Source: Candidatus Beckwithbacteria bacterium (GTDB lineage Bacteria > Patescibacteriota > Microgenomatia > UBA1400 > CG1-02-47-37). Taken from it: a stretch of 64,000 nt of DNA. The stretch's first letter is position 1, and each line of letters starts with the position of its first letter. The notes below the pieces were generated by a model. It was not told the origin of the DNA. It was given only the letters and a program-made list of their open reading frames with translations, and did not search any database. The stretch lies in assembly GCA_026397255.1 (NCBI GenBank), contig JAPLVF010000013.1, positions 150,062-214,061 on the forward strand, written 5' to 3'. The translations under genes were made by a program, and so were the position numbers. This document shows positions 1 through 64,000 of the stretch, in pieces.

Positions 1-639
1 TTTGTTAATAACAATAATTTTTTTATTTTTAGCAGAAACGTTTGCTTTTTTCAGTGCTGGCGCAACAATCGAAGCTAGAGAAATTTTACTAATAATTAAG
101 TCGTTTCTCCCTTTTTGATATTGAGTTAATTTAATTAAATTGTCCGACAGGACCTGTAAATTGTTGACTTCCTCAAGATTGCTAAGTAAAAGTTTTTTAG
201 CTCCGATTAGATTGAGTTGTTTGTCCCGCAGATTAACTTCGATTTCTGACTTAAGAGCGGTTAAAGGAGTCCGCAGCTCGTGGGAAGAGTCAGTGATAAA
301 ACGACTTTGCTCATCAACCATTACTTTAATTGATTGAAGTGTTTTTCCGGATAGAAAATAGGCAGCAGCAGCAGAACCGGTTAAAATTATCAGATTAATC
401 AAAATTAAAAATAATTTAAGTCTGGTTTCAGTTTCCTTAATTAGATCGGGATCAAGTCTAAATCTTTCCGGCGGCAGCGGGTTAGGCAAACGATCTTCAA
501 GCTGTAAGCGATGCATTCGTTCGACTCGATTGAGTTCAGAGGTAATCACTTGATAAATTCCGACACTAAAAAAAACACTGACAATCATAATGATCAGCAG
601 ATACCAAACGGTTAGTTTAATTCGCGCCTGTTTAAACAT
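1..639 (-). CDS. Sensor histidine kinase, N-terminal part only; gene continues beyond window start
   Basis: Manual minus-strand translation from the ATG at 637-639 gives MFKQARIKLTVWYLLIIMIVSVFF... with two hydrophobic segments and the H-box SHELRTPLTAL. The start ATG directly follows the response-regulator stop (TAAATG). It is not in the ORF track because it runs off the window. Confidence 0.75.
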   Translation of the reverse strand, partial: MFKQARIKLTVWYLLIIMIVSVFFSVGIYQVITSELNRVERMHRLQLEDRLPNPLPPERFRLDPDLIKETETRLKLFLILINLIILTGSAAAAYFLSGKTLQSIKVMVDEQSRFITDSSHELRTPLTALKSEIEVNLRDKQLNLIGAKKLLLSNLEEVNNLQVLSDNLIKLTQYQKGRNDLIISKISLASIVAPALKKANVSAKNKKIIVINK

Positions 640-1320
640 TTAATTGGTTTTACCTAATTTGTAACCGAAACCTCTAATCGTATGAATCAAGTTTGGTTGC
701 TTAGGAAAGGGTTGATCGATTTTGTGGCGCAGATAGCCAATATAAACTTCGACGGTATTAGGTAAAACATCGGCATCATAATCCCAAACATGACTGATAA
801 TTTTATCTTTGGTCAGTATCTGATTGGCATGCCTTAATAAGTATTCTAAAAGGCTGAATTCTTTGCTGGATAATTGAATAGATTTACCGCCCCGAGTAAC
901 TTCATAAGTCAAGGCATTCAGGTTTAAATCTTCTACACTTAAAGTTGTCCCGCTAGAATGATGCGGCCGCCGGATTAATGCCCGGATCCGGGCCAATAAT
1001 TCTTCAAAGGCAAAGGGTTTAGTTAAATAATCATCGGCGCCGCTATCCAACCCTTCAACTTTGTCGCTCACCTGCCCTTTAGCGGTTAAAATTAAAATCG
1101 GGGCATGAATTTTTTGCTGGCGAAGCCGGTGACAAATTTCCAACCCATTAATTTCCGGCAGTAAAAGGTCAAGAATAATCATGTCGTAATCTTCCGTGGA
1201 AGCCAGATCAAAACCGTCAGTGCCGGTGTAAGCCACATCAACGGCATACTTTTCCTGCTCTAAGCCCTGTTTGATAGAGTTGGCAATTTTATGTTCGTCT
1301 TCAACGACTAAAATTCTCAT
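640..1320 (-). CDS. Two-component response regulator, OmpR/PhoB family (receiver plus winged-helix)
   Basis: MRILVVEDE...DMIILDLLLP...LTAKG...LDSGADDYLTKPF receiver motifs, and a C-terminal winged-helix segment (...TKDKIISHVW...VEVYIGYLRHKID). Confidence 0.85.
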   Translation of the reverse strand: MRILVVEDEHKIANSIKQGLEQEKYAVDVAYTGTDGFDLASTEDYDMIILDLLLPEINGLEICHRLRQQKIHAPILILTAKGQVSDKVEGLDSGADDYLTKPFAFEELLARIRALIRRPHHSSGTTLSVEDLNLNALTYEVTRGGKSIQLSSKEFSLLEYLLRHANQILTKDKIISHVWDYDADVLPNTVEVYIGYLRHKIDQPFPKQPNLIHTIRGFGYKLGKTN

Positions 1321-1376
1321 AGATAATATATAATTAAATTAATATTATAACCCTAAGCTGAAAATAAGCTGAGAAA

Positions 1377-1805
1377 ATGAATACAATTCCCTTTACCCAA
1401 GACGGATTAGATAAAATTAGTGCCGAAAGAGATAAGCTGACGGCCGAGCGGCCGGAAGTGGTCGGCAATTTGCAAAAAGCCCGGGAAATGGGCGATCTGT
1501 CCGAAAACGGCTACTACAAAGAATCAAAAGCCAGACTGGGATGGCTGGACGGCCGGTTAAGATATTTAAACCGGTTAATTAAACAGGCGGAAATTGTTAA
1601 AAGCGGCCAAGTGACGCTAACTGACGGGAAAAAGACTTATGAATACAAGATTGTCGGCGGTTACGAATCCAATCCGCAAGAAAAGACAATTTCCTACCAG
1701 TCGCCTCTTGGCAGGGCAATTTTGGGGAAAAAGGCCGGAGAAACAGTTAAGGTACAAACACCGAACGGCTTGGTGGAATATAAAATCTTAAAAATCAGCG
1801 CTTGA
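1377..1805 (+). CDS. greA: Transcription elongation factor GreA
   Basis: 142 aa. Contains LT..G..KL..EL and the GDLSENGYYKESK motif typical of GreA, plus a C-terminal FKBP-like part. Confidence 0.85.
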   Translation: MNTIPFTQDGLDKISAERDKLTAERPEVVGNLQKAREMGDLSENGYYKESKARLGWLDGRLRYLNRLIKQAEIVKSGQVTLTDGKKTYEYKIVGGYESNPQEKTISYQSPLGRAILGKKAGETVKVQTPNGLVEYKILKISA

Positions 1806-3615
1806 AATTTAAGTCTTTTTTACGAAGACGCAAAGATTTGGGGGTCACTTCCAACAGCTCATCCGTGCCGATAAAAGTTAAGTATTGCTCCAAAGACATT
1901 TTTAAAGCCGGAGTAATTTTAATGGTGGCGTCGGCGATAACCGAGCGGACGTTGGTTTTTTGTTTACCTTTGCAAACATTCATGTGCATATCCCCTTGGC
2001 GGGTACTTAAACCAACCACCATCCCGCGATAAACGACATCCCCGGGATTCACAAACGAGAGACCGCGTTCCTGTAAATTAGCAATGCTATAAGATAGGGT
2101 TTGGCCGGATTCGTCGGAAACAATGGCGCCGTTACGGACAAAACTTAAGTCTTCACCCTGGGGTTCATAATCCAAAAACTCCGAGTTAACCACGCACATG
2201 CCGGAGGTTTGGGATAATAAATCGCCGCGAAAACCGATTAAATTCCGGGTGGAAATTTTATACTCAAAGCGGACGCCGGATTTTAAGTTAGCCATGTTTA
2301 ACATGACCGCTTTTCTTTGGCCTAAAGAATTAATGACGGTGCCGGAATATTTTTCCGGAACTTCGACATAAAGTTTTTCAAACGGCTCGCAGGTTTTCCC
2401 GGCAATTTCCTGGAAAATCACTTCCGGCCGGGAAACGGAAAATTCAAAACTTTCGCGGCGCATAGTTTCAATCAGAATGGATAAATGGAGTTCGCCGCGG
2501 CCGGCGACGACAAAACTGTTACCGGAAGAACCAGGAGTAATCTTTAAACTGATATTGGTCTCAATTTCTTTTTTCAGACGGCTGGAAATTTGGCGGGAAG
2601 TAGTGAGTTTGCCATCTTGACCGACGAGGGGCGAAGTGGAAACAGACAGCTCGACTTTAAGAATCGGCGGGGTAATATTTAAACCCGGCAGGCCTGCCAA
2701 AACATTAACATCGGTTAAAGTATCGCCGATCTGGACGTCTTTAAAACCAGCTAGGGCAATAATATCGCCGGTGTCGGCTTGCTTGATAGCTTCTTTAATC
2801 AAACCTTTAAAAGTAAATAAATATTCCACTTGAGACTGGCTGATTTTCTGGCCATTGCGGACCACGGCTAAAAAATCGTGTAATTTGATGACTCCCCGAT
2901 TGACCTTACCAATAGAGTAACGGCCTTTGTGAGCATCATAGTCCAGGTTGGTAATTTGAATCTGGGCCGGACCGGTTGGTTCGCCTGATGGTGCCGGAAT
3001 CGTATCAATAATGGTTTGAAATAAAAGCGCTAAATCTTTGGCGTCGGTAATGGTTAAAGAGTGATTAGGATTAAGTATGGTTTGCGTACCGACTATCCCC
3101 TGGCGGCCGACAGCATATAAAACCGGAAATTCCAGTTGCTCGGCGTTTTCAGCCAAATCCACAAATAAATCGTTAATTTCGTTTAAAACCACTTCGGCCC
3201 GCTGATCTTTGCGGTCGACTTTGTTGATAATGACGATCGGCTGGAGGCCGAGCTTTAAGGCTAAAGACAAAACATAACGGGTTTGGGAAAGAACGCCTTC
3301 GGCGGCATCAACTAACAGGAGACAGCCTTCGGCCATGTTTAACACCCGTTCAACTTCACCGGAAAAATCAGCGTGGCCGGGAGTATCGATAATGTTGATT
3401 TTATAGTCGTGCCAATGGATGGCCGTGTTTTTGGCCAAAATCGTGATGCTGCGCTCGCGTTCCAAAGCATTGGAATCCATAATCGTGTCCTGCTGCATTT
3501 CGGACTGGTAAGCGGCAAAAGTGTGGGATTGCTTCAGCAAATGATCGACCAGGGTGGTTTTACCATGGTCAACATGGGCAATAATGGCGATATTTCTGAT
3601 TTTGCTTTGATCCAT
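1795..3615 (-). CDS. typA: Translational GTPase BipA/TypA
   Basis: 606 aa. Has [20 protein letters not shown]1, DTPGHADF and NKVD motifs, with the domain order and length of BipA. Confidence 0.9.
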   Translation of the reverse strand: MDQSKIRNIAIIAHVDHGKTTLVDHLLKQSHTFAAYQSEMQQDTIMDSNALERERSITILAKNTAIHWHDYKINIIDTPGHADFSGEVERVLNMAEGCLLLVDAAEGVLSQTRYVLSLALKLGLQPIVIINKVDRKDQRAEVVLNEINDLFVDLAENAEQLEFPVLYAVGRQGIVGTQTILNPNHSLTITDAKDLALLFQTIIDTIPAPSGEPTGPAQIQITNLDYDAHKGRYSIGKVNRGVIKLHDFLAVVRNGQKISQSQVEYLFTFKGLIKEAIKQADTGDIIALAGFKDVQIGDTLTDVNVLAGLPGLNITPPILKVELSVSTSPLVGQDGKLTTSRQISSRLKKEIETNISLKITPGSSGNSFVVAGRGELHLSILIETMRRESFEFSVSRPEVIFQEIAGKTCEPFEKLYVEVPEKYSGTVINSLGQRKAVMLNMANLKSGVRFEYKISTRNLIGFRGDLLSQTSGMCVVNSEFLDYEPQGEDLSFVRNGAIVSDESGQTLSYSIANLQERGLSFVNPGDVVYRGMVVGLSTRQGDMHMNVCKGKQKTNVRSVIADATIKITPALKMSLEQYLTFIGTDELLEVTPKSLRLRKKDLNFKR

Positions 3616-3692
3616 AGTATTTTGGGTACAATCTGTTAATTATACGCTTAATTGATATAATTATATTATCCGGATCACTGAATTAAACTATA

Positions 3693-3745
3693 ATTTGATT
3701 GCTTTAATCGTTAAAAAGAGAGGAAATTCCTGACGGCTGCGATTT
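3693..3745. repeat. 53-bp direct repeat, copy A, abutting the radical-SAM gene stop codon
   Basis: atttgattgctttaatcgttaaaaagagaggaaattcctgacggctgcgattt. By-eye alignment to copy B at 5310-5362 matches about 47 of 53 positions. Confidence 0.8.
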
Positions 3746-5258
3746 AAAAATGACTTTGGCTTAGCCAATTTTTATAACCGGCATCGAGATCTCTCTGGAT
3801 CTTATTGTCCATATACCCTCTCGCCTCAAGTTCTATGGTTGATAAATAAGTTTCCACCCCCCAAGGTAATCCTGATTTAATTATTGCAAGCATAAGGTTG
3901 GTCGCTGCCATTTTTGAGTCGAAATTGTTTCTGAATGTATTTGTAATTTCTTTTGGTGTATATAATGTTCTCATTAACCAATAATACCCCTGTTGGAGCT
4001 GGTCAGATGTCATATTTTTTGGTTCAAAAACGGAAATTCGATGGTTGTAATGCAATGTATCTCTATCTTTAATCCTTCCTTGTCTTTCCATCTGAATTCC
4101 CCATGGAGTAGATGGATATGGCGTGGCCAGATGCAAAAATGTGTAAGGAACTTTGAGCGATTTTAATATGTAAGCATGCCTGTAAAATGTATCGGGAAAG
4201 CTATGATTATCCAAACCAACAACTACAGATAGATTTAATGGTATACCCATCTCCTTAAAAACAACTTCTGCTTTTGCGAGTAATGTGACTTCTTTATCCT
4301 TTGAACCCGCAACGCGTGGGGTGACTATGTCGTCCGCTCCATAAAGAAAGGAAAAACATCCTCCCCCACCATATTTTGCTGACATAAGACGCAAAAGACT
4401 TTTATCAGGGCCAAAATTTTCTAAATCTTCAAGAAGAGGAGCAACCGTCCCTTCTGTGTACCAATGAATTCCTGTTTTATTCAAATAAGTAAATAGCTCA
4501 TATAAAACTTCTCTTGGGATGGCTGAAGTATTTAAGTCTGTAGAAAATAAATGGTCGCCTTTTCCTAAGCCCATCTGCTTAATTTCCTTAATAATATCCT
4601 CGGCGCTTCTATACCTTACCTCATCGTCCCCACCTCTTTGCATTCTAGTCGGACTGCAAAATGAGCAATAATTAGTACAGCCTCTTTGCCATTCTTGCGG
4701 ATGTCTACGCAGTTTTTCCAGAACTCCCGGTAATTTTGAAAAAATGGACCTATCCGGATAAACATAATCCTTCATATCAAAAGGTTCCATTTTTCTTGAA
4801 TCATATTCATCTTTAAGCCTTCCTGATAAAAGATCGGTCATAAATTCTTCCGCAACAGGTTCAAATTCGCCCTTTACCCGGACATCAGCTTCAGCAAACG
4901 ATTCAGGGCTAAAAGTAGGACTATAGCCACCAACGATAACCCTTTTACCTTTTAGCTTGGCAATTCTTGTCGCTTCCTTCGCCATTGATGTATCAAAGTG
5001 TCTGGCTGAGATAAAAACGTTTCCAACATTTTCAATTAATCCCTCAAGAGCGGAAGATCCTTTCGGAGACATCTGCGCATAGGTAGTCTTAAAGCCGGCA
5101 GCTTTCAGATAGGAACTGACTATGGCGATTCCAAGAGGATCAAGGTGTTCCAAATATTTCCGTATTTTCCCAACCGCCGGCCTTTTTTCATCATAATGTT
5201 GAGGGCCGGCTAAGAGTAAAGCTCGTCTTTCTACTGACATGCGGTCATTATAGGACAT
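3744..5258 (-). CDS. B12-binding-domain radical SAM protein
   Basis: 504 aa. Contains the CTNYCSFC radical-SAM CxxxCxxC cluster, preceded by a Rossmann-like N-terminal domain (VIVGGYSP...). The gene is bounded exactly by the 53-bp direct repeats. Confidence 0.6.
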   Translation of the reverse strand: MSYNDRMSVERRALLLAGPQHYDEKRPAVGKIRKYLEHLDPLGIAIVSSYLKAAGFKTTYAQMSPKGSSALEGLIENVGNVFISARHFDTSMAKEATRIAKLKGKRVIVGGYSPTFSPESFAEADVRVKGEFEPVAEEFMTDLLSGRLKDEYDSRKMEPFDMKDYVYPDRSIFSKLPGVLEKLRRHPQEWQRGCTNYCSFCSPTRMQRGGDDEVRYRSAEDIIKEIKQMGLGKGDHLFSTDLNTSAIPREVLYELFTYLNKTGIHWYTEGTVAPLLEDLENFGPDKSLLRLMSAKYGGGGCFSFLYGADDIVTPRVAGSKDKEVTLLAKAEVVFKEMGIPLNLSVVVGLDNHSFPDTFYRHAYILKSLKVPYTFLHLATPYPSTPWGIQMERQGRIKDRDTLHYNHRISVFEPKNMTSDQLQQGYYWLMRTLYTPKEITNTFRNNFDSKMAATNLMLAIIKSGLPWGVETYLSTIELEARGYMDNKIQRDLDAGYKNWLSQSHF

Positions 5259-5304
5259 TATTTTCTAAATACAACAATTCTTTGTAGAACCTAAAGGCGA
5301 TGAG

Positions 5305-6048
5305 TTATGATTTGATGGCCTTAATCGTTAAAAAGAGAGGGAATTCTGAACGGCTGCGATTTTCCATTTTGGCAGCGCCACCCTCGCTGGATTTATCCGA
5401 AGTCCATTCTTCAATTAATTGAATGACAAAACCGGCTGAGGCCAGCATTTGGGAATAAACCGACAGCGGCTGATGAAAACTCCAGGTCACGGAAGAATGG
5501 CGCTGGCCGGGGTGCATCTGAATGGGAATTTCTAAAGGAGACAAATAACGGTTAATCCGGCGATACTGCAGTTTGTTAGCTTCATCAATCCCCCAGCTGG
5601 ATTGGCGGGGAATCCGGAAACAAGGATGGTTAAGGACAATGACTAAAGTGCCATTTTTAATTAGGTGCTTCCCGGCATTAGTGATGACGCAGGCCGGAGT
5701 TTTAATGTTTTGTAAAGATAAAATTAAAGTAGCGTGGGTAAAGTCCTGGGCCACAGACAGCGGTTTAGACACGTCAGCCACAAGGTATTGATGGTGGGTA
5801 TTTTTGTCGGAACGCTTGGCAGATTCAATTAAGTTCGGAGATAGATCAATCCCGGTATAACTAATGGCCGGGGCCAAACGGCGGGCTAGAACGCCAGCAC
5901 CGCAAGCTAAGTCTAAAATTTTACTTTTTGAATTTAAATTTAACAGCTTTAGAACACCCCCAAGAACAATGTGTTCGTGATAATAGTGACCGGAACCGGC
6001 AGTTAACTCGCTATACCAGCGACTATCTTTTTGCCAAGAAGTTTGCAT
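5305..6048 (-). CDS. Class I SAM-dependent methyltransferase
   Basis: Motif I ILDLACGAGVL and a Rossmann-fold methyltransferase pattern. The C-terminal tail lies inside repeat B. Confidence 0.6.
   Translation of the reverse strand: MQTSWQKDSRWYSELTAGSGHYYHEHIVLGGVLKLLNLNSKSKILDLACGAGVLARRLAPAISYTGIDLSPNLIESAKRSDKNTHHQYLVADVSKPLSVAQDFTHATLILSLQNIKTPACVITNAGKHLIKNGTLVIVLNHPCFRIPRQSSWGIDEANKLQYRRINRYLSPLEIPIQMHPGQRHSSVTWSFHQPLSVYSQMLASAGFVIQLIEEWTSDKSSEGGAAKMENRSRSEFPLFLTIKAIKS
5310..5362. repeat. 53-bp direct repeat, copy B; also encodes the last ~18 codons of the methyltransferase gene
   Basis: atttgatggccttaatcgttaaaaagagagggaattctgaacggctgcgattt. Its reverse complement reads ...MENRSRSEFPLFLTIKAIKS followed by a stop. 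Confidence 0.8.
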
Positions 6049-6602
6049 AGACGGGAATTAATTAATGATTGGGGGAGATGGCGGGATTGCCATTTATTGA
6101 TTAAAAATTTCATGGTTTCAACTTTTTCGTAAGGAAAAATAATCCAGGCATCGGTTTTATAACCATAAAAATCCGGCTTAAAAATTGAGTGAGGTTTGTA
6201 AAAAAGTGAGGCGGTGGTAATGCTGCGGACGTTATTTTTTAATAAATGGCTTTTTGTAAACTTAAATGATTCGCCGGTATCGGCAACATCATCAAACAGC
6301 AATACCTGTTCGCCTTTCAGGCTAACCGGAAAATCCTGGTAAATCTTTGGCTTAACAAATCTTTGATTAACCCCGGAATAAAATTTGATACCTAAACTGG
6401 CCACCTGTCCTACTTCCAAAAAATCGACTAAAGAGCGGGTCATCGGCCAACCGCCTTTAGCTAAAGTTACAATCCGGTCGAATTTTTTGCCGGCCTGAAT
6501 CATTTTTTGAGAAATTTGAAACGCTAAATCGTTCATGTCATCCCAAGTGGGAGTAATAAATTTAATTTTTTCACCGGGAAAACTAATGTTTGGTAAATTC
6601 AT
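6003..6602 (-). CDS. Phosphoribosyltransferase family protein (purine PRTase-like)
   Basis: PRPP-binding motif VLLFDDVADTGES. Overlaps the downstream methyltransferase by 46 bp. Confidence 0.55.
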   Translation of the reverse strand: MNLPNISFPGEKIKFITPTWDDMNDLAFQISQKMIQAGKKFDRIVTLAKGGWPMTRSLVDFLEVGQVASLGIKFYSGVNQRFVKPKIYQDFPVSLKGEQVLLFDDVADTGESFKFTKSHLLKNNVRSITTASLFYKPHSIFKPDFYGYKTDAWIIFPYEKVETMKFLINKWQSRHLPQSLINSRLCKLLGKKIVAGIAS

Positions 6603-7068
6603 AGAAAGTAAAATTATAATTATTTTCAGTATAGTCTGCTTTCTTTAATAATTTAAAGTGGGAGTAATCGGGGAAAAAGACGTCGGCGTGAAAGTCGCCT
6701 TTAACTTTAGTCACATAAAGCTTATCAACCAAATTTTGGGCTAAAGCCTGACGGTAAATTTCAGCGCCGCCGATAATGAAGACTTCTTTTTTATCGATAG
6801 ACTGAGCTAGATCGATGGCTTCTTTTAAAGAGTGGGTGATCTCTACATTCCGTTTTGGAACGGAATAGGGGTGGCGGGTAACGATAATATTGGTCCGACC
6901 AGGTAAAGATTTGCCTATGGACTCGTAAGTTTTTCTGCCCATAATCACCGGGTGGCCGGTAGTGATGGTTTTAAAATGGCTAAAATCTTTTTTGATATGC
7001 CAAAGCAGCCGGTTTTTAGCGCCGATGCCTAACTTATTATCATGGGCCACAATAATCGAAATTTTCAT
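6583..7068 (-). CDS. folA: Dihydrofolate reductase
   Basis: 161 aa. MKISIIVAHDNKLGIG...LLWH...DF..FK..T.G..VIMGRKTYESIG is the classic DHFR N-terminus, and the gene sits next to thyA. Confidence 0.85.
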   Translation of the reverse strand: MKISIIVAHDNKLGIGAKNRLLWHIKKDFSHFKTITTGHPVIMGRKTYESIGKSLPGRTNIIVTRHPYSVPKRNVEITHSLKEAIDLAQSIDKKEVFIIGGAEIYRQALAQNLVDKLYVTKVKGDFHADVFFPDYSHFKLLKKADYTENNYNFTFYEFTKH

Positions 7069-7075
7069 AAATTTA

Positions 7076-7102
7076 CTCTATCACATTCCGGGAATGTGAT
7101 TA
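7076..7102. repeat. REP-like palindrome, subtype I (copy 1), in the folA-thyA intercistronic gap
   Basis: ctctatcacattccgggaatgtgatta has 10-bp perfectly complementary arms. The same 26 bp recur at 46776-46802. Confidence 0.8.
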
Positions 7103-8050
7103 GAATCCTCCGACAACGGTAATATCGGCTTTAATGCCGGAATGCGGATTGTAGCCAATAACCTCAAAATCTGCGAATTTAAAATCGTCAATGTTGGTAA
7201 CTTTGGGGTTTATTTTCATCACCGGAAACGGACGGGGCTGGCGTTTCAACTGAGTCTTGACCTGTTCAATATGATTGGCATAAATATGGGCGTCGCCGAA
7301 AGTGTGGATAAACTCACCCGGCTGGTAACCGGTAACCTGGGCGAGCATTAAAGTCAGTAAAGCGTAAGAAGCAATATTAAACGGTACGCCTAAAAACATA
7401 TCGGCCGAGCGCTGATATAAAAGCAGAGATAATTTATTAGCGGTAATATTAATGTGAAACAGGGTGTGACAAGGAGCAATGACCATGGAAGCGTCGTGTG
7501 AGCCGGACATTTCGTAAATACAGCCGGCGTTCCAAGCGGAAATAATGTAGTGCTTTTTTTGTGGATATTTTTTAATCTTCTCAATCGCCCAGCCGAGTTG
7601 ATCGATAGTACGGGGCTTGCCCGCCGAAGCCTCGGCGAAGGCGGGCCAGTGGCGCCATTGGACGCCGTAAACTGCGCCTAGTTGGCCGTATTTTTCGACA
7701 AAACCGGATTTATTTTTCAGGTTAACCATAAATTCTTCATAAGGTATCGGTTTGGTAACGCCCCAGCTATATTTTTTGTAGGCCCATTCGTCCCAAATGT
7801 GGACGTCATTGTCGATTAAATATTTAATATTGGAGGAGCCGGATAAAAACCATAAAAGTTCGTGGATGATCCCGCGGACAAAAACTTTTTTAGTGGTTAA
7901 AAGCGGGAACCCTTTGGACAAATCAAAGCGGATTTGCCGGCCGAAAACCGATTTTAATTTGACCCCGGTCGAGTGGCTGATTTTCCATTGGCCGTTGTCC
8001 AGAATGTCCTGAAGCAAATCTAAATATTGATATTCCGGGTGTTTTGACAT
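7100..8050 (-). CDS. thyA: Thymidylate synthase ThyA
   Basis: ThyA motifs: R..DLS.GFPLLTTKKVF, LWFL.G..N and ...PCH.LFH. The start is placed at MSKHPEYQYLDLL; the ORF-track start at 8104 adds an unlikely 18 codons. Confidence 0.9.
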   Translation of the reverse strand: MSKHPEYQYLDLLQDILDNGQWKISHSTGVKLKSVFGRQIRFDLSKGFPLLTTKKVFVRGIIHELLWFLSGSSNIKYLIDNDVHIWDEWAYKKYSWGVTKPIPYEEFMVNLKNKSGFVEKYGQLGAVYGVQWRHWPAFAEASAGKPRTIDQLGWAIEKIKKYPQKKHYIISAWNAGCIYEMSGSHDASMVIAPCHTLFHINITANKLSLLLYQRSADMFLGVPFNIASYALLTLMLAQVTGYQPGEFIHTFGDAHIYANHIEQVKTQLKRQPRPFPVMKINPKVTNIDDFKFADFEVIGYNPHSGIKADITVVGGF

Positions 8051-8077
8051 ATAAATAGTTTCTGTTATCATTAAACA

Positions 8078-8560
8078 ATGAAAACAAAAAAAAGCCAACC
8101 CCAACTAAAAAACCCAAGAATCTTCGTGATTGTTTTAGCAATTTTAGCGTTTTTAGGTTTGTTGTTTTATTTTAAAAATCAAATTGTGGTGGCTTGGGTA
8201 AACGGCCGGCCAATCTGGAAGTTGAGCTATAGCCAAGAATTAAATCGACTGGCCGGACAACAGGCATTAAATTCGGTGATTACTAAAACTTTAATTACCA
8301 GTGAAGCTAAAAAACAAAAAGTCAGTGTGGCTAATAATGAAATTCAGGCCGAGATCAGCCGGATAGAAGACTTAGCAAAACAGCAAGGGACTGATTTAAA
8401 TGAACTGTTAACTTTACAAGGGATGACGAGGCAAGACCTGACGGAAGATATCAAATTAAACAAATTGGTAGAAAAAATGGCCGGAACTGAAAGCGCGCAG
8501 ATTCAGGATTGGCTGACCAATTTACAAACGCAGGCGAAGATAATTAAGTGGGTCAAGTAA
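8078..8560 (+). CDS. Hypothetical membrane-anchored protein (SurA-N/chaperone-like?)
   Basis: 160 aa with an N-terminal TM helix followed by a charged helical domain. No firm family assignment. Confidence 0.4.
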   Translation: MKTKKSQPQLKNPRIFVIVLAILAFLGLLFYFKNQIVVAWVNGRPIWKLSYSQELNRLAGQQALNSVITKTLITSEAKKQKVSVANNEIQAEISRIEDLAKQQGTDLNELLTLQGMTRQDLTEDIKLNKLVEKMAGTESAQIQDWLTNLQTQAKIIKWVK

Positions 8561-10168
8561 AACTTTAAAAAGATTGGGAAGAAGAGGTTTAAAAGTAATT
8601 TCGGTTTCTTTCGGGTTAAGCGGGGAATAAAGCTGACGCGGCAGAAATTCCGGTTTTAATAAAACAAAACGGTAAAGGTTTTCCGGAACTAAATTGTACA
8701 AAAATACCGGCTGGCTTAGGCCATTATTAACCTGAAGGTTTAATTTTGTCTGCAATTCGTTTCTCTCATCGTAAACTAACAGCTGAAAATCATTCCCGCT
8801 GACCTGACGCTTAAACAGCATTTTGATATGAGCCACCAATGACGGCGGCGGGACAACTTTGATGGTTTGGTAAAACTTTTCCCCGAAAGGTTTGCCTTTA
8901 AGGCTTAATTGAAGGCCAAGAGAAAAATCTTGATGATCAGGCGGAGTTTTTAAGTTAATTTTAAAATCGGCTGTTTGAAACGGCTCGGTGGAATTAACCA
9001 GACTAACCTGAACCAGGTCCGGAGGAAAATCGCCGCTAGTTAATAAACTAAAATCAGCCGGTGTCCAAATGGACTGGCCGGTATTGGTTAAACTTAAGGA
9101 AAATTCATAAACAGAATTGTCAATTAAGGAACCGGGGATGTTCTTAGAAACAATGCTACTGGAATTATTTTGCTCCGGCCGGCCGGCAATTTTTGGTAAA
9201 GATTGAACCGCATAATAATGGGGGTAAAAATCGGCAGAGTTTGGCTTCCTCCAAGAAAATTGATTAAAGGGGCTTTCGGAATAATTTAAGATAAACGGGG
9301 TAATGGTCACTAAGTTGCTTTGGGTCCAAATTTGGGTAAAGGCTTGAGTATAGCGATCAGTTAAATTATTGGAATAAAAATTAGTCCAGCCGGTTTCCGT
9401 AATAAAAATCGGCAGGGAGGAATTTAATCCAAGGGTTGCAAGGTAATTAACCTCTGCCTGATAGCTTTGCAATGTTCCCAGGCCTTTAGCGGTGGGCAAA
9501 CCGGAAAAATCAGGATTGGGATAACTATGAGAGTTCCAGCCATCAAAAAGCGTAAAAATATCGTGATCGGCTTGATACATACGCTGCCAATAATTAACAG
9601 CGGAGAGGGTGGAGTTAGAGTTGGGGGCGGCGGTATCCAGTCCAGCCGGCAAAATAAAAAAATCTTCTGAAGCGGCCTTTAACTTGTCATGAAATTGCCG
9701 CACAATCGAGCTATATTCCGACGGATTAATCGAGTTCTCCCATTCCAAGGCATGATTGGGCTCATTAAAAAGAATCACATAGCGGTTGGTAACTACCCAA
9801 TTTAAAGAATTAAGGAAATCAACCCAGGTCTGAACTTCCGAAACTTCAGGTTTAACCCAGTAATTTTTTTCAGGATTAGTCGCCAGTCGAACAAGAGGAA
9901 TCAAGTGCAAACGGCGCAATTGATCAAAGACAGTCTGCCATTTATTTTTATCCCGGTCGTTCTGCCGGATGATTAAAGTCACGTAGCCCCAATCGCCTCC
10001 CTGACTATTAACTAAAGCGGCCGCAGCCGGAATATCCGCGGGCTCAAGAATGTGAATACCAAAACGATTATTAGGAACGGATAAAGGATTAACGATTGCC
10101 TGAGCCGGCCGGCTCGAAACCAGTAAGAAAATAAATAAACTGAGAAAAACCCAAAAAATTCTAGACAT
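8522..10168 (-). CDS. Secreted glycoside hydrolase, clan GH-A (GH5-like)
   Basis: Signal peptide MSRIFWVFLSLFIFLLVSSRPAQA. Candidate acid/base motif VILFNEPN and nucleophile motif IFITETGW lie about 125 aa apart. Confidence 0.45.
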   Translation of the reverse strand: MSRIFWVFLSLFIFLLVSSRPAQAIVNPLSVPNNRFGIHILEPADIPAAAALVNSQGGDWGYVTLIIRQNDRDKNKWQTVFDQLRRLHLIPLVRLATNPEKNYWVKPEVSEVQTWVDFLNSLNWVVTNRYVILFNEPNHALEWENSINPSEYSSIVRQFHDKLKAASEDFFILPAGLDTAAPNSNSTLSAVNYWQRMYQADHDIFTLFDGWNSHSYPNPDFSGLPTAKGLGTLQSYQAEVNYLATLGLNSSLPIFITETGWTNFYSNNLTDRYTQAFTQIWTQSNLVTITPFILNYSESPFNQFSWRKPNSADFYPHYYAVQSLPKIAGRPEQNNSSSIVSKNIPGSLIDNSVYEFSLSLTNTGQSIWTPADFSLLTSGDFPPDLVQVSLVNSTEPFQTADFKINLKTPPDHQDFSLGLQLSLKGKPFGEKFYQTIKVVPPPSLVAHIKMLFKRQVSGNDFQLLVYDERNELQTKLNLQVNNGLSQPVFLYNLVPENLYRFVLLKPEFLPRQLYSPLNPKETEITFKPLLPNLFKVLLDPLNYLRLRL

Positions 10169-10171
10169 GTT

Positions 10172-10972
10172 TTAGATTAGGGCAGGCGGTTTACCGGCAG
10201 AATGGGTCACCGGACCTAAAGGGACCTCATTGTGCGGATCGTCAACAAATAAAACAATGACTTTGCCTTTCGTGTTTTTTGGATAAAGACCAAGGTCGAC
10301 CATGACTTGCGGTGAGCCGCCGAATTGCTTACCGGTCTGTTTAGCCGGACCGGCATCGGCGATAACCGCGACTACGGCCGCACCGGTTTGAGGATTAACC
10401 ACTAAAACCTTACGATATTGAAACCACTGCTTCAATTGGTTGGCTTGCTGCGGCCAATCAGGTAAATATAAGGTTTGCACCGCCACATAATATTTTTCCC
10501 GTTCCCGATCCACCTTCGCCAAGGCTTCGGCAGACGAAGCAAAATAACCCCAAGCACCGGTGCCGGGAGCCAGCCCGACCTGGGGAAAGCTACGACCTTC
10601 CAGGGTGTCGCCCGGATAACGCAAGAGGTGCTGCTCCAAACCGATAAGGCCAATTTGGTTATTTAAGCGCTTCCCTTCGAGTTCGGCTACAGCTTTAATC
10701 CCCAGAGTTTTTTGAATTGCTTGCGTGATTGACAATTCTTCTTTTTCGGTTAAAACACGGTTGAACGACGGCAAAACTTTATTTAAATATTTACTTAAGA
10801 TTTTTTTTATTTCTTCATCATTAACTAATCCCAGGGGGAGACGCAATTCCGGCGGCTTGTCCGGCAAAGCTTTTAATGATTGCGAACCGGAAGTCAACAA
10901 TAAACTGCCGGCTAAAGAGGCAGAAGCCAATAAGTTTTTACCACTGATTTTATTCAAGTGTTTTTTGGGCAT
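10172..10972 (-). CDS. Hypothetical exported protein, possible RlpA-like DPBB C-terminal domain
   Basis: Signal-like N-terminus. C-terminal VLVVNPQTGAAVVAVIADAGP...VMVDLG resembles the N..G..V.V.DRGP...IDLS pattern of DPBB domains. The assignment is weak. Confidence 0.35.
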   Translation of the reverse strand: MPKKHLNKISGKNLLASASLAGSLLLTSGSQSLKALPDKPPELRLPLGLVNDEEIKKILSKYLNKVLPSFNRVLTEKEELSITQAIQKTLGIKAVAELEGKRLNNQIGLIGLEQHLLRYPGDTLEGRSFPQVGLAPGTGAWGYFASSAEALAKVDREREKYYVAVQTLYLPDWPQQANQLKQWFQYRKVLVVNPQTGAAVVAVIADAGPAKQTGKQFGGSPQVMVDLGLYPKNTKGKVIVLFVDDPHNEVPLGPVTHSAGKPPALI

Positions 10973-12335
10973 AATTTAACCTCTTTATTGCTTCATCTTT
11001 CCCTAATATATATATAATATCAAACAAGGGCGGAGTGGCCGGTCGGGCGGTAACCACCAATCTTAAGGTCATAAAGGCCTGGCGGGGTGATAAATTTAAT
11101 TTTTGCTGTAACTGATGCAGGTCTGTTTCTAAATTTTTTACTGTCCAAGATTTGAGTACTTTAATTACTTGAATTACCTCTTGCAAATATTTTTTTGTCT
11201 CGACGGCGGACAGTTTTGATTCCTCCAGCAAAGCCTGTTTGTCCACTTTTGGCGGGTTAACAAAATAATCAATTAAATCATTAATTTCCCCCAACTTAAT
11301 CATTCTTTCCTGGATTAAAGGAATAATTTGAGCTAATTGTTTATCGCTTATCTTTAATTTCAGGTATGGTTTAATTAATTGAAGTAAGGTTTTTGGCGGA
11401 GTTTGCCGAATTAATTTAGCGTTAAAATAATTCAATTTTTTAAGGTCAAAAATTGAATTGGCAATTTGGACTTTAGTTAAGTCAAATAAATTAATTAACT
11501 GCTCCATTGTCAGCAGCTGAGAATTATCCTGATAAGACCAGCCAAGATAGGCCATAAATGTGACCAACGCTTCAGGTAAATAACCTTCAGCTTGATAATC
11601 TAAAATGCTTTTGGCTCCGTGGCGTTTAGACAACTTAGCCTTATCCGGACCTAAGATAACCGGAAAGTGGCCGATCTGAGGAATCGGCCAGCCAAAGGCC
11701 TGATATAGAAGAAGGTGTTTGGGAGTGGAGGAAATCCACTCGACGCCGCGTAAAATATGGCTGATTTTCATCAAATGATCGTCAATGACCACAGCCAAAT
11801 GATAAGTCGGATAACCATCAGATTTTAACAGTACCTGATCATCCAATAATTCATTTTTAAACTCAATTCTTGATTGAATCAAATCATCCCAACCGGTAAC
11901 GCCTTGATCCGGCACCCGGAGACGAATCACGTGAGGAGTTTTCTTAACCAAGAGGTTGGTCACCTCAGCCGGACTTAGTTTTAAACAATGCTGATCGTAA
12001 CCCTGACCACGCAGTTTTACCAACCGCTCTTTGGTACAAAAACAATAGTAAGCCAATTTCTTCTTAACCAGCAACTCGGCATGTTCTTGGTAAATTGGTA
12101 ATCTTTCGGACTGAATATACGGCCCTTCGTCCCAGGTAATGCCGACAGTTTTTAAAATTTGTAAAATTTTTTTCAAACTCCCGGGAACTAATCTCTCCCG
12201 ATCGGTGTCTTCAATTCTCAAAATCAATTTCCCCTTATTGTGCCGGGCAAATAAGTAATTAAATAAAGCAGTGCGGGTATTGCCAATATGGGGAATACCG
12301 GTCGGACTGGGGGCAAAGCGGACACGAATAGACAT
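10950..12335 (-). CDS. gltX: Glutamate--tRNA ligase
   Basis: HIGH motif PSPTGIPHIGNTRTAL and the KLSKR (KMSKS) motif. 461 aa. Confidence 0.9.
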   Translation of the reverse strand: MSIRVRFAPSPTGIPHIGNTRTALFNYLFARHNKGKLILRIEDTDRERLVPGSLKKILQILKTVGITWDEGPYIQSERLPIYQEHAELLVKKKLAYYCFCTKERLVKLRGQGYDQHCLKLSPAEVTNLLVKKTPHVIRLRVPDQGVTGWDDLIQSRIEFKNELLDDQVLLKSDGYPTYHLAVVIDDHLMKISHILRGVEWISSTPKHLLLYQAFGWPIPQIGHFPVILGPDKAKLSKRHGAKSILDYQAEGYLPEALVTFMAYLGWSYQDNSQLLTMEQLINLFDLTKVQIANSIFDLKKLNYFNAKLIRQTPPKTLLQLIKPYLKLKISDKQLAQIIPLIQERMIKLGEINDLIDYFVNPPKVDKQALLEESKLSAVETKKYLQEVIQVIKVLKSWTVKNLETDLHQLQQKLNLSPRQAFMTLRLVVTARPATPPLFDIIYILGKDEAIKRLNYAQKTLE

Positions 12336-12337
12336 AT

Positions 12338-13459
12338 TTGCATTTTAACAGAGAAACTAGCTATACTCAAAGAGAAATGGCAACTTTAACAGAAACCGCC
12401 GTTGGGGCCAAAAAAGTTTTTTTATTCGGCTTAGTGGCAGTAGTGGCATTTTTATTGTTACAAGTAGGTTTATTCTTTTTTAACACCTATCTTAAGGTGG
12501 TTAAGCCGGCTCCAACTCCGCCGCCGACAGTAGCTTTTGGTAAACTAACAAAAATTGCCTGGCCGCAAAAATTAAATCCGGAAATTACTTTAAGGTTGGA
12601 AACCACAACCGGAGGAACCCCAGATTTAGGCGATCGAGCCGAGGTTTATTTAATGCCGACATTCCGATCTAATTTTCTGGCACTTGACCAGGCTAAGCTG
12701 ACGGCAAAAAAAATGAGTTTTACCGATCAGCCGAAAGAAATTACCGACAGACGCTACCGCTGGGAAACTGAAGAATTTTTACCCTCAATCCTGGAAATGG
12801 ATATTATCAACGGCTCGTTTTCTTTAAAAAGAAATTGGCAAACCGACCCGACAATTTTGTCAGAAAAACAGTTGCCCGGAAAAGAACAGACAATAATTGA
12901 AGTGAAGAATTTTTTAAGGCAAGTGGGACTGTTAAGTAGCGAGTTGGAAAACGCCAGAATTGAGATTTCCTACTTAACGTTTTCCAGCGGTCAATATCAG
13001 AAAGCGGTGAGTTTATCGGAGGCGGACTTTGTTCAGGCAGATGTATTCCGGCCGGACATCAATAATCACGCCGTCTTTCCGCCCAACCCCCAAAAAGGGA
13101 TTATCAGTATTATTTTCTCCGGATCAAGAGAAACAGCCAAACAAATTATCCAGGTTGATTATAATTATTTCCCGGTTAACTTTGACCAATCGGCCACCTA
13201 TCCGATTAAATCGGCCAGCCAGGCCTGGAGAGAATTACAAACCAAACAAGGATTTATTGCCAGTGTCGGCAGCAGTAGTGAAGTAGTGGCAATAAGAAGA
13301 ATATATTTGGCCTATTATGACAGCGAGACCCCGAACGGGTTCTTAATGCCGATAATCGTCTTTGAAGGCGATAGTGGTTTTTATGGTTACGTGCCGGCAA
13401 TTACTAATGAATGGCTGACAGATTCTCCCAACGGTGATTCGCAAACGTCCAATCAATAA
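12338..13459 (+). CDS. Hypothetical membrane-anchored protein
   Basis: TM helix near the N-terminus and a proline-rich linker PAPTPPPT. No recognised domain. The start may instead be the MATLTE Met 13 codons downstream. Confidence 0.4.
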   Translation: MHFNRETSYTQREMATLTETAVGAKKVFLFGLVAVVAFLLLQVGLFFFNTYLKVVKPAPTPPPTVAFGKLTKIAWPQKLNPEITLRLETTTGGTPDLGDRAEVYLMPTFRSNFLALDQAKLTAKKMSFTDQPKEITDRRYRWETEEFLPSILEMDIINGSFSLKRNWQTDPTILSEKQLPGKEQTIIEVKNFLRQVGLLSSELENARIEISYLTFSSGQYQKAVSLSEADFVQADVFRPDINNHAVFPPNPQKGIISIIFSGSRETAKQIIQVDYNYFPVNFDQSATYPIKSASQAWRELQTKQGFIASVGSSSEVVAIRRIYLAYYDSETPNGFLMPIIVFEGDSGFYGYVPAITNEWLTDSPNGDSQTSNQ

Positions 13460-14306
13460 GACTACGGCTATCACCGAAGCGGTCGCTACTGTCCAAAATA
13501 ACCGTAATAATCCGGTGACCGTTACGCTGGACGTAACCAACTAAACATTCCCCGGCCAATTGAGTTAAGCCGGTTTTAACCCCGGCTAAACCAGGAATCT
13601 GACCCAAAAGCTGATTAACATTTTTAAGCTCGTGAATCACGGTGTTATCGGTGTCGGTGACGGTAATACTAATGGTCGAGACAATTTTGGAAAATTCGGG
13701 ATTTTGGAGGGCAACGGCAGCCAACAGGCTTAAATCATGAACGGTGGTATAGTGATTATAATTATCCAAGCCAATCGGATTAATAAATTGAGTGGAATCA
13801 AGATGTAGACTGTTTGCTTTTTGATTCATGGCTGTTACAAAACCGGCTTCTCCGCTCGGATAAAATTGCGCCAAAGCCACGGCGGCATCATTGGCAGAAG
13901 CGACTAAAAGGCCATAAAGCAGATTTTCGACAGTAATTTTTTCGCCGGGAATTAAATCCATGTTGGATTTTTCCACCTTAATATTGCCGATAGTGACAAT
14001 GTCACTAAGAACATAGTTATCCAAAGCCACCAAGGCTGTCATAATTTTGGTAGTAGAAGCGGGCAAAAGTTTTAAATCAGGATTTTTTTCGTAAATAATG
14101 GCTTTGGAGTCGACGTCAATTACAATGGCCGAACGGCTAGATAAATAAGGAGTGAGTCGCCCAGTAGAATTTAAGGGGTAATCGGAAAAAGAACTGATTT
14201 GGTAATTAACCGGCCGGGTTACCGGGGTAAGAACATCTAATTTAATGGTCAGAAAACACGAAAAAATCAGCGCCAGAATAAGGTTTAAATTTAAAAACTG
14301 CTTCAT
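13404..14306 (-). CDS. D-alanyl-D-alanine carboxypeptidase (PBP5-type serine peptidase, S11)
   Basis: Signal peptide, then SxxK (ASTTKIMT), SxN (SAND) and KTG (GVKTGLT) motifs. Confidence 0.8.
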   Translation of the reverse strand: MKQFLNLNLILALIFSCFLTIKLDVLTPVTRPVNYQISSFSDYPLNSTGRLTPYLSSRSAIVIDVDSKAIIYEKNPDLKLLPASTTKIMTALVALDNYVLSDIVTIGNIKVEKSNMDLIPGEKITVENLLYGLLVASANDAAVALAQFYPSGEAGFVTAMNQKANSLHLDSTQFINPIGLDNYNHYTTVHDLSLLAAVALQNPEFSKIVSTISITVTDTDNTVIHELKNVNQLLGQIPGLAGVKTGLTQLAGECLVGYVQRNGHRIITVILDSSDRFGDSRSLIDWTFANHRWENLSAIH

Positions 14307-15691
14307 TTAACCACTTTAACATGAAGTTCCTTTAGTTGTTCGTCGGTGGCTGGCGAGGGGGCGTCCATGATCGAGACTTGACCGGAGGCGACGGCCGGAA
14401 AAGCCATCACTTCCCGGACACTGGATTCGCCAAAAACGGCCATTAAAAACCGGTCAATGCCCGGAGCAATACCGCCGTGCGGCGGGACACCGTAAGTAAA
14501 GGCCGTGAGCATGTGTCGGAATTCTTCTTTCTGCTTTGAGGTAAAACCGATCAACTCGAAAACTTTTTCCTGGATTTTGGGGTCGTGAATCCTGATTGAT
14601 CCCCCGCCCACTTCGTAACCATTTAAAACTAAATCATGCTGCAAACCCCGGACTTTTAAAGGGTTTTTGTCTAGTAATTTAATATCGTCTGGGTGCGGGC
14701 TGGTAAACATGTGGTGCGACGGAGCAAACTTGGCTTGGCCGGAACCGTAATAAAAGTCCTCTTTGCTTTGCTTAGTAAATAACGGAAAGTCAATAATCCA
14801 GGCAAAGGCCAATTCATCAGAGTTGGTTTTGTCTTTTCTCAAGTCCGGTTTATCGGAACCGTACTGTTTTTTAGCTTGAGCGTGAGTAATTCTGGGCCAA
14901 GGCGACTGAGAAATGGTTTTATGGGGAAAGAGTTGTTTAATGAGCTTGGTAAACATCGCTTCAGTTAATTGAAGAATGTCGTTTTGCTCGACAAAAGACA
15001 TTTCGATATCCAGCTGGGTAAATTCACCGTAAGCCCGGTCGCGACGCGGGTCTTCATCGCGAAAACAACGGGCTATCTGAAAATAACGTTCAAACCCGGC
15101 TACCATCAGCATTTGTTTATATTGCTGGGGACTTTGCGGCAGGGCATAAAAATTACCGGGCTGTAACCGGGAAGGCACGAGAAAATCCCGGGCGCCTTCA
15201 GGAGTCGTTTTGGTTAAAATCGGGGTTTCGACTTCCACAAAATCCTGATTCAATAAATATTGACGGATAAAATTTACCACCCGGGAACGAGCCTTAATAA
15301 TTTGATTTAGGCGCGGCCGGCGTAAATCCAAGTAGCGGTATTTTAAACGGATGGTTTCGTCGATGTCGTGGCCGTCCGTATCCAGCGGGAAAGGTAATTC
15401 TCTGGATTTGGTAATAATATCAATTTTTTCCGCCTGAATTTCGACAGTGCCGGTCGCCAATTTGGGATTAACTAATTTTTCCGGCCGTTTGACTGCCTGA
15501 CCGGTGACGGCCACAACCGACTCCGGTTTTAAATCAATTTTTGACTGAGTGACTATCTGAATCAGGCCCGACCGGTCACGTAAATCAAAAAAAGTAATTT
15601 TGCCGTGGGAACGGACTGAATTCACCCAGCCTTTTAATAAAACGGTTTTAGCGACGTGTTTAACCGCCTCAACCGCCAAAGTTCTTTCCAT
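14303..15691 (-). CDS. aspS: Aspartate--tRNA ligase (short, GAD-less form)
   Basis: OB-fold GWVNSVRSHGKITFFDLRD, motif 2 FQIARCFRDEDPRRDRAYGEFTQLDIEMSF and GGSIRIHDP. The start is placed at MERTLAVE, which is preceded by a GAGGAGGG RBS; the ORF track begins 12 codons earlier. Confidence 0.8.
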   Translation of the reverse strand: MERTLAVEAVKHVAKTVLLKGWVNSVRSHGKITFFDLRDRSGLIQIVTQSKIDLKPESVVAVTGQAVKRPEKLVNPKLATGTVEIQAEKIDIITKSRELPFPLDTDGHDIDETIRLKYRYLDLRRPRLNQIIKARSRVVNFIRQYLLNQDFVEVETPILTKTTPEGARDFLVPSRLQPGNFYALPQSPQQYKQMLMVAGFERYFQIARCFRDEDPRRDRAYGEFTQLDIEMSFVEQNDILQLTEAMFTKLIKQLFPHKTISQSPWPRITHAQAKKQYGSDKPDLRKDKTNSDELAFAWIIDFPLFTKQSKEDFYYGSGQAKFAPSHHMFTSPHPDDIKLLDKNPLKVRGLQHDLVLNGYEVGGGSIRIHDPKIQEKVFELIGFTSKQKEEFRHMLTAFTYGVPPHGGIAPGIDRFLMAVFGESSVREVMAFPAVASGQVSIMDAPSPATDEQLKELHVKVVK

Positions 15692-15720
15692 AACTTTGAT
15701 TATATTGATAAACCCTCCTC

Positions 15721-15744
15721 TTGACAATCAATAAATGTTATAAT
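15721..15744 (+). promoter_or_regulatory. Candidate sigma-70 promoter with extended -10 (TGtTATAAT) and TTGACA
   Basis: ttgaca at 15721-15726 and tgttataat at 15736-15744. The spacer is only 12 bp, so the -35 may not be used. Followed by GGGAGA and the ATG at 15762. Confidence 0.35.
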
Positions 15745-15761
15745 CGGGAGAAATTTTTAAT

Positions 15762-16103
15762 ATGGCTACTATTTGTGAAAGACCATGTCCACTTCCAAAA
15801 TGGGCGCGAAACAAATGTCCTCAAAGTCCAAATAACCTACATTCTTGCCTAAAAAAAGTAAATGAACACATTGAACCAGGAATGACTTTGGGTGATTTAA
15901 AAAAATTAATTATGCCCGCAGATTCGCCCACCCCTCAAGTTCCTCCTTTGGAGCATTTTGTTTCACTTTCAGAGTTATTAGCTGACGAGACAATCTCTCG
16001 CTATGAAATAGAATCATTAGAAATATTATCTGATCAAAAAAAACAGCCAGCGGCTTGCTTGTTAAAATTTAAAAATGGCCGAGAAATGATTTTCAGGTTG
16101 TAA
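15762..16103 (+). CDS. Hypothetical small cysteine-containing protein
   Basis: 113 aa ORF with a good RBS and promoter. A-rich codon usage, unlike its neighbours. No recognisable domain. Confidence 0.3.
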   Translation: MATICERPCPLPKWARNKCPQSPNNLHSCLKKVNEHIEPGMTLGDLKKLIMPADSPTPQVPPLEHFVSLSELLADETISRYEIESLEILSDQKKQPAACLLKFKNGREMIFRL

Positions 16104-17712
16104 TAATCTCTTTTATCTTTAGCTGCAATTCTTTTTTGTTGTGCCATTCATTTTTCTCAAGCGTATAGGCAATATTGACTAATTGGCCGGGGGTAAGTTT
16201 ATCGGCCAGATAGCCTTGATTAAAAGCTATCCCTGAAAATTTTTCAAGACGAAGCTTTAGGTGTTTATTGTCCTGACCGACTGGGCGAAAGTTGATTAAT
16301 TTAACTTGGCTCGTGCAAAAAACCGGCTCGGAGTTCCCAAAACCAAAAGGCCTTAATTTTTCCAGATCAGCCATTAAGTCCCAAGTGATATCCGAAAGTT
16401 TAATCTCGCAATCGATTTCTATAACCGGCTGCAGCTGATTGCCGGATAATTGTGTTTGGGCCAGGTTTTCCAATTTTTTTTGAACTAATTTAATATTCTT
16501 ATTGTCGATCGTAAAACCGGCGGCTAACTCGTGACCACCATGCTCCAACAAATATCTTTCCAAAGACCGGATGTTTTTAATGGCGTTAAACCCCTTAATA
16601 GAACGAATAGAAGCTTTGGAATAATTTTTGCCCAAGGCAATAACCACGGACGGATGATGAAATTCTTCAGCTAAGCGACCGGCAACCAAGCCAACCACGC
16701 CCTCATGGTAGGATTTGTCAGCCACAAAGATTAAAGCTTTTTTTTGATTGGTGGTTAACCACTTTTTTTTGGCATCAAGAAACATGGTTAAAGTTTTATC
16801 CTGACGCAGTTGATTAATTTCCCCTAAATGTTTGGCTAATTTTTCTCCCCGCTCTTTATCTTTGGTACAAACCAGGCGTAAAGAATTTAAGGCGTGTTCC
16901 ATGCGACCCATGGCATTAAGCCGGGGAGCGAAAATAAAACTGACCTGGTGTTCGGAAATATTGGTTAGATCAAGGCCGGCAACTTTAGCTAGGGCTTTAA
17001 GGCCAAAACGTTGGGTTTGGCGTAATTGTTGTAAACCGAATTTAACCAAGCTACGGTTGGGACCGATTAAGGGTACCATATCGGCAATCGTGCCGAGAGC
17101 GGCTAAGTCAAGAATAGTATTTAGCATATAGCTTTTAGTATTTAGCGATTTAAGAATTTCCCGGCTAAAAAACCAGGCCACGCCGGCACCGGCCAACTCA
17201 GTGGTATGAATAATAGTTAAGGCTGGTGGTAAGTGAACTTTCCCTTGTCGATGTTGAGGTAGGTGGTGATCGGTAATAATAACATCAATCCCCAATTTTT
17301 TAGCAAATTCACAACCTTTAAAAGCAGAAATGCCGTTATCGACAGTAATAATGAGGGAGGGATGATCTTTAAGTGATCCTATTCCTGTCGGAGAGAGACC
17401 GCGAACGGGATCGTTGCGTACCGGAATATAGGGCAAAACTTTGGCCCCTAAAAAATTAAGGGCTTCCCAAAGAATGGCGGTGGCGCTGACACCGTCAGTG
17501 TCGTAGTCGCCGTAAATATAAATTAGTTCCTGATTTTTGATAGCCTGTTTGATCCTGGAAATAGCTTTGGCCACCTGAATTTTACTGATCTTTAGATCCT
17601 TAAGTTTAATTTTTTCCGGATTGGTGGGATTAAGAAATTCAACCTGGTCTTTTTTGGTGATCAAGCCGCGTTTTTTGAGTAAGCTTAAAATAATTTTCCA
17701 ATTTTTATTCAT
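16093..17712 (-). CDS. recJ: Single-stranded-DNA-specific exonuclease RecJ
   Basis: DHH-family motifs IYGDYDTDGVSATAIL and IITDHH, with a C-terminal DHHA1/OB region. Confidence 0.85.
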   Translation of the reverse strand: MNKNWKIILSLLKKRGLITKKDQVEFLNPTNPEKIKLKDLKISKIQVAKAISRIKQAIKNQELIYIYGDYDTDGVSATAILWEALNFLGAKVLPYIPVRNDPVRGLSPTGIGSLKDHPSLIITVDNGISAFKGCEFAKKLGIDVIITDHHLPQHRQGKVHLPPALTIIHTTELAGAGVAWFFSREILKSLNTKSYMLNTILDLAALGTIADMVPLIGPNRSLVKFGLQQLRQTQRFGLKALAKVAGLDLTNISEHQVSFIFAPRLNAMGRMEHALNSLRLVCTKDKERGEKLAKHLGEINQLRQDKTLTMFLDAKKKWLTTNQKKALIFVADKSYHEGVVGLVAGRLAEEFHHPSVVIALGKNYSKASIRSIKGFNAIKNIRSLERYLLEHGGHELAAGFTIDNKNIKLVQKKLENLAQTQLSGNQLQPVIEIDCEIKLSDITWDLMADLEKLRPFGFGNSEPVFCTSQVKLINFRPVGQDNKHLKLRLEKFSGIAFNQGYLADKLTPGQLVNIAYTLEKNEWHNKKELQLKIKEIITT

Positions 17713-17732
17713 AACGGCTATAATCTTATCAT

Positions 17733-19100
17733 ATGAAGATTAAGCTGCCTGAATTGGTGGTTAAAGTTTTGGAAACTTTGGAAAAGGCCGGATTTGAAGC
17801 TTATGTGGTGGGTGGAGCAGTCAGGGATATCTTAACAGAAACGCCGGTTAAAGATTGGGATTTCACTAGCGATGCTAACCCAGAAGAAATTGTGAAACTA
17901 TTTAAAGAGGCTTTCTATGATAATCGATTTGGAACCGTGGGTGTGGCGGCTAAACATCTGGAAGAACAATTCGGATTAAAAAGTAAGACTGACAGAGTCT
18001 ATGAAATAACCACTTTCAGAAGCGAATCGGGATATTCAGACAGACGGCGGCCGGATAAGGTGGCGTGGGGAAAAAGCTTAAAAGAAGATTTAAAAAGAAG
18101 GGATTTTACTATTAATGCCATGAGTTTTAATAAAAATCTAAAATTGATCGATCCGTTTGAGGGAGAAAAAGATTTAACCAATAAACTAATTAGAGCGGTT
18201 GGCGACCCGAATAAAAGATTTCAAGAAGACGCTTTAAGAATGATGCGGGCAATCAGAATTGCCAGCCAATTAGGTTTTAGCATAGAAATAAAAACCCTGG
18301 CAGCGATTAGTAAAAACAGCACTTTAATTAAACAAATCAGCGCCGAAAGAGTAAGGGATGAATTATTAAAAATTCTGGGCTCGAAATATCCAAAAGACGG
18401 AATTTTATTATTATTCAGCACGGGAATTTTAAAATATATTTTGCCGGAATTAATCGAGACGCGGGAAATCGAACAGGCGGGACACCACACTAAAGATGTT
18501 TGGAATCACAGTTTGGATAGTTTAGCCGCCTCTCCCTCCCCCAACCCGATTATCCGCTTAGCCACTTTACTTCATGATATCGGCAAACCGATGGTTAAGG
18601 CAAGCCGGGAAGGTAAAGAAATTACTTTTTACAACCACGAGGTCGCCGGGGCCAGAATGACGAAACTTATCAGCCGCCGTTTGCGCTTATCAAAAAAAGA
18701 CAGCGACTTGCTATGGTTATTGGTCCGCTGGCATATGTTCGCTTATGAACCGAAAATGACTGATAAAGCTATCAGAAGATTTATCCGCCGGATCGGCAAA
18801 GAAAATATTAATAATATGATAATGCTCCGGGTTGGCGACCGCATTGGCGGCGGAAGCAAGGCGACTTCGTGGCGGCTACGCGAATTACAGGAAAGGATTG
18901 AGCAGGTATTGTATACGCCGATGCAAATTACTGACTTAAAAGTTAACGGTAAAGATGTAATGGACACTTTAAATATTCCAAGCGGACCGAAAGTCGGCCA
19001 AATTTTGAAAAAAATATTTGATGAAGTAATGGAAGACGCCACCAAAAACGACCGGGAGTATTTGTTAAAGAGAATTAAAGAAATACAAACTCATACTTGA
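17733..19100 (+). CDS. cca: CCA-adding tRNA nucleotidyltransferase with HD domain
   Basis: GGAVRDIL...DWDF polymerase-beta head and the HD motif LLHDIGKP. 455 aa. Confidence 0.85.
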   Translation: MKIKLPELVVKVLETLEKAGFEAYVVGGAVRDILTETPVKDWDFTSDANPEEIVKLFKEAFYDNRFGTVGVAAKHLEEQFGLKSKTDRVYEITTFRSESGYSDRRRPDKVAWGKSLKEDLKRRDFTINAMSFNKNLKLIDPFEGEKDLTNKLIRAVGDPNKRFQEDALRMMRAIRIASQLGFSIEIKTLAAISKNSTLIKQISAERVRDELLKILGSKYPKDGILLLFSTGILKYILPELIETREIEQAGHHTKDVWNHSLDSLAASPSPNPIIRLATLLHDIGKPMVKASREGKEITFYNHEVAGARMTKLISRRLRLSKKDSDLLWLLVRWHMFAYEPKMTDKAIRRFIRRIGKENINNMIMLRVGDRIGGGSKATSWRLRELQERIEQVLYTPMQITDLKVNGKDVMDTLNIPSGPKVGQILKKIFDEVMEDATKNDREYLLKRIKEIQTHT

Positions 19101-19139
19101 CATAATGTAACTTTTAAGTTACTATCAATCTAAATTGGC

Positions 19140-19448
19140 ATGAAAAAGATTTATTATGACAAAAATGCTGATAAAGAACTGGCTGAATTTTCCATTTCAG
19201 TTCAAAAAGTTTTCTTATCTTTAATCAATATTTTGAAAACAACCGGAAAACTGGAGTTTCCGGTAACTAAAAAACTTGAGAAAAATCTTTATGAAATCAG
19301 AGTTAAGTTACAAGGAGAATTCCGAGGTTTTTATGCATATATGGGAAAAGAATTTATTGTCATTCTTCACTTTTTCCATAAAAAGACCCAGAAAACACCG
19401 TTAAAAAACCTAAAAACCGCTAAAAGGAGGTTAAAACAATATGAATGA
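19140..19448 (+). CDS. higB: Type II toxin, HigB / Gp49-like (RelE/ParE superfamily)
   Basis: 102 aa. Contains LYEIRV...GFYAY...FIVILHFFHKKTQKTP, characteristic of the Gp49/HigB family. Overlaps the downstream HTH gene by 8 bp. Confidence 0.6.
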   Translation: MKKIYYDKNADKELAEFSISVQKVFLSLINILKTTGKLEFPVTKKLEKNLYEIRVKLQGEFRGFYAYMGKEFIVILHFFHKKTQKTPLKNLKTAKRRLKQYE

Positions 19449-19746
19449 TAAAATTAAAACCGCAATTAAAAGAGGAGATTTAATTTCTTATGATGAAGTT
19501 TTTTCGCGGTATTCTAAAAAACACCAAAGAGAAATTTTAAAACAAGCCCGCTATTTAAAAGCGGCCATGGCCTTAAGAAAATTAAGAAAACAACTGAAAT
19601 TAACCCAAGAAAAATTGGCCAGTAAAATGAAAGTAAAACGGGAATTTATCAGCCGGGCAGAAAGCGGAGAGCAAAACTTAACCCTGGAAACTCTCTATCA
19701 AATCGCCGAAGCGACGGGTAAAAGTTTTCGGTTTCAGTTTAAATAA
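19441..19746 (+). CDS. higA: Type II antitoxin, HigA-like XRE-family HTH protein
   Basis: LTQEKLASKMKVKREFISRAESGEQNLTLETLYQIAEATGK is a canonical HTH_XRE. The toxin-first gene order is that of HigBA. Confidence 0.65.
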   Translation: MNDKIKTAIKRGDLISYDEVFSRYSKKHQREILKQARYLKAAMALRKLRKQLKLTQEKLASKMKVKREFISRAESGEQNLTLETLYQIAEATGKSFRFQFK

Positions 19747-19800
19747 ATCTACGACGCTTCCAAAAACGAGAGGGAATATTTGTTGAAGAAAATTAAAGAT

Positions 19801-19826
19801 TCTCACATACCGGGTGTGTGATAGAG
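19801..19826. repeat. REP-like palindrome (subtype II variant) 5 bp downstream of the RAYT gene stop
   Basis: tctcacataccgggtgtgtgatagag. The arms tcacatacc and ggtgtgtga pair with one G-T wobble. Confidence 0.75.
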
Positions 19827-19830
19827 AAAA

Positions 19831-20517
19831 TTAGTCAGTTTCAGGATTTTCAAGCAAGATGTGTTTAATTATTGATAGTTCTCTTTGATAATCAGCCTGG
19901 CCAAAAATAAAATCTTCATAACCATTAAGTTTTTTAAAATAGTTAACAATAATGTCTTTCTGACAAATTTCATTTTTTAATCTTAAGTATTCCGGAAGTG
20001 AAGAATATTGATAGTCTTTTAAGCTGGAGATTGTCTTGATGATTCCGGAACTATAAGGATTAAGATGGATATAGCGGGTAACGTGTAAAAGTTGTTGTTC
20101 CGTTTCGACTCTTATAGATTTAAATCTTCCTTGGAAAATTGGCCCTATTCTTTTATTCTTAACATTAAAATAATGAGTATAGCTTTCAGATAGTTTGCGC
20201 ATAAATTCAGAAATTCCTTTATCGTTAACTTGTTTTAAGAGAAAATGAAAATGATTAGGCATTAAACAATAACAGATGATCTCTACGAAATATTTTTTTG
20301 ATTCATTTAGTTTTAATAAATACTCTGCTCTTACTGATTGCGGTAATCGGGAAAAGTATGAATACCGCATTGATTGTTGGTAATGCTGATAGTAAAGAGC
20401 AGTTTCTAAGAATCGACGATAATAGCGATTATCATTGAAAATTGGCATTGAAGCTACGCCGCGATTAATAACGTGATAAATTTCCCCTGTAACTAAAGGA
20501 TCTTCTCTACTGGGCAT
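19831..20517 (-). CDS. Y1 HuH tyrosine transposase, REP-associated (RAYT / IS200-like TnpA)
   Basis: HuH motif CLMPNHFHFLL and the catalytic-Tyr motif VTRYIHLNP. The gene is bracketed by inverted REP palindromes (19801-19826 and 20538-20561). Confidence 0.7.
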   Translation of the reverse strand: MPSREDPLVTGEIYHVINRGVASMPIFNDNRYYRRFLETALYYQHYQQSMRYSYFSRLPQSVRAEYLLKLNESKKYFVEIICYCLMPNHFHFLLKQVNDKGISEFMRKLSESYTHYFNVKNKRIGPIFQGRFKSIRVETEQQLLHVTRYIHLNPYSSGIIKTISSLKDYQYSSLPEYLRLKNEICQKDIIVNYFKKLNGYEDFIFGQADYQRELSIIKHILLENPETD

Positions 20518-20537
20518 TGATTTTTATACTACTATTA

Positions 20538-20575
20538 CTATCACACACCGGGTGTGTGATGTCGAGAATGTGATG
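20538..20575. repeat. REP-like palindrome subtype II (copy 3) plus an adjacent half-site
   Basis: ctatcacacaccgggtgtgtgatg has perfect 10-bp arms and is followed by gagaatgtgatg, a subtype-I half-site. The palindrome supplies the last codons (HHTPGV) and stop of secF. Confidence 0.8.
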
Positions 20576-21437
20576 TTTTAATTTCTTCCCAGAGAACTAA
20601 TAAAGGCGCGGCGGTAAAGGTGGAAGAATAGGTGCCGGAGACGGTGCCGATTAATAAGGCAAAAACAAACCATTTAGTGGTGGAACCGCCGAATAAATAC
20701 AAGGCTAAAAGCATAAAAATAATCGTTAAGGAATTATTAAGCGAGCGGCCGAGGGTTTCGGTAACGGCTTTGTTGACTAACTGGGTAAAAGATAATTTAG
20801 GAAAGAGTTTTTGCGATTCACGGATACGGTCATAAACAACAATGGTGTCATGAACAGAAAAAGACAAAATCGTCAACAAGGCGGTGACAAACAAAGAATC
20901 GATTTCCACCCCAAAATAAACTCCTAAGAAAGCAAAGACACCGATCATAATAAAAGTGTCATGCAGCATAGCTAAGATGGCACAAACACCGAATTTGGCA
21001 TTGCGAAAACGATAAGCGACATAGCCAAGAATAAAGCCGGCAGAAAGCAGAATGCCAACAATGGTCTTCAGGATTAATTCTTTTCCCAGCGTCGGTCCAA
21101 TTGTTTCAAAGCGTTTTTCACTGACGGGTCCGAATTTTTGAGAAATGGCTGTCTGCAATTTTTGACTGGCTGATTGGTCGATGACTTGAGAACGGATAAT
21201 AAAGGTGTTAACCCCGGCAGTCTGCAGATTGCTTAAAGCAATTTCTGACTCCACCACCGGACGCAGTTCATTTAAAGCAATATTTTTATCAGATTGAAGG
21301 CTAATTTCCAATAAGCTGCCGCCGGTAAAATCGACGCTGGGCTTTAAACCGTGGCGAATAAGAAAATACAAACCAGGCAGAATAAACAATAAAGAAAAAG
21401 CAAAGTATAAATATTTGTATTTCATGAAGTTGATCAT
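20541..21437 (-). CDS. secF: Protein translocase subunit SecF
   Basis: SecF N-terminus ...SVDFTGGSLLEI and 6 TM segments. The C-terminal SHSRHHTPGV plus stop is encoded by REP copy 3. Confidence 0.9.
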   Translation of the reverse strand: MINFMKYKYLYFAFSLLFILPGLYFLIRHGLKPSVDFTGGSLLEISLQSDKNIALNELRPVVESEIALSNLQTAGVNTFIIRSQVIDQSASQKLQTAISQKFGPVSEKRFETIGPTLGKELILKTIVGILLSAGFILGYVAYRFRNAKFGVCAILAMLHDTFIMIGVFAFLGVYFGVEIDSLFVTALLTILSFSVHDTIVVYDRIRESQKLFPKLSFTQLVNKAVTETLGRSLNNSLTIIFMLLALYLFGGSTTKWFVFALLIGTVSGTYSSTFTAAPLLVLWEEIKTSHSRHHTPGV

Positions 21438-22693
21438 AAGTTGACCCGCCTCCCTAAAAATAATCTCATAAAAGTCCGAGTAACAATAATGCCGGTAAAT
21501 AAACTGATTAAAACCCCGATTAATAAGGTCAAGGCAAAACCACGGACCATGCCGGAAACATTAAGGAAAGTAAAATTAAACGGATTGATTAAAACTAGGC
21601 TGGTGATAATGGTAGCGGTGTTGGCATCTTTAATTGAGTCCCAAGCCCGGCCAAAAGCCAGCTCTAAAGCTACCGAATAAGGCCGGCCATCTCTTAATTC
21701 TTCCTTCAGGCGCTCGAAAATTAAGATATTGGAGTCAACGGCCATGCCAATCGTTAAAATAAAACCGGCAATTCCGGGAAGAGTCAGGGTGACGGGAACC
21801 AGCTTATAGATAGCTAGGGTGATTAGGCCATAGATCGCTAGGGCCACGTCAGCTAAAAAGCCATTAAAACCATACAGAAGGATCATAAAAAACATCACCA
21901 ATCCCAAGCCGACAGCACCGGCAACCAGACTTTTGGCGACCGAATCAGCCCCCAGGGTGGCGGAAATATTTTCCTGCTCAACAATTTTAATCGGCACCGG
22001 CAAAGCGCCGGCGTTTAACTGGATGGCTAAATCGGCCGCAGTTTTAGGAGTAAAGCTACTTGAAGAAATAATGGCCTGGCCGTTCAGAATCGGCTCATTA
22101 ACGGTCGGGGCAGTAATCAACTGATCGTCCAAAAAAATGGCCAGTGGTTTTTGGACATTCCTAGTAGTAATGTCCGCAAACTTTTTGCCTCCGACTTCGG
22201 TAAACTCTAAGCTGACCACCGGCTGACCAGAAGTTCCGCCTGACTGACCAAAAGTGACGCTGGCTTTTTTCAAATCTTTGCCGGTTAAACCGGCCGGCTG
22301 AAAGATAAGACTGGTAGCGCCGGGAGTCGAGGTTTGATCTTCCCGAAAATCGAGCTGAGCGGTTTGGCCAATCAGACCAATAGCCTGATTAATGTCTTTA
22401 ATACCGGGAAGTTCCACAATTAAACGGTAAGATTCTTCCTGAGTTGAAGTCTGAAGGACCGGTTCGGAAACGCCATAGAGATCCACCCGGCGGGCAATCA
22501 CCTGTTTAACTGATTCCAGGGCGTCGCTTCTGTCTTTCTTGTCCAGACCGGACATATCCGTTTGAAGAATTAAATGAGTCCCACCCTGCAAATCCAAGCC
22601 AGTTTTTAAGGGAATCTGAGAACGAAGGTCAATAAAGAGACAAACCGCAGTCAAGCCAATAATAAATAAAAATCGCCAAAAAAGCCGGTTCAT
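21434..22693 (-). CDS. secD: Protein translocase subunit SecD
   Basis: 419 aa with a periplasmic domain and a C-terminal 6-TM block. Overlaps secF by 4 bp. Confidence 0.9.
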   Translation of the reverse strand: MNRLFWRFLFIIGLTAVCLFIDLRSQIPLKTGLDLQGGTHLILQTDMSGLDKKDRSDALESVKQVIARRVDLYGVSEPVLQTSTQEESYRLIVELPGIKDINQAIGLIGQTAQLDFREDQTSTPGATSLIFQPAGLTGKDLKKASVTFGQSGGTSGQPVVSLEFTEVGGKKFADITTRNVQKPLAIFLDDQLITAPTVNEPILNGQAIISSSSFTPKTAADLAIQLNAGALPVPIKIVEQENISATLGADSVAKSLVAGAVGLGLVMFFMILLYGFNGFLADVALAIYGLITLAIYKLVPVTLTLPGIAGFILTIGMAVDSNILIFERLKEELRDGRPYSVALELAFGRAWDSIKDANTATIITSLVLINPFNFTFLNVSGMVRGFALTLLIGVLISLFTGIIVTRTFMRLFLGRRVNL

Positions 22694-22696
22694 AAA

Positions 22697-22885
22697 CTAT
22701 GGCGCCGGCGGCAAAGAATTTAAAGATAGCTGTTTGGCGCCTTGAAAAGAATAAATTACCTGGCCGGTTTCCAGAACGGTTTTTACCTTAACCTTGTCTT
22801 TGGCCTTGATACCGACGGCCTTAACAAAAGAAGAAGGCACGGTGACACCAAGGCTGTTACCGACGGTCATAACTTTTTGTTCCAT
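22697..22885 (-). CDS. AbrB/MazE/SpoVT-family swapped-hairpin DNA-binding protein
   Basis: 62 aa. MTVGNSLGVTVPSSFVKAVGIKAKDKVKV matches the MazE/AbrB ..GNS.gV.iP... pattern. No cognate toxin is adjacent. Confidence 0.5.
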   Translation of the reverse strand: MEQKVMTVGNSLGVTVPSSFVKAVGIKAKDKVKVKTVLETGQVIYSFQGAKQLSLNSLPPAP

Positions 22886-22918
22886 AAATTATATTACCTT
22901 TCGACTTCGCTCAAGGTC

Positions 22919-23503
22919 TTAGCCGACCATCTCCTCTTCGTCGCCGATCAGCATGACCCGCCCGGCCATCAAAATTTTTTGTAAAAAAGGGTCGCGGCGC
23001 TGTTTTCTAAACGCAAATTCTTCTACAGACATGGGCGCGTAATTAATCTCTTTTTCGCGTTCACTTTCGGCTTTACGGATTAACTGATTAAGCTCAGCGG
23101 CCTTAATCGTTCCGACTAATAAAAGGTCAATGTTTTCGTCTGATTTGCGGGGCATCCGCCGGGCAAAGCGGCCGGAAAGAAGGGCAAATTTAATATTACC
23201 CAAAGCAGCTTTGTGCTTAATAATGTCCGCCCCCAAACCGACAGTTTTAGCTGTTAAATTAATTAAATCCTGGTAGAAAGCATAGTTTTTATTGAAAAAG
23301 TAATATAACCGGTTGGCCCGAGCCTCTTTTTTCACCAGGCCCCGCTTTTCCAAACGACCAAGCTCGCGGCGGACGGCATTGATTTCTTCTCCGGCCAAAC
23401 GCACCAGCTGCCGCACATAAAATATTTCCTGAGGCTGATTTAGAAAAAGCTGAATCAGCTTGACGCGGACTTTTGAAACAAACAGATCTTGTAGTTCCGC
23501 CAT
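22919..23503 (-). CDS. Winged-helix domain protein with a possible nucleotidyltransferase-like C-terminal region
   Basis: N-terminal wHTH-like segment (YVRQLVRLAGEEINAVRRELGRLEKRGLV). The C-terminal IDLLLVG is reminiscent of minimal nucleotidyltransferases. The assignment is weak. Confidence 0.35.
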   Translation of the reverse strand: MAELQDLFVSKVRVKLIQLFLNQPQEIFYVRQLVRLAGEEINAVRRELGRLEKRGLVKKEARANRLYYFFNKNYAFYQDLINLTAKTVGLGADIIKHKAALGNIKFALLSGRFARRMPRKSDENIDLLLVGTIKAAELNQLIRKAESEREKEINYAPMSVEEFAFRKQRRDPFLQKILMAGRVMLIGDEEEMVG

Positions 23504-23521
23504 AATGGTCTTTCTGGCAGG

Positions 23522-24709
23522 TTAATAAGCTACCTTGGTGCCGACTGGCAAAACAGAAATCCAGATTTTACCTGGGTTAAAAACGATTTCTTTAGCTTTA
23601 TCGTCGTAAAAAACCGTCCGGCTGGTACGTTTGGCTTTGGCCCAAGTACCGGCAATGGCTTGGCCGTCTTTAAAAATTAAAGCTTTGCCTTGACCAATGG
23701 TGGTATATAAAAGATGAACGTTGCCGGGATAACCATCATTGGCATTTTTTTCTACGCTAAACTGAACCAGCAGATTTTTGGTGGTTAACTGTTCGTTAAT
23801 ATTCAGATCTTTATGCTCCTGACCGCCATTAAACCGCTTATAAAGGTTGCTGGTTTTATCGTATTGCCAACTAACAGCATAGTTTTCATCTTCCCAAAAC
23901 GGATAACTAACGGTTTGAGAATCCGACCGTTTGTCTTGGGCGCTGTCGTCTTTAGCAAATTTCCAGGGAGTAAACCCCTTTGACCATTCAACTTTATCCG
24001 GGTCAAGATTGGTAAAGCCGCGCTTGACGCCAATCTCCCACAATTTGGTGGTGGTTGAATACATCGTGTGTTCCGTGGCGACAGTATGTCCTAATCTTTC
24101 ATAATCGCGCCAGAAAGTCGGATAACCAATAGAAAATTGGTTTAAATCATTGGCGCCGGCCCAACCATAGCTTTCCAATTGGCCGAGGGCGTCCGCCGGT
24201 CCCGAAGTATTGGCGCCGCCGACATGGGCATACAAAGGCAGGTTGTATTCGGAGGCCCAATCGACAAAATAGGTCCGGGCGCTACGCACCGGCCCAATAA
24301 TTGATTCATAGGCAGCTGCCTGACAGTAAAAAATAGCTTCAAAACGAGTAATCCCGCCTTCAGCGATGCCTTCGTAAACAATATCGGCATCAGACAAACC
24401 GGATTGCGGCCTGGCCTCTAAATGATTCTCAATCATCACGGCTAAAGGCCGACGGCTTTCCCAAAGTTTTTGTTCGGCGGCAGAGTATTTGGCCCCATTG
24501 AGCGGACAAACGGCAGTTTTGGCGCCAGTAACATCGGTAAGCGCCTTCCGGTTGTTGTTTTCCGCCTGATTTGTATTTGAGCTAGATAGGGGCGAAGTTA
24601 AACTACTGCCACCCTTAAAAGCGAAAGTAAAGGCGGCAAAAGAAATACCGGTCACTAATAAATAAACTCCAACGCTTCCAATGATGAATAAAAATTTTTT
24701 ATTTGGCAT
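23522..24709 (-). CDS. DUF3048-family exported protein (YerB-like)
   Basis: TM/signal anchor, then RPLAVMIENH...ARPQSGLSDADIVYEGIAEGGITRFEAIF, which matches the DUF3048 signature as recalled. Confidence 0.5.
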   Translation of the reverse strand: MPNKKFLFIIGSVGVYLLVTGISFAAFTFAFKGGSSLTSPLSSSNTNQAENNNRKALTDVTGAKTAVCPLNGAKYSAAEQKLWESRRPLAVMIENHLEARPQSGLSDADIVYEGIAEGGITRFEAIFYCQAAAYESIIGPVRSARTYFVDWASEYNLPLYAHVGGANTSGPADALGQLESYGWAGANDLNQFSIGYPTFWRDYERLGHTVATEHTMYSTTTKLWEIGVKRGFTNLDPDKVEWSKGFTPWKFAKDDSAQDKRSDSQTVSYPFWEDENYAVSWQYDKTSNLYKRFNGGQEHKDLNINEQLTTKNLLVQFSVEKNANDGYPGNVHLLYTTIGQGKALIFKDGQAIAGTWAKAKRTSRTVFYDDKAKEIVFNPGKIWISVLPVGTKVAY

Positions 24710-25160
24710 TTTGGATCGCTTTTAGCTCCTCCTTGGATAATTCATAATTTTCTGCCTGTTTATTTTTAATGGTTTTAGCATAAAGCCGGGTGGCCTCACG
24801 GGAATGAAGCGAGCTTAAAACCAAGCCATTATCATTTTCGTCAAGCAAGGCCAGACAAAAACTTTGGTCGCCCCCGGTTTGGGAAAAAGGGTTAAAGCGG
24901 ACAAAACCAATTTTTTGGAAAGTTGATTTAAGATTAACTTTAACCTTAATTAATTCCTGATTAAGTATAGCAATTTCTTTTTCGTTTAGCTCGACTTTGT
25001 CTAAAAGTTGGGATAAAACCGTTTTTAAATCTTTTTTGGTAATTTTTTTTGTCAGGCGGTTATAGTGAAGCAAGGAGCGGACTAATAACACTGTCAAAAC
25101 AATTACCCAAAGAAACAAAAATAAAACCAAATATTGCAGGATAACTGAATTGAGTATCAT
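24699..25160 (-). CDS. DUF4446-family membrane protein
   Basis: N-terminal TM, then VRFNPFSQTGGDQSFCLALLDENDNGLVLSSLHSREATRLYAK, recalled as the DUF4446 core. Confidence 0.45.
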   Translation of the reverse strand: MILNSVILQYLVLFLFLWVIVLTVLLVRSLLHYNRLTKKITKKDLKTVLSQLLDKVELNEKEIAILNQELIKVKVNLKSTFQKIGFVRFNPFSQTGGDQSFCLALLDENDNGLVLSSLHSREATRLYAKTIKNKQAENYELSKEELKAIQNAK

Positions 25161-25192
25161 CTGTGTTCTAATTTTATACTATAATATTACTT

Positions 25193-25396
25193 ATGTCCAA
25201 AAGAAGAACCAGGGAACAAAAAATCAGGGCTAAACAAAGGGTTGAGACAAGAGAAATAATTCCCACAGCCATGCCAGAAAAAAACCAAGAAATGGAAAAG
25301 AGACGGTTAATAATTAAAGATTTAAAGAAAACTTTACTGATTACTGCCGGGTTTTTAATAATCCTGGCCATTTTATCAATTTGGCTAAAGCTTTAG
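25193..25396 (+). CDS. Possible small membrane protein
   Basis: 67 aa with a basic N-terminus and one TM helix. Upstream is a tatactataat -10-like element. It overlaps the convergent rdgB 3' end by 56 bp, so it may be spurious. Confidence 0.25.
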   Translation: MSKRRTREQKIRAKQRVETREIIPTAMPEKNQEMEKRRLIIKDLKKTLLITAGFLIILAILSIWLKL

Positions 25397-25919
25397 CCCG
25401 GTGACTATAAAGATTTTTTTGGCTTAAACTCATTTGGGCAAAAGTTTTTTTCAGGGGCGGATAATAAAAAATCGGGTCAAAACCAAAACCCTTTTTCCCT
25501 TTAGGCTCAAGATTAATTAGCCCTTTAGCTTCACCGGTGAAAGTGATAATTTTTCTGCCTGGCTGATAAAAAGCTAAACAACAAACAAATTTTGCTTGGC
25601 GGTTAGACTTGCCTGCCAAGCGACGAATAATCTCGGCCATTGCCCGAGAATAATTCCCCCGGGCAAAACGGTTAGTTTTGATTCCGGGAAAACCGTTTAA
25701 ACTAGATATAACCAAGCCAGAGTCGTCAGCTAAAACAGATGTGTTGAAGTAGCGGCCGTAAGTGGCGACTTTAATTATGGCATTTTCCCGAAAACTCTGG
25801 CCAGCTTCTTTAATGGTAAGTGGCTTTGGTGACTTAAGTAACTTAAGAGAGGAATTTTTTAATAAAAATCTATACTCTTTGACTTTGTTTTGGTTTTGAG
25901 TAGCCAGAAAAACTTTCAT
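25341..25919 (-). CDS. rdgB: Non-canonical purine NTP pyrophosphatase (RdgB/HAM1)
   Basis: Contains MKVFLATQNQNKVKE, DDSGL, GFGFDPIF and SHRAKA motifs. Confidence 0.8.
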   Translation of the reverse strand: MKVFLATQNQNKVKEYRFLLKNSSLKLLKSPKPLTIKEAGQSFRENAIIKVATYGRYFNTSVLADDSGLVISSLNGFPGIKTNRFARGNYSRAMAEIIRRLAGKSNRQAKFVCCLAFYQPGRKIITFTGEAKGLINLEPKGKKGFGFDPIFYYPPLKKTFAQMSLSQKNLYSHRAKALAKLIKWPGLLKTRQ

Positions 25920-25939
25920 TAGCTATAATATAAAGAGAA

Positions 25940-26512
25940 ATGGAAGAAAATGCTCGTTGGAAACTAATCGCTGTCTTTAAACTTGTGATCGTAGTGCTAT
26001 TGTTTGTGGTCACCGGATTATTTTTGTTTAACTGGCAGAAAAAAAGTAAACTAACAACAGCTAAAATTGGTTTTGCCGGCCTCATCGGCCAAACAAACGG
26101 AGCGATTTTAACAATTCCCTACCAACAAACTTTGTACAAATATTTCGGCGCGACAATCGATCCCAAGGTTACGTTACCGGTAAAAACGATTTACGGATAT
26201 AAAGATTTTGAATTTTTAATTGACAGTGGGGCAGTAGTCTCGGCTTTACCGCAAACTTTAGCCTCCGACTTAGGGGTAAGCCTGGAAGAGTTGCCAAGAA
26301 TTACAATTGAGGGTTTTGCCGGACAGAAAACGTTTGCCTATCGGGGTGAATTTGTCATTAAAATCGGTAAAGAAGAAGTAGTAATCCCGGTGGTGTTTTC
26401 GGAAAACCCGAACAGCAGTAATATTTTGGGGAGAATCGGATTTTTTGAACAATTCAATGTTAATTTTGACGCCAATAACCAAACAATAATAATTACTAAA
26501 AAAGGCAGCTAA
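25940..26512 (+). CDS. Membrane-anchored retropepsin-like aspartic protease (clan AA)
   Basis: N-terminal TM helix and the catalytic motif FLIDSGAVVSALP (D-S-G-A), which implies a dimeric pepsin-like fold. Confidence 0.55.
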   Translation: MEENARWKLIAVFKLVIVVLLFVVTGLFLFNWQKKSKLTTAKIGFAGLIGQTNGAILTIPYQQTLYKYFGATIDPKVTLPVKTIYGYKDFEFLIDSGAVVSALPQTLASDLGVSLEELPRITIEGFAGQKTFAYRGEFVIKIGKEEVVIPVVFSENPNSSNILGRIGFFEQFNVNFDANNQTIIITKKGS

Positions 26513-26517
26513 TTTCT

Positions 26518-27324
26518 ATGAGTCTTTTAAGGTGGTTTTATCAGCTTTCCTGGAAAAAAATTATGGGGTTTGGAATTTTCCTGCTGCTGGTGGCGGTAAT
26601 TCCGATCAGTATTCAAGTGGCGACTAACCAAACCCGAACCAGGTCGGAGGCGGCGTTAATCCATCCCAGTGTTCAACCGGTAACGGATAGGTTTGAAACA
26701 CCGGCTGGTCCGCCAAAAATTTATTTAGTCGATCACTTCTTCGGTAAAGTCGGCGATTCTGTCTTGATTCACGGCGAAAATCTGGGCGGAATTCACCCGC
26801 AAAGCGCGGTTTATCTGGCCGGCACGAAAATTCCCCACGAAAATTTGGTTTCCTGGACCGGCAGTTACATTGAATTTAAAGTTCCTGAGGGGGCTAAATC
26901 CGGAATAGTGGAAGTGAATATTTTAGGCCAGAAAACCAGTTGGCCGGGAATGTTTTTTGTGACGGACGAGTACACGGAAGCCGAATTGGCTTTAACCAAA
27001 AATCAAAACATTCCTAATGTTGCCAACTTAACGGCGACAAATATTCAATCGGCAGAAGAAATATTGGTGTGGCTGTTAATTTTCAGCGGCGACGGCGGCT
27101 TGACCATCAGTCCACTTAACGCCACAATTACTGAGCAAAATATAATTAACCTGCCGATTGGCAAAGTCTATGAACTGAAGCTAACCAACTTAAATGAAAA
27201 GGGGGAACTGTTAAAAATAGTTAAAGGTGAAAAACAGATGGTGGGGATTGCCCGGGCGGAAATTTCCCGTGCTGACAACACATTGATCCCGGTCAAATCC
27301 AACCCGCTATACGTGAGTTTTTAA
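26518..27324 (+). CDS. Membrane-anchored protein with an IPT/TIG-like domain
   Basis: N-terminal TM. IYLVDHFFGKVGDSVLIHGENLGG...VYLAGTKIP...GSYIEFKVPEGAKSGIVEV fits the IPT/TIG beta-sandwich pattern. Confidence 0.4.
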   Translation: MSLLRWFYQLSWKKIMGFGIFLLLVAVIPISIQVATNQTRTRSEAALIHPSVQPVTDRFETPAGPPKIYLVDHFFGKVGDSVLIHGENLGGIHPQSAVYLAGTKIPHENLVSWTGSYIEFKVPEGAKSGIVEVNILGQKTSWPGMFFVTDEYTEAELALTKNQNIPNVANLTATNIQSAEEILVWLLIFSGDGGLTISPLNATITEQNIINLPIGKVYELKLTNLNEKGELLKIVKGEKQMVGIARAEISRADNTLIPVKSNPLYVSF

Positions 27325-27325
27325 C

Positions 27326-27350
27326 CTATCACACACCGGGTGTGTGATTA
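27326..27350. repeat. REP-like palindrome subtype II (copy 4)
   Basis: ctatcacacaccgggtgtgtgatta, identical in its core to copy 3. It provides the terminal NHTPGV plus stop of ORF 27329..27904. Confidence 0.8.
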
Positions 27351-27904
27351 CTCAATAGCTGATGGGGAAAACACTCTTTTATTACCGCTTCTACGATTGC
27401 TTTTCGAACTGATCCATCAGGGATATTAAACCACCTAATGTTAAGACTTCTATTACGTTCCCATAGTATTTCCGATGCTCTGGCTATGGCAAATAATTCC
27501 GGACTAACATCTGTATATAATGAACGGCACTCAGATTTCGCTGCCAACTCATCAAGTTCAAAGGCTATCTCAAGCCTATGGCAAATTTGTTCAATTTCTT
27601 CATTTTTTAAATGATTAAATAATTTATTTCTAGAGGGGTTGTTGATAATAGCTTCGGAAATCTTACCAGGAGCGTCTCCTTCAATATCAGCATTTGCTTG
27701 TTGAGCCGCACTAAATCCTAATAAGCCTATTAAATGGGGATCATCAGTCACAATTCCAGGCAAACTTGGTTTAAAAGTTTCATCGTGGATCGCCTGCCGG
27801 TTAAATTTTCCCCAAAAGAAGGCTGTAGCTAATAGTATTACTTCTTTGTCATGAGGAGAGATATTTTTGAGGAACTCAGAAGGCCGAATCAATTCTTTTC
27901 CCAT
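27329..27904 (-). CDS. Hypothetical protein
   Basis: 191 aa with no recognisable domain and AT-rich codon usage. The C-terminal HTPGV and stop are read from the REP palindrome. Confidence 0.4.
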   Translation of the reverse strand: MGKELIRPSEFLKNISPHDKEVILLATAFFWGKFNRQAIHDETFKPSLPGIVTDDPHLIGLLGFSAAQQANADIEGDAPGKISEAIINNPSRNKLFNHLKNEEIEQICHRLEIAFELDELAAKSECRSLYTDVSPELFAIARASEILWERNRSLNIRWFNIPDGSVRKAIVEAVIKECFPHQLLSNHTPGV

Positions 27905-27960
27905 GAGTACATTATATCAAAAAAACTATAGGTTAGGCGGAGGGTGAGCATTCGCTAGAC

Positions 27961-28731
27961 CTACTGGAGCAAAATAAAAAACACCAAAGCCAAGAGAATC
28001 CGATAAATACCGAAACCGATAAAAGAGTGCCGGGAAACAAAATTAATCAGCCATTTAACGGTGAAAAGCGCGGAAATAAAAGCGCCGATAAAACCAATCA
28101 AAATTAATAAATATTCGTGAGAAGTAAAAGCCAACCGGGTTTTAATAAGATCAAGTCCGGCGGCGGCGGCCATTGTAGGAATTGCCAAAAGGAAAGAAAA
28201 TTCCGTGGCCGCTTGCCTGGTCAAGCCCAAACCCATACCGCCGAAAATTGTCGCGGCCGCCCGAGAAACGCCGGGAATAACGGAAATTGACTGAACCAAA
28301 CCAATTGTCCCGCTTTTAACCAGGCTTAACTGATCCATGGTTTTAAGTTGGCGGGGCTTGGCAGCAAATATTTTTTCCAAGACAATTATTAAAACGCCGC
28401 CGATAAAAAGAGACAGAATATCGATCAGCAGATTGCCTAACAGAAAGCTTTTGATAAATTTATATAAAACCAGGCCGATTAGCGCCGTCGGGATAAAAGC
28501 GGCGATAATTTTCGACCAAAGTTTAAAGTTGCGGATAAGCCGGGGAAAATATAAAACTAAAACCGCTAAAATCGCCCCCAACTGAATGACAATGGTAAAG
28601 GTTTTGACAAACTCGGTTGGGGGAATCTGCAACAGCCGACTGGCCAAGATAAGATGGCCGGTTGAGGAAATCGGCAGAAATTCAGAAGTCCCCTCCACCA
28701 GAGAAAGGATAATTACAGCTAAAATTGTCAT
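27961..28731 (-). CDS. uppP: Undecaprenyl-diphosphatase
   Basis: SEFLPISSTGHL motif and 8 TM segments. 256 aa. Confidence 0.85.
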   Translation of the reverse strand: MTILAVIILSLVEGTSEFLPISSTGHLILASRLLQIPPTEFVKTFTIVIQLGAILAVLVLYFPRLIRNFKLWSKIIAAFIPTALIGLVLYKFIKSFLLGNLLIDILSLFIGGVLIIVLEKIFAAKPRQLKTMDQLSLVKSGTIGLVQSISVIPGVSRAAATIFGGMGLGLTRQAATEFSFLLAIPTMAAAAGLDLIKTRLAFTSHEYLLILIGFIGAFISALFTVKWLINFVSRHSFIGFGIYRILLALVFFILLQ

Positions 28732-29415
28732 TTACTTTTTCTTCTTTTTGCCCTGACTGTACCACTCATTAAGCATCTGTGACACCAAATCTTTGGCGCC
28801 CAAACCAATCGCCAAACCTATACCTAAAGAAAGAGTGGTGATCACCCCAATGAATAAAATGTTAATTAAAGACTGGGCAATCCCCAACTCATTAATGCTG
28901 GCGAGAGCGGCTACAATCACTACTAAATAACTGGCTATTTTAGAAAGCATTCGGCTGGTTTTAATATCCACCTGATTAACCGCGCCTTTAATTAAGCTTT
29001 CAACGAGGCCGGCTAAAAAGACACCGACCGTTAAAATTAAAACGGCAGAAATGATTCGAGGCAAATAAGCCAATAAACCATTTAAAACCGTAGAAACGGT
29101 GGTAAGACCAAGAACATTAATTGAGGCAATAAAGAAAACTAGTAAAACGAGCCAGCGGACAATTTCGCCAAAAAAGACTTCGGCTTTAACCCGAACGTCA
29201 GCCTTATTTAAATAAGAACCAATCCCGCTTTTTTGGACCAGTAAATCAAGCTTAATGGCAGAAAGAATTTTGACAACTAAAGCTTTCGCCCATTTGGCCA
29301 AAACTAAGCCGACAAAGAAAATGACTAAAGCCCCAAAAAGACTCGGCAGAAAAGAAAAGAAACCAGTTAAAACATTTGATGCTGCTAAAAGAAGTGCATC
29401 TTGCCATGTATTCAT
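28732..29415 (-). CDS. Membrane protein with conserved TM-helix repeats (MscS-associated TM_helix-like)
   Basis: Repeated LPSLFGALVIFFVGLVLAKWAK-type segments and a C-terminal poly-Lys tail. The start is placed at MNTWQ, which is preceded by a GGGGGTGA RBS; the ORF track begins 14 codons earlier. Confidence 0.45.
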   Translation of the reverse strand: MNTWQDALLLAASNVLTGFFSFLPSLFGALVIFFVGLVLAKWAKALVVKILSAIKLDLLVQKSGIGSYLNKADVRVKAEVFFGEIVRWLVLLVFFIASINVLGLTTVSTVLNGLLAYLPRIISAVLILTVGVFLAGLVESLIKGAVNQVDIKTSRMLSKIASYLVVIVAALASINELGIAQSLINILFIGVITTLSLGIGLAIGLGAKDLVSQMLNEWYSQGKKKKK

Positions 29416-29462
29416 AATAATAATCACCCCCTTTTCCGCCAAAGGCGGAGAGTACAATTTAG

Positions 29463-29484
29463 TTTACCTGGTTTTTGATATAAT
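29463..29484 (+). promoter_or_regulatory. Candidate rnpB promoter (extended -10, TGaTATAAT)
   Basis: tgatataat lies at 29476-29484, 7 nt before the predicted 5' end of the RNase P RNA. Confidence 0.35.
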
Positions 29485-29490
29485 AATCAA

Positions 29491-29854
29491 GCTAGGAAGC
29501 GGGATGACGCCCCACGTCGCTCTCACGAGCTATGCTGGGGAGGAAAGTCCGGACTGCTGGAAGCAGGGTGCTGGGCGAAAGCCTTGGGTCCGCTGGGCAT
29601 GGCCAGCGGACACAGTGAAGCCACAGAGACGAGTAGACCGCCGTCGCGTAAAGCTATGGCGGTCGAAGTGAAACGACCCTGACGCCTACGTTGTCAGGGG
29701 CTTGGGTAATTCTCCCCGCAGCAACTTCCGAACTGGCCGCTTGAGGACGCTTCCCCGAGGCCAAAAGCTTGAAGGCATAGAGAGATGTCATCTATACCCG
29801 TCGTCGCGTAAAGCTATGGCGGGTGAAACAGAATCCGGCTTACAGCTTCCTAGC
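29491..29854 (+). ncRNA. rnpB: RNase P RNA (bacterial type)
   Basis: P1 helix gctaggaagc (29491-29500) pairs with gcttcctagc (29845-29854). Conserved GGAGGAAAGTCCGGACTGC (P4 5' strand) and ACAGAATCCGGCTTA (P4 3' strand) are present, with GTGAAAC in between. A T-tract follows. Confidence 0.8.
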
Positions 29855-29862
29855 GTTTTTTA
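29845..29862 (+). terminator. P1 helix plus T-tract acting as the rnpB terminator
   Basis: gcttcctagcg followed by ttttttaaaaaa. The A/T palindrome could also terminate the convergent ATPase gene. Confidence 0.45.
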
Positions 29863-29869
29863 AAAAATA

Positions 29870-32365
29870 TCAGGAGTTTTCGTAACGGTTAAAAAACCAG
29901 CGCTTCAAAAATTCGGTGGTCATAAAATATAAAAATAAAACCGCGGCAAGCCAGGTCCAAATGGATAAAGAGAGCGAGTGAAACTCAAAAAATTTATGAC
30001 CAAAGATTAAAAGCGGTAAAGCAATCACTAAAAGACAGGAAAGAAGCGTTGAACCGATTAACCAAAAACTGGGCAGGCTTTTATAAAAAGGCAATCTGGT
30101 TCTGATGGCAAAAGTGACAATCATTTCCGATAAAGATGATTCGACAAACCAGGCAGTGCGAAAAATTCCCGGAGGAACTTTCCAGAGGAGAAGCAAGGGT
30201 AAAATTAAGGCTAAATCAAAAAAGGAGCTGATTAAGCCAAAATAAGTCATAAACCGACCAATCATCTTAATATTCCAATGTTTGGGTTTTTTAATAAATT
30301 CCCGATCGACATTATCAGTGGCCACGGTTAAAAGCGGAACATCGCTAATAAAATTATTAAGTAAAATTTGCGAGGGTAAAAGAGGAATAAAATTTAAAAA
30401 CAGCGAGGAAACCGAAACGGTAAACATGTTGCCGAAATTGGCGCTGATGGTATTTAAAATATACTTCATAATATTGGCAAAAGTTTTCCGGCCGGCCTGG
30501 ATTCCCTCAGCTAAAATTTGTAAATCTTTTTTCAATAAAATTATGTCAGCAGCGTCTTTACTAATATCGGTGCCGGTATCGACCGCGATACCCACATCGG
30601 CCGCTTCTAAGGCCGGAGCATCATTAATGCCATCGCCTAAAAAGCCGATAACGCAACCTTTCTGATTTAAACTTTTAACGATTTTATATTTTAATTCCGG
30701 AGTAATCCGGGCAAAAACAGAAAACCTATTAACGGTTGTGGCTAGATCGGCAGCAGACATTTTGGCTAAAAGGTCCCCGGTAATAATGTCGGTTTTATCG
30801 ATAGTTAAACCGACTTGTTTAGCGACAGCATAAGTAATCAGGGGACTGTCACCGCTGATGATTTTGACATCAATTCCTAATTTATTTAATAAAACCAGGG
30901 ATTCTTTAACATGCAGTTTAACCGGATCGGTGAACAACAAGAGGCCGATTAAGGTCATTTTCGTTTCGTCTCTCTGGGAAGAAGTATTGTGATTAAGCTG
31001 TTTTTCCGCGACCGCGATGACCCGAAAGCCGGAATTTTCATAGCCGGCAATTTGGCGATTAGCCTGCTGGCGTTTAGTTGAGGAAAGTTGACTAATACTT
31101 AAAATTGAATCCGGGGCACCTTTAACAATTAATAAGTTGGGCTGGTGATTAATTTTAACTAAGACACTCATCCGCCGGCGGTCAAAATCAAATTCATTTT
31201 CGTCAATCACTTTAAATTCTTTTAATTTTGAAGCAACCAGTTGGGCGGGTTCTGATTCCCGCAAGGCTTGGTCGGTGGAATTAAAACCACTGGTGCAAAC
31301 CAAGGCTTTAGCGACTAAATTTAAGTCTTTCTGACCATCGAGGGTAATAAAGTCTGATAAAGAAAATTTACCTTCGGTTAAAGTGCCGGTTTTGTCCGTG
31401 CAGAGCGTGTCGATATTACCCAAATCCTCAACCGACATTAAACGTTTAACAATCACCTTTTTTTTGGCCATTTGCAAAGCCCCCTGAGATAAAGTGATCG
31501 TCATAATTGCCGGTAACATTTCCGGGGTAATCCCGACTGCCAAGGCTAAAGCAAATAAGAATGAGTTAAAAACGCCTTTGTTTTGCCAAGCATTAACCAC
31601 AAAAACAAAAACTGTCATAACTAAAATCACCCGGAAAAGAAATTGACTAAATTTACGGGTTTGGACTTGGAATTCGGTTTCGGAAGTGTTTTGGCCTAAA
31701 TAAGCGGCAGTTTTACCAAAGAAAGTGTTTTTGCCGGTAGCGACCACCACACCAGTGGCCCGCCCGCCCGCCACGGCCGTTCCCATAAAAACCAGATTGA
31801 TTAAATCCTGAGGTAAAAAATATTTGGCGCTGACCGGGGAAACTTTTTTCACCACGGGAATTGATTCGCCGGTTAAAACCGCTTCGTTAGTTAACAAACT
31901 ATCAAGTTTAATAAGGCGCATATCCGCCGGAACAATATCGCCGATTCTCAACTGAACGATATCCCCGATTACCAGGTTTTGACTGTCTATTTGTTGCCAC
32001 AGGCCGTCACGTAAAACTTTGGCCTTATGAGAAATATATTTTCTTAATTTTTTTAAGGCCTTTTCGGCCCGATATTCCTGAATAAATCCGGAAAAGACGC
32101 TTAAAAAAACTACGCTAATAATCACTAAAGATTCCAAGCGCTCACCTAAAAAGTAAGAAATGAGGGCGGCTAATAAAAGCGCAGTAATCAACCAATTTTG
32201 AAACTGCAAAAGAAGAATCTTTAGTGCCGGCCGAGCCGATTCTTTTTCGACAAGATTAAACCCATTTGTTTTTAAACGACCAGTAATCTGAGAATGAGTT
32301 AACCCTTGCACAGAGCTGTCAACTTGCTTTAAGACAGCTGAAGAACTTAAAGCCCAAAAATTCAT
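29870..32365 (-). CDS. Cation-transporting P-type ATPase (Ca2+/Mg2+-type)
   Basis: Phosphorylation motif CTDKTGTLT, the TGES-like region and GDGINDAPAL. 831 aa with 10 TM segments. Confidence 0.85.
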   Translation of the reverse strand: MNFWALSSSAVLKQVDSSVQGLTHSQITGRLKTNGFNLVEKESARPALKILLLQFQNWLITALLLAALISYFLGERLESLVIISVVFLSVFSGFIQEYRAEKALKKLRKYISHKAKVLRDGLWQQIDSQNLVIGDIVQLRIGDIVPADMRLIKLDSLLTNEAVLTGESIPVVKKVSPVSAKYFLPQDLINLVFMGTAVAGGRATGVVVATGKNTFFGKTAAYLGQNTSETEFQVQTRKFSQFLFRVILVMTVFVFVVNAWQNKGVFNSFLFALALAVGITPEMLPAIMTITLSQGALQMAKKKVIVKRLMSVEDLGNIDTLCTDKTGTLTEGKFSLSDFITLDGQKDLNLVAKALVCTSGFNSTDQALRESEPAQLVASKLKEFKVIDENEFDFDRRRMSVLVKINHQPNLLIVKGAPDSILSISQLSSTKRQQANRQIAGYENSGFRVIAVAEKQLNHNTSSQRDETKMTLIGLLLFTDPVKLHVKESLVLLNKLGIDVKIISGDSPLITYAVAKQVGLTIDKTDIITGDLLAKMSAADLATTVNRFSVFARITPELKYKIVKSLNQKGCVIGFLGDGINDAPALEAADVGIAVDTGTDISKDAADIILLKKDLQILAEGIQAGRKTFANIMKYILNTISANFGNMFTVSVSSLFLNFIPLLPSQILLNNFISDVPLLTVATDNVDREFIKKPKHWNIKMIGRFMTYFGLISSFFDLALILPLLLLWKVPPGIFRTAWFVESSLSEMIVTFAIRTRLPFYKSLPSFWLIGSTLLSCLLVIALPLLIFGHKFFEFHSLSLSIWTWLAAVLFLYFMTTEFLKRWFFNRYENS

Positions 32366-32370
32366 AGGGC

Positions 32371-33351
32371 TTATTTTTTATAATGTTTAAGATAAAGATC
32401 TTTAAAAACAATTTCCATCAGTAAAACGGCGGGAACGGACAAAACTACCCCGGCAAGACCGGCAATTTTAAAGCCAGCCATTAAGGCAAGAATTACCGCT
32501 AAAGGGCTTAAACCAACCGCTTTGGACATTACCCGGGGAACAATTAATTGATTTTCCACCTGCTGAACGACAAAATACAAAGCTAGCGTTGCCAAAGCTA
32601 ATAGCGGTGAAGTGCCAGAGGCAACCAGAATTGCCGGAATGGCCGATAAAGTCGGACCAACAGTAGGAATAACTTCCAATAAACCGGCTAAAAAGGCTAA
32701 GGGAATGGCAAAATTTACCCCTAAAAGAGTTAGGCCAAGATAAGACATTAACCCGACGATCAACATTAAAGTTAATTGGCCGCGAACCCAACCACCCAGT
32801 TTTTTTTCGAGCTTTACAATAAATTCTTCAGCGTGTTCTTCTTTGGCATTGTGGCCAAAAAGAAATAATAAATATTTTTTCATATTTTTGCGTTCCATAA
32901 TCAGGTAATAAACAATGACCAAGAAAGTAAATAAACCGATGATATTATCAAAAACCCCGAGGGCAATTTTAAGAATTTGTTGCGGCAGAGTATTTAGTTG
33001 GGGTTGGAACATGGATAAATCAACTCTTCCCTTAGTGAGTTGATTAAGGTTTTGGGGGAAAAGGGTTAAGAATTTAGAGGTTTGCTCAACTAAAGGCGGG
33101 ATTAAAGAAGCAACGCCAAAAAATATCAAGGCCAAAAATAAAATGTAAAAAAACAGAGTGGCAACAGAACGAGGAATTTTACGTTTTTCTAACTTATCAA
33201 CCAAGGGACTAAGGGCAGACATGAAAATTACAGCGACAAAAAGCAAAAGCAAAAGATAACGAATTCGATATAAAAACCAGGTAAAAATCAGGAAAAAGAC
33301 CGTAAAAATAATCGTCTTATAAGAAATCTCCACTTTATGAGAAGTGTCCAT
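32371..33351 (-). CDS. AI-2E family transporter (PerM/UPF0118)
   Basis: 326 aa with 8 TM segments and the conserved PerM-like topology. Confidence 0.65.
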   Translation of the reverse strand: MDTSHKVEISYKTIIFTVFFLIFTWFLYRIRYLLLLLFVAVIFMSALSPLVDKLEKRKIPRSVATLFFYILFLALIFFGVASLIPPLVEQTSKFLTLFPQNLNQLTKGRVDLSMFQPQLNTLPQQILKIALGVFDNIIGLFTFLVIVYYLIMERKNMKKYLLFLFGHNAKEEHAEEFIVKLEKKLGGWVRGQLTLMLIVGLMSYLGLTLLGVNFAIPLAFLAGLLEVIPTVGPTLSAIPAILVASGTSPLLALATLALYFVVQQVENQLIVPRVMSKAVGLSPLAVILALMAGFKIAGLAGVVLSVPAVLLMEIVFKDLYLKHYKK

Positions 33352-33352
33352 A

Positions 33353-34210
33353 CTATTTTTTAGTATACCAAGCTTTTACCTGTCTAGCTACCAATTTAAA
33401 TAAATCTTTAGCGTCAATGTCAAACCAGCGAATCGCTTTATTTTTCTTAAACCACGTTAGCTGGCGGCGGGCATATTGCTGTTCGGCCACAATCCATTTA
33501 TTAACATCCGGCAGTTGATGATAGCCGATGGCAGACATCGAGGGTAAATTCGACCCATATTGTTTCTTTAGTTTTTGCCATTCCTGAATTGCTCCAGATT
33601 TAATTCTTTGCTCAACCCGCTTTTTAATTCTTTGATCTAATATTTTTTTCTCAGCGGTTAACCCGATCCATAGTAGATTATTCTCTTTAAGGTCCAACCC
33701 TTTGGACAAAAAGGTTGGACCTTTTTGAATAGCAACTTCAATGGCGCGGATCAGACGGCGGGGGTTTAACTGGTCTGAGTGATTCATCTGCATCAACCGT
33801 TTAGGATTAAGTTGCTTTAGTAACTTAAGTAGTTTAGGAATAGAAAAAAAAGATAATTTTTCGCGTAATTTCCAGTTGGGTTTCGCGAAAATTGTTGACG
33901 GGGGCTTGATTAAACTGTCTAAATATAAGCCTGTCCCGCCGACGATAATCGGAAAGCTAATTTGATTAATTAAAGTGCGGGTTAGTTTCACAAAATGGGC
34001 GACGGAAAATTCTTCGTCCGGCTTAACCAAGTCCAGGCCGTGAATTTTCACCCCTTTGGGTTTGTCTTTACCGGTAACAATATCCATCCCCTGGTAAACC
34101 TGACGGGAATCAGCGGAAATCAGTTCACCGGAGAATTGCTTGGCCAACTGGACGGCTAGTTTGGTTTTTCCGGTCGCCGTCGGGCCGCAAATAATTAAAA
34201 TTTTGGTCAT
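33353..34210 (-). CDS. miaA: tRNA dimethylallyltransferase
   Basis: ILIICGPTATGKTKLAVQLA P-loop and ...SADSRQVYQGMDIVTGK. Confidence 0.85.
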   Translation of the reverse strand: MTKILIICGPTATGKTKLAVQLAKQFSGELISADSRQVYQGMDIVTGKDKPKGVKIHGLDLVKPDEEFSVAHFVKLTRTLINQISFPIIVGGTGLYLDSLIKPPSTIFAKPNWKLREKLSFFSIPKLLKLLKQLNPKRLMQMNHSDQLNPRRLIRAIEVAIQKGPTFLSKGLDLKENNLLWIGLTAEKKILDQRIKKRVEQRIKSGAIQEWQKLKKQYGSNLPSMSAIGYHQLPDVNKWIVAEQQYARRQLTWFKKNKAIRWFDIDAKDLFKLVARQVKAWYTKK

Positions 34211-35298
34211 TTAATCACCTTGGGTCTATTTTTAAAATGTTTTAAGTTAATCAGTTTTTCTAAAATCTGCCAACGGCGTTTTTTTTCGGCAGCGGAAACA
34301 TCATCGGGAATTTTTGCGGCAGCTGTTCCCGGCCGGGGCGAATACTGATTAACAAAGGCAATTTGCCAATTAACTTGGTTAGCTAAATTAACCGTGGCTT
34401 GGAAGTCGGCTTCGGTTTCGCCGGGAAAGCCGACAATAATATCCGTTCCCAAAGTCAAACCTTTGACCTTAGTTTTTAATTTTTTAACTAATTTCAAGTA
34501 ATCCTGCCAGGTGTAACCGCGGTTCATGAGTTTTAAAATCCGGTTTGAGCCGGATTGAACCGGCAGATGGACATAACGGTCAATTTTTTTATTTTTGGCA
34601 ATACAGTCAATCAGAGCATCGGAAAAATCCCAAGGATTGGAAGTCATAAACCTGATTAACTTTAATTGATTAAAGCGGCAAACTTTTTCCAAAAGTTGAA
34701 CAAATGGTGGAACATCTTGCCTGGGCTGAGATTTCCTCAAACCAATGCCGACTTTATCCAAACCATAAGAATTAACGTTTTGACCCAAAAGGGTAATTTC
34801 GGTGTAACCTTTTTCCACCAACTGGCGGATTTCGACAAGAATGTCTAATTCAGGACGGGAGGTTTCCCGGCCGCGGGAGTAAGGGACAATACAGTAGGAA
34901 CAAAAGGAGTTGCAACCGTTGCTAATCGGCACCCAGGCGTGATGCTGGTCCCGCCTGATGCTGGCTTGGTTAAAACCGACTTCGTTGATGGGTAAAATTT
35001 CATCAACAGCAGGCAGCATGTCCAATAATTTTTCCTGGCCGTAATGAATCATGCAGCCGGTAAGAATTATTTTTTTCTTGCCTTTATTTTTGGCCAAATT
35101 TAGAAGTAAGCCAATTACCCGATCTTCGGCGGATTTACGGACAGAACAAGTGTTAATGATAATTTCATCAGCTGTTTGAATGTTCTTCGCCGGTTTAAAT
35201 CCCCGCTTTTGGTAATCGCCGGCAATCCGTTCCGAATCGGCCTTATTCATCTGGCAACCGAAAGTATAGATAAAGTAAGTTCTAGTCTTTTTCATCAC
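34207..35298 (-). CDS. miaB: tRNA methylthiotransferase MiaB-like (radical SAM MTTase)
   Basis: MTTase N-domain YIYTFGCQMNKADSE and radical-SAM CNSFCSYCIVP. Directly downstream of miaA. Shorter than canonical MiaB, so the TRAM domain is possibly absent. Confidence 0.7.
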   Translation of the reverse strand: MMKKTRTYFIYTFGCQMNKADSERIAGDYQKRGFKPAKNIQTADEIIINTCSVRKSAEDRVIGLLLNLAKNKGKKKIILTGCMIHYGQEKLLDMLPAVDEILPINEVGFNQASIRRDQHHAWVPISNGCNSFCSYCIVPYSRGRETSRPELDILVEIRQLVEKGYTEITLLGQNVNSYGLDKVGIGLRKSQPRQDVPPFVQLLEKVCRFNQLKLIRFMTSNPWDFSDALIDCIAKNKKIDRYVHLPVQSGSNRILKLMNRGYTWQDYLKLVKKLKTKVKGLTLGTDIIVGFPGETEADFQATVNLANQVNWQIAFVNQYSPRPGTAAAKIPDDVSAAEKKRRWQILEKLINLKHFKNRPKVIK

Positions 35299-36932
35299 GA
35301 GAAGTATTTTAACAGACGAGAGAAGAAAAATAGAGTTAAAGTAAATAATCCAAGACTGACAAGAGAAAGTTTATCGCCTAGCTGGCGGGCGGGAGTGTGT
35401 TCGGTAAAAGTGGAGATAACGGTGTGGGTGCCGGCGGTCAGATTATAGCCAATTAAACCAGGATAGTCCTGACGGTCATAAATAATTTGGGCCGGCTGGC
35501 CATCGACGGTCACTTCCCAACCAGGAAAGTAAGCAGTTTTTTCAAAAACCGGTTGGTCTTTAGGAACAGTAACCGTGTAAAGATGTTTTTGGGTTTGCCA
35601 GACTTGAACGACGCTTTTATCGGCATTAAAAACCCGGTCGGTATTTTGAGCCAATTTAAGAGCTTTGTCAGTCTCAAACCATTGAGGCCGGTACTCATTT
35701 TCAGTGGTAGAGGTAAACGGATATTGGAAATAGCTCATGTCCGGAGCATGAATAAAGCCCTGAGAATGAACATTAAGACCGGCATAAACGATAGCTACCA
35801 AAGCAACTAAAATACTCAAGCGCGGCCAAGCCTTGGCGACAAAGGCAGCTAAAAAAATCACGCTAAGGCTCATAAATAAAAGCAGGCGCCAGGGAAATTG
35901 GGCTTCGTAAATGAAAGGTAAGCGCAACCAAAACCATTGGGAAATGGGCAGGCTTAAAAACATAAAACCGGCAAAGGAAATTAAGAAAAACCAAGCTAAG
36001 TTTTTATTAATTTTCAGGTGACGTTTAAAAATCAGGGCAATAATTAATAAAACAATAATTAACCAATGGCCGGGGCCGAAATTAAAACTTAAACCATCGC
36101 CGGTGCCGGGAAAAGAAAAACCAAAACCCCACTTAGAAAAAAATAACTGTCCTAAAGTAGGAAAATGGTCTAAAAACCGCAATATCGGATGAACGGCTTT
36201 AATAATCGTAAATTGCTGTTCCATGACAAGGGGCAGCCAAAAAAACAAGCTTAAGCCAACGCTGATTAAAAAACTTAAACCAGCGATTAACCACTTCTTC
36301 TTTGACTGGCCCCATAAACTAACAAGGCTAAAGCCTAATAAAAGCGGCAAACCAAAAATAACACTGATGTTGTGACAAAGCAGAAAAGCAACCAGTGAAC
36401 TGGTGGCGAGAAAAAAACTTATACGGCCCGGTTTTTGAATTAACCGCCTTAAAAAAAGCAAGCACAGCGGCACAATCGACCAAACCAATATTTCTCCGGT
36501 CGAGCCGCGGACGAGAAAATTTACCCAAGGGTAAACGGCAGTTAAAGCAAAAACCGAGGCAATAAAAGCCGAGAAACTGCCGAATAATGGCAGTAAGAAA
36601 AAATACCAGGCAATCGGGGCCACCACGGTACTAATCATTAAAATCAGCTTTAAACTCCACTCAATTGATAAGCCTAAAGAGAATAAAGGCCAAGCTAAAA
36701 ATTCGGTTAAATAATAGCTAAAATTGAAAACCGGGTAGCCGTATTGGTAATTTAAACTGCCGGCCCAGCGCGGCGGCAGGTGGTGGTCACGCACGGCCAA
36801 ATAAAGATTGGCCAAACGGGCCAAATGCATTTCACCGTCGTGAGATTGGGGAAAACCGACATTAAACAGGCTGCGCATTAAAAAAACTGACAGGGCAATC
36901 AACACGAAACAAACCAAGAAGTTCTTTTTCAT
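35295..36932 (-). CDS. Large polytopic membrane protein, putative GT-C-type glycosyltransferase (YfhO/PMT-like)
   Basis: 545 aa with many TM helices, an early HDGEMH loop motif and a C-terminal soluble domain. Confidence 0.35.
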   Translation of the reverse strand: MKKNFLVCFVLIALSVFLMRSLFNVGFPQSHDGEMHLARLANLYLAVRDHHLPPRWAGSLNYQYGYPVFNFSYYLTEFLAWPLFSLGLSIEWSLKLILMISTVVAPIAWYFFLLPLFGSFSAFIASVFALTAVYPWVNFLVRGSTGEILVWSIVPLCLLFLRRLIQKPGRISFFLATSSLVAFLLCHNISVIFGLPLLLGFSLVSLWGQSKKKWLIAGLSFLISVGLSLFFWLPLVMEQQFTIIKAVHPILRFLDHFPTLGQLFFSKWGFGFSFPGTGDGLSFNFGPGHWLIIVLLIIALIFKRHLKINKNLAWFFLISFAGFMFLSLPISQWFWLRLPFIYEAQFPWRLLLFMSLSVIFLAAFVAKAWPRLSILVALVAIVYAGLNVHSQGFIHAPDMSYFQYPFTSTTENEYRPQWFETDKALKLAQNTDRVFNADKSVVQVWQTQKHLYTVTVPKDQPVFEKTAYFPGWEVTVDGQPAQIIYDRQDYPGLIGYNLTAGTHTVISTFTEHTPARQLGDKLSLVSLGLFTLTLFFFSRLLKYFS

Positions 36933-36960
36933 GAACCAATTCTAGCACGAAAGAAAGGGT

Positions 36961-37236
36961 TTATTTTTTCACCAAACGCTTGAGGGTTTTGCCGACTAAG
37001 AAGCGAACGACGCGGTGGCTTTTGATGATTAAATCCTGGCCGGTGGCCGGATTGCGGCCTTTTTTATCTTTGACTTTACTGATTTTAAACGTGCCAAAGC
37101 CGGAAAGGACGACTTTTTCGCCCCGATCTATCTGGCGGACAAGTTCGTCTAAAAAAGCATCAATGGCTTCCATGGCCGCTTTTTTAGTTAAATGAGCTTT
37201 TTTAGCAATGATTTCAATAATGTCGGTTTTGGTCAT
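36961..37236 (-). CDS. hup: DNA-binding protein HU
   Basis: 91 aa. MTKTDIIEIIA...GFGTFKISKVKDKKGRNPATGQDLII is the HU/IHF signature. Confidence 0.9.
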   Translation of the reverse strand: MTKTDIIEIIAKKAHLTKKAAMEAIDAFLDELVRQIDRGEKVVLSGFGTFKISKVKDKKGRNPATGQDLIIKSHRVVRFLVGKTLKRLVKK

Positions 37237-37296
37237 ATCGACAATAAATATAACCGCTGTATCAAGCTAAATCAAGAGGCAGTTTAATTGATTAAA

Positions 37297-38802
37297 CTAG
37301 TTGGCAATTGCCTCTGCTCTGCTTTCCCGAATCACGTTGACTTTAATTTGACCGGGGAAATTCTTGACTTCGTCTTTAATTTTATCTCTTATGTCGCTCG
37401 CTAACTTAACACTTTGATCGTCGGTAAGCACTTCCGGTTTAACAATGACCCGGACTTCCCGACCGGCTTGAATCGCATAGGCGGATTCAACCCCTTCGAA
37501 CGATTTAGCAATATCTTCCAACTGCGTCATCCGTTTTAAGTAACCCTCATGGTCAGCATAACGGGCGCCGGGACGAGAACCGGAAATGGCGTCGGAAATA
37601 TATACCAGCATTGATTCAACCGAGGAAAACGGCTTATCTTCATGGTGTTCGGCGACACAGTCGAGCACCGCTTGGGGAATATGATGGGTTTTTAAAAATT
37701 TAACTGCCAGCTCAACGTGAGTGCCTTCCTCTTCGTCGATGACTTTGCCGATATCGTGCAGTAAACAACCTAGACGAACAATATTGGGATCAGCTCCGGT
37801 TTCGTAGGCCAATTTCAGGCCAATCTGGGTTTCCTCTAAAGTGTGAGTAATCATGTTTTGACCGTAAGAAAAGCGGTACTTAAACCGACCGAGCATATCA
37901 ATAATTTCGATGGGTAAGTTAAAAACCTTAACCGCGTGGCAAAGTTTTTCACCCTCAGTCCGCATAATCCGCTCAATATCTTTTTGGGTGTGAGCGACAA
38001 TTTCTTCAATGCGCGCCGGCTGAACCCGACCATCGGCAATCAATTTTTCCAAAGCGACCCGGGCAATTTCCCGCCTAACCGGATCAAAACAGGATAAACG
38101 GATCACACCAACCTCATCTAAATCAACTTCGACGCCGCTGACTTTTTCAAAAGTGCGGATGTTGCGACCTTCGCGGCCAATCACCCTGCCTTTAATGTCT
38201 TCATCGGTAACTTTGACTAAAGAAACGGTGTATTCGGCCACATAATCGGTGGCCGCATGACGCATAGACTCAATCAGAATTTCCCGGGCTTTGTCTTCGG
38301 CTTCAGCTTTGGCCTGACTCTCAGACTCACGAATAATATCGGCGATTTCCCGGGTCATCCGGCGCTGATATAACTTCAAAATTAAATCGTGGGCTTCGGT
38401 TTGATTTAATTTAGCCACTCTTTCTAATTTTTCCAGCTGCTGTTTTTTGACTTCCTCGATTTTTTTCAACTGTTCCTGAAGATGTCTTTCATGGCCGGTA
38501 ACACTTTTTTCCCGTTGTTCGACAGCGCCAAGACGATGATCAACTTCCGCCAACTGGTGGACGGATTTTTCTCTTGAAGCCTGGGCTTCATTAATAATTT
38601 TTTGGGCAGAGGCATCGGCTTGTTTTTTAATTTCAAAAGCTTGATCTTTAGCTTCAATAATGAGCTCTCTGGCTTTAGCCTCTGCAGCCGATAGGTCGAC
38701 CGGAGGAACAATTTTTTTTCGTCCAAAGGACGACCGGCCTGTGGCCGGGGTTAGGATGGCTTTACCTTTAATAATTTGAGAAAAACGTTTAAAAAACGAC
38801 AT
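37297..38802 (-). CDS. rny: Ribonuclease Y
   Basis: Coiled-coil N-terminal region, KH domain (VIGREGRNIRTFEKVSGVEV) and HD domain (LLHDIGKV). Confidence 0.9.
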   Translation of the reverse strand: MSFFKRFSQIIKGKAILTPATGRSSFGRKKIVPPVDLSAAEAKARELIIEAKDQAFEIKKQADASAQKIINEAQASREKSVHQLAEVDHRLGAVEQREKSVTGHERHLQEQLKKIEEVKKQQLEKLERVAKLNQTEAHDLILKLYQRRMTREIADIIRESESQAKAEAEDKAREILIESMRHAATDYVAEYTVSLVKVTDEDIKGRVIGREGRNIRTFEKVSGVEVDLDEVGVIRLSCFDPVRREIARVALEKLIADGRVQPARIEEIVAHTQKDIERIMRTEGEKLCHAVKVFNLPIEIIDMLGRFKYRFSYGQNMITHTLEETQIGLKLAYETGADPNIVRLGCLLHDIGKVIDEEEGTHVELAVKFLKTHHIPQAVLDCVAEHHEDKPFSSVESMLVYISDAISGSRPGARYADHEGYLKRMTQLEDIAKSFEGVESAYAIQAGREVRVIVKPEVLTDDQSVKLASDIRDKIKDEVKNFPGQIKVNVIRESRAEAIAN

Positions 38803-38929
38803 AAACCTCTTTTTCTGAAGACAAATGGAAGATTACTCCGCTGCCGGAGCGGAAGAAGATTGACTGATTTGTTTTATTTTTAGTAACATTTATATCTTCT
38901 AATTACCATTTATCAACTATCTAGGTATT

Positions 38930-39379
38930 TTACTCGTCGGCGGCCAAGGCGTCAATAACTCGGTAAGAAAAACCACGACTCAACCGTTTATTTGAAGGGA
39001 GTGATTTGGCCAACTGCAACTCGTCTTCATAAGATAATAAAACATCATCGATAATATCCTGACTAACGCCCTTTTGGGATAATTCTTGTTTTAAAGCAAT
39101 GTTGCCGCGAGGCCGAAACTTAATTCTTTGATCCACCCACCACTTAGCAAACTGGAAATCATCTAACCGTCCCTCATTAATAAAATGGTCAACTACTTGA
39201 TTGATGGTAATCTGATCGGCGCCGCTTCTTTTAAGTTTAGTGGTAAATTCGGCGATACTTTGAGGACGGTAAGATAAGAGATTTAAGCCCCGATTAATCA
39301 GTTTTTGGCGGACGGCCGCGGCGGTGTTTTTCATTAGAATCAACTCCTTCTTTAACGCGTTTCCAAATTTCCGTCTCAA
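38930..39379 (-). CDS. recX: Regulatory protein RecX
   Basis: Three-helix repeat protein immediately downstream of recA. The start may be Met16 (MKNTAAAV), which reduces the overlap with recA. Confidence 0.65.
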
Positions 39380-40334
39380 TAATTTTGGTTAATTTGGTAT
39401 TTTCGGTTAGGAACAAACGGACAGATTCCTTGCCCTGACCTAGAACTTCGTTGCCATATTTATAAAAACTGCCGGATTTAACAATGATGCCGTAGTCGAC
39501 GGCTAAATCGATCAGGCCGCCTATTTTAGAAATCCCACCGACATTTAAGATATCCAGTTCTGCCTGGCGAAACGGCGGGGCAACTTTATTTTTAACGACT
39601 TTAATCCGGTGGCGGGAACCAATAATCGTTTCGCCGTCCTGAATATTGGCAATCTTGCGGCAATCCAAACGGATGGAAGAATAAAATTTTAAGGCTTTAC
39701 CGCCGGACGTCGTTTCCGGATTGCCGAACATGACGCCGATTTTCATCCGGATCTGGTTGGTAAAAATAATCACGGCTTTGGATTTGGCAATGGCGCTGGT
39801 CAACTTACGCATAGCCTGACTCATCAACCGCGCCTGCATCCCCATAGTGGAATCACCCATCTCCCATTCAATTTCGGCTTTAGGCACAAGGGCAGCAACT
39901 GAATCAATACAGATAACATCAATGGCGCCGGAGCGAATTAAGGTCTCGGCAATTTCCAGGGCTTGCTCGCCCGTATCCGGCTGGGAAATCAATAAGTCGT
40001 CCAATTTGACACCAATAGACTGGGCGCGTTGAGGATCAAGAGCATGTTCGGCATCAATAAAGGCAGCCGTGCCGCCGGCTTTCTGGGCTTCGGCAATAAC
40101 ATGAAGACAAATGGTGGTTTTACCGGAAGCCTCCGGACCGAAAATTTCACTGATCCGACCGCGGGGCAAACCGCCAACACCCAAAGCAATATCTAAGGCG
40201 ATGGAACCGGTAGAAATGGAGGCGACCTCCTGATGTTTTTTATCGCCCAATTTCATAATCGCGCCGGCGCCGTACTGCTTTTCAATCTGCTCCATTGCCA
40301 CTTTAATTGCCTGAAGTTTGGGATCGGTAGTCAT
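39294..40334 (-). CDS. recA: Recombinase RecA
   Basis: GPEASGKTT Walker A plus the L1/L2 regions. The start is placed at [22 protein letters not shown]; the ORF track begins 5 codons earlier. Confidence 0.95.
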
Positions 40335-40362
40335 AAAACCATTAAACAAAGATTTACCGAAA

Positions 40363-40391
40363 CTGTCAAGCCGAATTTTATGTGATAAAAT
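40363..40391 (+). promoter_or_regulatory. Candidate promoter for tRNA-Pro (-35 ctgtca, 17-bp spacer, extended -10 tgaTAAAAT)
   Basis: The spacing places the transcription start at about 40398-40401, which is the tRNA 5' end. Confidence 0.4.
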
Positions 40392-40400
40392 TCAGGAGAA

Positions 40401-40474
40401 CGGGGATTAGTTTAACGGTAGAATGCGCGCATGGGGTGCGCGTGGCGACAGTTCAATTCTGTCATCCCCGACCA
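40401..40474 (+). tRNA. tRNA-Pro (anticodon GGG), 3' CCA encoded
   Basis: Manual fold: acceptor CGGGGAU/AUCCCCG; D-arm GUUU-AACGGUA-GAAU; anticodon arm CGCGC-AUGGGGU-GCGCG (U33, GGG, G37); variable UGGC; T-arm GACAG-UUCAAUU-CUGUC; discriminator A; then CCA. Confidence 0.7.
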
Positions 40475-42124
40475 ATGAAAAAAATATTAATCAGTTTATT
40501 GATTTGGTTATTATTTCCGGTAAGTTCAGTTTTAGCCGCAGATTATACAGTTGATAACTTTAAAAGCCTGATTGAAATTAACCAGGACACTTCCTTAACC
40601 GTCACGGAAACAATTGAGGCGAATTTTAATGTGGCTAAACACGGAATTTTTCGGATTATTCCGGTGATTTATTCCGCTAACGGCCGGACGATTAACGGTG
40701 AATTTAAGTTGCTGTCGATAAATGCTCCCTACTCAAGCAGCCGATTCAACCAAAGTATCAAACTGCAAATCGGTGATCCTAATAAAACGATTATCGGCAA
40801 ACAAACCTACGTGATTAAATACCAGCTTAATAATATTCTCCAAAGATACCCTGAGCATGACGAACTCTATTGGAACGTGACCGGGCATGAATGGGATACA
40901 ACTATTGCCACGGCCTCAGCCGAAGTAATTTCGCCGTTTGCACCGATTATTAAAAGACAGGATTATAACGAAGGCGAACTGACGATTGCCGTGGCTTTGG
41001 ATAAAAACAGCCAATTGATTTGGCCGACGAAAACTCAAATGGCAGCAAAAACTACAATCAATAACTGGGGCTATCCGGTCGCCCTGCTGCCGGTCTTAGT
41101 GATGTTTGGGTTTTGGCTGAAAAAAGGCCGGGATAAACGCTACACAACCGATAATTTGTATGTAAAGGGTCAAAAAACTAAGACTGTGGCAATATTTGAA
41201 CACAAATTTTTACCCAGTGTTTACTCGCCGATTGACAACCTGACGCCGAGTGAAGCCGGGACAATTTTAGATCAGAAAGTGGATACCAAAGATGTGGTGG
41301 CAGAAATAATTGAACTGGGGCGGTTGGGATTTTTGACGATTAAAAGAACGGAAGTGAAAAAATTCCTGTATAAAAACACTGATTATGTTTTGACCAAACA
41401 AAATAAAGACACGAAAAATTTAAGAAATTACCAAAAATATTTATTGGAAAAGATTTTTGGTAACAAGCAAACAGTCAAATTATCAGAAATGAAAAATAGT
41501 TTTTACCAGTATTTGGAAGAATTCAGGAAAAAAGTGAACCAGTATTTGGCCGACGAAAAAATCTTTGACGGCAACCCCAAACAGGTAAAAACTAAGTGGA
41601 CCGGTATTGGTTTTCTGATGATGGCCGGCGGGCTGGTAGGGGTAATAAATTTTGCCAGTTTAACGGCTAATTCCGGACCAATTGGCATACTGGCTTTAAC
41701 TCTTATCCCTTTAATCATGCTCGTGAAAAATATGCCGGCCAGAACCGCCTGGGGATACTCACTGTTACGACAAATTGAAGGCTTAAAGTGGTATTTAGGT
41801 AAAGGGAAATGGCGGGAAGAAATTGCCGAGAAAAACTTGTTTTTAGGCGATATGCTGCCTTTAGCAATTGCTTTGGGAGTAGTCAATCAGCTGGCTAAGG
41901 ATATGGCCGGCTTGGGAATTCCGCCGCCTAGTTATTTGCAGGGTTTTAGCGTGGTGAATTTTAATTCCCAGTTAAATCATTTAACTAATAACAGCACTGC
42001 GGCAATTATCAGCTCGCCGAGCGGCTCAAAATGGAGCGGTTCGTCTTCCTGGTCAGGCGGTTCCGGTTTTTCCGGCGGTTCATCAGGCGGTGGTTTCGGC
42101 GGCGGCGGCGGGGGTAGTTGGTAA
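40475..42124 (+). CDS. DUF2207-family membrane protein with a C-terminal Gly/Ser-rich tail
   Basis: Signal peptide MKKILISLLIWLLFPVSSVLA, a DUF2207-like N-domain (YTVDNFKSLIEINQDTSLTVTETIEANF...HGIFRIIP), TM helices and a GGSSGGGFGGGGGGSW tail. The ATG follows the tRNA CCA directly. Confidence 0.6.
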   Translation: MKKILISLLIWLLFPVSSVLAADYTVDNFKSLIEINQDTSLTVTETIEANFNVAKHGIFRIIPVIYSANGRTINGEFKLLSINAPYSSSRFNQSIKLQIGDPNKTIIGKQTYVIKYQLNNILQRYPEHDELYWNVTGHEWDTTIATASAEVISPFAPIIKRQDYNEGELTIAVALDKNSQLIWPTKTQMAAKTTINNWGYPVALLPVLVMFGFWLKKGRDKRYTTDNLYVKGQKTKTVAIFEHKFLPSVYSPIDNLTPSEAGTILDQKVDTKDVVAEIIELGRLGFLTIKRTEVKKFLYKNTDYVLTKQNKDTKNLRNYQKYLLEKIFGNKQTVKLSEMKNSFYQYLEEFRKKVNQYLADEKIFDGNPKQVKTKWTGIGFLMMAGGLVGVINFASLTANSGPIGILALTLIPLIMLVKNMPARTAWGYSLLRQIEGLKWYLGKGKWREEIAEKNLFLGDMLPLAIALGVVNQLAKDMAGLGIPPPSYLQGFSVVNFNSQLNHLTNNSTAAIISSPSGSKWSGSSSWSGGSGFSGGSSGGGFGGGGGGSW

Positions 42125-42137
42125 GGCGTAATCTTGT

Positions 42138-42836
42138 TTAGGCTTTAATTGTCCAGTCGCCACCGGTTTCGGGTTTCTCAAAAACTCTAAGGGTGGCTGT
42201 CTGCCATTGGTCGTTGTCCTGAACAACCATGGCTAAAGTCAAAGTATTGATTTTTCTCCTTTGATCGTAGCCGTAGACCACATCAAGATATTGATTTAGG
42301 GTTGACTTTAATTTGCCGTCTCTTAACTGAGAAAAATTGTATTCAATTACGCTGGTTTTACCAAACAAGACAACGTCTCCAGGTTGACAAACATTGGGAT
42401 TATATTCTGAAAGTTCAGGTAAATCATTAAACTGTTTTTCTTCAAAAAGATTGGCCAGAGTCATTATCGCATTCTTGCCAAGACCGCTTTCTCCGCGAAA
42501 GAGGACGGCATCAGTTTTATCTGCCTTAATCCAGTTAAGAGCATAAGCGTTTGTACTTATAGTTGTTTCAGCGTTGTCCACCGCGGCAAATATCCCCGGA
42601 GAAGTGCCTATTTTAGTCTGACAAATACATTTTGCATCAGCGCCGTTGACAACAATCAGGTTGTCCGGATCATCCGGGGTTTCGGGTGTTGGTGTGGGTT
42701 TTAGCGGCGGGGCTTCCGTAGATGGCGGTTTTAGACCACAGGCTGTTAAAAGTCGGCTTACGACTACTGCCCCGACTATTGCCCCACCTGCTTTTAAGGC
42801 ATCTCGGCGAGATAGTGGTTTTGGTTCTTGAACCAT
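42138..42836 (-). CDS. Hypothetical Tat-signal lipoprotein
   Basis: Twin-arginine motif SRRDALKAGGAIVGAVV, lipobox LTAC and a Pro/Thr-rich linker. No recognised catalytic domain. Confidence 0.4.
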   Translation of the reverse strand: MVQEPKPLSRRDALKAGGAIVGAVVVSRLLTACGLKPPSTEAPPLKPTPTPETPDDPDNLIVVNGADAKCICQTKIGTSPGIFAAVDNAETTISTNAYALNWIKADKTDAVLFRGESGLGKNAIMTLANLFEEKQFNDLPELSEYNPNVCQPGDVVLFGKTSVIEYNFSQLRDGKLKSTLNQYLDVVYGYDQRRKINTLTLAMVVQDNDQWQTATLRVFEKPETGGDWTIKA

Positions 42837-42884
42837 AACTAGATTAATATGACTTATAACTTAGATTGATGTCAAGAACAAACA

Positions 42885-43553
42885 TCAATGACAAGTGGCG
42901 GCTTTAACAAAGCCGGCGACCTGGGCGTCTTTCTCGGTGCAGAACCAGTCTTCACCGATATCTTTTTCCACAATCGTAAAAGCGTACTGGGCACAGTTGG
43001 GCAGGTAATATTTTCTGGCAGTGGAGTTTTTGTCAATATTCCCCTTAATATTACATTTTGGGTTATCCGGATTTTCTTTTTGGTAGCATTTGGGGCTGTA
43101 AATTCCGAGACGATCGGTTTTGGCTTGATTGGCGACGGCTTGAATTGGTTCGGTTTGAGAAGTCTGATCGCTGTGGTATCTGGCCCAGCCGGATTCCAGC
43201 ATTTTTAAATTGACTAAAGTATCGCCAATATAAACCAGGGCCATCGGCCGGCCATACTGGTCCATGATTTTTTCTTCCACCCGGATCTTTTTTTGGTCAA
43301 CCAATTTCGTCAGCAGGTCTTTGGCTTCCTCGCCGCCACAAAATTCCAGTTCCGGCGCGTCAATATGCCTTAAGCGCAAGCGGACTTTGCCGTCCATAAC
43401 CAAGGTGTCGCCATCAATGACACCGATAACTTTAATGTCACCGCCCGGAGATTTATTTAATAAAAAGTAATTTAATAAGAGTGAGGGAAGAATCAAAATC
43501 AGACTAAGTAACTTTAGTAACCTAGGCAGCTTACGAGAAATGAGGGTACTCAT
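42885..43553 (-). CDS. Membrane-anchored thermonuclease (staphylococcal-nuclease-like)
   Basis: N-terminal TM helix and an SNase core IKVIGVIDGDTLVMDGKVRLRLRHIDAPE. The C-terminal Cys-rich extension is of unknown type. Confidence 0.7.
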   Translation of the reverse strand: MSTLISRKLPRLLKLLSLILILPSLLLNYFLLNKSPGGDIKVIGVIDGDTLVMDGKVRLRLRHIDAPELEFCGGEEAKDLLTKLVDQKKIRVEEKIMDQYGRPMALVYIGDTLVNLKMLESGWARYHSDQTSQTEPIQAVANQAKTDRLGIYSPKCYQKENPDNPKCNIKGNIDKNSTARKYYLPNCAQYAFTIVEKDIGEDWFCTEKDAQVAGFVKAATCH

Positions 43554-44230
43554 TTTAGCTCAAAGGTGACGGTGACGGTTTTGGAAACGGTTTCCGTGCC
43601 GGGTTCGATTGGAGCAGGGACACCACCGACCTCGGCTTTGGCAGACATAAAAACCGGCCGAGGGGCAGAGGTGCCACCTTCACTGACAGTTAAAATTTTA
43701 CCCAGTCGACGACGAGAAGCTTTGGCGACAACCGTGGCTTTTTCCCGGGCATTATCAATGGCAGTTTGCAATAAAGCGGCTTGAAATTGGGTAGTGTCGT
43801 CCAAAGAAAAACTGGGGCCGGAAACATTGGTAGCGCCAAGGCCTTGCAACAAATCGGTTAAGGCAGAGGCCTGATTAATATCCCTTAGAGTAAGGTTAAC
43901 AGAATTGGAGGCCTGCCAGACTAAAATTTTTTCTTTGGTAGTTTGATAAACCGAAACCCGCTGAGTTTGGATGTCTTTGGGGTCAATGCCAAAATCTTTA
44001 ATACTTTGGATAATTTTAGTCATGCTTTGATTAACTAAATCAACGGCCGTTTGTTTAGTTTGATTAGTAAAAACAACACTGGCGCTAAACTTGGCAATTT
44101 GAGGGGCTTCGTTTTGTTTGGCCTCGCCGGTGACGGTAATCGAAGCCGGTTGTTCAATAGAAAACGGAATAAATTTAATGACTAAGCCTAAACCCAGGAA
44201 AAAAGACAGAATCAGTAAAAATTTTTTCAT
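43550..44230 (-). CDS. SIMPL (DUF541) domain exported protein
   Basis: The start is placed at MKKFLLILSFFLGLGLV. ITVTGEAK...IAKFSASV and the C-terminal VTVTFEL match the SIMPL/BP26 pattern. Confidence 0.55.
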   Translation of the reverse strand: MKKFLLILSFFLGLGLVIKFIPFSIEQPASITVTGEAKQNEAPQIAKFSASVVFTNQTKQTAVDLVNQSMTKIIQSIKDFGIDPKDIQTQRVSVYQTTKEKILVWQASNSVNLTLRDINQASALTDLLQGLGATNVSGPSFSLDDTTQFQAALLQTAIDNAREKATVVAKASRRRLGKILTVSEGGTSAPRPVFMSAKAEVGGVPAPIEPGTETVSKTVTVTFELK

Positions 44231-44234
44231 ATAA

Positions 44235-44975
44235 TTAATTATAACAAAAAAAACTACCGATGTAAGAATATTCAGGGAGTTGCACTTCAGGAGTAATAAA
44301 GGCTGAGGCAGAACCACCGTCTAAATTAAGAGCTACGCCTAAGTTCTGGTTAATGGCCTGACCTAAGGCGACCACCAGCTTGGGCGTGTCCGCTAATAAC
44401 GGTCCGCTAAAAAGGGAGTCGACCCCGGTTATAACCAGAAAAATCAGCTGATTTTGATCATTTAAAGCGGCAATGACCCGACGGCGGGGATGATCTTGGC
44501 TAATTTTTAAAAGCAAAGGCTGGGAATCAAAAATCAGCAACGGGCCGGATTGTAAGCCAAGATCGACTGAACCCTGCGGAACTGATGGGCTAATTTCCAC
44601 CTTAGAGGTAGAAAGTGATAAAAAGCCGTTGAATAAACTGCTGGCAATCGGCTGGGATAAAGTTTTACCCTGGCTGACCAGCCAGCCTAAGGGTTTATCC
44701 TGTTTGTCATAAAAATTGCCATTAACCAGAACTTGGCAGTGATTAGTTTTAGCTAAATCTTCTGAGGAGGCCTGGGCAGCATGGTTGGGTAAGAGTCTTA
44801 AGTTGGTTAAGTTGTCCAACTTAACCCAGGCATAACGATAGGCACCAAACTGAGCTAAGGCCGGGGTAGGTGAAGGCAAGGGCCCCACTTCGCTCCGACT
44901 TGGTGTCGGAGCTACGCTAGAGGTACAAGCGCTTAAAAAGATAAGCAAAAATAAAACTAAAATAATTTTTTTCAT
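44235..44975 (-). CDS. Phosphodiester glycosidase-family lipoprotein (DUF2233)
   Basis: Lipobox LSAC, and NGNFYD...GVALNLDGGSASAF as the DUF2233 core. Confidence 0.55.
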   Translation of the reverse strand: MKKIILVLFLLIFLSACTSSVAPTPSRSEVGPLPSPTPALAQFGAYRYAWVKLDNLTNLRLLPNHAAQASSEDLAKTNHCQVLVNGNFYDKQDKPLGWLVSQGKTLSQPIASSLFNGFLSLSTSKVEISPSVPQGSVDLGLQSGPLLIFDSQPLLLKISQDHPRRRVIAALNDQNQLIFLVITGVDSLFSGPLLADTPKLVVALGQAINQNLGVALNLDGGSASAFITPEVQLPEYSYIGSFFCYN

Positions 44976-45919
44976 AAAGAATCCATTAATTGGGTTCGCA
45001 TTTTTAAGGCGCCTTTAAAGCCTTTGAGGTAAATCTTCAGAAAACGTTTCAGGGGATGAATCGGTTTAATTTCACCCCAGGTTTGCCGGTAAATTTCTAA
45101 ATGGCGTTGCCAGGCGGCGATTTTGTCTGTCTTAGTTTTGGGAGTTTGCACAGCATTAAAAATCCAGGGGTTTTTAAAAACTCCCCGGCCGATCATAATG
45201 CCGTCCACTCCGGTTTCCCTGATTCTTTGATAAGCAGTTTCCCGGGAAAAAATATCGCCGTTGCCGATAATTAAAGTTTTGGGGTTAAATTGGTTTTTTA
45301 AAGCCACAATTTTTTTAATTTCTTTCCAGTGAGCCGGGCCTGTTGACATTTTTTTGGTGGTACGGCAGTGGACGGAAACCGCCGCTAAGTCAAAATTGAG
45401 TAAAAATTTAAACCAAGGCTGGATATTGATGGTTTTATAGCCCAGGCGGGTTTTAACTGAAACCGGCAAACGACCCTTGGCGCCTTTAATCGTACTTTGA
45501 ATAATTTTTCCGGCTAAATCCGGATTGTCAATCAGGGCACCGCCGACGCCTTTTTTAACCACACTTGGTTCCGGACAGCCAAAGTTAATATCTATTCCGG
45601 CAAAACCAGCGCGAACGATAAAATCAGCGGCGGCGGCAAACAATTCCGGATCTAATCCCCATATTTGAGCAATCAATGGTTGTTCTTGAGAAGTGTAAGA
45701 TAAAAGTTGAGTGACGGTTTTGATGTCCGGCGAAAAAATGGCCTGGACATTGATAAATTCGGTGAACATTAAGTCCGGCCGGCCCAGTTCACAAAGCAAC
45801 TGGCGAAAAGCGGAGTCAGTCGCGCCAAACATCGGCGCCAGACAGAAAATTGGTTTAGGTAAAGTTTCCCAAATATTAACCATTGGCTGATGATATAATT
45901 TTTTTATGGATAAAGACAA
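44972..45919 (-). CDS. dus: tRNA-dihydrouridine synthase
   Basis: FCLAPMFGATDSAFRQL and a TIM-barrel flavin-binding pattern, with the catalytic Cys in the FGCP loop. Confidence 0.85.
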   Translation of the reverse strand: MSLSIKKLYHQPMVNIWETLPKPIFCLAPMFGATDSAFRQLLCELGRPDLMFTEFINVQAIFSPDIKTVTQLLSYTSQEQPLIAQIWGLDPELFAAAADFIVRAGFAGIDINFGCPEPSVVKKGVGGALIDNPDLAGKIIQSTIKGAKGRLPVSVKTRLGYKTINIQPWFKFLLNFDLAAVSVHCRTTKKMSTGPAHWKEIKKIVALKNQFNPKTLIIGNGDIFSRETAYQRIRETGVDGIMIGRGVFKNPWIFNAVQTPKTKTDKIAAWQRHLEIYRQTWGEIKPIHPLKRFLKIYLKGFKGALKMRTQLMDSL

Positions 45920-46769
45920 ATTCAGTGCGGTCTGGGTATCGCATTCGTCAATTTCCGATTGGCTGGCTTGCCCGCGGGCATATTATTTAAAAAATGTTTA
46001 CAAAGATCCGAAAACCGGGAGAAAAACGACCTTAATTAATCCGGCAATGGCCTTAGGACAGGCGGTCCACGAAGTGGTTGAAGGTTTGTCGGTATTATCA
46101 GTCGAGCGGAGATTTAGCCAATCTTTACTGGAAAAGCTGGAGGTCGTCTGGAAAAAAATCAGCGGGAAACGGGGCGGATTTTTAAACGAGAAAATTGAGG
46201 GTGAGTATAAACAACGGGGCCGAGAAATGCTCAAACGCGTAGAAACCAATCCCGGGGTGCTAAAAAATCTGGCAGTAAAAATTAAAATGGAACTACCCTA
46301 CTACTGGCTGTCGGAAAAAGACAATATTATTTTGTGCGGCAAAATCGACTGGCTGGAATACCTGAAAGAAACCGACAGTGTTCACATTATTGATTTTAAA
46401 ACCGGTAAAGATAATGAAAAAGCGGATTCACTGCAACTGCCAATTTATTATCTGCTGGCAACCAACACGCAAAAACGGCCGGTAACAAAAATGAGTTATT
46501 GGTACATTGATAGGGAAAACGAACCGGTAGAAAGAAAACTGCCGGACATTGATAAGGCCCGAGAGAAAATCCTGAAAATTGCCAAAGAGATGAAATTGGC
46601 CAGGCAACTGAACCGGTTTAAGTGCCCGACCAATGGTTGCCGGGAATGCAAGCCGATGGAGGCAATTATTAACGGTGAAGGTGAATTTGTGGGGAAAGAC
46701 GAAATCGGCCGAAGTGTGTATATTTTAACCAAATGTGAGAATCAAATCGGCAAAAGCGAGATTTTGTAA
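45906..46769 (+). CDS. PD-(D/E)XK nuclease with 4-Cys cluster (Cas4/RecB-like)
   Basis: SHSSISDWLACPRAYYL (N-terminal Cys), IDFKTGK (D...K) and C-terminal CPTNGCRECKP. This four-cysteine arrangement is typical of Cas4-like Fe-S nucleases. Confidence 0.6.
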   Translation: MDKDKFSAVWVSHSSISDWLACPRAYYLKNVYKDPKTGRKTTLINPAMALGQAVHEVVEGLSVLSVERRFSQSLLEKLEVVWKKISGKRGGFLNEKIEGEYKQRGREMLKRVETNPGVLKNLAVKIKMELPYYWLSEKDNIILCGKIDWLEYLKETDSVHIIDFKTGKDNEKADSLQLPIYYLLATNTQKRPVTKMSYWYIDRENEPVERKLPDIDKAREKILKIAKEMKLARQLNRFKCPTNGCRECKPMEAIINGEGEFVGKDEIGRSVYILTKCENQIGKSEIL

Positions 46770-46775
46770 AAATAC

Positions 46776-46802
46776 CTCTATCACATTCCGGGAATGTGAT
46801 TG
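46776..46802. repeat. REP-like palindrome subtype I (copy 5)
   Basis: ctctatcacattccgggaatgtgattg. It shares 26 identical bp with the copy at 7076-7102. Confidence 0.8.
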
Positions 46803-46806
46803 TATG

Positions 46807-47214
46807 TTACCTTTTTGGACTTTGCTTTTTGCGACGGGATTTGCCGCCCATGCCGATCATGCGGCGTTGACGCTCGCGGGGATCACGGGTAATAAAGCCT
46901 TTCTGGCGAAGCGGGGGTCTAAAATCCGGATTGGCCTTAACTAAGGCCCGGGCCAGACCGTGAATAACCGCGGTTAATTGGCTCATTTTGCCGGAACCGA
47001 GGACTTTGACAGTGACGTAATATTTATCCAAAACATCACAGGTCACCAATGGTTCCTGATAAAGCTTTTTTAAAACTGCGCCGGGAAAATATTTATCGAT
47101 GGGAAGATTATTGACTAACGTCTCCCCTTTTCCTTTAAACAGCCTGATGCGGCTGACCGCAGATTTTCTCCGACCGATAGCAAAAATATATTTAGGTGAT
47201 TTAACAGTTGTCAT
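46807..47214 (-). CDS. rpsI: 30S ribosomal protein S9
   Basis: GRRKSAVSRIRL... and a C-terminal ...RRKKQSPKR. Confidence 0.9.
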   Translation of the reverse strand: MTTVKSPKYIFAIGRRKSAVSRIRLFKGKGETLVNNLPIDKYFPGAVLKKLYQEPLVTCDVLDKYYVTVKVLGSGKMSQLTAVIHGLARALVKANPDFRPPLRQKGFITRDPRERQRRMIGMGGKSRRKKQSPKR

Positions 47215-47217
47215 AAA

Positions 47218-47637
47218 TTAAACCTTTTTAAGTTTATCTTGATAAATATGCTGATCAGTTTTAAAAACTTTCAAACGGCAAAGGCGAGCATCGCGCAATT
47301 TGTTTTTCGGCAACATTTTGGAAACAGTCCAAAGTAACGCCTGACGGGAATCTTTTTTAAGCTGCTCACCAAAAGTGATAGATTGAAAACCGCCGGGATA
47401 ATTAGAATGGCGCCAATAAGTTTTTTGCAATAATTTTTTGCCGGTGACGCTAATTTTATCGCTGTTAATAACAACGACATAATCGCCGCAATCCAGCTGA
47501 GGGGTAAAATAAGGTTTGTTTTTGCCTAAAAGTTTTTGAGCAATAGCGGAAGCCAAGCGACCTAGAACTTGGTTGTCAGCATCAACTAAATGCCATTCAC
47601 GCTTAATATCAGTTTGTTTGGTGGCGTAGGTTTTCAT
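47218..47637 (-). CDS. rplM: 50S ribosomal protein L13
   Basis: W.LVDA....LGRLAS.IA..L.GK.KP. Confidence 0.9.
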
Positions 47638-48029
47638 TTTTTCACCTCAGGTTTTTTCACTTCTTTTTTAATTTCTTTATCAATAAACTCAATCTGGGCG
47701 AGCATGGCGTTATCGCCGCGGCGAGTTCCGACTCTGACCAACTTGGTAAAACCACTGGTTCTGGTTTTTGTCCGGGGGGCAAGAATATCAACCAACTTGT
47801 GAACCGCCGGCTTGTAAGATAAAAAGGCCAATAGTTGGCGCCGGGCGGCTAAAGTGTCTTTTTTCGCCTGGGTCATCAACTTGTCCATTAGGCCGGCTAA
47901 AACTTTGGCTTTGGCAATCGTGGTGGTAATCTTTTCATGAATAATTAACGAATTAACCAATTGCCTAAACAAGGCTTGGCGTTGATTAGTGTTGCGGCCG
48001 AGCTTAGTCAATTTGTGACGATGTCTCAT
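47634..48029 (-). CDS. rplQ: 50S ribosomal protein L17
   Basis: [24 protein letters not shown]. Confidence 0.9.
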
Positions 48030-48937
48030 TTCACTTCAACCCCTTTAGTTTTTAATTTTTTAAGAACAATGTCGACGGATTTGCCGCCCAGATTTTTCAC
48101 TTTGGCAATCGCTTCCTTGGTAGTGGAAGCTAAATCTTTGACGGTGACAAACCCGCCCTTTTTCAAGGCGTTGGCAATCCGGGTGGGTAAATCCAGCTCT
48201 TCAACTGATAATTTTAAGACTTCGTCGTCGCTGCTAACCACAGTAGCCACCGGTTCTTCGGCTTCAAAAACAGGTTTGATAATTTGGTTAAAGTGGCTAA
48301 TTAAAATTTTAGCAGCCGCTTCTAAGGCCTTTGAAGGCTTAATGGTAGCGTCTGTAAAAATCTCCATCACCAATTTATCAAGATCGGTGCGGCGACCCAC
48401 CCGGGCGGTTTCGATATTGTAGTTAACCCGAACAACCGGAGAAAAAGAAGCATCTAAAATAATTTCCGAGAGCTTCTTCGGCGCCCGGTCTTTTGCCGGC
48501 AGATAACCATAACCAGGACTAACTTCCAAGACAACGCTTAATTTGGTTTTTTTATCAGCCAAGGTGGCTAAAACCAAATCTTTATTGATAACTTTAACTC
48601 CGGCGGGAACGACAATGTCTCCGGCCTTAACTTTGGTCGGACCGCTAACAGTTAAATGGGCCTCAACCGGTTTATCGCCGGAGAATTCAAAACGGACCTG
48701 TTTTAAGTTTAACAAAAGCTCGACCACGTCTTCTTTCATACCGGACAAAGTGGTGAATTGATGGGTGATACCGTCAATAGTCACAGCCGTAATGGCGGCA
48801 CCGGGAAGGTTGGTTAGAAGAACCCGACGCAGGGCATTACCGACAGTTAAACCAAAACCTTTTTCCAGAGGAAAGAGTTCAAATTTGCCAAAATCTTTAG
48901 TTTCGGCTTGGGCAATGGTTTTAAAATTAACTTTCAT
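48026..48937 (-). CDS. rpoA: DNA-directed RNA polymerase subunit alpha
   Basis: GFGLTVGNALRRVLL N-domain and a C-terminal alpha-CTD. Confidence 0.9.
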   Translation of the reverse strand: MKVNFKTIAQAETKDFGKFELFPLEKGFGLTVGNALRRVLLTNLPGAAITAVTIDGITHQFTTLSGMKEDVVELLLNLKQVRFEFSGDKPVEAHLTVSGPTKVKAGDIVVPAGVKVINKDLVLATLADKKTKLSVVLEVSPGYGYLPAKDRAPKKLSEIILDASFSPVVRVNYNIETARVGRRTDLDKLVMEIFTDATIKPSKALEAAAKILISHFNQIIKPVFEAEEPVATVVSSDDEVLKLSVEELDLPTRIANALKKGGFVTVKDLASTTKEAIAKVKNLGGKSVDIVLKKLKTKGVEVK

Positions 48938-48970
48938 AAATGTCCTCCCCCCGACGTAACGTCGGGATAA

Positions 48971-49582
48971 TTATCTTGAGTAAAACTCAACTATTAATTG
49001 TTCTTGAATATTAACATCAATTTCTTCACGTTTGGGTAAACGGGAAAATTTAACCAGCACGGCCTTTTTTTCCAGCCAATGAGGCACATTAAGTTCTTTG
49101 TTTTCCAATAATTTGGCAATCTGGGGAATGCTGGCGGTTTTCGGGCTTAAGCTGACAACCTGACCAACTTTTATTAAGCAGGAGGGAATCGTAACCCGCT
49201 GGCCTTCAACCAAAGCGTGACCGTGGTTAACCAGCTGACGGGCCATTGCCCTCGTAGTGGCAAAGCCGGCGCGATAGACAATATTATCCAGACGGGACTC
49301 CAAAATCTGCAACAGTTTTTCGCCGGTAGCGGCTTGAGTTTTTCTAGCGACTTCGTAGTAACGGCGAAATTGGCGTTCGGAAACGTCATAAATCGCTCTT
49401 AATTTCTGTTTCTCTTTTAACTGGCCGGCATAATCGGAAGAGCGACGTCTCATCATTTTCCGACCGTGCATGCCGGGTTTATTAGGTTTTTTGGCTAAAA
49501 TTTTGTCAAATTTTTTGGAGCCGAAAATATTTTCGGAAAATTTTCTAACAATTTTGGCACGAGGCTGAATAGTTCTGGACAT
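48971..49582 (-). CDS. rpsD: 30S ribosomal protein S4
   Basis: The S4 N-terminus and an S4 RNA-binding domain. Confidence 0.9.
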   Translation of the reverse strand: MSRTIQPRAKIVRKFSENIFGSKKFDKILAKKPNKPGMHGRKMMRRRSSDYAGQLKEKQKLRAIYDVSERQFRRYYEVARKTQAATGEKLLQILESRLDNIVYRAGFATTRAMARQLVNHGHALVEGQRVTIPSCLIKVGQVVSLSPKTASIPQIAKLLENKELNVPHWLEKKAVLVKFSRLPKREEIDVNIQEQLIVEFYSR

Positions 49583-49587
49583 AAACT

Positions 49588-49956
49588 TTAACCGTGACGG
49601 CGCTTTTTAGGCCGGCAGCCGTTATGAGGCATGGGAGTAATGTCGGCAATCAGACCGACTTTAATTCCGCTGGCCTTAATCACTCCCAGAGCCGCGTCGC
49701 GGCCGGCACCCGGGCCTTTGATAAAAACCTGCATCGAGGTGACCCCGACTTCTTTAGCCGCTTTAACCACTTTGTCAATGGCGGTAGTGGCAGCAAAAGG
49801 GGTGGCTTTCCGGGCGCCTTTAAAACCGGAAGCGCCGGTGGAACCCCAGGAAATAACATTGCCGTTTAAGTCAGTTAAAGAAACTAAAGTATTATTAAAA
49901 GAAGCGGTAATGTAAAGCTTGGCAGATTTGATTTGGGGAAGTTCTTTTTTAGCCAT
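49588..49956 (-). CDS. rpsK: 30S ribosomal protein S11
   Basis: S11 signature ...GFKGARKATPFAA... Confidence 0.9.
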   Translation of the reverse strand: MAKKELPQIKSAKLYITASFNNTLVSLTDLNGNVISWGSTGASGFKGARKATPFAATTAIDKVVKAAKEVGVTSMQVFIKGPGAGRDAALGVIKASGIKVGLIADITPMPHNGCRPKKRRHG

Positions 49957-49958
49957 AT

Positions 49959-50369
49959 TTATTTACTATCCTCTTTCTTGGCAGCCTCAACTTTAGCGGC
50001 CTCTTCTTTCTTAAGGGCGCCAACGGTCATCCGTTTACCGCGTTTAGTCCGGGCGTTGTGGCGGGTGCGCTGGCCGCGGGCCGGCAGGCGCATGCTGTGA
50101 CGCAAGCCGCGATAAGTACCAATCTGTTTTAAACGTTTGATATTCTCAGTAATTTGGCCGCGCAAAGAGCCTTCCACGGAAATCGTGTCAACGGCTTTTT
50201 GCAGGCGGGCAATTTCGTCGGAGTTTAAATCTTTGGCGCGCTTATTGGCATCAACATTGGCTAATTTAAGCAGTTTAGTGACATTGTGCCGGCCGACGCC
50301 AAAAAGATAACTCAAGGCAATTTCGATCCTTTTATTAGCGGGCAGGTCAATTCCGGAAATTCTGGGCAT
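49959..50369 (-). CDS. rpsM: 30S ribosomal protein S13
   Basis: MPRISGIDLP.NKRIEIALSYLFGVG. Confidence 0.9.
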   Translation of the reverse strand: MPRISGIDLPANKRIEIALSYLFGVGRHNVTKLLKLANVDANKRAKDLNSDEIARLQKAVDTISVEGSLRGQITENIKRLKQIGTYRGLRHSMRLPARGQRTRHNARTKRGKRMTVGALKKEEAAKVEAAKKEDSK

Positions 50370-50375
50370 ATATTT

Positions 50376-50489
50376 TTATCCCTGCCTTTGTTTGTGCCTT
50401 GGATTTGTACACAGCACATAAACCCGGCCTTTGCGCCGGACTATCTTACACTTTAAGCAACGTTTTTTAACTGAGGCTTGAACTTTCAT
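50376..50489 (-). CDS. rpmJ: 50S ribosomal protein L36
   Basis: Found manually: the minus strand reads [37 protein letters not shown]. Its ATG overlaps the infA stop (ATGA). Too short for the ORF track. Confidence 0.85.
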
Positions 50490-50707
50490 TTTTCTCGGTA
50501 GACAATCCGACCTTTAGTGGTGTCGTAAGGCGACTGCTCAAGACGGACTTTGTCACCAGGCAGAACGCGGATGTGATATAAACGCATCTTGCCGGCCAAA
50601 TGACAAAGAACAACTTTATCAGTCCCAGTCAATTTCACCCGAAAGGTGGCGTTGGGAAGAGATTCTAACACCTCTCCCTCAACTTCGATAATGTCTTTTG
50701 ACTCCAT
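50486..50707 (-). CDS. infA: Translation initiation factor IF-1
   Basis: 73 aa S1-like OB fold ...[18 protein letters not shown]. Confidence 0.9.
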
Positions 50708-50730
50708 TAATTAATTATAATAATAACAAA

Positions 50731-50756
50731 ACTACCTCCACATCTTGCGAGGTAGT
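50731..50756 (-). terminator. Hairpin plus U-rich tract between the kinase-like gene and infA
   Basis: actacctc-cacatcttgc-gaggtagt has an 8-bp stem. On the minus-strand RNA it is followed by UUUGUUAUUAUUAU, and no SD precedes the infA ATG. Confidence 0.35.
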
Positions 50757-50804
50757 CTTTAATTTGTCAAGGAAACAGAGTGAATAATAACATGGGGTTG
50801 AGAA

Positions 50805-51374
50805 TTAGTCCAGTAGGAAAAAATTTAAGGCCTTTTCTAGTTCCTGGTGGAAAGCGGAGACAGAAGTTTCATTAACAATTAAATAATCGGCTAAAGCGAT
50901 CGGTTCGGCTTTATTGAGGTGTTTTAGCTCATCACAATCACGCTGTTTGGCTTGGATTTCCGTTAACGGCCGAACCGGACGGTTTTCCAGGCGCTGATAA
51001 CGGATTTCCGGACGGGCGTAAATCCCTAACAATTTTAATTGGGGAAACTTGGCTTTTAAATAAGTGTATTCTTCCCAGGAATAAAGGCCGTCGAGAACAA
51101 TACATTCCACTCCGGAGTGGAATGTTTCTTTAATGCGGGGCTCGAGCTTAATGGCATAGGCGGCCATGCCGAGTTCTTTTCTTAAGTTCTCGCGGTATTG
51201 ACGTTCGTTAGTTTCGGTTAAAGGGAGATTTTTGGCACGTAAGCCCCGATCGGTTTCGTCACCAAAACGTAAAACCGGATAGCCTTTGGTTTTAAAAAAA
51301 TCACAAGCCAAAGATTTTCCCGAACCGGCCATACCGACAACGGCAATAATTATTTGGTCTCGATCTCGCGGCAT
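50805..51374 (-). CDS. P-loop nucleotide kinase-like protein (archaeal-type cytidylate/adenylate kinase or dephospho-CoA kinase-like)
   Basis: Walker A VVGMAGSGKS and a short NMP-kinase-like architecture. It occupies the position where map usually sits after adk. Confidence 0.45.
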   Translation of the reverse strand: MPRDRDQIIIAVVGMAGSGKSLACDFFKTKGYPVLRFGDETDRGLRAKNLPLTETNERQYRENLRKELGMAAYAIKLEPRIKETFHSGVECIVLDGLYSWEEYTYLKAKFPQLKLLGIYARPEIRYQRLENRPVRPLTEIQAKQRDCDELKHLNKAEPIALADYLIVNETSVSAFHQELEKALNFFLLD

Positions 51375-51925
51375 ATATCCTCAAAAATTTTCTCGATCGT
51401 CTGCTCACCGTTAATTTTTCTTAATAAACCCTGCTCTTGGTAAAATTTTAAAACATCGGCTTCCTGGTCAGCATACATTTTTAAGCGGGTTTGAATCTTT
51501 TCCGGGCTGTCGTGTAAAGAACCGTCCGGATTGGTGCGTTTGCGGGCCAGAAGCCGTTTAATTGATTCGGCTTCGCTGACCTGAAGATAAAAGACAAAAT
51601 TGACGGTTTTGCCGTATTTTTCCAGTTTTTCGTTTAAAAAGACCGCCTGGCTGGAATTTCTGGGAAAGCCGTCAATAATAAAACCATTGGCCGCATCCGG
51701 CTCTTTCAGGCGGACTTTCCACAAAACAAACATTTCCGAATCGGCCACATAGTGGCCTTTTGATAACGATTCCCGGCAGATTTCACCCATGATTCCTTTG
51801 TCTTCGGCCGAATATTTTCTGACTAAATCGCCGGAACCAAGATAGGGCAACTTTAGCTTCTCAGCCAGCATTTTAGCCTGAGTACTTTTACCTGAACCTT
51901 CGGGACCGTAAAAGATAATAAACAT
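51350..51925 (-). CDS. adk: Adenylate kinase
   Basis: FIIFYGPEGSGKSTQAKMLAEKL. The start is placed at MFIIFYG; the ORF track begins 6 codons earlier. Confidence 0.85.
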   Translation of the reverse strand: MFIIFYGPEGSGKSTQAKMLAEKLKLPYLGSGDLVRKYSAEDKGIMGEICRESLSKGHYVADSEMFVLWKVRLKEPDAANGFIIDGFPRNSSQAVFLNEKLEKYGKTVNFVFYLQVSEAESIKRLLARKRTNPDGSLHDSPEKIQTRLKMYADQEADVLKFYQEQGLLRKINGEQTIEKIFEDICREIETK

Positions 51926-51926
51926 A

Positions 51927-53213
51927 TTATAAGAACCCTTCATAATTTCTCATTAATAATTGAGATTCCAAGCTTTTAGAAACTTCCAAGATAACTGAGA
52001 CAACAATCAAGATGCCGGTGCCGCCGATGGTTAAAGTAGTAATCCCGGTTAGACCGCTGGCAATCGAAGGCAAGATGGCCACCAAACCCAAAAAGATAGC
52101 CCCGGCCAAAGTAATCCGGTTTAAGACCTGAGACAGATAGTCAGCGGTCGGCCGACCGGGACGAAGCCCGGGAATAAAGCCGCCGTATTTTTTAATATCG
52201 TCGGAAATTTTGTCCGGATTAAAGGTGACGGCAGTATAGAAATAGGTAAAACCGATGACTAAAAAGAAATAAATCAGGTGGTAAGGTAAACGGTTGGGGT
52301 CAAAAAAATTGACGAAGGCCCCGGCAAAACGGCTAAAAGGAAATTGAGGCAACTGCTGTAAATAACGACCGACAACGGAAGGCATCACTACTAAAGAAAC
52401 AGCAAAGATGATCGGGATAACGCCGGCCTGATTAACCCGTAAAGGCAGATAGGTGGTTTGACCGGATGCGGCAGTGGCCGAGGCATGGATCCGCCGGGCG
52501 TATTTTACCGGAATCTGGCGGACAGCTTCATTAACAAAAACAATGGCGGCAATAACAATTAAGCTCATGACCGTAAAAGTCACCACACTTAATAAATTAA
52601 GGGTTTGACTGATGGCCGATGTCTGCAACAAAGACACCGGCAGACGGCCGACAATGCCGGCGAAAATCAAGACCGAAATACCGTTGCCAATCCCATATTC
52701 GGTTAACAACTCCCCTAACCACATTAAGAAAATTGTGCCGCAAATCATGCTAAAAACCAGGTTAACTAAAGATAAGGGGCTGGAAATGGTTAAAATATGC
52801 TGATTTTTTAACAAAACGACCATACCCACAGACTGAATCGCCGATAAGGGAATGGTTAAAAGCCGGGTATATTGGTTAATTTTTTCGCGGCCATACTCGC
52901 CTTCTTTGGATAAAGCTTCTAATTTAGGGAAAAGAATGGTGGCTAGCTGTAAAACTATGGAAGCATTAATATATGGCCCTAAACCTAAAGCCATAATGGA
53001 AAAGTTGGCCAGGGTGCCGCCGGAAAAAATATCCAAAAGCCCTAACAGTTGGTTGGAGCCGAAAAGTTGTTTGAGAGCGCCGGGATTAACTCCGGGAACG
53101 GGAATGTGGGCCACAAAACGGAAAATAACAAAAATCAGCAAAGTAATTAAAAATTTACGGCGCAATTCGTGAAAACGCCACAATTTTTTAAGAGGGGCAA
53201 GAAAATTAGGCAT
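51927..53213 (-). CDS. secY: Protein translocase subunit SecY
   Basis: 428 aa with 10 TM segments and the conserved SecY plug/hinge regions. Confidence 0.9.
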
Positions 53214-53640
53214 TTAATTTCGCCACTTTTTTCGCAGCGGCCTTAGACATTGGCAAATCAATCTTCAAACGATGCTTAAGTTCACCTTCACCCAAGATTT
53301 TTACCGGTAAGCCAACCGCGTTTTTTGGTAATAAATTATATTTAATTAAAGTTTCGATGGTAACGACGGTGTTTTTAGGCAAAACATTTAAATCTTTAAG
53401 ATTAAAAATCAAGGATTTCTTAGAGAAAGACTTAAATCTTAACTTGCCCCGAAGCATCGGCGAGCGCCGAATCAAGCCTTTGCGCATTTTGGTGCCTTCA
53501 AAATACAAAGGGACTTTGCCGCGAACGTTGTCACCTTTGGCGCCGCGGCCGGTGGTATGCCCACCAGAACCGGAACCATAACCACGGCCAACCCGTTTTT
53601 TGGACTTGTCAACAATTTTAGGCAACTTAGATAATTCCAT
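53206..53640 (-). CDS. rplO: 50S ribosomal protein L15
   Basis: [19 protein letters not shown]. Confidence 0.9.
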
Positions 53641-53641
53641 A

Positions 53642-54085
53642 TTATTGCAATAGCTTTAATGCTTTAATTGTACAATAAACATTGGTCGCCTGGTTTTTTG
53701 TACCCAAAACCTTGCTGGAAACATTAGTGATGCCGGCGGCTTCCATCACCGCCCGAACAGCACCACCGGCAATGACCCCACTCCCGGGTGGGGCGGGTTT
53801 TAAGAGAATTTCGGCGGCCCCAAATTTAACCCGGATATCGTAAGGAATAGTGGTGCCTTTCATATTAACTTTAAAAAGGTTTTTCTTGGCGCGGCGGACG
53901 GCTTTTTTAATACCGGATAAAACATCCGGAGCCTTGCCTAAACCGACACCGACGCGGCCTTTTTTATCCCCAACAACCATTAAAATAGAAAAACCAATCT
54001 GATTGCCGCCTTTAGTTTTTTTGGAAACGCGGTTAATTTGAATGATTTTCTCTTCAAATTCTTTTTTTTCTTCGTATCTAGGCAT
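53642..54085 (-). CDS. rpsE: 30S ribosomal protein S5
   Basis: S5 dsRBD-like and C-domain motifs. It directly abuts rplO, with no L30 gene between. Confidence 0.9.
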   Translation of the reverse strand: MPRYEEKKEFEEKIIQINRVSKKTKGGNQIGFSILMVVGDKKGRVGVGLGKAPDVLSGIKKAVRRAKKNLFKVNMKGTTIPYDIRVKFGAAEILLKPAPPGSGVIAGGAVRAVMEAAGITNVSSKVLGTKNQATNVYCTIKALKLLQ

Positions 54086-54086
54086 A

Positions 54087-54404
54087 TTAAAAATTTAAAC
54101 CTGCCTTTCTGGCTGCTTCGGCCAGGGCTTTAATCCGGCCGTGATATTGGTAGGGCCCGCGGTCAAAAACAACGGCTTTAATTTTTTTGGCCAGAGCGGT
54201 TTTGGCCAAGGTGGCACCAATAGAATCAGGGTCCGAACCGGAAGCGGCCGCCAAAGTGACGCCTTTATCATCATCAATAATTTGGGCGTAAAGATGTTTT
54301 AAGGAACGAAAAACCGTTAATCTTGGCCTTAAAGCAGTCCCTTTGGTCTTGGAACGAACCCGAACTATCCGGCCCATTTTCTGGTTGGAATAACGTTTAA
54401 TCAT
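54087..54404 (-). CDS. rplR: 50S ribosomal protein L18
   Basis: [18 protein letters not shown]. Confidence 0.9.
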
Positions 54405-54411
54405 AATGTTT

Positions 54412-54963
54412 TTAGGTTGTGACCGCAGCTTTGGCGGCTTTGCCAGGTTTTAATTTAATAACTTCTCCTTGGTAACGAATGCCTTTCCCCTTATAAACAT
54501 CGGGGTGGCGGAATTTTTTGATGTTGGCGGCAACTTGACCAACTAAATACTTGTCCGGGCCAGAAACAACGATAAATTTATTTTCTTTAATTTCCAGTTT
54601 AATCCCGGCCGGCTGATGATAAATGATCGGATGGGAAAATCCTAAAGACAGTTCAATCCCCTCCGCTAACGGTTTAACCCGATAACCGGTACCCTGAATT
54701 TCCAAAGTTTTAGTAAAACCGACAGTGACGCCTAAAACCATGTTGGCAATAATGCTTCTGATTAAACCATGTAAGGCACTAACGTCAGTGGTTTTAGAAA
54801 TAGGACTACAAATAACCTGATTGTCTTTAATTTCGACTTTAATGCCGGCGGGAATCGCTTGAGACAGTTCGGCGGTAGCGGATTTAACGACGATCCGACC
54901 GGCCGCAATAGTGGCGGTAACTCCTTGAGGGATAGTAACTGGTTGGTTGCCGATTCTACTCAT
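54412..54963 (-). CDS. rplF: 50S ribosomal protein L6
   Basis: Two-domain L6 pattern [15 protein letters not shown]. Confidence 0.9.
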
Positions 54964-54966
54964 AAT

Positions 54967-55356
54967 TTAAGAAATTTTACAAATAATTTCGCCACCGACT
55001 GATAATTTTCTGGCCTCAGCCACGGTCATAATCCCTTTGGAAGTGGACAAAAGAGTCACTCCCCGGCCTTTAATTAAACGGTCAAGTTTAGCCACATCGG
55101 CGTAGTGCCGAACTCCGGGCCGGGAAATCCGGCGGACATTGGTCAGGGCCGGCTGGCGATTAATATATTTGAGATCGATGTTCAGATTTAAAAACGGTCT
55201 TTTGCCTTCAATTTTTAACCCCTTAAGATAATGATTGTTAATTAAAATTTTAACCAGCGCCTCTTTTAGCCGGGAATGAGGCACAATTAAGCTTTGGTGT
55301 TTGGCCAAATAAGCGTTTTTAATTCTGGTTAGTAAATCGGCAATCGGATCAGTCAT
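54967..55356 (-). CDS. rpsH: 30S ribosomal protein S8
   Basis: MTDPIADLLTRIKNA. Confidence 0.9.
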   Translation of the reverse strand: MTDPIADLLTRIKNAYLAKHQSLIVPHSRLKEALVKILINNHYLKGLKIEGKRPFLNLNIDLKYINRQPALTNVRRISRPGVRHYADVAKLDRLIKGRGVTLLSTSKGIMTVAEARKLSVGGEIICKIS

Positions 55357-55368
55357 AAATAAATATTT

Positions 55369-55563
55369 TTACCAGCTGGCTTTGGTAACTCCGGGTAATT
55401 CAGCTTTATGAGCCAGTTTACGAAAACATAAACGACACAAGCCAAAATGCCTAAGATAAGCCCGCGGCCGGCCGCACAATTTGCAGCGGTTGCGAAACCG
55501 GGTGGAAAACTTCGGTGGTTTAGCTTGTTTGGCAAAAAATTTAACTTTGGCCATACTTGTCAA
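55369..55563 (-). CDS. rpsN: 30S ribosomal protein S14 type Z (zinc-binding)
   Basis: 64 aa with [22 protein letters not shown]. Confidence 0.9.
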
Positions 55564-56117
55564 CCCTTGGCTGATTTTTCCTTGGTAAATGGCAGGCCGA
55601 GTAATTCTAGTAACTTTAAGGCTTTTTGATTATCAGCGGCAGTGGTAACAATGGTTATCTGTAAGCCGCGAGTCTGGTCGATTGTATCATAATTGACTTC
55701 GCGAAAAATAATCTGTTCTTTAAAGCCCAGTGAATAATTACCATGACCATCAAAAGCAGTGCGGGAAATCCCCTGAAAGCCCTGTATCTGCGGCAAAACG
55801 ACGCTAATTAGTTTATCTAAGAAAGCGTACATTCTTTCCCCTCTTAAGGTGGCCATGACGCCAATCGGATCACCTTGTCTGATCTTAAAGGCGGCTTCGG
55901 CGGCCCGGGCCTTAGTAATCAGCGCTTTTTGGCCGGCAATTAAACTAAAATAGTCCTGAACTTTTTTCGCCACACTTTTGTCGCCGGCGCCTTCTTTAAT
56001 ACCAACATTTAAAACTATCTTGAGTAGGCGGGGAGCAGCCAGGTCATGCTTAAGCTTTAGTTCTTGCTTTAAGGCAGGTAAAACGGTTTTAAAATATTTT
56101 TCCTGTAAACGGTTCAT
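55560..56117 (-). CDS. rplE: 50S ribosomal protein L5
   Basis: L5 signature [20 protein letters not shown]. Confidence 0.9.
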
Positions 56118-56119
56118 AT

Positions 56120-56428
56120 TTAGTCAATGGGTTTCCCACATTTTTTACAAATTCTTAACTTTTTCTTCGCCGCTCCCTCAAAACCAATTCGGGTGACGCT
56201 ATGGCATTTAGGACAGATCAGGCTAATTTTAGCCAGATTTAAAGGCCGGGCTAAATCAACCATTGAACCAGCCTTACCTTCACCCCGGGCCTTAAGGTGT
56301 TTTTTATATAGATTAAGGCCAGTGACGGTAACGGCATTACTTTTAAGTAAAACTTTTTCAATTTTACCAGTTTTCCCCCGGTCTTTGCCGAGGGTAATTT
56401 TAACAGTATCGCCGACTTTAAATTTCAT
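56120..56428 (-). CDS. rplX: 50S ribosomal protein L24 with a C-terminal 4-Cys zinc-ribbon extension
   Basis: KOW motif [23 protein letters not shown], then CPKC...CKKC in the last 35 aa. Confidence 0.85.
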
Positions 56429-56799
56429 AATACCTCCGGAGCCAAAGAGGCAATTTTACTGTAGCCTAAATTTTTAACTTCACGGGCAATGGGGCCAAAA
56501 ATACGGCTGGCCTTAGGCTCTTTGGTCTTAACATTGTCTAAAATAACCGCGGCATTGTCGTCAAAACGAATATAAGAACCGTCCTGACGGCGCTGTTCTT
56601 TGGCCACCCGGACGACCACGGCTTTAACCACTTCGCCTTTTTTAACCGCCGAAGTAGGGCTGGCTTCAATGACCGAAGCTGTGACCAAATCACCTAAGTA
56701 GCCGGTTTTACGCTTAAAACCGCCGTGAACCAGAAAGACCCGGAGCGATTTGGCCCCGGAATTATCAGCCACTTTAAGAACGGTTCTTAATTGAATCAT
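56425..56799 (-). CDS. rplN: 50S ribosomal protein L14
   Basis: [17 protein letters not shown]. Confidence 0.9.
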
Positions 56800-57020
56800 A
56801 TTTTTTTAATTACTTTCCATTTTTTTCTTTTACTTAAAGGTCGGCATTCATGAATTATGACTTTGTCGCCCAATTTTAGGGGAAGTTCATTGTGAGCTAA
56901 ATATTTTTTCCGCCGGGTAATCGTTTTAGCATATAGGGGATGCGTCCAACGGCGCACTACTTCTATGACGACAGTTTTAAGCATTTTCGTACTGACAACT
57001 GAACCGGTAATTTGTTTCAT
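56796..57020 (-). CDS. rpsQ: 30S ribosomal protein S17
   Basis: [16 protein letters not shown]... Confidence 0.9.
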
Positions 57021-57175
57021 AGATTTGTTTTTAATCTAGCAATTTGCTTTTTAATTTTTTTTATTTGACTGGTGTCTTTTAATTTATTGGCTTTTAAGTC
57101 CAGCCTAAGCTTGGCCAGGTCTATTTGCAGCTGACTTAAATTTTTTGATGGTTCGGTTTGATCTTTTTTGGTCAT
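57017..57175 (-). CDS. rpmC: 50S ribosomal protein L29
   Basis: Found manually: [52 protein letters not shown]. It has ATGA start/stop overlaps with both rplP and rpsQ. Confidence 0.85.
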
Positions 57176-57579
57176 AGTTTAGCAACAAATTTAGTTTTTA
57201 AGGGCAATTTTTGAGTAGCCAAACGGAAAGATTCCCGGGCAGTTGGTTCATCGACACCGGCTAATTCAAAGAGAATCCGGCCGGGACGAATAACACAAAC
57301 ATAGCCTTCAATTTCACCTTTACCACCGCCCATGCGGACGCCCGGACCCTTGTGAGTGTAACTTTTATCAGGAAAAATGCGAATCCATAAACGGCCGCCG
57401 CGCTTAGTTTCATGGGTAATGGCCTTCCGGGCGGCTTCAATTTGCCGGGAAGTCAGCCAACCACAGGTCATCGCCTTAAGGCCAAATTCACCAAATTCTA
57501 TCTTGGCCCCGGCTTGGCTTAAGCCGCGCATTCGGCCGCGAAATTGTTTACGGTATTTTTGGCGTTTAGGCTGAAGCAT
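57172..57579 (-). CDS. rplP: 50S ribosomal protein L16
   Basis: [19 protein letters not shown]. Confidence 0.9.
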
Positions 57580-57583
57580 ATGG

Positions 57584-58261
57584 TTAATTTATTTCCCCCT
57601 CTCCTTTATAAATCCAGACTTTAATGCCGACATAACCATATTTAGTAAAAGCCGGCTGTTCGAAATAATCAATGTCGCTTCTTAAAGTACTCAAGGGAAT
57701 ACTCCCCTGGCTGAATTTTTCCCGACGGGAAATTTCGGCGCCATTGATACGGCCAGATAAGAGAATTTTAATCCCCTTGGCGCCACTGCTCATGGTTTTT
57801 TCAATTGCCTGAGCCACGGCTCGACGATGAGGATAACGTTTATTAAGCTGTTCGGCAATTCGCAAACCGGTTAATCGGGCAGATAAGTCCGGATTTTTAA
57901 CTTCAACCACGTTAAGCTCAAATTTCGGAGCCTGCCTGCCGGCAGGCAGGCTTTTTCCGGATTTAAGATCCAGCTTTAACTTCCCAATAATGGCTTTCTT
58001 TAGTTCTTCCAGGCCAGCGCCGCCGCGGCCAATCACGACTCCCGGCCGGGCAACAGAAAGAGTAATTTTGATCGTGTTAATTGACCGGTCAATTTTAACG
58101 TCGGTAATCCCGGCCAGTCTAAGTTTTTCAAATAAAAACCGTCGCAGTTTAATGTCCTCTAAAAGAAACTGGTGGTAGGTTTCGCCTTCGGCAAACCAGT
58201 TGGAAACCCAACCATAAAGTTTACCGAGACGAAAACCTAATGGATTAACTTTTTGACCCAT
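57584..58261 (-). CDS. rpsC: 30S ribosomal protein S3
   Basis: [13 protein letters not shown] plus a KH domain. Confidence 0.9.
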
Positions 58262-58607
58262 GTTTATCAGCCTGTGGCTGACTCTCCAGAATAATTTTAA
58301 TGTGACTGGTGCGTTTTTTTATCGGGTGGGCGCGGCCCCGGGAAATCGGCTGTGACCGTTTATAAACCGGTCCGGCGTTCACTTCAATTAATTGAATTGT
58401 CAAACTATCTTTGGCTAAATGATGATTATTAACGGCATTGGCCACCGCCTGCTGTAAAACCTTAAGCACCGGGGTGGCGGCTTTCTGCGGCAAATGTTTT
58501 AATGTCAGCAAGGCTTCGGCAATCGGCATCGGCCGAATTAAGTCGGCAACCAAACGAGCTTTTCTGGGATTAATACGGATAAATTTGCTGGAGGCTTTAA
58601 TTTGCAT
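58245..58607 (-). CDS. rplV: 50S ribosomal protein L22
   Basis: L22 fold motifs. Confidence 0.9.
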   Translation of the reverse strand: MQIKASSKFIRINPRKARLVADLIRPMPIAEALLTLKHLPQKAATPVLKVLQQAVANAVNNHHLAKDSLTIQLIEVNAGPVYKRSQPISRGRAHPIKKRTSHIKIILESQPQADKHGSKS

Positions 58608-58611
58608 ATTT

Positions 58612-58893
58612 TTAGGTTTTGGTTAATAAGCGTTTAACCATCTTGCCGTGACCCCTAAAGGTCCGGGTAGGAGAAAATTCCCCTAAGCGATGGCCGACCA
58701 TAGATTCATTGACAAAAACATCAATAAATTTGCGGCCGTTATGGACCTGAAAAGTCACCCCGACAAACTCCGGCGGAATCTGACTTTTTCTGGACCAGGT
58801 TTTGATGGGTGTTTTTTTACCCACCTCTTTCTGCTTGTTTATTTTCTGCAAAAGCCGCTCATCAACAAATGGTCCTTTTTTTGAGCTGCGCAT
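58612..58893 (-). CDS. rpsS: 30S ribosomal protein S19
   Basis: [15 protein letters not shown]...HNGRKF. Confidence 0.9.
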
Positions 58894-58894
58894 A

Positions 58895-59722
58895 TTATTT
58901 TATCCGCCTGTCTTTAATAATAAATTTTTTAGAATAGCGCCGGCGGCTGCGAGTTTTTTTACCCAAGGTCTTTTTACCCCAAGGAGAAACCGGGGAAGGC
59001 CGGCCAATGCCGGATCGACCTTCGCCGCCGCCATGAGGATGGGAATTAGGATGCTGGGCAATCCCCCGGACAGTCGGTTTAATCCCTAAATGACGCTTCC
59101 GGCCGGCTTTGCCCAGCTTAATGTTTTTTAACTCCGGGTTAGAAACTTCGCCTATTGTAGCATAACAGCTCAGGGAAATTTGCCGGACTTCACCGGAAGG
59201 CAGTTTAATAATCGCTTGTTTGTCTTTACTCTGCAAAACCGCGGCATTGCCGGCAGAGCGAACTAACTGGCCGCCTTTATGGGGGGTAAGCTCCAAATTA
59301 TGAACCAAGCTGCCAACCGGAATGTTGGTTAAGGGCAGGGCATTACCGGGTCTGACCGGAGCGGCCGGACCGGCAATCACTTCGTGGCCAATTTTTAGTC
59401 CCTGGGGGGCTAAAATATATCTTTTCTCGCCATCGGCATAAACTAAAAGGGCAATGTGGGCGGAGCGGTTGGGGTCAAATTCCAAAGTGACCACCTGGGC
59501 AGGAATATCCCGCTTATCGCGCTTAAAATCGATGACCCGATAAAGATGACGGTTTTGACCGCCTTGATGGCGGACGGTTAATTTTCCGGTATTATTCCGG
59601 CCGGCATGATAGGTTAAGGTCCTGATCAGGGTTTTTGGCGGCCGGACTTTGGATAAATAAGATAAATCCAAATCGGTCCGGTGGCGGCGGCTGGAAGTGA
59701 TTGCCTTATGGTGTTTGATCAT
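58895..59722 (-). CDS. rplB: 50S ribosomal protein L2
   Basis: L2 C-terminal ...[10 protein letters not shown]. Confidence 0.9.
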
Positions 59723-60036
59723 TGCTTCTTCTCTTTCTTAACTTTCTTTGCCTTTTTCTCTTCAGGCACAGCAAAGTATTCAATCATTTGGCCCGGTTTT
59801 AAAGTAACAACCGTCTTATGCTTGGCGGCCAGGGTAACAGAAAAACCTCTTTTACCGGTCCGGTGGCTTTTAGCAGCATTAGTTAACATCCTGACTTTAA
59901 GGACATTAACATTAAAAGCCTTCTCTACTAATTCCCTAACCTGGGTTTTGGTCGTCTCTTTTGAGACTCCAAAAGTAAATTGGCCAGATTGGGCCAAACG
60001 CATAGATTTTTCGGAAATTACCGGTTTAAGCAACAT
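59719..60036 (-). CDS. rplW: 50S ribosomal protein L23
   Basis: PVISEKSMRLAQSGQFTF. Confidence 0.9.
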   Translation of the reverse strand: MLLKPVISEKSMRLAQSGQFTFGVSKETTKTQVRELVEKAFNVNVLKVRMLTNAAKSHRTGKRGFSVTLAAKHKTVVTLKPGQMIEYFAVPEEKKAKKVKKEKKQ

Positions 60037-60658
60037 AGTGCTTTTCCAAAGCCTTAAGGGCTTCTTTGGTAAAAATTAAATGGCGGCTATTAAGCGCTTG
60101 ATAGGTGTTGAGAGAGGTGGCTAAAGACAAGGTTAAATATTCCAGGTTAGCGGAGCCTCTTTTAATCGTCTGGTTAGTTTTATCTAACAGCAATAATAAT
60201 TTCTTGGGGGATTTAATAAGGGCGTGAAAAATTTTATCAAACGCCTTGGTTTTGGCTTTAACTTTATCTAAACCGTCAACAACTAAAATTTCTTTATTTT
60301 TGAATTTGGTTGTCAGGGCGCTGAATAAGCTTAACTGTTTCATTTTTTGAGGAAATTTAAGGGTGTAATTTTGAGTGCCGGTCGGACCATGGGCCTTGCC
60401 GCCGCCGACAAAAATCGGGGCATTGCGGCTGCCGTGACGGGCACGGCCGGTGCCTTTTTGGCGCCACACTTTAGCCTTGGTAACGTCAACGTCACCGCGG
60501 CGTTTGGTCTGAGCATTAGCCAATCTTTGATTGGCAAGGTAAACCCGAACAGCTTGGGCCATTAAGTTTTGGTTAATTTTGGCCCCGAAAATTTTCTCGC
60601 TCACTGTTAAAGGTGTTAATTTTGTGCCACTGGTAGAATAAACGTCAATTTTTAACAT
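60026..60658 (-). CDS. rplD: 50S ribosomal protein L4
   Basis: L4 family pattern. Confidence 0.9.
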   Translation of the reverse strand: MLKIDVYSTSGTKLTPLTVSEKIFGAKINQNLMAQAVRVYLANQRLANAQTKRRGDVDVTKAKVWRQKGTGRARHGSRNAPIFVGGGKAHGPTGTQNYTLKFPQKMKQLSLFSALTTKFKNKEILVVDGLDKVKAKTKAFDKIFHALIKSPKKLLLLLDKTNQTIKRGSANLEYLTLSLATSLNTYQALNSRHLIFTKEALKALEKHYVA

Positions 60659-61232
60659 GGGCTTTACTTAATTTAATTAATGAGTGACGGGCGCCGGGAA
60701 CAGTGCCGCTGACGACTAAAAGATTGGTGGTGGTATCAAAACTAATCACGGTTAAGTTTCTGACACTAACGGTTTCGTCGCCCATGTGACCGGCCATACG
60801 ATGACCTTTCCAAACCCGACCGGGTGTAGTTCTCATGCCGATTGAGCCGGGAGCCCGTTGACGGTCAGATTGGCCATGGGTTTGGCCGCCAACGCCTTTA
60901 AAATGATGGCGCTTAACCACACCGGCAAAACCCTTACCTTTAGAAATCCCGCTGACTTTAATTAGTTCGCCGGGCTTTAAGACATCAGCCAGTTTGATTT
61001 GATCGTTAATTTTAAGCTGGGGTTCTTCAGTCAGACGGATTTCGCGGCGCCAGAATTTATGGGCGGTTTTTGGCAGTTGACAGAGAATCGCCCAGTAACC
61101 GTCTTTGGCGACGGTTTTTACCTGGACGACAGTTAAAGGCAGGGCCTGAAGTTTAGTCACCACGCTTAAATTACCTTTTTCGTCAAAGACTTGAGAGGTT
61201 TCCAGTTTGGTAACAAAAAAGTCACTAATCAT
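60645..61232 (-). CDS. rplC: 50S ribosomal protein L3
   Basis: L3 family pattern ...FKGVGGQTHGQSDRQRAPGSIG. Confidence 0.9.
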   Translation of the reverse strand: MISDFFVTKLETSQVFDEKGNLSVVTKLQALPLTVVQVKTVAKDGYWAILCQLPKTAHKFWRREIRLTEEPQLKINDQIKLADVLKPGELIKVSGISKGKGFAGVVKRHHFKGVGGQTHGQSDRQRAPGSIGMRTTPGRVWKGHRMAGHMGDETVSVRNLTVISFDTTTNLLVVSGTVPGARHSLIKLSKAHVKN

Positions 61233-61237
61233 ATGAT

Positions 61238-61546
61238 TTACATCCTCACTTCAATTCCCACTCCGGCAGGCAATTCCAGATGCATTAAGCTGTCAATGGT
61301 TTTGTCGGTAGAATCGATAATGTCAATGAGGCGTTTATGGGTTAAAAGTTGAAAGTGCTCCCGGGCGTTTTTATCGGTAAAAGGGCTGGAGTTGACACAA
61401 ATGAGTTTCCTTCTGGTGGGTAGAGGCACCGGTCCAATAACTTTAGCTCCGGTGGAAAGAGCCGTATCCAGAATTTTTTGGCAGCATTCATCGATGATCC
61501 GATGATCATATGATTTTAATCTGATACGTATGCGTCCTTTTGGCAT
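61238..61546 (-). CDS. rpsJ: 30S ribosomal protein S10
   Basis: RIRIRLKSYDHRIID... Confidence 0.9.
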   Translation of the reverse strand: MPKGRIRIRLKSYDHRIIDECCQKILDTALSTGAKVIGPVPLPTRRKLICVNSSPFTDKNAREHFQLLTHKRLIDIIDSTDKTIDSLMHLELPAGVGIEVRM

Positions 61547-61560
61547 AATATTTAAATAGC

Positions 61561-61598
61561 AAGATGAGCCCGAAGGCTCATCTTACCAGATTTTTTTT
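61561..61598. terminator. Stable hairpin with flanking A/T tracts in the tuf-rpsJ spacer (terminator/attenuator-like, could function on either strand)
   Basis: aagatgagcc-cgaa-ggctcatctt has a 10-bp stem and is followed by TTTTTTTT on the plus strand. The minus-strand RNA reads AAAAAAAAUCUGGU-hairpin (UUCG loop)-GCUAUUUAAAUAUU, then the S10 ATG. Confidence 0.4.
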
Positions 61599-61616
61599 AA
61601 GAGTAAATACTGGTTT

Positions 61617-62795
61617 TTAAGCCAGAATTTTAGTAATAACTCCGGCACCGACAGTTAAACCACCCTCGCGGATAGCAAACCTTAAACCTTCTTCTAAGGC
61701 TACCGGCTGAATTAACTTGACGTTCATCTTGGCATCGTCGCCAGGCATGACCATCTCGACGCCTTTTTGCAAAGTCACGTCACCGGTAACATCGGTCGTA
61801 CGGATATAAAACTGGGGTTTATAACCGGAAAAGAAAGGCGTATGGCGACCACCTTCTTCTTTACTCAAGATATAAACCTGAGCCTCAAATTCGGTGTGGG
61901 CCTTAGCTGAACCGGGCTTGGCTAAAACCTGTCCCCGTTCAACCTGGTCTTTTTCAATGCCGCGCAGCAAAATTCCGACATTGTCTCCGGCTAAACCCTC
62001 ATCAAGCTGTTTTCTAAACATCTCGACACCGGTAACAACGGATTTTTTAGTTTCTTTAAGGCCGACGATTTCAATTTCCTCGCCAACTTTAATTTTACCC
62101 CGGTCAATCCGACCGGTAGCGACCGTGCCGCGGCCTTTAATCGAGAAAACATCCTCAACTGCCATTAAGAAAGGCTGGTCGGTCGCCCGTTTCGGCTCGG
62201 GAATGTATTCATCCAAAGCTTTCAATAAAGCTTCGATAGGCTTCTCAGCCTCCGGGTCACCCTGCAAAGCTTTTAAAGCTGAGCCGCGGATAACTGGGAT
62301 TTCTTTACCGGGAAATTCGTACTTGGTTAAGAGTTCACGAATTTCCTCTTCCACCAAATCAATCATTTCTTTATCATCAACCGCATCACATTTGTTTAAG
62401 AAAACCACGATGGCCGGCACGTTAACCTGCCGGGCCAAAAGAATGTGCTCGCGGGTCTGAGGCATTGGACCATCAGTAGCGGCCACCACTAAAATCGCGC
62501 CATCCATCTGGGCGGCACCGGTGATCATGTTCTTGATGTAGTCTTTGTGACCCGGACAGTCAATGTGAGCATAGTGGCGTTTTTCAGTTTCGTACTCCAA
62601 ATGAGTAATGGAAATCGTAATGCCGCGCTCACGTTCCTCCGGGGATTTATCGATGTCCTCGAATTTCATGGCCTGAGCCAGGTTTTTCTTGGCTAAATAT
62701 TGAGTAATGGCCGCTGAAAGCGTGGTTTTACCATGATCGACATGACCAATAGTGCCCACGTTTAAGTGCGGTTTCGTGCGTTTGTAAACTGCCAT
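61617..62795 (-). CDS. tuf: Elongation factor Tu
   Basis: [15 protein letters not shown] and NKCD motifs. 392 aa. Confidence 0.95.
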
Positions 62796-62845
62796 AAAGC
62801 CTCCTAAATTAGATAATTAGATAAATAGATAGCTAGTTTCATATT

Positions 62846-64000
62846 TTAACGTCTTTTGGAAGATTTTTCATCTCCTGTTTCGGCCGAGCCGGGTTTGGCT
62901 TTGGCAATAATTTTTTGAGCAATATTATTCGGGACTTCTTCATAGTGGCTGGGCTCCATGTAAAAACTGGCCCGGCCTTGAGTCATGGAGCGTAAAATTG
63001 TCGCGTATTGGGGCATTTCCGCCAAGGGAACTTCGGCGTTAATAATTAAGACCCGACCGCGTTTGGCAGTCCCCAAAATCCGAGCGCGTTTTTTAGATAA
63101 ATCGCCAATGACCTCGCCCATGAATTCTTCCGGTGAAGAGACTTCGAGCTTCATAATCGGCTCTAAAAGAACCGGATCAGCTTGTTTGACGGCTGACTGA
63201 AAAGCCATGGAGCCGGCAATTTTGAAGGCAATTTCCGAGGAGTCAACGTCGTGATAAGAACCGTCATAAACGGCCACTTTAACGTCGACTAAAGGAAAGC
63301 CGGCAATCACGCCATTTTCGGCCGCTTCTTTAGCACCTTTACCAATCGGGGGGATAAACTCGCGGGGAATGGAACCGCCGGTAATTTCGGAAACAAACTC
63401 AAAACCTTCCCCACGGGCTTTGGGCTCAACCCGTAGCAAACAGTGACCGTACTGGCCGTGGCCGCCGGTTTGCTTAATATATTTACCTTCAGCCTGGGCG
63501 GCTTTTTTGATGGTCTCTTTGTAGGCAACTTGCGGCTGGCCGGTATTGGCTTCGACATGAAATTCCCGCTTCATCCGGTCCACTAAAATGTCCAGATGCA
63601 GTTCGCCCATGCCGGAAATAATCGTCTGGCCGGTTTCGGGGTCGGATTTAATGGTAAAAGTCGGATCTTCTTCGCCAAGGCGGTTTAAGGCAAAGCCCAT
63701 TTTTTCCTGATCGGCTTTGGTTTTAGGTTCGATCGCCAGGGAAATAACCGGATCGGTAAAGGTAATGCCTTCAAGAACAATCGGGTGAGCATCATCAGTT
63801 AAAGTATTGCCGGTGGTGGTATCTTTTAAACCAACCAGGGCGACAATTTCGCCGGAAAAGGCTTCGGGGATTTCCTCCCGGTCATTGGCATGCATTAATA
63901 ACAGACGGCCGATGCGCTCTTTTTTATCTTTGGTAGAGTTATAGACATAACTACCTGATTTTAAAGTGCCTGAATAAATCCGGACATAAGTTAAACGGCC
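62846..64000 (-). CDS. fusA: Elongation factor G, C-terminal ~385 aa; the N-terminal part lies beyond window end
   Basis: Domains III-V (…[18 protein letters not shown]…). The ORF-track Met at 63895 is internal, and the reading frame remains open to position 64000. Confidence 0.9.

Follow-up and report, generated by a model that had tools for sequence, protein, structure and literature searches.

Why should two unrelated proteins of one bacterium end in the same five amino acids? The stretch of DNA considered here (64,000 nucleotides from Candidatus Beckwithbacteria, called the window below) encodes two that do. One is SecF (20541-21437, minus strand; 298 amino acids by the longest open reading frame, 294 in the public record), matched by TIGR00966 at 2.4e-79 and by Pfam SecD_SecF_C at 5.3e-49 and 100% identical to P0001, a protein from a Candidatus Beckwithbacteria MAG. 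The other is a hypothetical protein of 191 amino acids (27329-27904, minus strand), for which profile searches of Pfam and NCBIfam gave no family match. SecF ends ...EEIKTSHSRHHTPGV (...SHSRHHTPGV) and the 191-aa protein ends ...LLSNHTPGV*, and in both genes the stop codon is the TGA of a palindrome. The original prediction held that the palindrome is a REP, that the shared tail derives from it, and that the ends of both proteins were remodelled in consequence. It had read both translations correctly, and a search of the 64-kb window for C-terminal HTPGV returns these two ORFs and no others. Is it the peptide that has been conserved, or the DNA beneath it?

A palindrome at the ends of genes

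The 19-nt core of the palindrome, TCACACACCGGGTGTGTGA on the plus strand, is identical at 20541-20559 and 27329-27347. Together with a flanking A and T it makes a perfect 21-nt palindrome about a central G, ATCACACACC-G-GGTGTGTGAT. There is a TGA on each strand, as predicted, and both strands read CAC ACA CCN GGT GTG TGA, which is to say HTPGV and a stop. The copy at the end of secF (copy 2, 20540-20560) is ATCACACACC-C-GGTGTGTGAT on the minus strand, with the central G on the plus; it codes the final six codons of SecF (HHTPGV) and the TGA, and an in-frame TAG follows directly. Copy 3 (27328-27348, minus strand), a solo copy, codes HTPGV and the TGA of the 191-aa ORF; a convergent ORF of 268 amino acids (26518-27324) has its stop 4 nt before this copy. 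Copy 1 (19803-19821 on the minus strand; 19802-19822 as a 21-mer) has one mismatch (TCACATACCGGGTGTGTGA). Neither this third copy nor the gene beside it at 19831-20517 figured in the original prediction. Three sites in the window fall within three mismatches; 100 dinucleotide shuffles give an expectation of 0.03 and never as many as three.

A looser pattern search recovered two copies of a second subfamily (ATCACATTCCGGGAATGTGAT), whose form is ATCACATTCC-C-GGAATGTGAT and to which I assign no strand. The first, at 7080-7100, adjoins the TAA stop of an ORF on the minus strand (7100-8104). The second, at 46780-46800, lies within a spacer of 37 nt between convergent ORFs (45906-46769, plus strand, and 46807-47214, minus strand). 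In its 64 kb the window thus has five copies from two subfamilies, and all five lie at the 3' ends of genes. The solo copies are unaccompanied by remnants of a transposase.

So consistent a location would be expected of a regulatory site of the host that had arisen where it stands and does not move, whether the operator of a dimeric protein or a hairpin that terminates or stabilizes the 3' end of a transcript; REPs of E. coli do act as mRNA stabilisers (background in PMC3733652). The predicted structure is a stem of 9 bp with a triloop. Four copies, those with perfect stems, are predicted to form stable RNA hairpins of -9.6 to -14.8 kcal/mol (z down to -3.8), that of secF coming to about -14.8 kcal/mol in a 60-nt context, and no stable fold is predicted for the mismatched copy at 19803 (-5.1 kcal/mol). 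Against termination, however, no copy is followed by a run of T, a consensus scan for terminators calls none of them, and none has a match in Rfam: at the gathering threshold the whole window yields a single tRNA, and around the palindromes there is nothing at E <= 1. A promoter was considered as well and rejected: one weak -35/-10 match overlaps the REP of secF, and the region has as many matches as are expected from shuffled sequence. Further evidence on a regulatory site comes from the gene that lies between copies 1 and 2.

The transposase gene beside secF

That gene (19831-20517, minus strand, 228 amino acids, the sole copy in the window) encodes a RAYT-like transposase of the Y1 (HUH) type. 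Its HUH motif is H89-F-H91, and Tyr149 lies within RYIHLNP; these align with HMH and YIYINP of 4er8_A, and the HUH motif and catalytic tyrosine are invariant in 30 RAYT homologues. Pfam Y1_Tnp matches at 36.3 bits (cut-off 23), and the single match in NCBIfam is NF047646, REP_Tyr_transpos (2.9e-15, 56.4 bits, under the equivalog cut-off of 80). The best sequence match in the PDB is 4er8_A, the TnpAREP of E. coli (1e-4). The same structure heads the Foldseek matches in the PDB to an AF2 model of the protein (pLDDT 90.6; E 5.8e-7, TM on target 0.68), with the TnpA proteins of IS608 and ISDra2 as runners-up at 1.7e-4 or weaker. As one part of the whole explanation offered below, and with the same high probability, I take the gene to be a RAYT, a domesticated single-strand DNA transposase of the IS200/IS605 HUH/Tyr type.

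RAYTs are defined as flanked by two REPs (Nunvar 2010, PMC2817692). In the window one REP stands 24 nt upstream of the start of the gene and another 10 nt downstream of its stop, and so the palindrome that ends secF is no stray insertion but belongs to a RAYT unit as its resident 5' boundary REP. Copy 1 is the 3' boundary REP. The gene is flanked by REPs on both sides not only here but at L001, L003, L126-L143, L020, L026, L077, L088, and L103. Judged by their central or loop bases, the two hairpins have the same (direct) orientation at L001, L003, L137, and in the window, but opposite (inverted) orientations at L026, L077, L103, L131, and L138.

One could suppose instead that the 757-bp unit (19803-20559) is simply an insertion sequence of the IS200/IS605 type, that the hairpins are its ends, and that the solo copies are ends left behind by decay. 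This would account for the Y1_Tnp fold, for IS608 and ISDra2 TnpA as the next-best structural matches, and for hairpins that are direct by central base, like the left and right ends of IS200/IS605 elements. But it is difficult to square with a gene present once in the window, with solo copies that carry no trace of a transposase, and with best matches by sequence, profile, and fold that are all RAYT/TnpAREP and not IS200 TnpA. It is more difficult to square with the position of the unit. The gene order secD-secF-REP-RAYT-REP-cca, with cca convergent, is kept across the Candidatus Beckwithbacteria loci compared, and relatives whose SecF is only 65-77% identical have palindromes at the same two junctions. 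Between those same genomes the RAYT is 70-72% identical, conserved as much as its neighbours. I therefore consider an insertion sequence very unlikely. Since the RAYT is as conserved as the genes around it and the gene order is fixed, the RAYT unit is old and vertically inherited; RAYTs have been described as passing down vertically at a fixed site (bioRxiv 10.1101/2021.07.10.451892).

The strongest evidence that the palindrome may be the substrate of the RAYT is that enzyme and hairpin change together. The loci of RAYT homologues examined were those from a scan of contigs plus 80 metagenome loci obtained with an alignment of the RAYT. The hairpins flanking the gene were picked as palindromes, and the evidence that is free of circularity is that the 5' and 3' hairpins are alike within a locus and differ between lineages. 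Thus one finds CACACACC-C-GGTGTGTG, ATCACACC-TCTAA-GGTGTGAT, TAACACC-TCTAA-GGTGTTA, GTCCACC-TCTAA-GGTGGAC, TCCACTCC-G-GGAGTGGA, and CAGGGGTTGAACCCCTG. The claim that the palindrome is a REP is borne out: it flanks a RAYT-type Y1 gene on both sides, it has dispersed solo copies, and matching hairpins accompany the RAYTs of other lineages. The paired change of RAYT and hairpin, with elements on both sides of the gene in many lineages that are lineage-specific and yet match, argues against a host operator or terminator. So does solo copy 3, which adjoins a lineage-specific gene missing from the syntenic site of a relative. A regulatory site evolved in place is quite unlikely on this evidence, though a secondary role of the hairpin at 3' ends is compatible with a REP cognate to the RAYT.

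The element is not peculiar to the window. A pattern scan of genome contigs found at least 120 stretches with the palindrome, and among the matches listed the hosts are Beckwith-, Ames-, Gottesman-, Shapiro-, and Saccharibacteria, Omnitrophota (in whose listed matches the palindromes occur as inverted doublets), and others. One complete genome, CP011210, has at least six strict copies in its fragments. Across 169 copies among the matches listed, stem positions 7 and 13 covary (A..T, C..G, T..A), and the sequence following ...TGTGAT is ATAG-like, with A in 51% and then G in 43%; the flank profile of these 169 shows no invariant GTAG or CGTC tag beside the hairpin. Of the 164 unique copies among the matches listed, 15 provide the TGA with which an ORF of 100 amino acids or more ends, the ORFs so ended including those of SecF, the CCA-adding enzyme, the RAYT itself (in L026 its own stop), and various hypothetical proteins. 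A further nine of these 164 fall, in one of the remaining two frames, within the final 60 nt of an ORF, and about 15% of them overlap the last 60 nt of an ORF. Left uncounted were REPs more than 60 nt inside ORFs, mostly an artefact of calling ORFs mechanically from the most upstream start; one of them is a chance match in the zinc finger of UvrA in Gracilimonas.

One junction in many lineages

Then there is the peptide itself. It is conceivable that HTPGV functions as a C-terminal sorting signal, degron, or interaction tag, that selection acts on the protein, and that the palindromy of the DNA is secondary, and the same tail is indeed found on many proteins in several species. Seventeen of the best 120 homologues of SecF end in H/Y-H-T-x-x-V/M/L (for example, HHTPGV, HHTPGM, HHTPEV, HHTSKV, or YHTSKV). 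Five of the 120 end in S-H/R-S/P-R-x-V-I, and the more distant among the 120 have short basic tails such as KRKK.

What the tails have in common becomes evident when the junctions between secF and RAYT are read as DNA (n=16). In the window and in L001, L003, L005, L137, L143, and L155, the stop of secF is the TGA of the REP, and the tails are HHTPGV* or HHTSKV*. In L138 and L140 it is the TAA within a TCTAA loop. L206 (KTSHSRNVIE*), L207 (KASHSRCVID*), and L133 (FSHPRGVIE*) read the REP in another frame and stop just past it. L142 is a variant in which secF runs through a REP of the TAACACC type and ends at a TAG in its 3' flank. Finally, in L126, L131, and L139 the REP is wholly intergenic, following a native ...KKR*, ...KRK*, or ...KRKG*. 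These states are interleaved on a neighbour-joining tree of SecF cores: the near-identical cores P0005/P0014, P0006, and P0013 bear three different tails, and P0003, the sister of P0002 (HHTPGM), lacks a REP tail.

It is too much to ask of a peptide under selection that it be encoded in one lineage, read in a different frame or cut short by a loop stop in another, and left outside the gene altogether in a third. Nor do its carriers have anything evident in common, being a membrane protein (SecF), a cytoplasmic CCA-adding enzyme, the transposase itself, and hypothetical proteins, while identical copies sit untranslated between convergent genes (46780-46800) and near-identical SecF cores carry three tails. 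A functional peptide is largely refuted by these observations, and I rate its probability as extremely low. The scatter of tail states among near-identical cores suggests that what is conserved is the DNA element and that the tail of SecF is a fast-changing by-product of it. The original prediction had called for a comparison of SecF orthologues, and their last residues do vary from lineage to lineage; that the tail derives from a REP agrees with the presence of the same element, out of frame or outside the coding sequence, at orthologous secF loci. It had also named the contrary case, an ancestral tail with a coincidental palindrome, but at every orthologue ending in HHTPGV that was read as DNA (L001, L003, L130, L132), the palindrome is there. 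In the case of secF, insertion over the 3' end and loss of a native stop or spacer beside a resident REP have the same observed outcome, by which they are not distinguishable.

The tail of SecF may record more than one such episode. The four codons before the palindrome's six, S-H-S-R, come from a half-site (20562-20574, minus strand; 20562-20573 reads TCACATTCTCGA), as the original prediction had it. The window reads AAA ACA TCA CAT TCT CGA / CAT CAC ACA CCC GGT GTG TGA, and L206 reads AAA ACA TCA CAT TCC CGG AAT GTG ATA GAG TAG, with an intact second-subfamily REP, ATCACATTCCCGGAATGTGAT, at the same place. By this comparison the SHSR codons of the window correspond to the left arm and loop (ATCACATTCTCGA) of a second-subfamily REP, the right arm of which would have given way to a full REP of the first subfamily. 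The tail overwritten by the present REP is thus, it appears, itself derived from an older one. Left-arm remnants precede a full REP also in L133, L138/L140, and L142. Either the action of the RAYT or slippage of replication at a hairpin may have given rise to them.

The 191-aa gene presents a simpler case. Just four other homologues were found (58-86% identity), and all have other endings, ...KLGRKNPDIRRRS and ...LGRENLGFLSSGETTKKL among them. The last 14 or so residues of the window's protein (CFPHQLLSNHTPGV) are absent from these orthologues, and homology at the DNA level to the closest of them (L208), which lacks such a palindrome, breaks off 27 nt upstream of the REP. L003 is without the gene altogether at the syntenic site, and there BacA adjoins a 269-aa gene directly. 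It seems well supported that the original 3' end was replaced by DNA bearing a REP, and, with the varied tails of SecF scattered over its tree, this sustains the view that the ends of both proteins have been remodelled.

On the far side of the RAYT, the 3' REP has acted upon cca in the same way. The convergent cca gene takes its stop from it in L001, L003, L130, L133, and L138 (...YHTPGV* or ...YHTSKV*), and in L001, L003, and L130 a single RAYT unit ends the genes on both sides of it, secF and cca, which lie on opposite strands. In the window, the live cca gene ends at 19100, and a stretch of about 70 nt (19749-19821, plus strand) holds a relic of a cca 3' end fused to REP copy 1, ...KNEREYLLKKIKDSHIPGV*. 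The relic aligns with the end of the live gene (19030-19100) and with the REP-terminated cca ends of L001 and L003, which identifies it as the ancestral REP-terminated end of the convergent gene. The two copies of the cca end are separated by a cassette of a Gp49/HigB-like toxin and an HTH antitoxin (19140-19746).

Stop codons within a hairpin

I propose that the REP is cognate to the adjacent RAYT, that the REP-RAYT-REP unit sits between secF and convergent cca and is inherited vertically there, and that solo REPs arose at other sites, presumably through action of the RAYT on the single-stranded hairpin. The conserved stem, TCACA...TGTGA, places a TGA at the 3' end of every copy on both strands, often with TAG next to it, and TGA is an ordinary stop in the window (20 of 67). 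About 0.90 of the window lies in long ORFs, which are separated by a median of 4.5 nt. Where some 90% of the DNA is coding and gaps are a few bases, an element of 21-25 nt cannot sit between genes without touching them. If a neighbouring gene loses its native stop or a short spacer, or if a REP lands on or replaces the 3' end of a gene, then the reading frame enters the hairpin. It would then end at the TGA (xHTPGV*), at a stop in the loop, or just past the element in another frame (SHxRxVI..*).

I consider it highly probable that this explanation as a whole is correct and that the tails are neutral, tolerated by-products of a DNA element. The sequences themselves show how the unit is built, what the RAYT is, the conserved gene order, the match of RAYT and hairpin within each lineage, the variants of frame, and the unlike tails of orthologues. 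From these I infer that the RAYT cleaves and mobilizes this REP and so disperses solo copies, as well as the sequence of events and that the tails are neutral.

How does this unit compare with those already known? Proteobacterial REPtrons include yafM/TnpAREP of E. coli with its BIMEs, the RAYTs of Stenotrophomonas and Pseudomonas, and REPINs (PMC2817692; PMC3479197; bioRxiv 10.1101/2021.07.10.451892). The likeness lies in a single-copy HUH/Tyr gene between short cognate palindromes, in solo copies dispersed in or near intergenic space, in palindromy kept by compensatory changes, in vertical inheritance at a fixed site, and in a closest fold that is TnpAREP. Unlike them, the host here is a CPR bacterium of groundwater with a genome of about 1 Mb, and the REP is a near-perfect palindrome of 21-25 nt without an invariant GTAG head. 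Classical REPs number more than 100 dispersed copies per genome. Copies in the present genome are singlets rather than doublets; the RAYT, at about 228 amino acids, is some 60 longer than E. coli TnpAREP and has a helical C-terminal extension; and the REP pair is direct at some loci and inverted at others, whereas classical flanks are inverted. Enzymes of the IS200/IS605 family (the TnpA of IS608 and ISDra2) share the catalytic fold and motifs, and that family recognises hairpins in single-stranded DNA, but its elements are autonomous, multi-copy, and horizontally moving, while this RAYT is fixed in synteny and single-copy in the window.

Rickettsia palindromic elements, which Ogata et al. in 2000 reportedly found in frame inside protein-coding genes and which the background of PMC3733652 also cites, are another case of palindromic repeats in a reduced genome becoming part of functional proteins. 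They differ in being 100-150 bp long, usually internal, and the source of 30-50 added residues, with no known cognate transposase adjacent. That the termini of REPs can supply stop codons, and that REPs overlap coding regions, was reported earlier for elements tagged by GTAG/CGTC (Di Nocera et al. 2013, PMC3733652). The phenomenon is the same, except that here the TGA is built into the stem, on both strands of each copy.

An alternative view is that the stop within the hairpin is used, not just tolerated. I think this unlikely, though in several lineages the run-in state has lasted long enough to allow of some function. The idea has two versions. In the first, the REP may have been shaped to carry stops on both strands, as its TCA...TGA ends, its tandem TGA-TAG, and the TAA/TAG of the TCTAA loop might suggest; it could then settle on the ends of genes in a nearly gapless genome without giving rise to run-on proteins. 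In the second, ribosomes terminating on secF may melt the hairpin, coupling the translation or attenuation of the RAYT to the translation of secF and providing a built-in control of transposase dosage. The RAYT gene starts 24 nt downstream of the secF REP in the window; over all the loci read the distance is 13-36 nt. Liang, Rudd and Deutscher (Mol Cell, 2015) are said to have found that a REP in E. coli less than about 15 nt from a stop lowers expression through ribosome stalling and tmRNA. The predicted hairpin here is likewise stable and at or beside a termination codon, but its stop lies inside the stem. Secondary to the main explanation, the hairpin might protect the 3' ends of transcripts.

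Returning to the REP as a tolerated neighbour, a hairpin that is domesticated or selfish would be writing the C-termini of essential proteins where intergenic space is lacking. A single fixed junction, sampled across many lineages and in all three frames, makes the comparative evidence for this unusually clean. A practical consequence is that tails such as xHTPGV, SHxRxVI, and ITHPVCD in CPR proteomes are to be read as footprints of REPs, not as motifs, and that the "transposase" annotations beside secF in Beckwithbacteria are those of RAYTs. The literature searched contained no paper linking RAYT or REP to CPR/Patescibacteria. The partnership of REP and RAYT, so far studied almost only in Proteobacteria, would now extend to the CPR/Patescibacteria.

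Gene ends supplied by the REP

There are gene ends besides that of secF that the REP palindrome has come to provide. In some lineages, the copy 3' of the gene for the REP-associated transposase (RAYT) furnishes the transposase's own stop codon (positions 5624-5642 of locus L026, from another genome, and the RAYT 3' ends of loci L138 and L140), an example being the tail ...FLKHHTPGV* in an Amesbacteria MAG. Locus L005 carries an additional copy (5963-5981) within the final codons of secD, where the element is read in its third frame and gives the tail ...SHITHPVCDRGN*.

At the other side of the window's RAYT, a cassette of a Gp49/HigB-like toxin gene (19140-19448) and an HTH antitoxin gene (19441-19746) is flanked by the live end of cca (19100) and by a second, relic copy of that gene's 3' terminus, about 70 nt long (19749-19821). 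The REP stop is still joined to this relic, which ends ...DSHIPGV*. The cca terminus has been duplicated or replaced by insertion of the cassette, and the live tail, ..EIQTHT*, may itself contain a decayed REP left arm.

Other genes of the window

Relative to locus L003, a hypothetical 191-aa gene (27329-27904) is inserted between bacA and a convergent 268-aa gene (26518-27324). Its product has no family match and only five relatives among 5.8 billion proteins. The gene for the closest of these has unrelated surroundings, with a PCMT-type methyltransferase next downstream. The 191-aa gene appears to be a small one, either mobile or orphan. The sole Rfam match at the gathering threshold within the 64 kb is one tRNA gene (40401-40471).

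The family in other lineages

The Omnitrophota MAG JAFGFL01 carries the same palindrome family as tight inverted doublets, spaced by 5 or 18 nt (among the matches listed, loci L048, L054, L061, L070, L076, L078, L079, L086, L095, L104, L119 and L124). One strand has a T.G wobble, and at L061 a RAYT homologue is close by. These doublets are REPIN-like. The family also occurs in MAGs named 'uncultured Pseudomonadales' or 'Gammaproteobacteria' (e.g. L006, L011, L016, L040), together with close, CPR-type RAYT homologues, and those taxonomic labels may be wrong.

Remnants at the end of secF

Directly upstream of the complete REP at the end of secF lies a partial REP left arm, not just in the window (20562-20574) but in several independent lineages (L133, about 2456-2466; L138, about 236-250; L140, about 1342-1356; L142, about 2460-2466). 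It is as if, at one nucleotide position, successive REPs had repeatedly displaced each other.

What the first reader, a model, noticed from the sequence alone, without database searches (positions are those of the whole stretch)
40363..40480. tRNA-Pro(GGG) with encoded CCA directly fused to the start codon of a DUF2207 membrane-protein gene
The tRNA ends ...AUCCCCG-A-CCA at 40474, and the DUF2207 ORF starts ATG at 40475 (MKKILISLL... signal peptide). There is no untranslated leader or Shine-Dalgarno spacing. A sigma-70-like promoter sits just upstream of the tRNA. The protein gene must be co-transcribed with the tRNA, and it must be translated either leaderless after tRNA 3' processing or with an RBS embedded in the tRNA T-arm/acceptor. 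tRNA-mRNA fusions of this kind are rarely annotated.
Basis: seen in the sequence. Interest (0 to 1): 0.5.

Follow-up and report, generated by a model that had tools for sequence, protein, structure and literature searches.

The report
tRNA-Pro gene abutting a start codon
In an uncultured Candidatus Beckwithbacteria (CPR) bacterium, a genuine proline tRNA gene ends on the base before a membrane-protein gene starts, so the two are probably made as one RNA and cut apart, as in mitochondria; this exact junction is a lineage-specific deletion product and its expression is untested.

Summary
tRNA-Pro(GGG) lies at 40401-40474, including an encoded CCA. The ATG at 40475 is the true start of a 549-aa DUF2207 protein; homologues begin with the same MKK signal peptide, and GenBank already annotates this start. 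No Shine-Dalgarno motif or promoter-like site lies between or inside the two genes. An invariant G-N-TAAAAT box sits 9-16 nt upstream of the tRNA in eight aligned lineages.

The exact junction is not conserved. DUF2207 orthologues have a 27-nt hairpin spacer, an intervening ceramidase gene, or no tRNA. The same tRNA body in a relative lacks CCA, so the CCA may be incidental.

The theme does recur. In other Microgenomates, tRNA-Pro(GGG) is followed by the yecM start codon 2 or 3 nt after the discriminator.

In this window, 13 of 65 gene starts have a -10 box ending 5-10 nt before the ATG (p=3.5e-7). Leaderless or near-leaderless mRNAs are therefore predicted to be common here.

Best reading: one transcript is cut at the tRNA 3' end and releases a 0-3-nt-leader mRNA. 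Co-transcription, cleavage and translation are all inferred. This is a new variant of known tRNA-mRNA operons and of mitochondrial tRNA punctuation. Interest is moderate.

The parts
40363..40391 (+). Promoter-like site for the tRNA. It has a -35-like CTGTCA at 40363-40368, 17 nt of spacer, and an extended -10 TG-A-TAAAAT at 40383-40391. It ends 9 nt before the tRNA 5' end.
   Evidence: Found by the consensus scan. G-N-TAAAAT is invariant in eight aligned lineages, and TGnTAAAAT lies 9-16 nt before the tRNA in 11 of 16 loci examined. The CTGTCAAG box is also the reverse complement of a perfect TTGACA on the recA strand, so which gene uses it as a -35 element is ambiguous.
40401..40471 (+). Body of tRNA-Pro(GGG) through discriminator A73. 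It has a C1-G72 pair, a 7-bp acceptor stem, anticodon loop AUGGGGU and T-loop TTCAATT.
   Evidence: ARAGORN; Rfam RF00005 at 56.8 bits over the full model length; identical sequence in relatives L004, L005 and L018.
40472..40474 (+). Genomically encoded CCA, directly followed by the ATG.
   Evidence: Read from the sequence. CCA is encoded in only 4 of about 13 related tRNA-Pro(GGG) lineages. The base after the discriminator is always C.
40475..42124 (+). DUF2207 membrane-protein gene (549 aa). It has an N-terminal signal peptide MKKILISLLIWLLFPVSSVLA|ADY and a Gly-rich C-terminal tail. The stop codon TAA is at 42122-42124.
   Evidence: Pfam PF09972 and PF20990; N-termini of homologues; identical 549-aa NCBI protein; stop codon read.
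39294..40334 (-). Divergent recA gene. On its strand, TTGACA-17-TTTAAT ends 6 nt before its ATG. This is the conserved synteny anchor recA<- ->tRNA-Pro(GGG).
   Evidence: Pfam RecA at 438.9 bits; minus-strand sequence; same neighbourhood in L004, L006, L022, L031 and L033.
17733..19100 (+). CCA-adding tRNA nucleotidyltransferase. It is a trans-acting factor that could rebuild CCA if the tRNA were cut after the discriminator.
   Evidence: NCBIfam NF009814 at 302.6 bits, above the cut-off of 290; GGAVRD motif; TATAAT ends 8 nt before its ATG.
37297..38802 (-). RNase Y, the only endoribonuclease gene recognised in the window and a candidate alternative processing enzyme.
   Evidence: NCBIfam TIGR03319 at 487.3 bits, above the cut-off of 454.

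Best explanation
The tRNA-Pro(GGG) gene and the DUF2207 gene form one transcription unit, driven by the conserved extended -10 promoter (TGATAAAAT) that ends 9 nt upstream of the tRNA. RNase P trims the very short 5' leader. An endonuclease acting at the tRNA 3' end separates the two RNAs. This would be an RNase Z-type enzyme cutting either after discriminator A73 (40471|40472) or after the encoded CCA (40474|40475). The released mRNA starts with 5'-P-CCAAUG or 5'-P-AUG. It is translated by the Shine-Dalgarno-independent leaderless or near-leaderless route that this genome appears to use for about one gene in five. If the cut falls after A73, the CCA-adding enzyme encoded at 17733-19100 restores the tRNA 3' end.

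The arrangement arose when a roughly 27-nt AU-rich hairpin plus U-tract spacer was deleted, together with the ceramidase gene that follows the tRNA in most close relatives.

Shown here: the tRNA is real; the start codon is real; there is no SD and no internal promoter-like site; the upstream promoter box is conserved; the genome carries a leaderless signature; and 2-3-nt tRNA-ATG junctions recur in related lineages.

Inferred: co-transcription, the cleavage site and the enzyme, and translation of the processed mRNA.
For: - **tRNA and start codon.** Both are verified.
- **Promoter.** G-N-TAAAAT is invariant upstream of tRNA-Pro(GGG) in eight aligned lineages, and TGnTAAAAT lies 9-16 nt before the tRNA in 11 of 16 loci examined.
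- **No separate expression signals.** There are 0 nt between the genes. No promoter-like site lies within 40392-40475. No -10-like hexamer ends 0-39 nt before the ATG, and there is no SD.
- **Leaderless signature.** 13 of 65 gene starts in the window have a -10-like box ending 5-10 nt before the ATG, against 3.5% of other ATGs (binomial p=3.5e-7). The spacing peaks at 6 nt and 10 nt. This implies native 5' ends at the AUG or about 3 nt before it, which matches the two possible cleavage products.
- **RNA fold.** The tRNA folds as an independent module and CCAAUGAAAAAAA stays single-stranded.
- **Recurrence.** yecM starts 3 nt after the discriminator in Amesbacteria (L008, L014, L017, L019) and 2 nt after it in L022-L025, which carry a diverged tRNA-Pro(GGG). 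A HIT-family gene starts 10 nt after it in L026-L029. The yecM start is validated by a Pfam PF06185 match from residue 3 and by 156-aa full-coverage homologues.
- **Trans factor.** A CCA-adding enzyme is present in the window.
- **Precedent.** RNase Z cuts directly after the discriminator. The Thermotoga maritima enzyme cuts just after an encoded CCA (PMC7479834, PMC1540738).
Against: - There are no RNA data of any kind.
- The junction occurs in a single MAG contig. The closest DUF2207 orthologues (64-78% identity) do not share it.
- CC or CCA directly after the discriminator suppresses many RNase Z enzymes (PMC7479834). In that case, maturation would need 3' exonucleases that would consume the mRNA.
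- No RNase Z (HxHxDH) candidate was seen among the 46 ORFs screened across 1-46.8 kb. The rest of the genome is not available to these tools.
- Three of the four Amesbacteria yecM genes abutting the tRNA carry internal deletions or truncations (91, 122 and 135 aa instead of 156). An abutting position may therefore not guarantee good expression.
- A processed 5'-monophosphate mRNA may be unstable.
Confidence: 0.5

Rival explanations
1. The genes are co-transcribed, but translation does not depend on precise tRNA excision. Ribosomes would load internally on the A/U-rich, unstructured start region (AUGAAAAAAAUAUUAAU) of unprocessed or differently cleaved transcripts by an SD-independent, S1-type route. 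tRNA maturation and mRNA translation would then be competing fates of each transcript.
For: Most genes in the window have neither an SD nor a leaderless-type -10 box; about 12 of 66 have an SD and 13 of 65 have the box. SD-independent internal initiation must therefore be common here. Relatives with 10-29-nt spacers (L004, L006, L026, L030) also lack an SD before the downstream ATG. The start region is predicted to be single-stranded.
Against: The start codon sits on the base next to a stable 7-bp G+C-rich acceptor stem. The roughly 15 nt of mRNA that a 30S subunit contacts upstream of the start codon would all lie inside the folded tRNA. This footprint is established knowledge of 30S initiation complexes and was not tested here.
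Confidence: 0.2
2. The junction is a recent, neutral or mildly harmful deletion, or a local assembly error, in one MAG. The DUF2207 gene would then be poorly expressed or on its way to loss, and no special mechanism exists.
For: The protein cluster has a single member and a single contig. Pattern scans of species-representative genomes and of JGI metagenomes found no other copy of this junction. Orthologous loci have a spacer or an intervening gene. Three of the four tRNA-abutting yecM genes in Amesbacteria look degraded.
Against: The ORF is intact over 549 aa, with both Pfam domains and a canonical signal peptide. Both flanks are syntenic with relatives: recA-recX-RNase Y upstream and SNase-SIMPL-Dus downstream, which argues against a chimeric join. 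The 2-nt yecM junction is intact in L022-L025, and its protein cluster was read on 18 contigs. The 2-nt and 3-nt junctions sit beside tRNAs that differ in the acceptor and T stems, so abutment has persisted over substantial divergence.
Confidence: 0.17
3. A separate promoter inside the tRNA gene starts transcription at or just before A40475 and makes a primary leaderless mRNA independent of tRNA transcription.
For: Leaderless promoters are common in this genome. The T-arm contains TTCAAT (40452-40457), which matches TATAAT at 4 of 6 positions.
Against: TTCAAT lacks the critical A at position 2 and ends 17 nt before the ATG, outside the 5-10-nt spacing seen at this genome's leaderless genes. 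No hexamer passing the -10 criteria ends 0-39 nt before the ATG. The promoter scan reports nothing inside the tRNA. The same T-arm sequence is constrained by tRNA function and is present in relatives whose downstream genes lie at 27-57 nt.
Confidence: 0.06

Closest known systems
Mitochondrial tRNA punctuation (animal mtDNA; RNase P and RNase Z/ELAC2 excise tRNAs and leave leaderless mRNAs)
   Same: A tRNA directly abuts the start codon. mRNA with a 0-3-nt leader is proposed to arise from endonucleolytic tRNA excision and to be translated without a Shine-Dalgarno sequence (background in PMC3790967 and PMC5716156).
   Different: This is a free-living-type bacterial genome. It has a single tRNA-mRNA unit with its own promoter rather than a genome-length polycistron. 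CCA is encoded here, whereas mitochondrial tRNA genes generally lack it. Nothing has been shown at the RNA level.
Bacterial mixed tRNA-mRNA operons, e.g. E. coli thrU-tyrU-glyT-thrT-tufB (own knowledge)
   Same: A protein gene is transcribed from a tRNA promoter and separated from the tRNAs by processing.
   Different: tufB keeps a long spacer with its own Shine-Dalgarno site. Here the spacer is 0 nt after CCA and there is no SD.
Primary leaderless mRNAs of Actinobacteria and Deinococcus (e.g. mycobacteria, PMC4633059; Streptomyces, PMC4681348)
   Same: Translation starts from a 5'-terminal AUG. A -10 box lies about 6-7 nt upstream of the start codon, as at 13 of 65 genes in this window.
   Different: In those cases the 5' end is made by transcription initiation and carries a triphosphate. 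Here it would be made by RNA cleavage and carry a monophosphate.
Thermotoga maritima-type RNase Z, which cleaves CCA-containing precursors immediately after A76 (PMC1540738; PMC7479834)
   Same: This enzyme would give a mature tRNA-CCA and a perfect 5'-AUG mRNA in a single cut at 40474|40475.
   Different: No RNase Z gene was identified in the window. Which type, if any, this organism has is unknown. Relatives mostly lack an encoded CCA, which points to the ordinary cut after the discriminator.
tRNA-like processing elements: plant mitochondrial t-elements, Haloferax t-elements used to release crRNAs (PMC4946936), and plant dicistronic tRNA-mRNA transcripts (PMC8166872)
   Same: A tRNA fold serves as a processing signal that defines the end of a neighbouring RNA.
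   Different: Here the element is a full, canonical and presumably functional tRNA, not a tRNA-like remnant.

Membership tests
tRNA (Rfam RF00005), proline isoacceptor GGG | Cloverleaf matching the covariance model above the gathering score | tested here: met
   56.8 bits against a gathering score of 29, model positions 1-71 of 71. ARAGORN calls tRNA-Pro(GGG).
tRNA (Rfam RF00005), proline isoacceptor GGG | Bacterial tRNA-Pro identity features: G35 and G36 in the anticodon, A73 discriminator, C1-G72 pair (own knowledge of E. coli ProRS recognition) | tested here: met
   The sequence reads C1...G72, A73 and anticodon GGG. Aminoacylation itself cannot be tested with these tools.
DUF2207 membrane proteins (Pfam PF09972 and PF20990) | N-terminal and C-terminal DUF2207 domains above the Pfam thresholds | tested here: met
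   87.0 bits (cut-off 24.4) and 95.8 bits (cut-off 33). 665 homologues at E<=0.001.
tRNA-mRNA co-transcription unit | A promoter upstream of the tRNA, with no promoter or terminator between the tRNA and the CDS | tested here: met
   Conserved G-N-TAAAAT box. The spacer is 0 nt. No promoter-like or terminator-like site was called between 40392 and 40650.
tRNA-mRNA co-transcription unit | A transcript that spans the tRNA-CDS junction | not testable with these tools
   This needs RNA-seq or RT-PCR across 40474/40475.
tRNA punctuation (mRNA end defined by tRNA excision) | An mRNA 5'-monophosphate end that coincides with the tRNA 3' processing site | not testable with these tools
   This needs 5'-RACE or differential RNA-seq.
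tRNA punctuation (mRNA end defined by tRNA excision) | Presence of a tRNA 3' endonuclease (RNase Z) in the genome | tested here: inconclusive
   No HxHxDH-motif ORF was found among the 46 ORFs screened across 1-46.8 kb. Only 64 kb of the genome is available. RNase Y and a CCA-adding enzyme are present.
Leaderless mRNA | The organism initiates translation at 5'-terminal AUGs, seen as a genome-wide -10 box at a fixed short distance from start codons | tested here: met
   13 of 65 gene starts against 3.5% of control ATGs, p=3.5e-7, with peaks at 6 and 10 nt. This is an in-silico signature only.
Leaderless mRNA | This particular mRNA begins at or within about 3 nt of its AUG | not testable with these tools
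   Inferred from the geometry of the junction only.

The most novel reading that the evidence does not exclude
Microgenomates (CPR) bacteria may routinely use excision of tRNA-Pro(GGG), and perhaps of other tRNAs, as an mRNA 5'-end maturation step. This would yield translatable mRNAs with 0-3-nt leaders. It would be a bacterial counterpart of mitochondrial tRNA punctuation, enabled by a widespread and so far undescribed reliance on leaderless initiation in this group. The window shows the tightest version of it: CCA|AUG.
Probability: 0.35. Interest if true: 0.65.

Novelty: new variant of a known kind. Interest (0 to 1): 0.45.

Why it matters
If the processed RNA is really translated, this would be a bacterial example of an mRNA whose 5' end is created by tRNA excision. 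That mechanism is known as a defining feature of mitochondrial gene expression.

It would also show that ultra-small CPR genomes can dispense with intergenic expression signals altogether. A 5'-monophosphate leaderless mRNA would then be functional in such cells.

It raises a concrete and testable conflict. An encoded CCA normally blocks RNase Z, so either this organism's enzyme behaves like the Thermotoga one, or tRNA maturation and mRNA survival compete.

There is a practical consequence for annotation. ORFs that stay open through a tRNA mislead gene callers. Here a 580-aa ORF from GTG 40382 can be called instead of the 549-aa protein, and in L026 the HIT gene was called at 185 aa instead of 154 aa.

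If the junction turns out to be only a tolerated deletion, it is a minor curiosity of genome streamlining.

Tried and rejected
- **Downstream start codon.** Rejected. The only nearby in-frame alternative is TTG at codon 9, which has no SD and loses the conserved MKK n-region.
- **Upstream start at GTG 40382 (580-aa ORF).** Rejected. It reads through the tRNA and has no support from homologues.
- **RBS inside the tRNA T-arm or acceptor stem.** Rejected, because no GGAG/GAGG/AGGA-type motif is there.
- **Promoter inside the tRNA.** None was found.
- **Conservation of the exact junction.** Exact-pattern scans for the tRNA 3' end gave 3 loci in GTDB species-representative genomes and 11 in JGI metagenomes. 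None had CCA-ATG-DUF2207.
- **The view that the encoded CCA is purely a by-product of the deletion.** I first held this, then softened it. L011, L012/L015 and L033 also encode CCA, so its origin is undecided.
- **RNase Z in the window.** A motif screen of 46 ORFs found none.
- **Literature on leaderless translation in CPR/Patescibacteria, and on bacterial tRNA punctuation.** Nothing relevant was found.
- **Alternative RNA structure linking the tRNA to the mRNA.** None is predicted.
- **Survey of other tRNA species in this lineage.** Not possible. Every fetched locus contained only tRNA-Pro(GGG).
Full report
**1. The observation**

The window reads ...GTCATCCCCG-A-CCA|ATGAAAAAAATATTA..., with CCA at 40472-40474 and ATG at 40475. 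ARAGORN finds one tRNA in the whole 64 kb: tRNA-Pro(GGG) at 40401..40474. Rfam RF00005 matches 40401..40471 over the full model at 56.8 bits against a gathering score of 29. The cloverleaf is canonical. It has a C1-G72 pair, a 7-bp acceptor stem, anticodon loop AUGGGGU, T-loop UUCAAUU and discriminator A73.

The ORF from ATG 40475 to 42124 (549 aa) hits both DUF2207 Pfam domains. A protein search shows that the organism is a Candidatus Beckwithbacteria MAG (Microgenomates, CPR). NCBI already holds exactly this 549-aa protein, so the abutting start is already annotated.

Nearly all of the top 40 homologues begin M(x)KK followed by a hydrophobic stretch and A-x-A, then the conserved DY..NF motif. 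The abutting ATG is therefore the real start. The 580-aa ORF from GTG 40382 simply reads through the tRNA. No GGAG/GAGG motif precedes the ATG.

**2. The promoter**

The scan finds CTGTCA-17-TAAAAT with a TG extension at 40363..40391, 9 nt before the tRNA. On its own this is no better than chance. However, G-N-TAAAAT is invariant in an alignment of eight lineages, and TGnTAAAAT lies 9-16 nt before the tRNA 5' end in 11 of 16 loci examined.

The -35-like box is the reverse complement of a perfect TTGACA on the recA strand. That TTGACA sits 17 nt from TTTAAT, which ends 6 nt before the recA ATG. Its assignment to one gene or the other is therefore ambiguous. No promoter-like or terminator-like site lies inside the tRNA or at the junction.

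**3. Relatives of the DUF2207 locus**

| Locus | DUF2207 identity | Arrangement |
|---|---|---|
| L004, L005, L018 | 64% | Same RNase Y-recX-recA<- ->tRNA->DUF2207 synteny and an identical tRNA body, but the trailer is CTTTAGATTGATATATCAAGCTATTTT before the ATG: no CCA and 27 nt between discriminator and ATG |
| L006, L001, L035 | 68-78% | A 219-aa ceramidase-family gene lies directly upstream of DUF2207. In L006 and L001 it follows the tRNA after a homologous 27-29-nt spacer. The L035 contig ends inside the ceramidase gene |
| L002, L003 | 68% | No tRNA upstream |
| L007 | 70% | No tRNA in the 65 nt available upstream |

The exact junction is therefore not conserved. The window lineage has lost the spacer, and relative to most close relatives it has also lost the ceramidase gene.

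The spacer contains a conserved AU-rich palindrome, AGATTGATATATCAATCT, usually followed by a T-run. It folds weakly, at -2.4 to -4.9 kcal/mol. It could be a weak terminator or a binding site. Its loss means that every tRNA transcript in this genome must run into DUF2207.

**4. The CCA**

Across about 13 distinct tRNA-Pro(GGG) lineages, the base after the discriminator is always C. CCA is present in only four of them: the window, L011, L012/L015 and L033. The window also encodes a CCA-adding enzyme at 17733..19100 (NF009814, 302.6 bits). The encoded CCA here may be retained or may be a by-product of the deletion. I cannot decide between these.

**5. The theme recurs**

In Amesbacteria contigs L008, L014, L017 and L019, the same tRNA 3' end is followed by CTT|ATG of a YecM-family gene, 3 nt after the discriminator. 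That is the same geometry as in the window. In L022-L025 the tRNA-Pro(GGG) differs in its acceptor, anticodon and T stems, and the junction is A-CT-ATG, 2 nt after the discriminator. The yecM start is validated by a Pfam PF06185 match from residue 3 and by many 155-157-aa homologues with full coverage.

Other lineages have spacers of the following lengths:

| Spacer (nt) | Locus and downstream gene |
|---|---|
| 10 | L026-L029, HIT-family gene |
| 19 | L030, yecM |
| 25 | L033, yecM |
| 28 | L011, DUF2177, with its own TATAAT ending 6 nt before the ATG |
| 51 | L031, yecM |
| 57 | L009, with its own TATTAT |

A same-strand ORF with no room for its own promoter is thus a common state downstream of this tRNA in Microgenomates. 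One caveat applies: three of the four Amesbacteria yecM copies are shortened by deletions or frameshifts.

**6. Translation context**

In the window, 13 of 65 gene starts have a -10-like hexamer ending 5-10 nt before the ATG, against 3.5% of all other ATGs (p=3.5e-7). The spacing peaks at 6 nt and 10 nt. This is the signature of leaderless mRNAs and mRNAs with roughly 3-nt leaders. Only about 12 of 66 starts have an SD motif.

A 5' end at AUG (cut after CCA) or at CCAAUG (cut after A73) would therefore resemble native mRNA 5' ends in this genome. RNA folding shows the tRNA as a separate module and the start region as unpaired.

**7. Mechanism and rivals**

The best-supported model is one transcript from the tRNA promoter, separated at the tRNA 3' end into a tRNA and a (near-)leaderless DUF2207 mRNA. 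RNase Z normally cuts directly after the discriminator and is suppressed by CC or CCA. The Thermotoga maritima enzyme instead cuts just after an encoded CCA (PMC7479834 and PMC1540738). Which applies here is unknown, and no RNase Z candidate lies among the ORFs screened in the window.

The rivals are:
- SD-independent internal initiation on unprocessed RNA;
- a tolerated or artefactual deletion with poor expression;
- a promoter inside the tRNA, which is the least likely.

All RNA-level steps are inferred.

**8. Comparison with known systems and verdict**

The arrangement works like mitochondrial tRNA punctuation. It extends the known bacterial tRNA-mRNA operons, such as the tufB operon, to zero spacing. 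It combines this with leaderless translation as known from Actinobacteria.

Literature searches found no description of leaderless usage in CPR and none of bacterial tRNA punctuation.

I rate it a new variant of a known kind. This exact junction, however, is lineage-specific, already annotated and experimentally untested. Interest is 0.45.

Noticed in passing
window, e.g. starts at 17733(+), 27904(-), 45906(+), 12335(-), 36932(-), 25940(+), 33351(-): About 20% of gene starts (13 of 65) have a TATAAT-like box ending 5-10 nt before the ATG, with peaks at 6 and 10 nt (p=3.5e-7 against other ATGs). SD motifs occur at only about 12 of 66 starts, mostly inside operons. This predicts widespread leaderless or roughly 3-nt-leader mRNAs in this Beckwithbacteria genome. 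I found no literature describing this for CPR.
   Followed up: partly
L006:3324-3347, L004:3976-4000, L001:1144-1166, L009:1666-1683, L013 and L031 (directly after tRNA-Pro): A conserved AU-rich palindrome, AGATTGATATATCAATCT, usually followed by a T-run, lies directly downstream of tRNA-Pro(GGG) in several diverged lineages. It folds weakly (-2.4 to -4.9 kcal/mol). It could be a weak terminator or attenuator, or a protein-binding site. It is absent from the window.
   Followed up: partly
L008:135-410(-), L017, L019, L014; L022:2501-2971: A YecM-family (PF06185) gene starts 2-3 nt after the tRNA-Pro(GGG) discriminator in Amesbacteria and a related lineage. Three of the four Amesbacteria copies carry internal deletions or frameshifts (91, 122 and 135 aa against 156 aa), which suggests decay or hypervariability.
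   Followed up: partly
window 40382-42124(+); L026:1914-2471; L008:135-494(-): The reading frame stays open through the tRNA-Pro gene. ORF finders and metagenome gene callers therefore extend the downstream protein N-terminally across the tRNA: 580 aa against 549 aa here, and 185 aa against 154 aa for the HIT gene in L026. This is a systematic annotation artefact.
   Followed up: yes
window 40335-40368 (- strand): recA is preceded by a perfect TTGACA, 17 nt of spacer, TTTAAT, and then 6 nt to its ATG. This is a possible leaderless recA promoter whose -35 element overlaps the -35-like box assigned to the divergent tRNA promoter.
   Followed up: no
window 42138-42836 (-): This 232-aa ORF converges on the DUF2207 stop codon with a 13-nt gap. 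It has a twin-arginine-like N-terminus (SRRDALKAGGAIVGAVVV) and no Pfam or NCBIfam hit. It is absent from the syntenic position in relatives L001 and L002.
   Followed up: no
downstream of tRNA-Pro(GGG) in L001-L035: The gene immediately downstream of tRNA-Pro(GGG) varies widely between Microgenomates lineages: ceramidase, DUF2207, yecM, HIT, DUF2177, or a cupin-like 126-aa ORF. The recA side is often conserved. This suggests a hotspot of gene turnover next to the tRNA, although no integrase was seen.
   Followed up: partly
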